From assembly GCA_048882485.1 (NCBI GenBank), contig JBHLRP010000036.1:1-32605 (forward strand): 32,605 bases of DNA, read 5' to 3'. A model generated the notes under the pieces. The model did not search any database. It saw only the letters and a program-made list of their open reading frames with translations, and had not been told where the DNA came from. Shown here piece after piece: positions 1 to 32,605 of the stretch. This DNA comes from Candidatus Thorarchaeota archaeon. GTDB lineage: Archaea > Asgardarchaeota > Thorarchaeia > Thorarchaeales > Thorarchaeaceae. A program made the translations under genes and the position numbers. Position 1 is the first letter of the stretch; the number at the start of each line of letters is the position of its first letter.

Positions 1-2
1 GC

Positions 3-482
3 ACGTTTTGCAAGACAGCTTTCAAACAGCCAGAGCTTCTAACGGGATTCCTGTCTGCAATCGAAACTGTGCCCATGACACTCTCTAATGGTCTGTCCCT
101 GCAGTCTATCAAGATGGGCGAGACTGAGATGAAGTTCTCAAAGACCACACCGGATGGTCATTCGGTTGTTATTGGTCTCTCCGAAGATTCACAAGATGTG
201 GCAAACGAGGTCTTTGAAGCCGTTTCAAGAACTCTAGCATTGAAGAAATTCAAAGATGCCGACTGGGATTATGTTACCTCAGATCTGATGGGGGAATTTG
301 AACAGGAGCTTCTGACCAACGCCCTCCCCGGTGCAATGCTGAAGTATGGTGGCTTCGAGGATCGTTGTACTCTTGGTGATATGTGTCCTATTCATACCAC
401 CGCTGCCAAATCTAGAGCCAGTCGCATATGGGGCACAATCAAAGGGAAGTATGCAGCTCTGAAGCAGAGAATGAGCGGCTGA
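3..482 (+). CDS. Longin-like domain protein (5'-truncated; frame open from the window edge)
   Basis: The frame of the 69..482 ORF is open back to base 3 and reads TFCKTAFKQPELLTGFLSAIETVPM. ELLTGFLSAI followed by LQSIKMGETEMKF and SVVIG matches the helix/beta pattern of Asgard longin-like proteins. The C-terminus carries C-x5-C-x2-H. Confidence 0.6.
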   Translation, partial: TFCKTAFKQPELLTGFLSAIETVPMTLSNGLSLQSIKMGETEMKFSKTTPDGHSVVIGLSEDSQDVANEVFEAVSRTLALKKFKDADWDYVTSDLMGEFEQELLTNALPGAMLKYGGFEDRCTLGDMCPIHTTAAKSRASRIWGTIKGKYAALKQRMSG

Positions 483-495
483 AGCTAGATGACTC

Positions 496-527
496 AAAAG
501 AATAGGAAGAGGGGCATCGCCCTCCTC
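496..527 (-). terminator. Possible terminator hairpin with U-rich tail between convergent genes
   Basis: The minus strand reads GAGGAGGGC-GAT-GCCCCTCTTC followed by CTATTCTTTT, just after the stop of 531..2333. Confidence 0.35.
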
Positions 528-530
528 GAG

Positions 531-2333
531 CTAATTCTTCACAATCGCAACAATACGGAACTGGTCATCGACCGGCTGCAGTGTTGCCGTAAAGCTGTCG
601 CTCACACCTAGATTCAGAAGAGTGTACCAGTCAGTGAGGTTCATCCAGTCCCTTGTCCCTTCGATATATGGGTACGTAGAGTTGTCAGTTCCAAGAACAA
701 TGCGCGTGTCCCCATCGTAAACAAAGGATGAGATGTTCGTCACAGTCGCTGTCAGCTCGAATGTGTCATCCAACTCCGGTTCAATTGACCCACCAAACAA
801 AGCAACAAATCCTGCACGGGTTGCCTGAACGAGCGGAGCACCAGATAGTGTTCCTCCAAGCTCAAGGATATAGTACTTGTCTATGTTTGATGCATCTACT
901 AACGCAAGTGCATGGAGCCGCATGTCAGAGAGTATGTATTCATCCGAGTCTGAGTCATACCAACCATCTGCCCAGTAGATTGGCGTATACCAAGTCCACT
1001 TCGTTTCGGTTGGACTGACCTGTACGGGATACAGCAATGGCATGGCACCGTAATAGAATCCAGAAGCTGGTGGCGGAAACTGACTGACAACATTGGAGGC
1101 CGCCGCATCACCGCTGACATAGCCAAATCCGCTAAGGTCGTGATAATAGACAGTGTCTTGGGTTGCACGGAATACGCCTGCAAGGGCTCTTGAATTGGTT
1201 ACTGGATGTACTGCAATGAACGCCTCAACTCTGCTGGAGTCTGGATTCACAATGTATCGAGTGTCTTCAGTCATCTCCAGTCGGTCGCCTGAAGGTGGTA
1301 TGAACCAGAGAAGTCCACCAGCAAACAGGTCGAAGCCCTCACCCCTTCGATAGCCTCCCCATCTAGTAACCTCTCTCTCCAGCCATTCTTCTGCATAAGC
1401 TTGAGTGATCCAAGATGGCGTGTCAGCAATTTCGGGGTATGCAGTCACAGATCCGTTCTCCCCATACACAATCGGCCCAATTGCCTTCTCAACAAAGTCG
1501 AATCCCAATGGAGTTCTTGTCTGAACATAGACCAAGTTTCCAGCCGGGTCCCAAGTGGGATACGCGTATTGATACGCAGCAGTCATATCGTTGAGGTAGT
1601 TTCCGAATCGAATGTCCCTGTCCCACCAGAGGCCTTCACCAACGGGAATCGTTGTGCCCGTAATGACCTCAGGCTCAGTGGCTTGAGGATCATTCGCATC
1701 AACAACGATGAAGCCTTTAACAAAGTTCTCTGCCAAAACATTAGTTGACACAATCGTACAGACCCAGACAAGACGCCCGTTACGCGTCGTGATATGCGCA
1801 GCCGAAACTTCCACATTCGACCCGAACGGCGATATATGCTGATTAGCCACATATTCAGCGTACTCTTCTGTGACAAGCCTGACCATCGCATCAGGTATTG
1901 ATGAATTGAAGAGATCCTCATCGGTTTCCACAATCATTTCGTCAAAATACTGTGCATTTGCCACGTCAGAGGTCCAACCAATCAGACCTGAGAACATAGG
2001 CATCAAGAGCACAATAAGTAGACCAAAGCATGTTAGTGGCATTCTAAGTCCAGCTATCATATCTTCCATTTCACCAGGACGAAAGCCGCTTGCAAACATG
2101 AGCAGGATGCCCAGACTTAACACCAGACTGAGGATTGCCCAGGGGAGTGTCATCACCATTAGAAGAGTGATCACGCCCCATGCAACTGCACCCCAGACCA
2201 ACCGAAGTGGTAGCCACTTAAGGAGCATGCTGGATCGAAACATGTCCATGGAGAGCGGAATTGGTATTGAATGGGCTATAAGAGATATAATTAGGAAAAG
2301 CATGACATTCATGAGAAAGCCTCTACTGAGCAC
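531..2333 (-). CDS. Membrane protein, about 4 N-terminal TM helices plus a large acidic extracytoplasmic domain, function unknown
   Basis: 600-aa ORF with a hydrophobic first ~120 aa. The motifs VRLVTEEYA, GRLVWV, VVDANDP and TPSWITQAY resemble a widespread uncharacterised membrane family. The start could be the GTG at 2333 or the ATG at 2312. Confidence 0.7.
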   Translation of the reverse strand: MLSRGFLMNVMLFLIISLIAHSIPIPLSMDMFRSSMLLKWLPLRLVWGAVAWGVITLLMVMTLPWAILSLVLSLGILLMFASGFRPGEMEDMIAGLRMPLTCFGLLIVLLMPMFSGLIGWTSDVANAQYFDEMIVETDEDLFNSSIPDAMVRLVTEEYAEYVANQHISPFGSNVEVSAAHITTRNGRLVWVCTIVSTNVLAENFVKGFIVVDANDPQATEPEVITGTTIPVGEGLWWDRDIRFGNYLNDMTAAYQYAYPTWDPAGNLVYVQTRTPLGFDFVEKAIGPIVYGENGSVTAYPEIADTPSWITQAYAEEWLEREVTRWGGYRRGEGFDLFAGGLLWFIPPSGDRLEMTEDTRYIVNPDSSRVEAFIAVHPVTNSRALAGVFRATQDTVYYHDLSGFGYVSGDAAASNVVSQFPPPASGFYYGAMPLLYPVQVSPTETKWTWYTPIYWADGWYDSDSDEYILSDMRLHALALVDASNIDKYYILELGGTLSGAPLVQATRAGFVALFGGSIEPELDDTFELTATVTNISSFVYDGDTRIVLGTDNSTYPYIEGTRDWMNLTDWYTLLNLGVSDSFTATLQPVDDQFRIVAIVKN

Positions 2334-2363
2334 TCGTATGTGCGAGTCAATACAATTGGGCTT

Positions 2364-2882
2364 TTAGCCCTTTCTTCCCTTGAGCTTTTTGTATCGCTCA
2401 ACCGCCCCTCCCGCTTCGAGTATCTCCCGCATAAAGGGCGGCAACGGCGCTCCTTGAAGCGTTTTGCCTGACTCCTCATTTGTGACCGTACCCTTTGTGA
2501 AATCGACAGACAGGGTATCGCCGTCCTCAATGGCTGATGAAACATCTTTCACAGTCATGAGAGGCAAACCTACATTGAATCCATTTCTGTAAAAGATTCT
2601 GGAGAACGATTCAGCGATGATGCATCCGACACCAATTGTTTTGAGGACCTGTGGGGCTTCTTCACGCGATGAGCCGGAGCCAAAGTTTCTTCCAGCAACA
2701 ACCACATCGTTCTTCTTCATACCCGCTGCAAAATCTGGCCGCGGTATTGCCAAAGCGTACTTGGACATCTCCTCATAGTCCAAGAGTGTGAGGTATTGAC
2801 CCTGGATGATTTGGTCAGTATCTATATTATCACCAAGCACCCATGCTCTGCCCCGAATTCTGTCAAAAGCCCCCACTCTCAT
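2364..2882 (-). CDS. leuD: 3-isopropylmalate dehydratase/homoaconitase small subunit
   Basis: Motifs GDNIDTDQII, GRNFGSGSSREEA and AESFSRIFYRNGFNVGLP. The start overlaps the large-subunit stop (ATGA) and has AGGAGG upstream. Substrate specificity is uncertain. Confidence 0.9.
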   Translation of the reverse strand: MRVGAFDRIRGRAWVLGDNIDTDQIIQGQYLTLLDYEEMSKYALAIPRPDFAAGMKKNDVVVAGRNFGSGSSREEAPQVLKTIGVGCIIAESFSRIFYRNGFNVGLPLMTVKDVSSAIEDGDTLSVDFTKGTVTNEESGKTLQGAPLPPFMREILEAGGAVERYKKLKGRKG

Positions 2883-4144
2883 AACCTCCTTGGATCGGTG
2901 ATTTCACCCACTAATGCACTGGCTGCTACAGTAGCAGGTGAGGCCAAGTAGACTTGGGAGTCACGGTGTCCCATTCGACCTGGGAAGTTCCTGTTCGTGC
3001 TAGAGATACACACCTCGCCAGCACCCAACACACCGAGATGTCCTCCAATACATGCTCCGCAGGTTGAGTTTGTGACAATCGCTCCTGCATGCATCAATGT
3101 TTCAATATGCCCTTTCTCAAGTGCCTGCAAGTATGTAGTCTTGCTTGCTGGTGTGACAATCAACCGGATGTCTTCGTGAACCTTTTTCCCTTTCAGAATC
3201 TTTGCTGCTATATCCAAATCCTGAATTCGCCCATTTGTGCAAGAGCCTATGAATGCTTGGTCAAATTTGGTGCCCGTGACTTCAGACACCGGTACGCCAT
3301 TTGTGGGATTATGTGGAATTGCGACCATAGGTTCGAGGGGCTCTGCATCGATATCGTACTCAAGAGTATCTACGTATTGAGCATCGGGGTCGGGCTTCAC
3401 AGGAGTCCATGATCTTGCAGGTGCATGTTCCTTCATCCACCTCTCTACATATTTGCTGCAATTCATTGGGGCGCATTTGGCTCCAGCTTCTACTGCCATA
3501 TTGCAGACAGTCATTCTCTCTCCAACCAACATCTCATCAATGGTTGGACCATGAAACTCTAACGACTGATAGTTTGCTCCATCTGGGCCGAGATCTGCGA
3601 TGACCTTCAGAATTAGGTCTTTGCTCATCACATATTTCTGAATCTTGCCCTTCACTTTGACACAAATTGATTCAGGCACTCTGAACCATATCTCACCAGT
3701 CGAGAGTATGAGTGCCGAATCTGTTGCAGCAAGTCCAGCTGAGAACGCGTTGAAAGCTCCATAAGTTGTTGAATGCGAGTCACTTCCCACAATGAGATCA
3801 CCTGGAGCTACGAGACCCATCTCGGGAAGCACTTGGTGTGATATGCCGCAATCAACATCGCAGAAGTGCTTGATTTTCTGTTCTTTAACAAACTGACGAT
3901 TCCGTCGATGAATCTCAGCACTATTGACATCAGAGGCTGGAGCCCAATGATCATTCACAACCAAGATGCGTTCTGGGTCCCACACCTTTTCAAATCCTAT
4001 CTCTGCCAACACTGGGAGGATTCGTGAACCCAATACTTCATGGACCATCAGGAGGTCTACTGAGGCTTCTACTATTTCTCCAGCGATTGCTTCACCTTTC
4101 TCCGTGTGACTACCAAGTATCTTCTCAGCCAGAGTCGCTCCCAT
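2879..4144 (-). CDS. leuC: 3-isopropylmalate dehydratase/homoaconitase large subunit (archaeal aconitase family)
   Basis: Starts MGATLAEKIL (ATG at 4144; the longer ORF start overlaps the upstream gene). Motifs DH, GSDSHSTTYGA, FIGSCTNGR, CGACIG (three Fe-S Cys) and STNRNFPGRMG. Confidence 0.92.
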   Translation of the reverse strand: MGATLAEKILGSHTEKGEAIAGEIVEASVDLLMVHEVLGSRILPVLAEIGFEKVWDPERILVVNDHWAPASDVNSAEIHRRNRQFVKEQKIKHFCDVDCGISHQVLPEMGLVAPGDLIVGSDSHSTTYGAFNAFSAGLAATDSALILSTGEIWFRVPESICVKVKGKIQKYVMSKDLILKVIADLGPDGANYQSLEFHGPTIDEMLVGERMTVCNMAVEAGAKCAPMNCSKYVERWMKEHAPARSWTPVKPDPDAQYVDTLEYDIDAEPLEPMVAIPHNPTNGVPVSEVTGTKFDQAFIGSCTNGRIQDLDIAAKILKGKKVHEDIRLIVTPASKTTYLQALEKGHIETLMHAGAIVTNSTCGACIGGHLGVLGAGEVCISSTNRNFPGRMGHRDSQVYLASPATVAASALVGEITDPRRL

Positions 4145-4149
4145 TAAAA

Positions 4150-5295
4150 TCAACTCGCTATTCTCTTTATGACCTCCGCAGCAACTTCCTTGGTGGTTGA
4201 AGGCTTCACTTTGGACCATTCGCCAACGCAAAGGTCAGGTGTTCGAATGTTGCTGTTTCCAAGCGCTTTCTTGACACCTGTGCGTATTTTTTCAGCTGCA
4301 GAGATTACAGTCTTGTCGCTATGTTTAGTGCCCAACCATTCGAACATCATCGCAGAAGTGAGAAATGCAGCGAGAGGATTTGCAATGTTCTTTCCAGCTA
4401 TGTCCGGTGCAGAACCATGCACCGGTTCAAACATTGCATGCTTGTCGCCAATATTTCCTGACGGGGAAATGCCGAGACCACCCTGAATTGCCCCTCCTAA
4501 ATCGCTAATGATATCGCCAAACTCGTTGGGTGCAACAACCACGTCATATTGCTCAGGTTTCTGTATAGCCAATAACGTCCATGCATCTACGTAAGCATAG
4601 TCCTTAGCCACATCAGGATAGTTCTCACCAATTTTATCGAAGGACTCTCTGAACAGCTTGCATCCTGCGAGAAGGTTGCTTTTGTCCACACATGTTACTC
4701 GTTTCTTGCCATCTATTGGTGCGCCATTCCGATTTATTGCGAGATTGAACGCAAATCTAGAAACACGTTCTGACCCACTGGCTGTGATCACTCGCAAATC
4801 AACAGCTAAATCGCCTTCTTCGCGTCCAGTGAGTCTGCCTCTTGCAGGTATGTACAGCCCCTCTGTGTTTTCTCTCACAATAACCATGTCGATATCTTTG
4901 GGCTTCTTTCCTGCTAGAGGAGTTGGAACGCGTTCGTACAGCTTTACAGGTCTTACATTGGCATAGAGGTCTAGTTCTTGTCTCAGCCCTATGACCACTC
5001 CATACCCGGCCATATTTCCATCTGAGCGTCTCACAACCTTTCCATCTGTATCCTTTGCTCCGACGCCACCCAGTAGAATAGCATCAGCTTCCGTCTTGGT
5101 GAACGTTTCGGCATCTTCTGACCATTCACGCTTGTTCTTGAGGAAATATTCCCCTCCGCATTCAAACTCATGGAGATCGAGTTCCAGTCCACTGGTGCTT
5201 GATGCGACGGTCATCATTACATCTATTGCTTCAGGAATCACTTCTCTGCCTATTCCATCTCCAGGCAAAACGGAAATCTTGTATTTCCTCGTCAA
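4150..5295 (-). CDS. leuB: Isocitrate/isopropylmalate dehydrogenase family beta-decarboxylating dehydrogenase
   Basis: Motifs LPGDGIGREV, LRQELDLYANVRP, RENTEGLY, VDKSN, FGDIISD and EPVHGSAPDIAG. The likely start is TTG at 5295 with AGGTGA 5 nt upstream; GTG at 5304 is an alternative. Exact substrate is uncertain. Confidence 0.88.
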   Translation of the reverse strand: MTRKYKISVLPGDGIGREVIPEAIDVMMTVASSTSGLELDLHEFECGGEYFLKNKREWSEDAETFTKTEADAILLGGVGAKDTDGKVVRRSDGNMAGYGVVIGLRQELDLYANVRPVKLYERVPTPLAGKKPKDIDMVIVRENTEGLYIPARGRLTGREEGDLAVDLRVITASGSERVSRFAFNLAINRNGAPIDGKKRVTCVDKSNLLAGCKLFRESFDKIGENYPDVAKDYAYVDAWTLLAIQKPEQYDVVVAPNEFGDIISDLGGAIQGGLGISPSGNIGDKHAMFEPVHGSAPDIAGKNIANPLAAFLTSAMMFEWLGTKHSDKTVISAAEKIRTGVKKALGNSNIRTPDLCVGEWSKVKPSTTKEVAAEVIKRIAS

Positions 5296-5304
5296 ATGAC
5301 TCAC

Positions 5305-5634
5305 CTAATAGCTTCCTAGCCATCCCAAGTCTTTACCTTCATCGTCCAAGAGGTTTACCATGGTATCCAACCTTTCACCGTTGTAGTATCTAATCTTGCA
5401 CTGTATAGTGAAGGGTCTTTTACACGTGTTGCATTCAACAACCCAATTCTCTACTACCTTCTCACTGCCACTTCCAGTTATTTTCTCCGGCTCCCTTTTT
5501 ATATCCAGAAGTGTCAGTTCTTTGCCATCACAATCATAAGTGCATTCTTTCAAAGGGATTCCTTCCATGCCTCTTCTTCCTAGAGCAACAAACACTTCAT
5601 CCGGAAGGTCATCAATCGTTGGCTTACTTGACAA
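5305..5634 (-). CDS. Small hypothetical protein with four putative metal-binding Cys
   Basis: Contains C-x3-C (CTYDC) and C-x2-C (CNTC). AGGAGTG lies upstream of TTG at 5634 (alternative start 5643). Its stop codon is part of the leuB ribosome-binding site. Confidence 0.75.
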   Translation of the reverse strand: MSSKPTIDDLPDEVFVALGRRGMEGIPLKECTYDCDGKELTLLDIKREPEKITGSGSEKVVENWVVECNTCKRPFTIQCKIRYYNGERLDTMVNLLDDEGKDLGWLGSY

Positions 5635-5744
5635 ATGGAACACTCCTTGAGAATGACCTCCTCTCTAACGGATAAATCAGATGGTGCAGCACTTGTGGCG
5701 CTACCACCGCTAAAGATTAATGACGCCGGGGAAGTATTGATGCT

Positions 5745-6656
5745 ATGCGGCTTTTCACTTATTCCAGACTTGGCGTGTCTTCAATTGGTGCTGAGGTTGA
5801 AGGTGGTCTGCTTGACCTTCCGGATGCCGCTCGATTCTTTGGGTCCACCTACCTCACTAATGGACAGCGCTTCCCAACATCTATGAAGGACCTTCTTGCT
5901 TGGGAATCTGGTTTGGATGCTGTAAAATCGTTTGCGGAGCGATTCAACAATCTGCCAGTTCTTGAGCGTCCCCTTGTTTTCCCAATACATTCAGTCAAGA
6001 TTCTTGCCCCTATAGAACGTCCTGGCAAGATAGTAGCTTTGGGACTGAACTACAAGGACCATATCGAGGAAACAGGAAGAGAAACCCCTGGATTTCCCGT
6101 CATCTTTGCCAAATTTCCCTCTTGCATCGTGAATCCCGAAGATGTAATTCCTATGCCCAAAGTGTCATCAAAGCTAGACTGGGAAGTTGAGCTTGCAGTG
6201 GTCATAGGCAAGACCTGTAAAGAAGTCGATGAGGATAGTGCTCTTGACTATGTAGCTGGTTACACTATAATGAATGACGTGAGTGCCCGCGACCTTCAGA
6301 GCGATGACGGGCAATGGATTCGAGGCAAATCTCTCGATGGCCTAGGACCAATGGGCCCTTGTATTGTCACAGTGGATGAGTTGGGGGACGGATCAGATTT
6401 GACAATGCGAACAAAGGTCAACGGTGTTGTCAAGCAAGACTCTACTACATCATTATTGAGATATGGTGTCCGGCAGATAGTTTCATATCTGTCGCAATCT
6501 TTCACCCTTGAACCAGCTGACATCATTGCAACAGGTACCCCATCCGGTGTTGGATTTGCACGAGACCCGCCTGAGTATCTCAAGCCTGGGGATGAGATGG
6601 AGCTCTTTATCGAGAAGATTGGGTATCTAAGGAATAGAATCATACCGAGTAAATAG
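5745..6656 (+). CDS. Fumarylacetoacetate hydrolase (FAH) family protein
   Basis: Motifs GKIVALGLNY, LDWEVELAVVIG, NDVSARDLQ, WIRGKSLD and DIIATGTPSGVG. Confidence 0.93.
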   Translation: MRLFTYSRLGVSSIGAEVEGGLLDLPDAARFFGSTYLTNGQRFPTSMKDLLAWESGLDAVKSFAERFNNLPVLERPLVFPIHSVKILAPIERPGKIVALGLNYKDHIEETGRETPGFPVIFAKFPSCIVNPEDVIPMPKVSSKLDWEVELAVVIGKTCKEVDEDSALDYVAGYTIMNDVSARDLQSDDGQWIRGKSLDGLGPMGPCIVTVDELGDGSDLTMRTKVNGVVKQDSTTSLLRYGVRQIVSYLSQSFTLEPADIIATGTPSGVGFARDPPEYLKPGDEMELFIEKIGYLRNRIIPSK

Positions 6657-6657
6657 G

Positions 6658-8967
6658 TCATTTCTTTGAGAAGGTGACTCTCACAGATTGGCCTCTGCGA
6701 AACTGCTCTTTGACTGCGATGACTTCTGGAGCAGTTGCAAGGAACCTGATGTCTTTTTCATTTACTGAGGCCGTTTCAGGCGTCCACTGTGAGCTGAAGA
6801 CTATGAAAACGGACTCCTCTCTTCTAGTGTCTCTAGAAACTGTAAACTCTAACTGATTCAGCTCATTATCCCATGATTGATTTTGAATCTCGACTGCACC
6901 TTGTGTGAAATGCATACTTGTGCTAAGGACTGAGGGTACTAGAGATTCTGGCTTGATTGCGAAGAGTTTTGCTGTGTGAGGTTTCAAATCTACTATTCTC
7001 ACCTTTTCCTCAAACAGGCCTTCATATTGCTCAGCCCAGAAATCAAACAAATGACAGGGGCTATTATCCTCCAGTCCAATCTCTCTAAGAGAGAATTTGA
7101 CATTGATTGACGCTTCTCCTAGATTGAATACTCCCAAGACCACCCATCTTCCCATGGGGGTCTCTACAGGGAGCGCAAACAAATGCGGATGGGTTTCAAT
7201 CAATGAGTCAAGTGCAACTGCACTCTTTGGATAAATTGGGAGGAGTTTGTCAAACATATGAAGTCGCTCTTCTGAGAGTTCCGCGACATTGTCACTTATC
7301 AGGAGCATTCCCCCACTAAGCGCAATCGCCGTCATCCATAGACGCAATTCATCTAGTGTGGTGTTGGTGTCTTCATGGCGCAACATCAAGCAGTCTGGGT
7401 CATTCTTCCACCAACGGTTATGCATAAACGCCCGTGTTAGTGTATTAACAGCTGCAGGATACATTCCTAGTCCGCCGTCATCATTCTCGCTTTCGTATCT
7501 CCAAATTGGCCCAATGTCAGCTCCGATTCGCATCCCGTTAACAATTCCTATACAAGTTCCTATAGGTGCTCCACATCCCAGAATGAATGAGTCGCCAACC
7601 GCATTTCGAATTGCCTTGACACCTTGCCTAATGGCCTGTGCACGTGTCATGGAGGGATCCTGACGCTGACCCTCTATTGCAGCATCATAAAGGAAGTCGA
7701 TCTTGAAGTATTCATATCCGTCAGCTCGCAGACGCCTGAAGGTCTTCTCCAAGAATGATATCACTTCTGAGTTAGTGAGATCAAGGGCATAATAGTCGCC
7801 AAGCCAGAGTGGATTCTGTCCCGCCACTTTTGGTTTGCCGTCGCTATCTTTCACAAACCAGCCTGGATTCTCCTTGAAGAGATTGGAATACTGGGAGGCA
7901 ATGAATGGTGCAGTCCATATTCCTGCTCGATATCCTGATTTGCTGATGTATTCTACGAGAGCACTCAGACCTTTGGAAAACTTGTCATTGGGTTTCCAAT
8001 CACCAATGAGCCTCTGGTACCCATCATCCAATTGAATCCATTCAATCTCTTTGCCAAATCTCTCAGCGAGCAACTTTGTGTTTGATTCCATCTCCCCTTC
8101 ATCAATCAGCGTGTAGTAGTAGTACCAGCTACACCAACCAGCAGGGATATTGTTCCAAGAGATTGCGTTCATTGTGTTCCGGACCAATTCTGCGTATTGA
8201 GCAAGGTCTGCAAGACCATCTTCACCAACATAAACCACAAGCTCTTCAGAGGCTAGATTCTGATTCTTAGGAACTAGAACTCCATCTCCAATTGAGGATG
8301 CAACAATTCTTGCAAGCCTGTTTGATTCTCTCTCTCTTCCACTTAGTGCGATTTCACAAAACTGGTCGGCCATCGTTGAGAATCCAATGGTCAGGGCACA
8401 TCTGGTATTGATATTGGTGACTACACTAAAAAAGTGGCTTTTGTTCTCTCCTGCCTCTAAGGCCCGCGCGTGACTAAGATCCCAAGACTGGAAACCATTC
8501 CTGAAGTATCTGAGGTCTTGACCATTCCACCCCGTGAATATACTTGACTCATTCTCAATGTCGACTACAAGTGGATTGAAAACTAGCACGCCAGTGTCAT
8601 TGGACTTGTTCCTGAACATCACAATGCAACTGTACCCTCTCTGTTTCCCGCTCATACTGAATCTCACATTGAGTTCTGCCCTCTTGTCAGAATCAGCAAG
8701 CTTTAGGACCGCAATCTTACCTTCGCCTCTTTCATCGCTGAAATCCAATGAACTGACAGACCTGTATGTCATTTTTCTGGAGTCTAGAATCTGGCTTTCA
8801 GTCTGTATTTGCACGTAGGCACTCGAGAAGTACTTAGTCTGACCAACGACTGAAGACAAAGAGAATGTGCCCAACATGATATTGAATTTGAGAATTACCA
8901 CCTCATTGCTCAAGCTGATTGTATCCTCGCCGATCTCAATCTTGCAGATTTGGTGATCTTTCTCCAA
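6658..8967 (-). CDS. Alpha-galactosidase, glycoside hydrolase family 36
   Basis: Motifs GWCSWY, IQLDDGYQ, GIWTAPF, YFKIDF (nucleophile Asp), MRIGADI (acid/base Asp) and NDPDCL. TTG start with GGAGG upstream. Confidence 0.88.
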   Translation of the reverse strand: MEKDHQICKIEIGEDTISLSNEVVILKFNIMLGTFSLSSVVGQTKYFSSAYVQIQTESQILDSRKMTYRSVSSLDFSDERGEGKIAVLKLADSDKRAELNVRFSMSGKQRGYSCIVMFRNKSNDTGVLVFNPLVVDIENESSIFTGWNGQDLRYFRNGFQSWDLSHARALEAGENKSHFFSVVTNINTRCALTIGFSTMADQFCEIALSGRERESNRLARIVASSIGDGVLVPKNQNLASEELVVYVGEDGLADLAQYAELVRNTMNAISWNNIPAGWCSWYYYYTLIDEGEMESNTKLLAERFGKEIEWIQLDDGYQRLIGDWKPNDKFSKGLSALVEYISKSGYRAGIWTAPFIASQYSNLFKENPGWFVKDSDGKPKVAGQNPLWLGDYYALDLTNSEVISFLEKTFRRLRADGYEYFKIDFLYDAAIEGQRQDPSMTRAQAIRQGVKAIRNAVGDSFILGCGAPIGTCIGIVNGMRIGADIGPIWRYESENDDGGLGMYPAAVNTLTRAFMHNRWWKNDPDCLMLRHEDTNTTLDELRLWMTAIALSGGMLLISDNVAELSEERLHMFDKLLPIYPKSAVALDSLIETHPHLFALPVETPMGRWVVLGVFNLGEASINVKFSLREIGLEDNSPCHLFDFWAEQYEGLFEEKVRIVDLKPHTAKLFAIKPESLVPSVLSTSMHFTQGAVEIQNQSWDNELNQLEFTVSRDTRREESVFIVFSSQWTPETASVNEKDIRFLATAPEVIAVKEQFRRGQSVRVTFSKK

Positions 8968-9087
8968 TTATATTGCCTCCGGGGCTGTGATGACCAAGGC
9001 TTTCCCCTCTTATTATTTGCCTGAAGGATCTAGCTCTGAGATAATGTAGTGCAGAGAATGATATTAGGACCCAGAAGGGTTACGGAG

Positions 9088-9636
9088 CTAGAGTTTTGCA
9101 GCCATTCTTAGGGCATCTTCAGCCTCCTCGAATTCAAAGAGGCGTTTGTGTGCATTGGCAAGCATCTTCCAAGCTTCCTTGTCTCTTGGCTGAAGCTCTA
9201 AGTATTTCTTCGTGTATCTCTTGACGCAATCAAGATCTTCAAGTTCCTCACAGCATTTCGCACCATAGAATAAGGCACGCTTGTGATTCATCTCCGGACC
9301 CATTTGCTCTCGAAAGACCTTGAGGGCTTCCTCCCAATCTTGATTATTATAGAACTCCATTCCTTCCTTAAATCGAGTTTCCATCTCTCCGTATTGAGGC
9401 ATGCGATAAGCAAATTGCCCAATGACAGTCATGGCGGAACAGCAGACCAAAATCATTGTGAGTATAATGGTAGCCGCAAGAATCGGACCCGGCTCAAGAA
9501 AGGGAATGCCAAAATTGCCGACAACCCAGGCAAGAGCCGTGCCACCCACCAGAATGAGTATTGCAGCGATTCCTATTACTCGAATGTCTAATCTAAAACT
9601 CCTTCCTGTGGTCTCAGGTTCTGTCGGAGCAAGCAT
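9088..9636 (-). CDS. Membrane protein with two TM helices and C-terminal TPR-like repeats
   Basis: Two hydrophobic segments are followed by TPR-like helices (WEEALKVF, ALFYGAKC, LQPRDKEAWKMLANAH, FEEAEDAL). Confidence 0.75.
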   Translation of the reverse strand: MLAPTEPETTGRSFRLDIRVIGIAAILILVGGTALAWVVGNFGIPFLEPGPILAATIILTMILVCCSAMTVIGQFAYRMPQYGEMETRFKEGMEFYNNQDWEEALKVFREQMGPEMNHKRALFYGAKCCEELEDLDCVKRYTKKYLELQPRDKEAWKMLANAHKRLFEFEEAEDALRMAAKL

Positions 9637-9697
9637 GATTCATCAAGTGTGCACTTGGCCCTTTTAGGTGTGATGAATCCCACAATGAGAGATTTAC

Positions 9698-10324
9698 TCA
9701 TCCCTCTAATTCCCGTTTTGGTTCTTCACCCCTCTCAATGGCAGCTCTTGTTGCGGCGAGGCGGTTTCGAGAAACGTGAATCCATTGGTTTACCCGCTTC
9801 TCAAGGGACGGGTCTAATTCTATAGCCGCCTCAGCACATGCTATAGCTCTCACATCATCACCCTCAATGAAGTGGGCATTGGCTGTGTTGTAGAATGCCT
9901 CTGCATAGTCAGGTCGAATTGCCACTGCTCTGGTGTACGCTTCGATTGCGTTTGTCGGGTCGGCGAGTCGTGAGAAGGTGTTTCCAAGATTGTTCCAAGC
10001 TTCTGCATCTTCAGGATCAATTCGAAGCGCTTCTTCATAGCACTTCTTGGCACCTTCAAAATCTGCAATATCATACAGTACTGTAGCTTTGTTGAACCAT
10101 ATTTCAAAGATCCAGTTATCTATAGCGAGAGCTTCATCGTAGGCTTCGATGGCTTCTTCCTCCTTTCCAGACCTTGATAATGCGATGCCAAGGTTGTACC
10201 ATCCCTCGATGGACTCAGGCCGCCTCTCTAGGAAATCTCGAAGGAGAGAAACCGCCTCATCGTAGAGCTCGGTTTCAATCAAACTCATCGCTCGCGCAAC
10301 TTCATTATCTCTGCCTTCTGCCAT
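9698..10324 (-). CDS. Tetratricopeptide repeat protein
   Basis: About five 34-aa TPRs: GWYNLGIAL, IWFNKATVL, AWNNLGNTF, AFYNTANAH. Confidence 0.92.
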   Translation of the reverse strand: MAEGRDNEVARAMSLIETELYDEAVSLLRDFLERRPESIEGWYNLGIALSRSGKEEEAIEAYDEALAIDNWIFEIWFNKATVLYDIADFEGAKKCYEEALRIDPEDAEAWNNLGNTFSRLADPTNAIEAYTRAVAIRPDYAEAFYNTANAHFIEGDDVRAIACAEAAIELDPSLEKRVNQWIHVSRNRLAATRAAIERGEEPKRELEG

Positions 10325-10339
10325 TTCGCTATCGACTCA

Positions 10340-10774
10340 TCATTCATTTGACTTGCCGGCCATCATTCTTGCTAGTATTGTGAGTATGATGGCGGCTCCA
10401 TTCATTGTCATCGCCATTCCAGTTATCCAGGTAATAGTGGCATCTAGGCCTGATGTGTAAAGCGTCTGGCCTATACTGATGATGAGTCCAAAGATGCCCA
10501 TTCCAGCTCCAGTACCAATCAGAAACTTCCCGAGGTACAACCGTTCTACTGTAAGAAGGAATCCACCGATTAAGACAATATTCCCACCAAGGGATGCGAG
10601 AACTCCGAGCCCCTGCCTCACCAACTCGATTGTAGGAAGGTAAGGCTCGAGCTCAGGGATTGTTGCTGAAATCTCTGCTATTGTGTCAAAAATCCCGACG
10701 TTACCCACAGCGCCTGAAATGATTAGCATGACTCCGCCTGCAACACAGAGTAGCCAAGGAATCTTATTACGCAT
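10340..10774 (-). CDS. Small integral membrane protein (about 4 TM), unknown function
   Basis: 144-aa Gly-rich hydrophobic ORF with GGTG upstream of the ATG, co-oriented with its neighbours. Confidence 0.7.
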   Translation of the reverse strand: MRNKIPWLLCVAGGVMLIISGAVGNVGIFDTIAEISATIPELEPYLPTIELVRQGLGVLASLGGNIVLIGGFLLTVERLYLGKFLIGTGAGMGIFGLIISIGQTLYTSGLDATITWITGMAMTMNGAAIILTILARMMAGKSNE

Positions 10775-10814
10775 ATCAGCACCAAGTGGTCAAGGCCTCA
10801 TCTGGCCTATATTT

Positions 10815-11669
10815 CTATTTGAATGAATCAATAGGGATTTCTTTGCTTCTTCGCCTATCGAATGCCGCCAATTCCTTGAATCCGTTGTTCCTCAAGAGTT
10901 CTAATGCATTTGAGATTCCAGCTCCAACCTCAGAGGGCTGATGTGCGTCTGACCCTACGATGACCGTATTGATATGCCTCTGTTTCAGAGCCTTCACAAT
11001 CGCCTCCTCAGGCATGGGCTCTGCGAAGCCTCTACGAAGCGATGAAGTGTTTATTTCAAATCCGACTCCTTGCGCCTGCATTATCTTGCACAGGTCATTC
11101 ATGTATGGTTTCCAAAGAGAGTGTATCTCCGGGCCGAAAAACTCCTCCCCATATCTACGGTATATATCGAGATGGCCTAGGATGTCAATGATGCCCGTTC
11201 TGAGCATATCCTTGATTACATCAAAGTAGATATTTCCAACCTGCTCCAGTCCGTGTTTCTTGAAGATCTCGTATGCTTCCTCTTTCAATGAGATTGCCTT
11301 GTGATCGATGAGATGTACCGAACCAATCACAAGGTCGAACTCGGTTTCATGAAACGCATCCGGAAGGTCCTCAATGACCCCTGGATACATATCCACTTCC
11401 ACCCCTAGACGGACATTGAGTCCCTTGCGTACATATTCATCTCCAAGAATTCTGATGTGATTCGCATAGTCCTCGAACCAACTGGGATTGTGAACATCGA
11501 TTCTCTCTCCTCTGACCATCACATAGCTGTCGTCCCTCATTGGATCCGTGTCTAGGTGTGTAGTGAAACAAATCTCTCGCAATCCTCTATCCAACGCTGC
11601 TCTGCAGAATTCATCCAGCGTTCCCTCAGCATCAGCGGAGTAAGCGGGGTGGATATGATAGTCCATCAT
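10815..11669 (-). CDS. hisK: PHP-family histidinol-phosphate phosphatase-like protein (HisJ/HisK type)
   Basis: PHP metal motifs DYHIH, FTTHLD, LGVEVD, IGSVH, LGHLD, FEINTS and GSDAH. Confidence 0.82.
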   Translation of the reverse strand: MMDYHIHPAYSADAEGTLDEFCRAALDRGLREICFTTHLDTDPMRDDSYVMVRGERIDVHNPSWFEDYANHIRILGDEYVRKGLNVRLGVEVDMYPGVIEDLPDAFHETEFDLVIGSVHLIDHKAISLKEEAYEIFKKHGLEQVGNIYFDVIKDMLRTGIIDILGHLDIYRRYGEEFFGPEIHSLWKPYMNDLCKIMQAQGVGFEINTSSLRRGFAEPMPEEAIVKALKQRHINTVIVGSDAHQPSEVGAGISNALELLRNNGFKELAAFDRRRSKEIPIDSFK

Positions 11670-11737
11670 GGGACTATGGGATTTGCTTGACCAGTATATG
11701 ATGTTGACTAATGTGTCATCAGCGTACTATTCATCAT

Positions 11738-12964
11738 TTACTGCACAGGAACCGGATCTAGTGCTATCGCCACATCTCCCTCTGCTGTCTTCTTCTCTCT
11801 CAAAAGAAGGGAGAATACTGTGGCTAGAAGGGTTGTCATAACCAAGAACATGACAGACGATTGAAGTCCATAGACATCGCCAATCCATCCAAAGAGGATG
11901 GGTGAGAGTGCGCCTGGAATAGCACCTATAGAGAAGAGGATTCCAAATGCCAATCCCTGCTTTTCTCGAGGAGTTACTTCTGTCTGGAATGCGGTGTTCG
12001 GTGGTACTCCCAGAAAGAAGAAGAATCCAAATCCAACAAGCACCAAGAGAAGAGAGATTTGATCCAGAGGTGCATTTAGAAGGAACAGAAGGGGCGTTGA
12101 TACAGCAGTTGATAGAATTATGAAAGGAACACGTTTTCCAGTCCGGTCTGAAATTGGGGCTGAAACAATCTCTCCGATGATGCCAGCAACCAGCATAATT
12201 GTAGTGAAGTAGCCTGCAATGATTGCATCGTATTGATGATGGCTTGCTACGAGATACAGTGGCATCAGCAATGTTGTACAACGAAACGACATTCCTCTGA
12301 ATCCTATAATGACTGTAAGAATCACAAAGTTTCGTGTCCATCCATCTTCACCATCATCTTTCTCTCGATTGCTATTTAGCAAAGCTGGCTCTCTACGTGC
12401 GTATCTCAAGAGGAGTACGACAGGTATGAACACCGCAAATCCAATTATGGCGAGAACTACAAAAGACTCTCTCCAGCCTCCGACTAGAATTAATAGCGAG
12501 ACTCCAAGAAAGGGGATAACGGCCATGCCAACAAGGCCGCCCATTGCTTGGAAACCAGTAGCCATAGCCCGCGAAGACTTCGGGAATTTCTCAGTCAAAG
12601 CTGGAAAGACACTGGGATGGTAGCCAGCCGCTGCCATTCCTAAGATAAGCATTGTCATGGTTAGGAAAAGGAATGTCGTGGCGAAACTTGAAACAAGCAC
12701 GATTATCGCAGTTATTATTACACTGGCAGGAATGAAGATGTCTCTCCATCCCTTGTCACCAAGATATCCAACGAGCAGATGAGAAGTCGTCATTGTCACA
12801 ATCGAGGCACTCGTGATTATCCCTGCTTCAGTCAAGGTGAGTGCAAGTTCATCTCTTATTATTGGTAAAAAGGGTGAAAGCATGCCAGTATAGATGTGGT
12901 TCATAAAATGGGCTATAGTGCATGCTATAAGAACAGCATACGATGCTTTAGTGACTCTTGACAA
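11738..12964 (-). CDS. MFS transporter
   Basis: About 12 TM segments, with motif A-like GYLGDKGWR and APISDRTGKR. AHFMNH and GYHPS are typical of Fsr-like MFS proteins. Confidence 0.9.
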   Translation of the reverse strand: MSRVTKASYAVLIACTIAHFMNHIYTGMLSPFLPIIRDELALTLTEAGIITSASIVTMTTSHLLVGYLGDKGWRDIFIPASVIITAIIVLVSSFATTFLFLTMTMLILGMAAAGYHPSVFPALTEKFPKSSRAMATGFQAMGGLVGMAVIPFLGVSLLILVGGWRESFVVLAIIGFAVFIPVVLLLRYARREPALLNSNREKDDGEDGWTRNFVILTVIIGFRGMSFRCTTLLMPLYLVASHHQYDAIIAGYFTTIMLVAGIIGEIVSAPISDRTGKRVPFIILSTAVSTPLLFLLNAPLDQISLLLVLVGFGFFFFLGVPPNTAFQTEVTPREKQGLAFGILFSIGAIPGALSPILFGWIGDVYGLQSSVMFLVMTTLLATVFSLLLREKKTAEGDVAIALDPVPVQ

Positions 12965-13040
12965 CTCTATAGATCACTTCCGCTTGCCTCAGCAAGTGGC
13001 GATATGACCCCCAGTTAAGGGTACTGATGACGGACACAAC

Positions 13041-13754
13041 CTATGGCAGGATCGTCTTTCTATGAAGTGCAGTGGCAACCAGAGCAGCACTCGCTCCCAC
13101 TTTGAAGAGTTCACGTAAATCTTCGCGGTTTCTAACTCCTCCTCCTGCGATAATTCTCATCGTGGAGTTACTGCAGATCTTGACAAGTCCTTCATGAATT
13201 GGCCCCTTTCTAGTTCCGACAAGACTCAATTCAAGGACAATCAGATTTCGAATTCCATGTTCTTCCAGTATCCGGGCCATCGCGAGTGGGTCTTTCCCAT
13301 TGAACTCTTGACATGCACTTAAGGTCCTCCCATTCAACAAATCCAGAGACCCTATTATCGAATTCCCGTGCATCTGTTGGATCTTAACAAGGTCTTCCTG
13401 TGAAGCAAGGGTTTCAGTTGCCACAATTGCCCTTTGGATGCCAGTCCTGAGAAGATTATCAATATCATTAGCAGTCCGCGCTCCCCCATCAAGTATAATC
13501 TCCAACTCTGTGGCTTCTGCGATATTCTTTACTAATGAGAAATTGTCGCCAACGCCCCGAATGGCATCCAGGTCTGCGATATAGATTCTATCAACTCCAA
13601 AGACTTGCTTGAATGCATCGGCAACATCCATTGGATTCGACCCTTCCACAATATCGCTTTCAATGGGTCTATACCCGTCTCTCATGCCAGCAATTCCGTG
13701 GACTACCTGTCCCGCCATGATGTCCATTACAGGAATAATCTCAGCTTGATGCAT
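13041..13754 (-). CDS. HisA/HisF-related TIM-barrel protein (family linked to C1-cofactor gene clusters)
   Basis: Motifs IIPVMDIMAGQVVHG, YRPIES, IYIADLDAI, LDGG and IAGGGVRN. Divergent from mfnD. Confidence 0.85.
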   Translation of the reverse strand: MHQAEIIPVMDIMAGQVVHGIAGMRDGYRPIESDIVEGSNPMDVADAFKQVFGVDRIYIADLDAIRGVGDNFSLVKNIAEATELEIILDGGARTANDIDNLLRTGIQRAIVATETLASQEDLVKIQQMHGNSIIGSLDLLNGRTLSACQEFNGKDPLAMARILEEHGIRNLIVLELSLVGTRKGPIHEGLVKICSNSTMRIIAGGGVRNREDLRELFKVGASAALVATALHRKTILP

Positions 13755-13823
13755 TGTTCTCGCTCTCTTTTGAAATCTGTAAGAGTCTTATAGGTTGTTG
13801 ACAATGGGCCAATTGGGTCAGAA

Positions 13824-15059
13824 ATGCAAATATTCCTCTATGAGCACATAGCAGGAGGTGGACTAGCCAGCGAGGAATTGTCGCCGAGCTTTGCTGCACA
13901 AGGATTCGCAATGCTCTGCACAATGGCCCGGAGTCTTAACCACGCTGGACACGATATTTCCTTTTGCTATGATGCTAGAATACGCGAACAATTGCTTCCC
14001 AGAGGAAATCAGAAGAAACGTGTATCAGATGAATCGAGTTGGCAAGCTGCAATAGAGGTTCTTTCAGACAATGCCGACCTAGGGCTAGTCATTGCTCCAG
14101 AGGATGATGGCATTCTAGTAGAGGTTCTTAAGTCGATCAGAGCTAGAGGATTGGATGTTGTCAATCCCGAAACTGAAACAGTCGCATTCTGCTCTGACAA
14201 AATCAATACTGCGAATCTCTTTGAGGAGCTTTCAATTCCAGTGCCGAAGATGATTTTCGGGACCATCCACGACATCCTTAACGACAGCCAGGAATTGAGA
14301 TTCCCTGTTGTAATCAAACCTGCAATTTCGTCAGGAGCGACTTGTACGTATATTGCGCGTGATACCGCTTCCCTCATGGAACTGGCTCACAAGCCTGAGA
14401 TGGAGGACCTAGTTGCATCTTTTATCCTTCAGGAATATATTGACGGAGACCAAGGAAGCGTATCGCTTCTTACAGGTAGCGGCAAGTCATCAGTTCTTTC
14501 AGTGAATCGCCAGAACGTTTCTTTGGGTACAATCGATTCAAATCCTGGATACCATGGCGGAGAATGTCCCTTTGATCATCCCGCAGCTAAGAAGGCCAAA
14601 GTCTATTCACGAAAAATAGCCGAAGCGCTGCCTGGTCTTCGAGGGTATGTAGGAATCGATTTCGTATTTCATGGGAAGGAAGCTTACCCTATGGAGATCA
14701 ACCCTCGACTTACTGTATCCTCAATTGGCCTTGAACGGACCATAGGACCCAACGGGCTAGCTGGGATAATACAGTGCAATTCAGGACCGCCTCCAAAACA
14801 GCCGAAACCTAATGGGTTCTCAGTTTTTGAGGAATACATAGATATGAAACGGATTCCTGATTCACTAAATCATATTGATGACTACGCGAGAGTCATGGTG
14901 ATCCCTGGAGTTTCAAGCCCGCCCATTCCATTAGCAAACGATAAGACAATTATCCGACCCTACGTATGCGGATGGGGTCTGACAAGAAATGAAGCGAGGG
15001 ATGACCTCAGTGTGGTGGAGAATAGCATCAACGCTCGAATTGAGGGGATTTCCGCTTGA
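13824..15059 (+). CDS. mfnD: ATP-grasp protein, tyramine-L-glutamate ligase (methanofuran biosynthesis)
   Basis: Motifs YEHIAGGG..QGFAML, IAPEDDGIL, SDK, VIKP, QEYIDG, SVSLL, LSVNRQ, YHGGECP, GYVGIDFV and EINPRLT. Genomic context with mfnF, mfnE and mfnB. Confidence 0.82.
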   Translation: MQIFLYEHIAGGGLASEELSPSFAAQGFAMLCTMARSLNHAGHDISFCYDARIREQLLPRGNQKKRVSDESSWQAAIEVLSDNADLGLVIAPEDDGILVEVLKSIRARGLDVVNPETETVAFCSDKINTANLFEELSIPVPKMIFGTIHDILNDSQELRFPVVIKPAISSGATCTYIARDTASLMELAHKPEMEDLVASFILQEYIDGDQGSVSLLTGSGKSSVLSVNRQNVSLGTIDSNPGYHGGECPFDHPAAKKAKVYSRKIAEALPGLRGYVGIDFVFHGKEAYPMEINPRLTVSSIGLERTIGPNGLAGIIQCNSGPPPKQPKPNGFSVFEEYIDMKRIPDSLNHIDDYARVMVIPGVSSPPIPLANDKTIIRPYVCGWGLTRNEARDDLSVVENSINARIEGISA

Positions 15060-16108
15060 GAGTAGTTGGACTGGACATTGGAGGAGCAAACCTCAAGGGC
15101 TGTGGTCTCACACTTGATAACGATGGAGTTCCTGGTGACCTTGTCTTTCGCTCGAAGAGCTTTCCAATCTGGCAGCGTGAAAGAATTGATCTATGGAATC
15201 TGATTGCAGACACTGTCTATGAATTGGCTGATGCATCCGAAACACCTGAGCTCGTATCGGTAGTCATGACTGCGGAACTCTCCGATACATTTGAAACCAA
15301 GAGAGAGGGAGTTACTGCCATTGCAGAGGGAGTCCATCGGACCCTTAGAAACATCCCGATCATATTTCCTGACGTTGGCCTCGAGCTCCTTGAGCTTCAG
15401 GAAGTCTTGAACGACCCTCTACGAGTGGCTGCGGCTAACTGGCCAGTTCTTGCATGGGCTGTAGGGCGTGGAGTTCCTAATTGCATTCTCATCGATGTCG
15501 GATCCACGACTACCGACATAATTCCGATTAGAGATGGTCTTCCTCTTACACGCGGCCGAAACGATACCAATCGCTTGATGAGTGGTGAATTAGTATATAC
15601 AGGAGCTCTAAGGACAAACCTCTCAGCAATACTGCGTGAGGTTGAGCTTGATGGTGTGACCTGCCGTGTTTCCTCAGAATACTTCGCTGCAAGTGCTGAT
15701 GTTCATCTAGTACTCGGCCATATTACTGAGGATCAATACTCCACTGACACAGCTGACGGACGCGGAAAATCTGTAGAAGAATGTAAAGCTCGTTTAGCTA
15801 GGATTGTGTGCGGAGATATTGAAACAGTACCTGAGGATCAGATTGTCGATATCGCGCGACAAGCTTGGACTCGGCAGCTAAAAGACATTGCTAGCGGAGT
15901 CCTTCAGGTCTGTGCTATGCACAATCTTGAGCTCGAAGAGCAGATTTTTGTTTTCTCAGGCGTGGGTGCAGTGTTTCTAGGTCGTAGTGCCTTGGCGTCT
16001 TTTGATATAAAGGAGGGCAGGTACCTCCAAGACATTCTGGGACCGGAAGGTGCTGGCTCTGCAACAGCCTTTGCTGCAGCCCTCTATGCAGCTAGGAATT
16101 GGAAGTGA
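15056..16108 (+). CDS. mfnF: Hydantoinase/oxoprolinase-like furan-tyramine coupling enzyme (methanofuran biosynthesis)
   Basis: Motifs GLDIGGANLK, MTAELSDTF, VAAANW, DVGSTTTDIIP, GELVYTGALRT, SEYFA, TADGRGKS and RLARIVCGD. The TTG start overlaps the mfnD stop. Confidence 0.9.
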   Translation: MRVVGLDIGGANLKGCGLTLDNDGVPGDLVFRSKSFPIWQRERIDLWNLIADTVYELADASETPELVSVVMTAELSDTFETKREGVTAIAEGVHRTLRNIPIIFPDVGLELLELQEVLNDPLRVAAANWPVLAWAVGRGVPNCILIDVGSTTTDIIPIRDGLPLTRGRNDTNRLMSGELVYTGALRTNLSAILREVELDGVTCRVSSEYFAASADVHLVLGHITEDQYSTDTADGRGKSVEECKARLARIVCGDIETVPEDQIVDIARQAWTRQLKDIASGVLQVCAMHNLELEEQIFVFSGVGAVFLGRSALASFDIKEGRYLQDILGPEGAGSATAFAAALYAARNWK

Positions 16109-16113
16109 TTCCT

Positions 16114-16749
16114 TTGAAAGTGGTCATCAAAGTGGGGGGAAGCTTGATGAATTACCCATATTGGCTAAGAGAGATTCTAAAAGTCATCTCCGTTTCTAGT
16201 CAAACACACAATTTGCTTATCGTGCCTGGGGGTGGAGCTTTTGCCGACTTGATTAGAGACTTTCATACGCGGAAGTATCTCTCTGACTCAGCTGCTCACT
16301 GGCTGGCGATAAGATGCATGGATCTCACTGGCTTCATTATGGCTGATATGAATTCTTCAATGAATCTCTATTCTGAGAAAGATGCCTTGGAGAGATGGGC
16401 AGAAGGAAAGAGTTTCATAATTCAGCCATATGAACTCCTCAAATCCCATGATCGATTGCCACACAGTTGGGATGTCACTAGTGATTCAATAGCATATTGG
16501 ATAGGAATAAGGGGCGATGCCGATGTTGTCATCTTCATAAAGAGTATCAATCCTTATGCTAAGTGGCTGTCTGTACTTCAATCAGAAACGGAACCTGTGA
16601 GGCCTGAGAGTTTTGAACATCTACTCAAAAAAGAGATCATTGATCCCTACATGGCACAACTTCAATCCAAATTCCAGGGCTATTTCTATGTCTTGAATGG
16701 CCTCTGGCCAGAGAATATCTCAACGATTCTTGATGTGCCAGTACAATAG
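16114..16749 (+). CDS. mfnE: Amino-acid-kinase family 5-(aminomethyl)-3-furanmethanol phosphate kinase
   Basis: Motifs VIKVGGSL, VPGGGAFADLIR, AHWLAI and LPHSWDVTSDSIA. The likely start is TTG at 16114 after GGAAGTGA; the ORF track start is 16099. Confidence 0.88.
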   Translation: MKVVIKVGGSLMNYPYWLREILKVISVSSQTHNLLIVPGGGAFADLIRDFHTRKYLSDSAAHWLAIRCMDLTGFIMADMNSSMNLYSEKDALERWAEGKSFIIQPYELLKSHDRLPHSWDVTSDSIAYWIGIRGDADVVIFIKSINPYAKWLSVLQSETEPVRPESFEHLLKKEIIDPYMAQLQSKFQGYFYVLNGLWPENISTILDVPVQ

Positions 16750-16750
16750 A

Positions 16751-17467
16751 CTATGCATCTTTCAGAATTGACTTGAGTTCTTTGACTAGATCTGCGTCCA
16801 CTCTGCCGCCTGTTCTATCTCCTCCTGGCAAGGCGGCTGTTCTAACACCTACGATGTCAGGATTAAGTCCCGCTGCAGTCTTGAAAGATTCCCCTACTAA
16901 TGATCCAGCTAGTGCTACTTCAAGACCATTCTCTCTAGCTTTTTCAATATAGGTGACAACCTCGTCCTCTGGCATGAAGATGAAGAGGTCTCTTCCATCC
17001 TTTATTGCAGTGTCGACCATTACAGTTTCTACGCCGGCAGAATGAGCGATATCAGGAAGCAGCAACGGATTTAGAGTTCCAGCACGCAGATGATCTCCAT
17101 AAAGCGCAGCAACTGCCTTGCTCCTGCAGTCAAAGTCCCGAAGTGTATCAATGACAGTTGTCAAAATGTAGACTGCGTCCTCCTCCTTTGACACACCATG
17201 AAGCCCGATTTTCACATAGTCTGCACCTGCTTGTGCAGCACCCAAGGCAGCCTGTGCAATTGTGCCTGGGAGATTCGGAACATCGCCGAGAGCTGCACTT
17301 ACAGGAATTGTCTTCTTTACAACCTCCCTGATTTTGCGGATCATTGCTGGAGATGCTGCTCCAAGCGACCCTTCAACCGGGTTCTTGACATCAATAATGT
17401 CCGCCCCTCCCTTTACTGCCTCCAGAGCGTCCAGCTCATCTGTTGGACTCACGAGAAGCTTTGCCAT
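16751..17467 (-). CDS. mfnB: (5-formylfuran-3-yl)methyl phosphate synthase (DUF556)
   Basis: Motifs KLLVSP, GGADIIDVKNPVEGSLGA, VSAALGD, DYVKIGL, MVDTAIKDG, ALAGSL and DIVGVR. The start is ATG at 17467, with GTG at 17485 as an alternative. Confidence 0.93.
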   Translation of the reverse strand: MAKLLVSPTDELDALEAVKGGADIIDVKNPVEGSLGAASPAMIRKIREVVKKTIPVSAALGDVPNLPGTIAQAALGAAQAGADYVKIGLHGVSKEEDAVYILTTVIDTLRDFDCRSKAVAALYGDHLRAGTLNPLLLPDIAHSAGVETVMVDTAIKDGRDLFIFMPEDEVVTYIEKARENGLEVALAGSLVGESFKTAAGLNPDIVGVRTAALPGGDRTGGRVDADLVKELKSILKDA

Positions 17468-17516
17468 ATTGGACACAGTATACACATCTGGAAACGCTAC
17501 TAATGACTGCTCCGAT

Positions 17517-17654
17517 TTATGAATTGCACATCATAATGCGAATTATGAATGAAGCCAGAAGCAGCGGTGTCGGGAAGCTGATGACTCAGGATAGTCCCAA
17601 GCCATCAGCAGTATCCGACTTATCAACTTGGTCTTAACCAAGTTGCCGACTCGG
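17517..17654 (-). ncRNA. Candidate structured RNA (tandem hairpins) upstream of mfnB
   Basis: A perfect 9-bp stem at 17624-17645; a 15-bp stem at 17577-17609 whose three plus-strand A-C mismatches are all G-U pairs on the minus strand; a 7-bp inverted repeat at 17531-17548. Confidence 0.4.
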
Positions 17655-17746
17655 TAGTGTTTTTGGTATGGAACATAAGGACTCTTTTCTTTTAAACTCC
17701 AGAAACTGGGCAATCAAGGTGTCGAGGAACACACTTAGCTGAGGTT

Positions 17747-19720
17747 TCAAAGCAAACCCACAAGCCATTGCACAATTCTTAGACTGAGTCGGTCGTTGGA
17801 TGTTGAGGAGTAGTCTCCATTGATGCCCCAGTTGTCAATGAAATAGTTCGTGCCTGTTACGACAAGTCTTCCACCGCCTGCATCTTCTAACACACTCAGC
17901 AGAACATTGCCGCCATATCTCCCAAGAGTCGTTGCACCTGGAGGTTCAATGACAGCTGCCCCAAGATAGTCGAAGCTCCCAACACCTAATGTGATTGTAT
18001 GAGCAGTCACCTGAGTTGCCTCGACTGGATTATTCCCATCAGAAACAAGGGTGGAGCTGAGAGAGTATCCTGTCCAATCAATGAAGTCATCGAGCTTCGC
18101 AACATCCAATGATGCATTTGATAGTCCAGTGACAAAGAGCCCTCCACCCGAGTCATAATAGTCTTGGTAAGCCTGTTTGGTTTCTTGAGCAAATGGCATT
18201 GAGAATGTCACAGAGTCTAATGGGTCAGTTTCGTTGTCGTCCCAGACAAATGGATCAAGAAGAACAACCGCGTCAAACAACTGCAAATAGGACAGGTCAG
18301 TTTCAGACTCATCTCTAATCTCGGTGACGGAGATGTCATTCTGTGTGAGAACCCTATAGAAGTCCCTAAACTGCCCATACGTTGTATCCATCCACCAAGT
18401 TGTGAAGCTGATGTCAAAGGCAACACGAGCAGCGGCAACAGAAGCTCCAAACTGAACATCGAGAGTCGTGCTTCCAAAGTCATCTGAACTGAACTCGATT
18501 GTTGCCTGATAGCTTGATAGCCCTGAGTCTGGCACATAGATGTTTAGTGGAACAGCGCCAGTCTGATTAATGGTCACCTGCCCGGGCATTTCGAAGACAC
18601 CAAGAGCATTTGCAGTGACATCTATGTCAAAGGTTGTATAGCCGGCAGTGAGCAGCTTTATGTCGAATGTGTAATTGTCTCCATAGAACAACCTTTCGAA
18701 GTCAAGGGGGAGTGTCCTTGGATGGGCATATGAGATTGCAGGAAGACCCCCCTCCACAAGTGTCGATAACATGAGGGATTTCGAGGTCTCGAGATTCAAT
18801 TCTCCGGCACCCACAACGTATTCCGGGTGCTCAAGAGAATCAGCTCCTTTCAGCAAAGCGGTCATGATGGCACCTGGCGTATATGTGACGTTATTCCTAA
18901 TACTGTAGGCCATAAGCTCCGCCGCTGCTGCAGCAACTCTTGGTGTTGCGAAACTAGTGCCAAAATATCGTGAATTGCCAACATCAAAGTATCCTGGAGC
19001 GCATAGGTCTGGTTTCATATATCTCTCCGATGTAGGTCCATAACTTGTGTAATCTGCAGGTTCCCCAAAGATATCTAGTCCACCTACAGAGAGGGCGTGT
19101 TCAAATACCCCTGGAGTATTGATTGTATTGCCGGCAAGTCCATTGTCTCCTTCGTTTCCAGCAGCCGCCACAACGACGACCCCTCGAATAAACGCATACT
19201 CAACAGCCTGTTCAATTGGGTCGCCAACCACGGGTGTTGCACCTAAACTTAGATTGATGACACTGGCATTCTGGTCCACTGCCCAGTATATCGCTGCAAT
19301 GACTCCTGCAGTAGTGGCTATTCCTGTGCTAGCGAGGACTTTTGCGTTGAGTATTATCGCATTTGCGCTATTGGCAGCAACTGCTTTGGCCACAATGGTT
19401 CCATGTTGAGTCCCATCAGGTCTAGAATCGCTAACATCGGTTTCGGCCAAGGGGTATCCATGTTGAGGCAATACAAAGCTCTGTTCAGCCCCCATTCTCC
19501 CTTCGATTGTAAAGTCACTATCAATTCCGGAGTCGATCACTGCCACCTTGATAGGCTCTTGTGGACCAGGGAATAAATCACCGATGGGTAGAAGAAGGAA
19601 GAGCCCTCCTGACGCAACAAGCATAACGATAATCATGACTGCTATTATTCTGAGACTGCTAGATTTCTTCTCAGGTCGTGGTTCATAGTAGGGATAGGGG
19701 GAATCGATGTATTCAAACAT
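17747..19720 (-). CDS. Membrane-anchored S8 subtilisin-family serine protease with C-terminal beta-rich and alpha/beta (DUF4350/GATase-like) domains
   Basis: N-terminal TM helix; catalytic triad motifs VAVIDSG, QHGTIVA and GTSFATP; oxyanion AAAGNEG; MKPDLCAPG. The likely start is ATG at 19720 with GGTG upstream. Confidence 0.9.
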   Translation of the reverse strand: MFEYIDSPYPYYEPRPEKKSSSLRIIAVMIIVMLVASGGLFLLLPIGDLFPGPQEPIKVAVIDSGIDSDFTIEGRMGAEQSFVLPQHGYPLAETDVSDSRPDGTQHGTIVAKAVAANSANAIILNAKVLASTGIATTAGVIAAIYWAVDQNASVINLSLGATPVVGDPIEQAVEYAFIRGVVVVAAAGNEGDNGLAGNTINTPGVFEHALSVGGLDIFGEPADYTSYGPTSERYMKPDLCAPGYFDVGNSRYFGTSFATPRVAAAAAELMAYSIRNNVTYTPGAIMTALLKGADSLEHPEYVVGAGELNLETSKSLMLSTLVEGGLPAISYAHPRTLPLDFERLFYGDNYTFDIKLLTAGYTTFDIDVTANALGVFEMPGQVTINQTGAVPLNIYVPDSGLSSYQATIEFSSDDFGSTTLDVQFGASVAAARVAFDISFTTWWMDTTYGQFRDFYRVLTQNDISVTEIRDESETDLSYLQLFDAVVLLDPFVWDDNETDPLDSVTFSMPFAQETKQAYQDYYDSGGGLFVTGLSNASLDVAKLDDFIDWTGYSLSSTLVSDGNNPVEATQVTAHTITLGVGSFDYLGAAVIEPPGATTLGRYGGNVLLSVLEDAGGGRLVVTGTNYFIDNWGINGDYSSTSNDRLSLRIVQWLVGLL

Positions 19721-19840
19721 AGCGTGCACCAGCGCCGTCTGTTTCGACTCGGATTCTTTAATAGATGAACCTATCGACAACGGTATTATTGCATCAGAAC
19801 TCTGGAAATGCCCTGAAATCATTCAATGGGGCTATGTGTT

Positions 19841-19865
19841 CATCAAGGAATCTGATGCCTTGATG
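19841..19865. promoter_or_regulatory. Inverted repeat between the divergent protease and ATPase genes
   Basis: CATCAAGG-N9-CCTTGATG. GCATCAGA (19791-19798) is also complementary to TCTGATGC (19851-19858). Confidence 0.3.
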
Positions 19866-19937
19866 TCGGAGCTGTAGGGCACAAGTTGATTTATCTGCAC
19901 ACTATCCATTTGCCCAATAGGAACAAGAGGGACTTCA

Positions 19938-22886
19938 ATGACCGCGGACACTGCCCAAGAGACTGCTGTTCAACCACGCAATCTCTATCACTCCCTGCCT
20001 CTTCCTGCTGTCTTGGAGGAGCTTGATGTAGATCCAAATAGCGGTCTAAGTAAGAGTGCGGTCAAGTCCCGAAAGGACAAATATGGCTCCAACGAGATTC
20101 CTAAAATCCGCGGCTCGTTTTGGCAGGTCTATCTTGCTCCGATTCTGAACTGGCTAATTGTCATCTACATAATCAGCTCAGTTGCACTGATTCTTCTAGC
20201 CTATCTATTTCCATCGCCAGACAACCAACTTGGCCAAGCTCTGGTGTGGCTTGGTATTGTGATTGTAAATTCCCTTGTTGCCATCTTTCAGCAATACCGC
20301 GCGCAGAAAAAGTTGGAGGCATTGGAGAAATTATCACTTGGTGAGGCACGGGTATTACGCGACGGCTCAGAGATGAACATCACACCTACTGAGATAGTTC
20401 CTGGCGACATCATCATTCTGGAACAGGGTGACAAAATTCCAGCTGATGCTAGAATTCTGCAATGCTCTAATCTCACCACAAACGAAGCGTCTCTTACTGG
20501 TGAAAGCGTGCCAGTGATGAAGAGTCCAAGCGCTGAAGCAGCAGAAGATGCCCCATTGACAGACATGCACAACATGGTGTTCTTTGGGACATTCGTTGCG
20601 ACTGGATCTGCAAAGGTCGTGACCACTACGACTGGTGGTGGAACCGAGATTGGGAAGATTCAAGGTACTTTAGGTGAATTGAACACAGGAGATATTCCAC
20701 TGCGAAAGAAGGTCAATCTTCTTGCAAAGTATCTTGGAATCGCAGCTATTATTTTGATGGCAACTTCCGTGCTCTGGCAGCTCTTCATCCAGCCATTGAT
20801 CTTGGGCGAGGAGATTCCTATTTTCATTGTCCCTGGCTTCCAAGAAATCATGGAGATTATCGCGAGTAGGATCACTGCAGGGATAACTCGCGCAATGACT
20901 ATCATGCCCATCAACATACCTCTCCTGACCACCATTGTTCTCCTGACAGGTGTTCTTGCCATGGCACGGAAGGGGGTAATAATCAGAGACCTCTCTGCCG
21001 TGGAAAGCTTGGGTCGAGTGAGCGTGATTTGCTCAGACAAGACTGGTACACTCACAAGAAATCAGATGGTTGTGAAGTATTGTTGGGATACCGAATTCCT
21101 CTATACTGTCACAGGTGATGGCTACAATCCAGAGGGTGAGATTTACAAGCTAGGTGATCCTACCAGCAACAGTGGTGAACAGTCGCTTGTTTCTGATGTT
21201 GCGGCATGGCCTCATTTGCTCGACCTCATCACATGCGGTGGCATCAACAATGATGCAGAGATCGCTTTGAAAGAGATTCCCGATCAGGGAACTGTCTGGG
21301 AGCCTCTAGGAGATCCCACTGATGCAGCATTGCTGACATTGTTTAGAAAGAGTGGGGTGGATGAGCAGCTTATTCGAGAGCGCTACAAGGTGATCGAGGA
21401 GTTTCCGTTTGAGTCCGAGCTTAAGAGGATGTCCCGAATTTGTCAGGATGGCACAAAATTCGTTTCCTATGCAAAGGGTGCGACCGAAGTCCTACTCTCT
21501 AGATGTACTACCATCGGGAATGGCAAGAAGTTGGCAACATTCACACCTGAAGCGCAGCAGAGAGTGAAACAATTAGTCGATGGTTACGCGGCAAGAGGTT
21601 ACAGGGTCATATCCCTTGCTAAAAAGAGACTGGATGCATTACCTCCAGAGAAGGACGCTCGAGATGTGGCAGAGAGCGACCTAACATACCTCGGTTTTGC
21701 GTGCATAGTCGATCCTCCGAGAGATGGTGTAAAGCATGCGGTAGAGGAATGTCACAGCGCAGGTATCAACGTGGTTATGATAACCGGCGACTCTGCAGCG
21801 ACGGCAAAGACCATTGCGGAGGATCTCGGCATCTATGGACAAAACTCTCTTGTTATCGAGGGGCAAGATGTCTATGATGTCAAGGATGATGACTTCCCGC
21901 GTGTCAATGTATTTGCCCGCGTAAATCCTGAGCACAAACAGATCATTGTAGAACGTTACCAGGATCAAAAGCGTGTCGTTGCTATGACCGGGGATGGTGT
22001 CAATGACTCACTCGCTCTAGCAATGAGTGACGCTGGCATTGCGATGGGGATTACGGGTACTGACGTGGCGAAAGAGGCTGCAGATTTAGTGATAACTGAT
22101 GACAGCTTTGCTTCGATAGTCACAGGAGTCCATGAGGGAAGGGGTCTCTTCCAGAAGATCAGAATGATGATCTACTTCTACATAGCCATCAACCTGTTCG
22201 AGAGCGTCCTCTTCTTTGGTGCTCTCTTTATTCTACCCGCCGCCATTATCATGCTTACCACATGGCAGAGCCTCTACTTGGTTGTGACCACGCATTCGTT
22301 CCCAGGACTAGCTTTGGTATTCGACAAGACCTCACCTAGAGCTATGGAAGAGAAACCAAGAGATAGCGAAGAAATCATTCCAAGGCCTCTGGCAAGGTTC
22401 ATGGCGTTTAATGTTGTCTTGATGGTGTTTGGAGCCGCTATGGTCTATATGCTCACTCTCACTGGCTGGTGGGGTATCATCTCCGTGGTTCCTGAGAATC
22501 TAACCGGGTATTATGGATCCACAGGGTTTACCGCTGGATTGCCCCTAGAAGCAGCTAAAGCTGCAGTCATGATGCTCTCGGTGATTCTTCTTGTTGAGAG
22601 CACAATTGTACTTAGCATTCGCAGAATCAACATGGGGATAGGCAAGAGTCTGCGAGAGCCGGGGACCTATCGGTATGCAATCTTCCTAGGGCTTATTTAC
22701 CTAGCCCATTATTTGCTGATGTATGTCCCATTGGCTCAAGAGATCCTCTCACCATTTGGCCTAAACTTCTACTTCATGCCACTCACAGTCATTGACTGGC
22801 TGATTGTTCTCCTGTTTTCACTTCCAGCAATCGCTGGGGTTGAGCTCTACAAGCGTCGGTTGAGAAAGAAAGGCATCAATCTCTGA
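19938..22886 (+). CDS. P-type ATPase, P2-like scaffold with a non-canonical transport site
   Basis: Motifs PGDII, PADAR, LTGES, CSDKTGTLT, KGATE, DPPR, MITGD and MTGDGVND, with about 10 TM segments. The M4 motif is PINIP instead of PEGLP. Confidence 0.95.
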   Translation: MTADTAQETAVQPRNLYHSLPLPAVLEELDVDPNSGLSKSAVKSRKDKYGSNEIPKIRGSFWQVYLAPILNWLIVIYIISSVALILLAYLFPSPDNQLGQALVWLGIVIVNSLVAIFQQYRAQKKLEALEKLSLGEARVLRDGSEMNITPTEIVPGDIIILEQGDKIPADARILQCSNLTTNEASLTGESVPVMKSPSAEAAEDAPLTDMHNMVFFGTFVATGSAKVVTTTTGGGTEIGKIQGTLGELNTGDIPLRKKVNLLAKYLGIAAIILMATSVLWQLFIQPLILGEEIPIFIVPGFQEIMEIIASRITAGITRAMTIMPINIPLLTTIVLLTGVLAMARKGVIIRDLSAVESLGRVSVICSDKTGTLTRNQMVVKYCWDTEFLYTVTGDGYNPEGEIYKLGDPTSNSGEQSLVSDVAAWPHLLDLITCGGINNDAEIALKEIPDQGTVWEPLGDPTDAALLTLFRKSGVDEQLIRERYKVIEEFPFESELKRMSRICQDGTKFVSYAKGATEVLLSRCTTIGNGKKLATFTPEAQQRVKQLVDGYAARGYRVISLAKKRLDALPPEKDARDVAESDLTYLGFACIVDPPRDGVKHAVEECHSAGINVVMITGDSAATAKTIAEDLGIYGQNSLVIEGQDVYDVKDDDFPRVNVFARVNPEHKQIIVERYQDQKRVVAMTGDGVNDSLALAMSDAGIAMGITGTDVAKEAADLVITDDSFASIVTGVHEGRGLFQKIRMMIYFYIAINLFESVLFFGALFILPAAIIMLTTWQSLYLVVTTHSFPGLALVFDKTSPRAMEEKPRDSEEIIPRPLARFMAFNVVLMVFGAAMVYMLTLTGWWGIISVVPENLTGYYGSTGFTAGLPLEAAKAAVMMLSVILLVESTIVLSIRRINMGIGKSLREPGTYRYAIFLGLIYLAHYLLMYVPLAQEILSPFGLNFYFMPLTVIDWLIVLLFSLPAIAGVELYKRRLRKKGINL

Positions 22887-22980
22887 GAGTTCTCGGTGTC
22901 ATCCCTGTCCGTGCATCCAGTTCATTGTACCACAGGACATATTTGGAGTGGTAAGCTTCTCACTCAGAGGAGGTTCCAAA

Positions 22981-23418
22981 ATGGGTCTCAAAGTTGTAAC
23001 GAGAAAGATGATTGATGCTCCCACAGAAGCAACAGTCCTTGTACCTGATAAGCCCGATGACTACTTTGGCATTCTTATCAAGTATGTACCGGCCCCCGTG
23101 ATCGCGGGATACAAGTTGATTGAGGAGATGTTCGTCGCTGCAGGACGAACGGGAGAGATGCCCCTTGTGTATCTATTATTCCTTATTCTTACTCCACTGG
23201 CAGTTGCTGGCATTACTAAGGAGGAAAGTCCACTAAACATGGAACATGTCAAGTCCATCAAGGTTCAGCTTGTGATGGCTACTTTGGGATTTGTTATATG
23301 GACCTTAGTGATGAGTAGGTGGATAACCTTCGACCCATTATGGGGCACTGTGTACCTTGTGCTCTTCACTGTTGGTGCTCCTGCAGTAGGCAAGGGACTT
23401 TACGAGAAGGGGCTATAG
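22981..23418 (+). CDS. Small membrane protein (about 4 TM), unknown function
   Basis: GGAGG lies upstream of the ATG at 22981. The motif DDYFGILIKYVPAPVIAGY is followed by hydrophobic helices. Confidence 0.72.
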   Translation: MGLKVVTRKMIDAPTEATVLVPDKPDDYFGILIKYVPAPVIAGYKLIEEMFVAAGRTGEMPLVYLLFLILTPLAVAGITKEESPLNMEHVKSIKVQLVMATLGFVIWTLVMSRWITFDPLWGTVYLVLFTVGAPAVGKGLYEKGL

Positions 23419-23557
23419 TAACTGCATTCTATGGCCTCCTGCTTGTTTACTCAGTCGATTGGTTCAATTATATACATGGATATACGCTGTTGTTTTCTTT
23501 ATATACAAACCATAAATACCCGGCTTATGTCATAGGCAAATGGAGAACTGATTCGCA

Positions 23558-24406
23558 TTGGCAAGAAAGACTACACATGGAATCCGCTTAATGAAGAAGA
23601 AGGGCAAGAAGATAGTGATGCTCACAGCATATGACACACCATCTGCGCAGATTCTGAGTGAATGCGGAGTGGACATGATTCTGGTTGGTGATTCAGTCGG
23701 CAACAGCATGCTAGGATATGAAACCACCATTCCAGTCACACTTGAAGCTGTAATCCATCACTCTGCTGCGGTGTCACGAGCTAAACCAAACTGTCTCATT
23801 GTGGGTGATATGCCCTTCATGAGCTACAAGGTGAGCGTGGAGCAAGCCCTTGAAAACTGCGCACGCATGCTGCAAGAGGGTGGGGCTGAAGCAGTCAAGA
23901 TAGAGGGCGCAGGAAGGGTGGTTGAGATTGTTCGAGCTGTTGTGGACTCTGGAATTCCAGTCATGGGCCATATCGGCCTGACCCCTCAGTCTATCTTCCA
24001 AGTGGGAGGCTACCGAGTTCAAGGACGTACAGCGAAGCAGACCAAAGAGATGGTTAAACAGGCTCAGGCGCTTGAGGAAGCTGGGGCTTTCTCAATTGTC
24101 ATCGAACTTGCACCTTCAGAAACCGCCAAGGTGATTACAGAAACAATAGGCATACCCACGATCGGGATTGGTGCGGGCCCTAATTGTGATGGACAAGTCC
24201 TTGTGTTGCCCGACATGCTAGGACTGTTTCAAGACTTCAAGCCGAAGTTCGTGAAGAGATATGCAAACATCCGAGAAGTCATCGAAGAAGCTGTGAAAGA
24301 GTTTTCATCAGATGTGCGTGAAGGCAAGTTTCCAGATGCCGATCACAGTTTCGAGATGACCGAGGAGGAAACCGGACGTCTGTATGGCAGAACAAAGCCA
24401 GAATGA
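23558..24406 (+). CDS. panB: 3-methyl-2-oxobutanoate hydroxymethyltransferase
   Basis: Motifs MLTAYD, ILVGDSVGN, GDMPFMSY, AVKIEG, GHIGLTPQ, GGYRVQGR and IGIGAGPNCDGQVLV. Confidence 0.97.
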   Translation: MARKTTHGIRLMKKKGKKIVMLTAYDTPSAQILSECGVDMILVGDSVGNSMLGYETTIPVTLEAVIHHSAAVSRAKPNCLIVGDMPFMSYKVSVEQALENCARMLQEGGAEAVKIEGAGRVVEIVRAVVDSGIPVMGHIGLTPQSIFQVGGYRVQGRTAKQTKEMVKQAQALEEAGAFSIVIELAPSETAKVITETIGIPTIGIGAGPNCDGQVLVLPDMLGLFQDFKPKFVKRYANIREVIEEAVKEFSSDVREGKFPDADHSFEMTEEETGRLYGRTKPE

Positions 24407-24442
24407 AACTAAGCCTAGTATCCACTCAAGGAATCTAGTTGG

Positions 24443-24461
24443 GGGAGCTAGTCTTGCTCCC
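24443..24461. terminator. Short GC-rich hairpin between convergent genes
   Basis: GGGAGC-N7-GCTCCC between the panB stop and the DUF1858 stop. Confidence 0.3.
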
Positions 24462-24478
24462 ATGAAAAAGAAGCTGGA

Positions 24479-24688
24479 TTACTCTTTCTTTTCAATAGTG
24501 TCATTCAGTGCCTCGACCAGCTTGTCGGGATCGATGCCATGAGCTTGGGCTCCTTGTTCGATGTTTTCGAACCTGGCTACTGCACAGCCGTAGCAGTGTA
24601 GTCCCCACTCCATGAATGTCCCTGCGGTTTCGGGCCACTTCATGACTACTTCGCCAATTGTCATGTCTTTTGTGATAGCTTCTGCCAT
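24479..24688 (-). CDS. DUF1858 / hybrid-cluster-protein-associated redox disulfide domain protein
   Basis: Motifs ITKDMTIGEVV, GLHCYGC, ENIEQGAQAHGID and LVEALN. GGTGA lies upstream of the ATG at 24688. Confidence 0.9.
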   Translation of the reverse strand: MAEAITKDMTIGEVVMKWPETAGTFMEWGLHCYGCAVARFENIEQGAQAHGIDPDKLVEALNDTIEKKE

Positions 24689-24749
24689 TCTGTCTTCACC
24701 ATCGTTAATCGATGTACACATGGAATTCTTTTTTTCGTGCTTATATGCT

Positions 24750-25742
24750 TTAGGATACATCACCCTCTCCAATGATGTATTTGTGCCCTACACTTCCTTC
24801 CACATACTCAGATGGCATTTCTGCACTCATTAAGTGACGCGCACGCCATCCAGTGCAGTGGCAGGGCACCAAGAGCTTTGGATGAATCTTCTTCATTGTC
24901 TTGACAGTTTCCAGCATTGCGTCTTTCTTGACTCCCATTGCCAGATGAAATCCACCAATCACTGCATAAACATCCGTTTTCTGTGTAAGCCGCTGAGCTT
25001 CTCGAATGATATTGATTATCCCTGCATGTGAGCATCCTGAGATTACAACAAGTCCTTTGTCTTTTACATTGGCGATAAGGCTTACATCATCCTTCACATC
25101 AGCATCATCTTGCCATTTTCTATTAATGAGCGCTTTGAGTCCTTCCATGCCTTTCTCGTAATCCGTGAGACGAGGGACTTCACCAGTTCTAAGGAGAATT
25201 CCGTTACCCATTAGAATCGGCTCTGCAGTACTGATGACCTTACCTCCTGCTTGTTCTATCTCTTCTTTGGACGGCATAGATTTGAGATCAATGATTTTGA
25301 GCCCTCCTGGACTTCTTACTTCATATCTTCTCTTCAGAAACATCCGAGGATGCACATACACTGGTACGTCTTTCTTCCCAATGTTCTCAATTGTCCAGAG
25401 AAGGCCACCAAGATGGTCGCCGTGACCGTGAGATATCACAATCGCGTCAATTTCTTTTAGCTTCAATCCCAATGCAGCAGTGTTATTTTCCATGTTTTGA
25501 GATGTTTCAGCAGTATCGTAGAGGATTGTGTAGGTCTCAGTTTCCACTTTGGCTCGTACATAGAGACTCAGACCTGCACCAGCTACTGGTAGTGGTCTGA
25601 CTACATCTTCCTCCCCCTCTTCAACCCATTTCTGGTAGCGTTGCACATCCTCCCTCTCAGGATCTGTCCAGATTGATAAGCTATTGTCTACAATGGCTAT
25701 GACTTCCAAAGAGTCAAGCTCTCGTAGGCTCATTATCAGCAT
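24750..25742 (-). CDS. MBL-fold metallo-hydrolase, DHPS-like (MJ0301-type) subfamily
   Basis: Motifs IVDN, ISHGHGDHLGGL, SGCSHAGIINI, GGFHL and PCHCTG. Confidence 0.85.
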   Translation of the reverse strand: MLIMSLRELDSLEVIAIVDNSLSIWTDPEREDVQRYQKWVEEGEEDVVRPLPVAGAGLSLYVRAKVETETYTILYDTAETSQNMENNTAALGLKLKEIDAIVISHGHGDHLGGLLWTIENIGKKDVPVYVHPRMFLKRRYEVRSPGGLKIIDLKSMPSKEEIEQAGGKVISTAEPILMGNGILLRTGEVPRLTDYEKGMEGLKALINRKWQDDADVKDDVSLIANVKDKGLVVISGCSHAGIINIIREAQRLTQKTDVYAVIGGFHLAMGVKKDAMLETVKTMKKIHPKLLVPCHCTGWRARHLMSAEMPSEYVEGSVGHKYIIGEGDVS

Positions 25743-25762
25743 CCGCCTCGGAGTAAACTTTC

Positions 25763-26185
25763 CTAAAGGACCATGTTGTCTAGACCCTTTTCTTTTAGGA
25801 CCTCAGGCCATATGGCAAATAGCGGCTTGATTTGAGAAACAAGCCCAATCGCCTTTGTGACTGGGCCGTCGATTTTCACCTGCCCCCTCGCTAGTGCAAT
25901 CGCAGTGTTCAGCTTCCCTTGCCAGAACTTATTCGTTGTTTCAGACTTGCTCCATACTTTAAGTTCTGGCTCATCCGTGGCATCCCAGAGTAGGCGGCCA
26001 ACCTTTCCATCAGGCCCTGGATTTTTGAAGTCTATTGTTGCATGCGCTTCTGGCTCTTCAATGTCAAATCTGACCGTCACTCCCTGCTTAGCCATCTTAG
26101 CCATGACCTCTTCTTCGTCTTGACATCTCGTCCAGAACTCCTCGAACACATCCTTTAGCTGCTCAATACTCTCAAAACCTGGCAT
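25763..26185 (-). CDS. SCP2 sterol-carrier (lipid-binding) domain protein
   Basis: FWQGKLNTAIALARGQVKIDGP matches the SCP2 C-terminal signature. GGTGG lies upstream. Confidence 0.82.
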   Translation of the reverse strand: MPGFESIEQLKDVFEEFWTRCQDEEEVMAKMAKQGVTVRFDIEEPEAHATIDFKNPGPDGKVGRLLWDATDEPELKVWSKSETTNKFWQGKLNTAIALARGQVKIDGPVTKAIGLVSQIKPLFAIWPEVLKEKGLDNMVL

Positions 26186-26251
26186 CTCATTACCACCTGG
26201 CTATGTGTTTCTCTGCATGGTCAGATAGAAGTCTTTTGGAAATCCGAATGA

Positions 26252-27553
26252 CTAATTGATACGAAGGTACTTCGATACCTCCCAGGGCGTTACTTCAGAT
26301 ACACCTGGGTCTCCAGTCGCCTCAACATACTCCGTCCATTCCGCAGCTCTCATTTTGACAATCGTATCAACTAGGCTTCTCCCCAAAGCATCTACAATGA
26401 CCTCATCGCATTGAAGCATCTCGAGTGCATCGCCAAGACTGCCGGGGAGGGACTTGGTCTCTGTTGCAGTCTTGTATAGATTCTCGCCTGTTGGTTCTGG
26501 AGGAGTCAGCCTTCTCTTTATTCCATCCAGCCCGGCCGCGAAAGTTGCTGCAACAGCCAAGTGGGAATTACATAATGGATCTGGACATCTAAATTCAATT
26601 CTAGCCTTCACATCAGATCCATTGTATTGTGGAACTCTAATCATGGTGGACCTGTTTCTGGGGCCCCATGCAATCTTTGTTGGTGCTTCATACCCGGGAG
26701 TTAGCCTCTTGAATGAGTTCACCGTGGGGGCAACTATCGCGGCAAGTGCTTCAGCGTGTTCAAGGAGTCCGGCTACGTAGCTTCCTGCCAAATCAGATAC
26801 CTCTCCCGACTTCCCACTGGAGAATAGGTTTGTTCCTTCATCAACGCTCCATAGACTCTGATGAAGGTGCATCCCGCTTCCATTCATACCACTGAATGGC
26901 TTTGCCATGAATGTCGCAATTGCTCCAATTTTATCAGCCATCTCTGCAATCAGAAGCCTGGCTAGCATTATGTCATCGGCTGCATTAATAGCGCTGCTGA
27001 ACCTGAGTCCTACTTCATGCTGCCCTGCAGCCACTTCATGGTGATGAGTTGTTGTAGATATGCCGATAGACCCCAGCGATTTCGCAACTCGCCTTCTAAA
27101 ATGCAAACCTCCATCAGTGGGAAGGGTTGAGAAGTAGCCGCCTCCATCCCCGGGCACTAAAGTGCCAAGCCCATTTTCCTTGACTAGGAAGAACTCGAGT
27201 TCTGAACCGACTCTCAACTCAAATCCTGCTTCTCTAGCGGAACCAGTAATTCTAGCCAGCACCCCAGATGGGTCTCTTGGGTGGGGGTCTCCGGACGCTT
27301 CGAAGACCCCGCAAACCAAGACCGCGACATCTTTTTCCCAAGGAAGGAGGACAGGACGAGATGAGCGGGGTTTCAATAGGAGATCAGAGCTATTGACCGA
27401 CGCGTATCCAGGAACTGAGGAGCCGTCGAAGTAAACGCCATTCTTCATGACGTCATCGTAGTCCTCGAATGCAATTTCGATGCTCTTTGTAGCTCCCAAG
27501 ACTGTACTGAACAACAGCCTCAGGAAGTCTGGTCGGTCGTTTGTTTCTCGCAT
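26252..27553 (-). CDS. glnA: Glutamine synthetase type I
   Basis: Motifs FDGSS, ELEFFL, HHEVAAGQHE, FMAKPFSGMNGSGMHLHQSL, KRLTPGYEAP, NRSTMIRVP and RIEFRCPD. The true start is ATG at 27553; the longer ORF is antisense to the Lrp gene. Confidence 0.92.
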   Translation of the reverse strand: MRETNDRPDFLRLLFSTVLGATKSIEIAFEDYDDVMKNGVYFDGSSVPGYASVNSSDLLLKPRSSRPVLLPWEKDVAVLVCGVFEASGDPHPRDPSGVLARITGSAREAGFELRVGSELEFFLVKENGLGTLVPGDGGGYFSTLPTDGGLHFRRRVAKSLGSIGISTTTHHHEVAAGQHEVGLRFSSAINAADDIMLARLLIAEMADKIGAIATFMAKPFSGMNGSGMHLHQSLWSVDEGTNLFSSGKSGEVSDLAGSYVAGLLEHAEALAAIVAPTVNSFKRLTPGYEAPTKIAWGPRNRSTMIRVPQYNGSDVKARIEFRCPDPLCNSHLAVAATFAAGLDGIKRRLTPPEPTGENLYKTATETKSLPGSLGDALEMLQCDEVIVDALGRSLVDTIVKMRAAEWTEYVEATGDPGVSEVTPWEVSKYLRIN

Positions 27554-27686
27554 TTTAGCTTTAGAACCAAAGCTAAGTATAAGGATTTCCGGCGAAAAAC
27601 AGAAAGTATTTCTACTATCTTCTATAAAATCCCGACTATCCGAAGAACTTGCGGAATTGATGTGCATGTTCGAAGAAGTTACGGAA
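27554..27686. promoter_or_regulatory. Divergent glnA/lrp promoter region with an 18-bp direct repeat
   Basis: TATAAAA at 27623-27629 on the plus strand; TTATA about 25 nt upstream of the glnA ATG on the minus strand; repeats at 27639-27656 and 27669-27686 (15/18 identical). Confidence 0.45.
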
Positions 27687-28169
27687 AAGATTGATGAAAC
27701 CGATGTGAAAATCCTCGAGCTTCTGCAACAAGATGGCCGGATGAGTGTGTCAGACATTTCCAAGAAAGTTGGAAAGGGGATCTCTACAGTGCATGCACGT
27801 ATTGGGAATCTAAGGAAGAGAGGAATCATTGACCAGTTCACAGCGGTCCTGAATCCTGCGAAACTTGGTCGTCCAACCTTGGCTCTCATACTCATTACTA
27901 TCCGTTATAGAGTTCCAGGAAGTAGAAAGGTCATATCCCAGCGCGAGTTCTGTGAAGAAATAGCCCAACATCCATTCGTTCAGGAGGTTCATGTTCTTAG
28001 TGGAGAGTTTGATGTACTCCTAAAGGTAAGAGCCAGGGATGTTCAGGAGATGAACAGCTTCATTGTTGACTCGCTTCGTGAGATGCCTGCAGTTGATCGA
28101 ACACTTACCATGTTCGCCATGGACACCTATCTTGATACCCTGATACTTAGAAACATCCAGAAAAGGTGA
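27666..28169 (+). CDS. Lrp/AsnC family transcriptional regulator
   Basis: HTH region IDETDVKILELLQQDGRMSVSDI and STVHARIGNL, and RAM domain EVHVLSGEFDVLLKV. The start is at 27660 or 27666. Confidence 0.93.
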   Translation: MFEEVTEKIDETDVKILELLQQDGRMSVSDISKKVGKGISTVHARIGNLRKRGIIDQFTAVLNPAKLGRPTLALILITIRYRVPGSRKVISQREFCEEIAQHPFVQEVHVLSGEFDVLLKVRARDVQEMNSFIVDSLREMPAVDRTLTMFAMDTYLDTLILRNIQKR

Positions 28170-28312
28170 ATGTACAGTAATGGGGAATGATGTACAGAGA
28201 TGGGCAGCTTTAAATAGAGAAGTTGCACGCAATGGATAACCCTTTCCAAGGTTGTGAAACGATGAGCGTGCGTTATTGCCAATGGATCACGGGCCGAGAG
28301 AGGCCCACCTAG
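28170..28312 (+). promoter_or_regulatory. Paired TGTACA boxes, TATA box and a 16-codon Trp-containing uORF upstream of trpB2
   Basis: TGTACA at 28171 and 28191; TTTAAATA at 28209-28216; uORF 28262-28312 encoding MSVRYCQWITGRERPT. Confidence 0.4.
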
Positions 28313-28462
28313 CAATTATTCCATATATCGCACACTCAACGCCAGCACCGACTTGTTTTCCTGGAATGGTTGACCCGCAGTCTTTCAGACTGTGTCAGCT
28401 GCTTCCTCCTTCATGTCAGAGGAGAGGGCCTATTGATATAATCCACTATGGAGAGATCAGAA

Positions 28463-29818
28463 TTGACTAGAAATGTAAGTAGAATCCTGTTGGACCTAGA
28501 TGAAGTACCAACGCATTACGTCAACATTCTGCCTCACCTCAAAGAGCCACTGGCCCCTCCTCTGAATCCAGGCACAGGAGAACCAATCGGTCCTGAAGCA
28601 TTGATGGCTATCTTTGCTGTTGAGTGTGTGAAGCAAGAAGTGACGATGGAAAGAACAGTGCCGATACCTGATGAAGTCCGGGAGGCCTACATGATGTACG
28701 GTCGTCCCACTCCGCTTCAAAGAGCAGTTGGTCTTGAGGCCGCCCTCAACACCCCGGCGCGTATCTATTACAAACGTGAGGATGTGTCGCCTACCGGTAG
28801 CCACAAGCTCAACACTGCGCTAGCACAAGCATACTATGCCCGAAACGAGGGTGTTGCCAGATATGCTACTGAGACCGGTGCCGGGCAATGGGGAAGTGCG
28901 GTATCTCTTTCGTGCGCTCACTTCGGGCTTAAGGCAATGGTCTACATGGTGAGAGTAAGCCTAGAACAGAAGGGTTATCGTGGTACCCTTATGCGGTCCT
29001 ACGGTGCTGAGATAGTTCCAAGCCCATCTGACAAAACCGAATTTGGCAGGAAAATCAAGTCGGAGAGACCTGACCATCCTGGAACACTAGGCATTGCGAT
29101 TAGTGAGGCACTTGAAGATGCTGTGACCAATGATGACACGAAGTACACGATAGGATCTGTTCTAAACCATGTCCTGCTTCATCAATCAGTCATTGGGCAA
29201 GAAGCAATCATTCAACTTGAGAAAGATGATCAGACACCCGATGCTATCATTGGTTGTGTGGGAGGCGGCAGCAACTTTGCTGGTATAGCTTATCCTTTCA
29301 TTGCTGACGGTCGATTTGAGTCAACAGAGTTCATAGGCGTCGAGCCAACTGCATGTCCTTCCATGACAAAGGGCGAATACAAGTATGACTTTGGTGATAC
29401 TGCAGGAATGACCCCCATGGTCAAGATGCACAGCTTGGGAAAAGACTTCACCCCACCCCCCATTCATGCTGGTGGGCTCAGGTATCATGGAGTGGCGCCC
29501 TCTATTAGTGCACTTCTCATTGAGGGACGGATTCGTGCAATCGCTTATGACCAGATTCCCGTTCTAGAATCTGCACTTGTCTTTGCGAAGGCAGAGGGCG
29601 TCGTCCCAGCACCAGAGTCTGCACATGCCATAAAGGCTGCAATAGATGCTGCTCGTGAAGCCAAGAAATCTGGCAAAGAAAGTGTCATTGTGTTCAATCT
29701 TTCTGGACATGGATTCTTCGACATGGGGGCCTATGCTGCCTTGATGGATGGCACACTCGCACCTAATGGCATTCCGTCAATAGCGGAAACTAAATCTTCA
29801 GAAGAACAAGCAGCTTGA
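28463..29818 (+). CDS. trpB2: TrpB2-type tryptophan synthase beta-like PLP enzyme (stand-alone)
   Basis: N-terminal extension (VPTHYVNILP) and motifs RPTPLQRA, SPTGSHKLN (PLP Lys), ETGAGQWG, GSVLNHVLLHQ, CVGGGSN, IHAGGLRYHG and NLSGHG. The start is TTG at 28463 or ATG at 28448. Confidence 0.95.
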   Translation: MTRNVSRILLDLDEVPTHYVNILPHLKEPLAPPLNPGTGEPIGPEALMAIFAVECVKQEVTMERTVPIPDEVREAYMMYGRPTPLQRAVGLEAALNTPARIYYKREDVSPTGSHKLNTALAQAYYARNEGVARYATETGAGQWGSAVSLSCAHFGLKAMVYMVRVSLEQKGYRGTLMRSYGAEIVPSPSDKTEFGRKIKSERPDHPGTLGIAISEALEDAVTNDDTKYTIGSVLNHVLLHQSVIGQEAIIQLEKDDQTPDAIIGCVGGGSNFAGIAYPFIADGRFESTEFIGVEPTACPSMTKGEYKYDFGDTAGMTPMVKMHSLGKDFTPPPIHAGGLRYHGVAPSISALLIEGRIRAIAYDQIPVLESALVFAKAEGVVPAPESAHAIKAAIDAAREAKKSGKESVIVFNLSGHGFFDMGAYAALMDGTLAPNGIPSIAETKSSEEQAA

Positions 29819-29833
29819 TTCTTCACTCCTCTC

Positions 29834-29875
29834 GGGTCTTCCTCGGAATGTAGCTTGCATTCCGGGGTGAGACCT
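29834..29875 (+). terminator. Long 3' hairpin after trpB2, between convergent genes
   Basis: GGUCUU-CCUCGGAAUGUA-GCU-UGCAUUCCGGGG-U-GAGACC forms about 18 bp with one bulge. Its G-U pairs work only on the plus strand. Confidence 0.55.
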
Positions 29876-30371
29876 ATTCTGCTCTTTTCTCTTCCGCCAT
29901 TCTTATGGCAGCAGAAACTCTTGAAATCAGCTGAGGAAAAGTTGGTGTCGTTCCTACGAATGAAAGCCTATTGTTTATGGAGATAATCGGCGCGGTCGAC
30001 CCAATGAACATTGTGAACTTCTGATGGTCCAGTACTGTGTTGTCACCACTACCTCTCAGCGCTGCATTCAGCCAGCTCCGTGCTTCCTCGGAGTCCTCCG
30101 TTGTATCATACTTGGCATATCTAAGACAGACGCTCACGCCGAACTTCTCTTTGACCTTCTGCAGCATTTCTGTGATTTTGTCAGTTGGGTCCTTGGGAGC
30201 CAATGAGATGACCACAGTATCATCATCCATAGTTTCTCCAGGAGCAGGCACAGGAGTAGTCGAATCACCGCACGCATCCTCCTCCATCACCGGATCCTCT
30301 TCGACTACACCTATCCCCGGAATAGGCGGAAATACCGTTATCATAACTTCGTCTAGGCACTCCTCTTTCAT
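29874..30371 (-). CDS. Hypothetical protein with a thioredoxin-like C-terminus and an acidic low-complexity insert
   Basis: APIISINNRLSFVGTTP resembles the cis-Pro/beta-hairpin end of thioredoxin or ArsD-like folds. There is no CxxC. Confidence 0.6.
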   Translation of the reverse strand: MKEECLDEVMITVFPPIPGIGVVEEDPVMEEDACGDSTTPVPAPGETMDDDTVVISLAPKDPTDKITEMLQKVKEKFGVSVCLRYAKYDTTEDSEEARSWLNAALRGSGDNTVLDHQKFTMFIGSTAPIISINNRLSFVGTTPTFPQLISRVSAAIRMAEEKRAE

Positions 30372-30428
30372 AGCCGTGGCAACACTGGGATTTGATTTAT
30401 CTGTATTGATACCGCTAGAACAGGTAGT

Positions 30429-30863
30429 ATGAATGACGCTTCGGTTCCCACTCCTGAAGATGTCCTCAATAGTGAGTCTTCTGTGTATCTAGCAACCAAT
30501 GAGGCTGGCTCGCCACGTGTCAGACCAGTCACACTTGTGAAGACAGGCGCTTCTCTCTATGTGTTGACTGGTACCAATTCCAAGAAGATCAAACAAATCC
30601 TTAGCAACAATAGAGTTGAAGTCTTGAGAATGGTAGAACATGGCGACAATCGCGGTTATCTAAGAATAGCCGGCGAGGCTCACATTGTTGAGGATGCTGC
30701 AACAAAGAAGAAGGTGGCCGATGCGACCAGCTATTTCCTGAAATACTGGTCTGGTGTTGATGACCCGAATTATGCACTCATTCATATTGAGCCCAAGAAG
30801 GTTGCTTACATGGCCCCTCGAGATTTGGAGGAGTCTGCTATCGATAATCTACCGTTGGAATGA
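30429..30863 (+). CDS. Pyridoxamine 5'-phosphate oxidase-like FMN-binding split-barrel protein
   Basis: Motifs YLATNEAGSPRVRPV, SKKIKQILSNNRVE, LRIAGEA and DDPNYALI. Confidence 0.88.
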   Translation: MNDASVPTPEDVLNSESSVYLATNEAGSPRVRPVTLVKTGASLYVLTGTNSKKIKQILSNNRVEVLRMVEHGDNRGYLRIAGEAHIVEDAATKKKVADATSYFLKYWSGVDDPNYALIHIEPKKVAYMAPRDLEESAIDNLPLE

Positions 30864-30890
30864 GAATTGGAGGTCTGAGGTGGAATAATC

Positions 30891-32605
30891 ATGCTCGAGC
30901 GGGATGCGAATCGTCCTCGATTTACAGACGAGGAAGCACTGAAGATTGCTGAGAGTAAATTTGGAGTTAAAGGAACCATAAGGGAGCTTCCAAGTGAACG
31001 TGATTTGAACTTCTATATTCGAACAGATCTTGGCGACGAGTATGTCTTAAAAATCGCCGCCCAATCCGAGAAGGAAGAAATCTTGGATATGCAGAATCGA
31101 GCCATGCAGCACCTGGCAGACAAGCTTGTTCCATTCAATGTACCTCGTTTTGTCTTATCAAGGGACGGCGAAGAGATTCTTACCGCAAAAGATTCAAAGA
31201 GAAACAAGCACTTCGTCAGACTTCTTCGATATCTGCCGGGAACAAGGTTTGCCGAGCTAAAGCCACATTCCCCTGGTCTTCTCACCAAATTCGGAGAATT
31301 CGTGGGAGCAATGACCTGCGGTTTAGAAGGCTTCTATCATCCTGCGACGAAGCGGATGTTCTATTGGGATCTAAAACTAGCTAGTTCTGTGATAGAGAAG
31401 TACAAGGAATATGTCAAGGACTCAGAGAAGGCTGAAGCCATAGAATATGTTATGTCAATCTATGACAAGCATGTAGTTCCGCGAATGCCTGATCTAAGAG
31501 CAAGCGTTGTGCACAATGATGCAAATGACCATAATGTTCTGGTTTCAAACCCCTATCCGCTTGAGGAGGCTCGGTTTGGCATTCTGGACTTTGGTGATAT
31601 GGTGCTGACACATACTGTCAATGAGCTTGCCGTGGCAATCGCATATGCCATCCTAGGGAAGGCTGATCCAATTGGAGCTGCATCCCATGTTGTAAAAGGA
31701 TATCATTCCAAGTATCCCTTAACCGAGATTGAGATAGAACTTCTCTTCCCTCTAATTTTGGCTCGACTCGCCACAAGCATCGCAATTGCAGGTTATCAGT
31801 CACAACTTGAGCCTGACAACAAATATCTCCTCATAAGCCAGAAGGAAGTCTGGGATCTCTTACGGCGTTTAATGGAAGTTCATCATAGATTCGCAGCATA
31901 TGTTTTCCGATATGCGTGTGGACTTACTCCATGTCCCAAGAGTGAAAGAGCTGTAGAGTGGCTGAGAGAGAATGCAAGAGATATCGGACCGTTGATTGAG
32001 TTTGATATCCGAAAAGCCCCCTTCACTGTGGTGGACCTCAGCGTTGGCAGTCCTGATATTGAAACGATATCAGACTTGACTGACATCGACAAGCTTTCAG
32101 CCATCATGACAAAAGGAATAGGTGATGGAGAGGCCAAATATGGCATAGCGAGATACAATGAGGCCAGACTAATCTATGCTGGCGAGCAGTATCTAGAGCC
32201 TGCTGGGGAGTTAAGGACCATTCATATTGCTACTGACCTGATAATGGAGCCTGGAACACAGATTCTAGCTCCTCTAGACGGTAAGGTACATAGTCTAAAG
32301 AATAACAATTTGCCTCTAGACAATGGGCCTACAATAATTCTTGAGCACAACGTCGGTTTTACTGATGATAAGTTCTACACGCTTTATGCCCATCTTACCA
32401 CGGGGTCACTTGTTGGCCTTAATGAAGGTGACGAAATAAAGAAGGGGCAAGTGATTGCTAATGTGGGACCGTATCCGGAGAACGGGGGATGGCCGCCTCA
32501 TCTGCATTTTCAACTCATAGTAGACATGTTAGATAGAAAAGGGGATTTCTTCGGTGTTGCTCCTGCAAGCATGAGAGATGTGTGGCTGAGCATTTGTCCT
32601 GATCC
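30891..32605 (+). CDS. Aminoglycoside-phosphotransferase/hydroxylysine-kinase-like domain fused to an M23-like domain (3'-truncated; probably continues into a class III aminotransferase/phospho-lyase domain)
   Basis: Absent from the ORF track because it has no stop in the window. ATG at 30891 follows GAGGTGG. The frame is open to the end and contains LPSERDLNF, YVLKI, HNDANDHN (31512), DFGD (31587), HIATD (32223), LYAHL and NGGWPPHLHFQ (32499). Confidence 0.9.
   Translation, partial: MLERDANRPRFTDEEALKIAESKFGVKGTIRELPSERDLNFYIRTDLGDEYVLKIAAQSEKEEILDMQNRAMQHLADKLVPFNVPRFVLSRDGEEILTAKDSKRNKHFVRLLRYLPGTRFAELKPHSPGLLTKFGEFVGAMTCGLEGFYHPATKRMFYWDLKLASSVIEKYKEYVKDSEKAEAIEYVMSIYDKHVVPRMPDLRASVVHNDANDHNVLVSNPYPLEEARFGILDFGDMVLTHTVNELAVAIAYAILGKADPIGAASHVVKGYHSKYPLTEIEIELLFPLILARLATSIAIAGYQSQLEPDNKYLLISQKEVWDLLRRLMEVHHRFAAYVFRYACGLTPCPKSERAVEWLRENARDIGPLIEFDIRKAPFTVVDLSVGSPDIETISDLTDIDKLSAIMTKGIGDGEAKYGIARYNEARLIYAGEQYLEPAGELRTIHIATDLIMEPGTQILAPLDGKVHSLKNNNLPLDNGPTIILEHNVGFTDDKFYTLYAHLTTGSLVGLNEGDEIKKGQVIANVGPYPENGGWPPHLHFQLIVDMLDRKGDFFGVAPASMRDVWLSICPD

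Follow-up and report, generated by a model that had tools for sequence, protein, structure and literature searches.

The window analysed here, 32,605 nucleotides of a Candidatus Thorarchaeota archaeon (contig JBHLRP010000036.1, assembly GCA_048882485.1), carries on its forward strand an open reading frame (19938-22886) that begins with ATG and translates into 982 amino acids. Pfam assigns the product the domains Cation_ATPase_N, E1-E2_ATPase, Cation_ATPase, Hydrolase and Cation_ATPase_C, and the ORF, the Pfam domains, an AF2 model and Foldseek matches together describe a P2-like P-type ATPase with 10 predicted transmembrane helices. Its divergent neighbour is a subtilase gene (Peptidase_S8 by Pfam; 17747-19822, reverse strand), and for a 156-aa ORF downstream no homologue was found. 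About 14 related genomes share the gene order subtilase, ATPase, panB, which none of the other Asgard lineages examined shows; since the subtilase is a neighbour only within the Thorarchaeota-named family, the arrangement probably reflects synteny rather than functional partnership. A protease/ATPase/4-TM module was considered and rejected, as the adjacency of subtilase and panB is limited to one Asgard family. Outside the Thorarchaeota-named family the only recurring neighbours of the ATPase are TFIIB-like genes. No conserved neighbour or gene for a CDC50-type accessory subunit was found at the loci examined, and the gene for such a partner could lie at another site in the genome. The pump has no metal-binding domain, and no metalloregulator lies at the neighbouring loci examined.

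Every catalytic motif of a P-type ATPase can be read from the translation, all on the forward strand: TGES in the A-domain (T187-S190; 20496-20507), the phosphorylation motif DKTGT with D367 (21036-21050), KGATE in the N-domain (K513-E517; 21474-21488), DPPR (D592-R595; 21711-21722) and TGD (T616-D618; 21783-21791) in the P-domain, and the hinge GDGVND (G685-D690; 21990-22007). These motifs are all invariant in a family alignment of 31 relatives at 33-77% identity, as seen for instance at G188 and E189 of the first, at D367, K368, T369, G370 and T371 of the second and at K513 and G514 of the third. The superfamily model TIGR01494 (P-type ATPase superfamily, HAD-IC) scores the protein at 273.5 bits, well over its cut-off of 62.3. 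With every motif present, the pump is predicted to be a catalytically competent P-type ATPase, and the intact machinery described by the first-pass annotation is found complete.

The remodelling lies in the membrane, at the ion site. In M4 (AMTIMPINIPLL), translation, HMMER and MAFFT all place P324-I325-N326-I327-P328 (20907-20921, forward strand) in the position of PEGLP, with I325 exactly 42 residues N-terminal of D367. M6 (QSLYLVVTTHSFP) reads VVTTH within a stretch of the forward strand (22266-22304) that spells Q777...V782...T785-H786...P789; V782 replaces SERCA N796, and H786 (22293-22295) replaces D800. The register is the same in two alignments: HMMER against Listeria LMCA1 aligns PINI with PEAL and pairs V782 with the Asn, and H786 with the Asp, of NLVND, and MAFFT with 23 PEGL pumps gives Glu in column 325 (22 of 23), Asn or Asp in column 782 (all 23) and Asp or Glu in column 786 (22 of 23). 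The MAFFT alignment also equates the M5 pair N752-x-x-E755 (22191-22202, forward strand) with SERCA N768/E771 and the M8 residue E887 (22596-22598, forward strand) with SERCA E908, both belonging to site I; the M5 Asn and Glu are likewise present in the aligned PEGL pumps. The first-pass annotation had made all of these assignments, namely the spacing of I325 to D367, Val and His at the N796 and D800 positions and the retained M5 pair and M8 Glu, and they hold in the alignments. It had passed over N326, a new conserved Asn in the unwound part of M4. Two further residues, N71 and Q119, occupy what we take to be the positions of SERCA D59 and E109 in the Ca2+ entry funnel; in the family alignment the acidic residues of these presumed positions are neutralised to Asn and Gln.

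Could the altered site be a private mutation or a sequencing error, with PEGL in the close homologues? IMPINIP is present in every one of the 120 closest homologues (66-92% identity), and 119 of them carry [ST]H[ST]F in M6, the remaining one being unmatched by the search pattern; the conservation of PINI and the M6 His across Asgard genomes that the first-pass annotation had wanted tested is thereby borne out. Across 60 genes the codons vary (ATC, ATT or ATA for Ile, AAT or AAC for Asn, CAC or CAT for His), and a motif present in close homologues with varied synonymous codons points to more than chance or error. The same residues are mostly kept in a clade of 49 sequences that reaches down to about 33% identity: P324 in 49, N326 in 46, P328 in 44, N752 in 45, E755 in 49, Q777 in 49, H786 in 48 and E887 in 43. 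Position 325 is Ile in 40, Val in three, Phe in three and Trp in two, and Glu in none of the 49; position 782 is hydrophobic (Phe, Val or Tyr) and 785 is variable. The conserved membrane residues of the family are thus two Glu, one His and two Asn, on SERCA site I positions. At the level of sequence, the alignment shows Ca2+ site II erased across the clade, with E309 turned aliphatic and N796 hydrophobic, so that the loss noted in one protein extends to the 49-member family; D800, the Asp common to both Ca2+ sites, gives way to a conserved His, and the site I residues N752, E755 and E887 are retained. Selection on the new site residues is purifying throughout this deep clade, in which there are multiple paralogues.

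The predicted structure (AF2; pLDDT 81.5, pTM 0.73) has 10 transmembrane helices, with the M4 helix broken at 323-326 (P324-N326) and the M6 helix at 786-787 (H786). Its best Foldseek matches are SERCA, SPCA1 and LMCA1 (TM 0.6-0.8), with SERCA E2 states at 0.75-0.77. The geometry of the pocket is placed by homology to SERCA site I.

In a tree of family, PEGL, P3A and P1B sequences, rooted on the genome's own CPC P1B pumps and built by a fast search with a single-matrix model, the 49 family rows are monophyletic (SH-aLRT 100), with the prokaryotic PEGL Ca2+ pumps as sister and P3A outside. NCBIfam profile scores complement this tree in place of a phylogeny with eukaryotic P2B-D, P4 and P5 references. 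The family was counted only above 1000 bits on its own HMM, since PEGL paralogues score about 800-900 and a threshold of E <= 1e-200 is too loose. On this measure it occurs in about 90 of the 151 Asgard genomes sampled, in 25 of 26 genomes of the Thorarchaeota-named family, and in 2/201, 0/201 and 0/201 genomes of three other phyla. Its range was also followed with the DNA pattern PIN[ILMF]PLL[TS]T, and among the matches listed, chance ones (Pseudomonas and others) were removed by frame and by a downstream DKTG; generic DKTGT and GDGVND patterns from the family alignment match ordinary PEGL pumps only and are uninformative on range. The distribution looks like that of a housekeeping gene: about 60% of Asgard genomes have it, its synteny is vertical, and it occurs in two to five copies and in tandem pairs. 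The same genome also encodes two PEGL pumps, one with the canonical M6 NLATDGFP, and two CPC P1B pumps. These observations indicate that the PINIP/M6-His pumps are, as far as their sequences tell, an ancient and nearly Asgard-specific clade, sister to the P2A-type Ca2+ pumps. No description of such a family was found in the accessible parts of the literature searched.

How does this clade relate to the known P-type classes? The prokaryotic P2A pumps, represented by LMCA1 (PDB 6zhf/6zhh/9euq), together with SERCA and SPCA1 are the best sequence matches (E 1e-114 to 1e-105), and share with it the domain order, the 10 transmembrane helices, TGES, DKTGT, DPPR, TGD and GDGVND, the M5 Asn and Glu and the M8 Glu. 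The P2A fold and site I are therefore there, whereas the Ca2+ ligands E309 and N796/D800 are not (I325, V782 and H786 in this pump): the family has PINIP for PE(G/A)LP, Val, Phe or Tyr for N796 and His for D800, and differs from SERCA in the neutralised residues at the presumed D59/E109 equivalents. The SERCA model TIGR01116 gives 417 bits against a cut-off of 703 and the PMR1 model TIGR01522, the best NCBIfam equivalog, 449 against 798, so that P2A cut-offs are missed by about 40%, while a canonical PEGL relative (P0165) scores 726; no NCBIfam equivalog cut-off is reached by the protein. In the P3A H+-ATPases (TIGR01647; Asgard examples L205-L210), too, the E309 position within P-x-x-x-P is aliphatic, and TGES and GDGVND are present; genuine Asgard members read PVALP or PAALP in M4. 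They are single-site pumps, as the PINIP pump probably is. They keep the M6 Asp, however, have Arg in M5 rather than the Asn and Glu, and are without the M8 Glu, where this pump has H786, N..E and E887; TIGR01647 scores it at 321 bits against 615. P1B pumps differ in a CPC or SPC M4 and in having eight helices rather than PINIP and the 10 of the AF2 model, and their models give at most 234 bits, below the TIGR01525 cut-off of 346. Precedents for remodelled sites are described in a 2023 review (PMC10654040), where a transmembrane histidine of P1B-4 (sCoaT) serves as internal counter-ion and the mycobacterial 'P6' pump CtpE is P2-like without the TM6 Asp. Neither is close in sequence to the present pump, P1B-4 having SPC/CPC in M4 and eight helices, and CtpE keeping PEGL, with Ile in TM6 where this pump has His. 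The P4 flippases (TIGR01652; ATP8A1/Drs2) share an Ile at the E309 equivalent followed by a small polar residue, yet their model gives only 99 bits where the cut-off is 431, and P4 scores in the family always rank at or near the bottom of all P-type classes. Judged by its motifs, the combination of M4 PINIP and M6 His is that of no class compared (PEGL P2A, P3A, P4, P1B) and of no curated NCBIfam equivalog.

What, then, might such a pump carry? The first-pass annotation had taken the Ile as a P4 hallmark and the protein as flippase-like, a step towards P4 or convergent with it, which would make the cargo a lipid or another bulky organic substrate. I325 does stand where P4 pumps have their gate Ile (PIN for PIS), Ca2+ site II is lost, and one family member reaches 148 bits on the P4 model. 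That model nevertheless gives the family only 89-148 bits and PEGL pumps a similar 86-88, and an aliphatic residue at this position is equally the rule in the Asgard P3A proton pumps, which have TGES and GDGVND, so it cannot serve as a P4 hallmark. P4 pumps carry DGET in the A-domain and GDGAND in the hinge, and bind the lipid head group at a polar site free of charge; this pump has TGES and GDGVND, with the family's core residues invariant, and its membrane site holds the conserved and charged E755, H786 and E887. Foldseek leads from the AF2 model to SERCA, SPCA1 and LMCA1, with no P4 structure in the top 50, no P4-class gene was found among 151 Asgard genomes, and the sister group of the clade in the tree of PEGL, P3A and P1B sequences consists of Ca2+ pumps. 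The annotation was right that this is no true P4, but the intermediate it envisaged finds no footing and a lipid cargo is highly improbable; of its proposed non-standard substrate, what survives is a cargo other than Ca2+, made likely by the conservation of the change across Asgard genomes. Transport of Ca2+, or of Mg2+, by the site-I-like pocket alone at one ion per ATP would agree with the profile and structure matches, which are best to Ca2+ pumps, with N752, E755 and E887 as SERCA site I, and with the database label 'Ca2+-transporting ATPase' given to relatives. We regard it as improbable: the Asp of every characterised Ca2+ site is His in 48 of 49 members, E309 and N796 are gone, a canonical PEGL/NLATD pump is already encoded in the genome, the protein stays below every Ca2+-ATPase equivalog cut-off, and the single-site Ca2+ pumps known to us (PMCA, SPCA, LMCA1) keep site II, not site I. 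Loss of the canonical ligands might also mark a protein that transports nothing, be it a sensor, a regulator or a pump in decay, but invariant catalytic residues, the purifying selection on the new site and ORFs that in dozens of genomes run their full length without a stop make this very hard to credit.

A proton or Na+/K+/NH4+ pump deserves more weight, although it too is doubtful as a reading of its own. Here H786, with N326 and the two Glu, would be a protonatable carrier or counter-ion, perhaps analogous in function to the Asp-Asn/Arg arrangement of P3A or the Lys of H+,K+-ATPase, and the pump would energise or pH-balance the Asgard membrane. The P-aliphatic-x-x-P form shared with genuine Asgard P3A (PVALP), the Asn and Gln at the presumed D59/E109 positions of the Ca2+ entry path, and the housekeeping-like spread all speak for it, as does the Thorarchaeota-named family, where nearly every genome has the PINIP pump and no P3A match over cut-off was found. 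On the other side, we know of no P-type proton pump with His for the M6 Asp; P3A pumps and the PINIP family occur side by side in several Asgard families, which argues for a non-redundant function; and two conserved Glu with a His would also fit a divalent metal. The histidine counter-ion of P1B-4 offers a precedent (PMC10654040).

Taken together, the account we consider likely is a competent single-site pump for a small cation in an Asgard clade, neither a Ca2+ pump nor a flippase. It would run the normal E1/E2 Post-Albers cycle, taking up a single small cation on the cytoplasmic side into a pocket of N326, N752, E755, H786 and E887 (by homology to SERCA), occluding it upon phosphorylation of D367 and releasing it outside in E2P; H786 could coordinate the cargo or act as built-in counter-ion or proton carrier in the return half-cycle. 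With one Ca2+ site erased and the other rebuilt around a His, the cargo is probably a small cation other than Ca2+. The single best guess, and a tentative one, is a divalent transition metal such as Mn2+, Fe2+ or Zn2+, with H+ or a monovalent cation nearly tied. Against a transition metal stand the missing metal-binding domain and nearby metalloregulator and the N71/Q119 replacements at the presumed D59/E109 positions, and all transition-metal pumps of the P-type known to us are P1B. That the clade forms a new functional class, of the rank of P2A-D or 'P6', with a His-centred single site and a cargo not known as the dedicated substrate of any P2-scaffold pump, is a serious possibility that falls a little short of probable; its cargo might then be Fe2+/Mn2+/Zn2+, a proton on the His, or an organic cation or lipid head group, the last with at most a very small share of the total.

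P-type ATPases are classed by the chemistry of their M4/M5/M6 site, and to our knowledge each class discovered to date came with a new transport specificity. A 2023 review (PMC10654040) expects further prokaryotic families, and the PINIP/M6-His pumps are one. Theirs is a deep family under strong conservation, frequently with several copies per genome, and it hardly occurs beyond the Asgard archaea, to which eukaryotes are more closely related than to any other prokaryotes. The family has no bearing on the origin of lipid flippases. With its cargo identified, the superfamily would gain a further rule of specificity, and something would be learned of how the lineage from which eukaryotes arose balances its ions or metals or energises its membrane; if the new-class reading is true, Asgard archaea would have in these proteins a housekeeping pump that defines their lineage.

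The pump gene at 19938-22886 (+) is a single ORF with an ATG start encoding 982 aa (ORF listing and translation of the window), and Pfam finds the complete P2-type architecture: Cation_ATPase_N, E1-E2_ATPase, Cation_ATPase, HAD hydrolase and Cation_ATPase_C. The translation of this strand contains all the catalytic motifs named in the first-pass annotation: TGES (residues 187-190), DKTGT with the phosphorylated D367, KGATE (513-517), DPPR (592-595), TGD (616-618) and GDGVND (685-690). M4 (+) reads AMTIMPINIPLL, with P324-P328 at 20907-20921, and M6 (+) reads QSLYLVVTTHSFP. I325, 42 residues before D367, aligns to the Glu (SERCA E309) of the ordinary P2A-type Ca2+ pumps, here PEGL pumps, while V782 and H786 align to the M6 Asn and Asp. 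This same register emerges from HMMER against the Listeria Ca2+-ATPase and from MAFFT with 23 PEGL pumps, bearing out both substitutions as first read. The M5 pair N752/E755 and E887 in M8 align to SERCA site-I residues and are kept, again as annotated.

Could these substitutions be a private mutation, with PEGL in close homologues? IMPINIP is present in 120 of the 120 closest homologues (66-92% identity; named Thorarchaeota, Promethearchaeota or Hodarchaeota), which disposes of this, and 119 of them have [ST]H[ST]F in M6, the remaining one being unmatched by the search pattern. Among 1.8 billion cluster representatives, searched exhaustively, about 40 clusters have P-[IVLFW]-N-[ILF]-[PV] in M4, the most distant at 35% identity, with the M6 His too wherever the pattern could read M6; matches below about E 1e-143 are instead classical PEGL/NLVTD pumps. 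Across 49 family sequences, P324, E755 and Q777 are invariant, as are the catalytic residues in the family alignment, and H786 (48/49), N326 (46/49), N752 (45/49) and E887 (43/49) are nearly so. Position 325 is hydrophobic in all 49 (Ile in 40, Val in 3, Phe in 3, Trp in 2), position 782 (SERCA N796) is Phe, Val or Tyr, and position 785 (SERCA T799) varies. At the DNA level, every synonymous codon for the Ile, Asn and His occurs among 60 genes, so selection maintains these residues and sequencing error does not explain them.

Profiles, structure and phylogeny place the pump beside the P2A class. Its best NCBIfam matches are P2A Ca2+ pumps (PMR1 449 bits, SERCA 417, ENA 413, PMCA 384), all far under the equivalog cut-offs; only the generic P-type model passes. 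An AlphaFold2 model built with 31 relatives (pLDDT 81.5, pTM 0.73) has 10 TM helices; the M4 helix unwinds at 323-326 and the M6 helix at 786-787, precisely at the places where the transport site of P-type pumps is built. Foldseek ranks SERCA E2 states, SPCA1 and LMCA1 ahead of Na,K- and H,K-ATPases, with no P4 structure in the top 50. In a 78-row ML tree (IQ-TREE quick search, LG+G4, rooted on the same genome's CPC, or P1B, pumps), the family forms one clade of 49 rows (SH-aLRT 100), sister to prokaryotic PEGL pumps, with Asgard P3A pumps outside. The same genome encodes two PEGL pumps, one with the canonical NLATDGFP M6, and two CPC pumps, so the PINIP pump is an additional paralogue with its own role.

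With a family HMM on which true members exceed 1100 bits and PEGL pumps reach about 800-900, matches above 1000 bits were counted by hand in about 90 of 151 sampled Asgard genomes, including 25 of 26 in the window's own taxonomic family; several small-genome Asgard families among the 151 have none. The phylum of a Nitrososphaeria MAG that carries the pump was positive in 2/201 genomes, and two further phyla in 0/201 each. A motif scan of species-representative genomes gave at least 37 true matches among those listed, at least 30 of them in named Asgard lineages (Thor, Hermod, Hod, Heimdall, Odin, Loki/Promethearchaeota); the others listed include at least four 'uncultured archaeon' MAGs, at least two Nitrososphaeria MAGs and at least one 'Aerophobetes' MAG. 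The last, 'Candidatus Aerophobetes bacterium Ae_b3b' (NJBP01000013.1, locus L127), has two copies of the Asgard pump in tandem (1245 and 1226 bits). Its scores are near-identical to those of Loki genomes and it groups with a Promethearchaeota sequence; since both pair and scores are Loki-like, this is probably a mis-binned Asgard contig, not gene transfer. Many Loki and Hermod genomes have two family genes in tandem, each with PIN and the M6 His (L230, G144:C9, 4998-10894; L095, 2730-8000; in the family HMM table also G147:C12, G141:C50, G040:C32, G129:C86 and others). The two subtypes, with PINIP ... TLHTFP and PINLP ... VVHSLP respectively, retain Asn and His alike; they could differ in specificity or form a hetero-oligomer. 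A P-type ATPase match in a Nitrososphaeria MAG (G151:C19:165808-167880, the genome of L102) has three in-frame TAG codons, which a pseudogene, recoding or a faulty assembly could explain.

Gene order offers little guide to function. Subtilase (-), ATPase (+) and panB (+), followed by SCP2, MBL and GlnA, recur in about 14 genomes of the window's family, and the subtilase/ATPase/panB order is absent from every other Asgard lineage examined. Being kept in that family only, it looks like inherited synteny, and a functional module of pump and neighbours was rejected. The hydrophobic 156-aa ORF between ATPase and panB (22948-23418, +) has no Pfam match, and neither 40 related loci nor the rest of the genome contain a homologue; in a same-genus genome (L211), 61 nt separate the ATPase stop from the panB start. 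Probably an orphan or no real gene, it is not a conserved pump subunit. Upstream lie ATP-grasp_3 (13824-15059), hydantoinase_A-like (15056-16108), amino-acid-kinase-like (16099-16749) and MfnB-family 4-HFC-P synthase (16751-17485, -) genes, an Asgard set recalling methanofuran or methanopterin-type cofactor biosynthesis; the same-genus genome has these four genes upstream as well. At 24750-27895 (-), an MBL-fold hydrolase, a 140-aa SCP2 sterol-carrier-like protein and glutamine synthetase keep their synteny with ATPase and panB throughout the window's family; that an Asgard genome encodes a lipid-binding protein of the SCP2 family may merit separate study.

What, then, does the pump carry? The first-pass annotation was right about an intact pump with an altered site; its suggestion of a flippase precursor does not survive. 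It had taken Ile at the E309 position as the P4 hallmark, and an aliphatic residue there is shared with Asgard P3A H+-ATPases (TIGR01647 >1000 bits), which read PVALP or PAALP together with TGES and GDGVND. The P4 model TIGR01652 (cut-off 431) gives the PINIP pump 99 bits and other members 89-148, with ordinary PEGL pumps at 86-88. Among the 151 Asgard genomes nothing matched the P4 class at E <= 1e-70; the prokaryotic controls were silent too, as expected. The membrane residues kept in the family (two Glu, one His, two Asn) fall on SERCA site I, a set that reads as cation-site chemistry, and no accessory-subunit gene is conserved beside the pump in the related loci compared. The pump gives no evidence for a prokaryotic flippase precursor, and a lipid or bulky organic cargo is very unlikely. 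Of the 151 genomes, 26 encode genuine P3A-type pumps (examples L205-L210; M4 PVALP; TIGR01647 above its cut-off, with scores up to 1077 bits), some of them as multiple or tandem copies (G109:C74, G083:C49); the window's own family yielded no match over this cut-off.

In the family alignment Ca2+ site II is deleted, His replaces the Asp common to both Ca2+ sites, and a new Asn, N326, is fixed within the unwound stretch of M4. Positions 71 and 119, taken to be the acidic SERCA D59 and E109 of the cytoplasmic entry path, are N71 and Q119 in the family versus Asp and Glu in PEGL pumps. The pump would follow a normal Post-Albers cycle, moving one small cation per ATP bound in a pocket of N326, N752, E755, H786 and E887, with H786 acting as a ligand, or else as an intrinsic counter-ion or a carrier of protons. 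A 2023 review (PMC10654040) reports that a TM histidine plays such a part in P1B-4 pumps, and it also anticipates further prokaryotic P-type families. The His/Glu/Glu/Asn ligands, a net charge of -2 and an anoxic sediment habitat rich in metals tentatively favour a divalent transition metal (Mn2+/Fe2+/Zn2+-like) as cargo. H+ or a monovalent cation is almost as likely: M4 is P3A-like, the entry funnel is neutralised and the distribution looks housekeeping-like. Ca2+ or Mg2+ is improbable, and the remaining probability is shared between an organic cargo and a protein that transports nothing.

The portion of the literature searched yielded no description of this family. Whatever its cargo, the clade is real and conserved: it comprises uncharacterised Asgard pumps of P2-like type that share a single site centred on a histidine, and it is relevant chiefly to transport biochemists and Asgard biologists.
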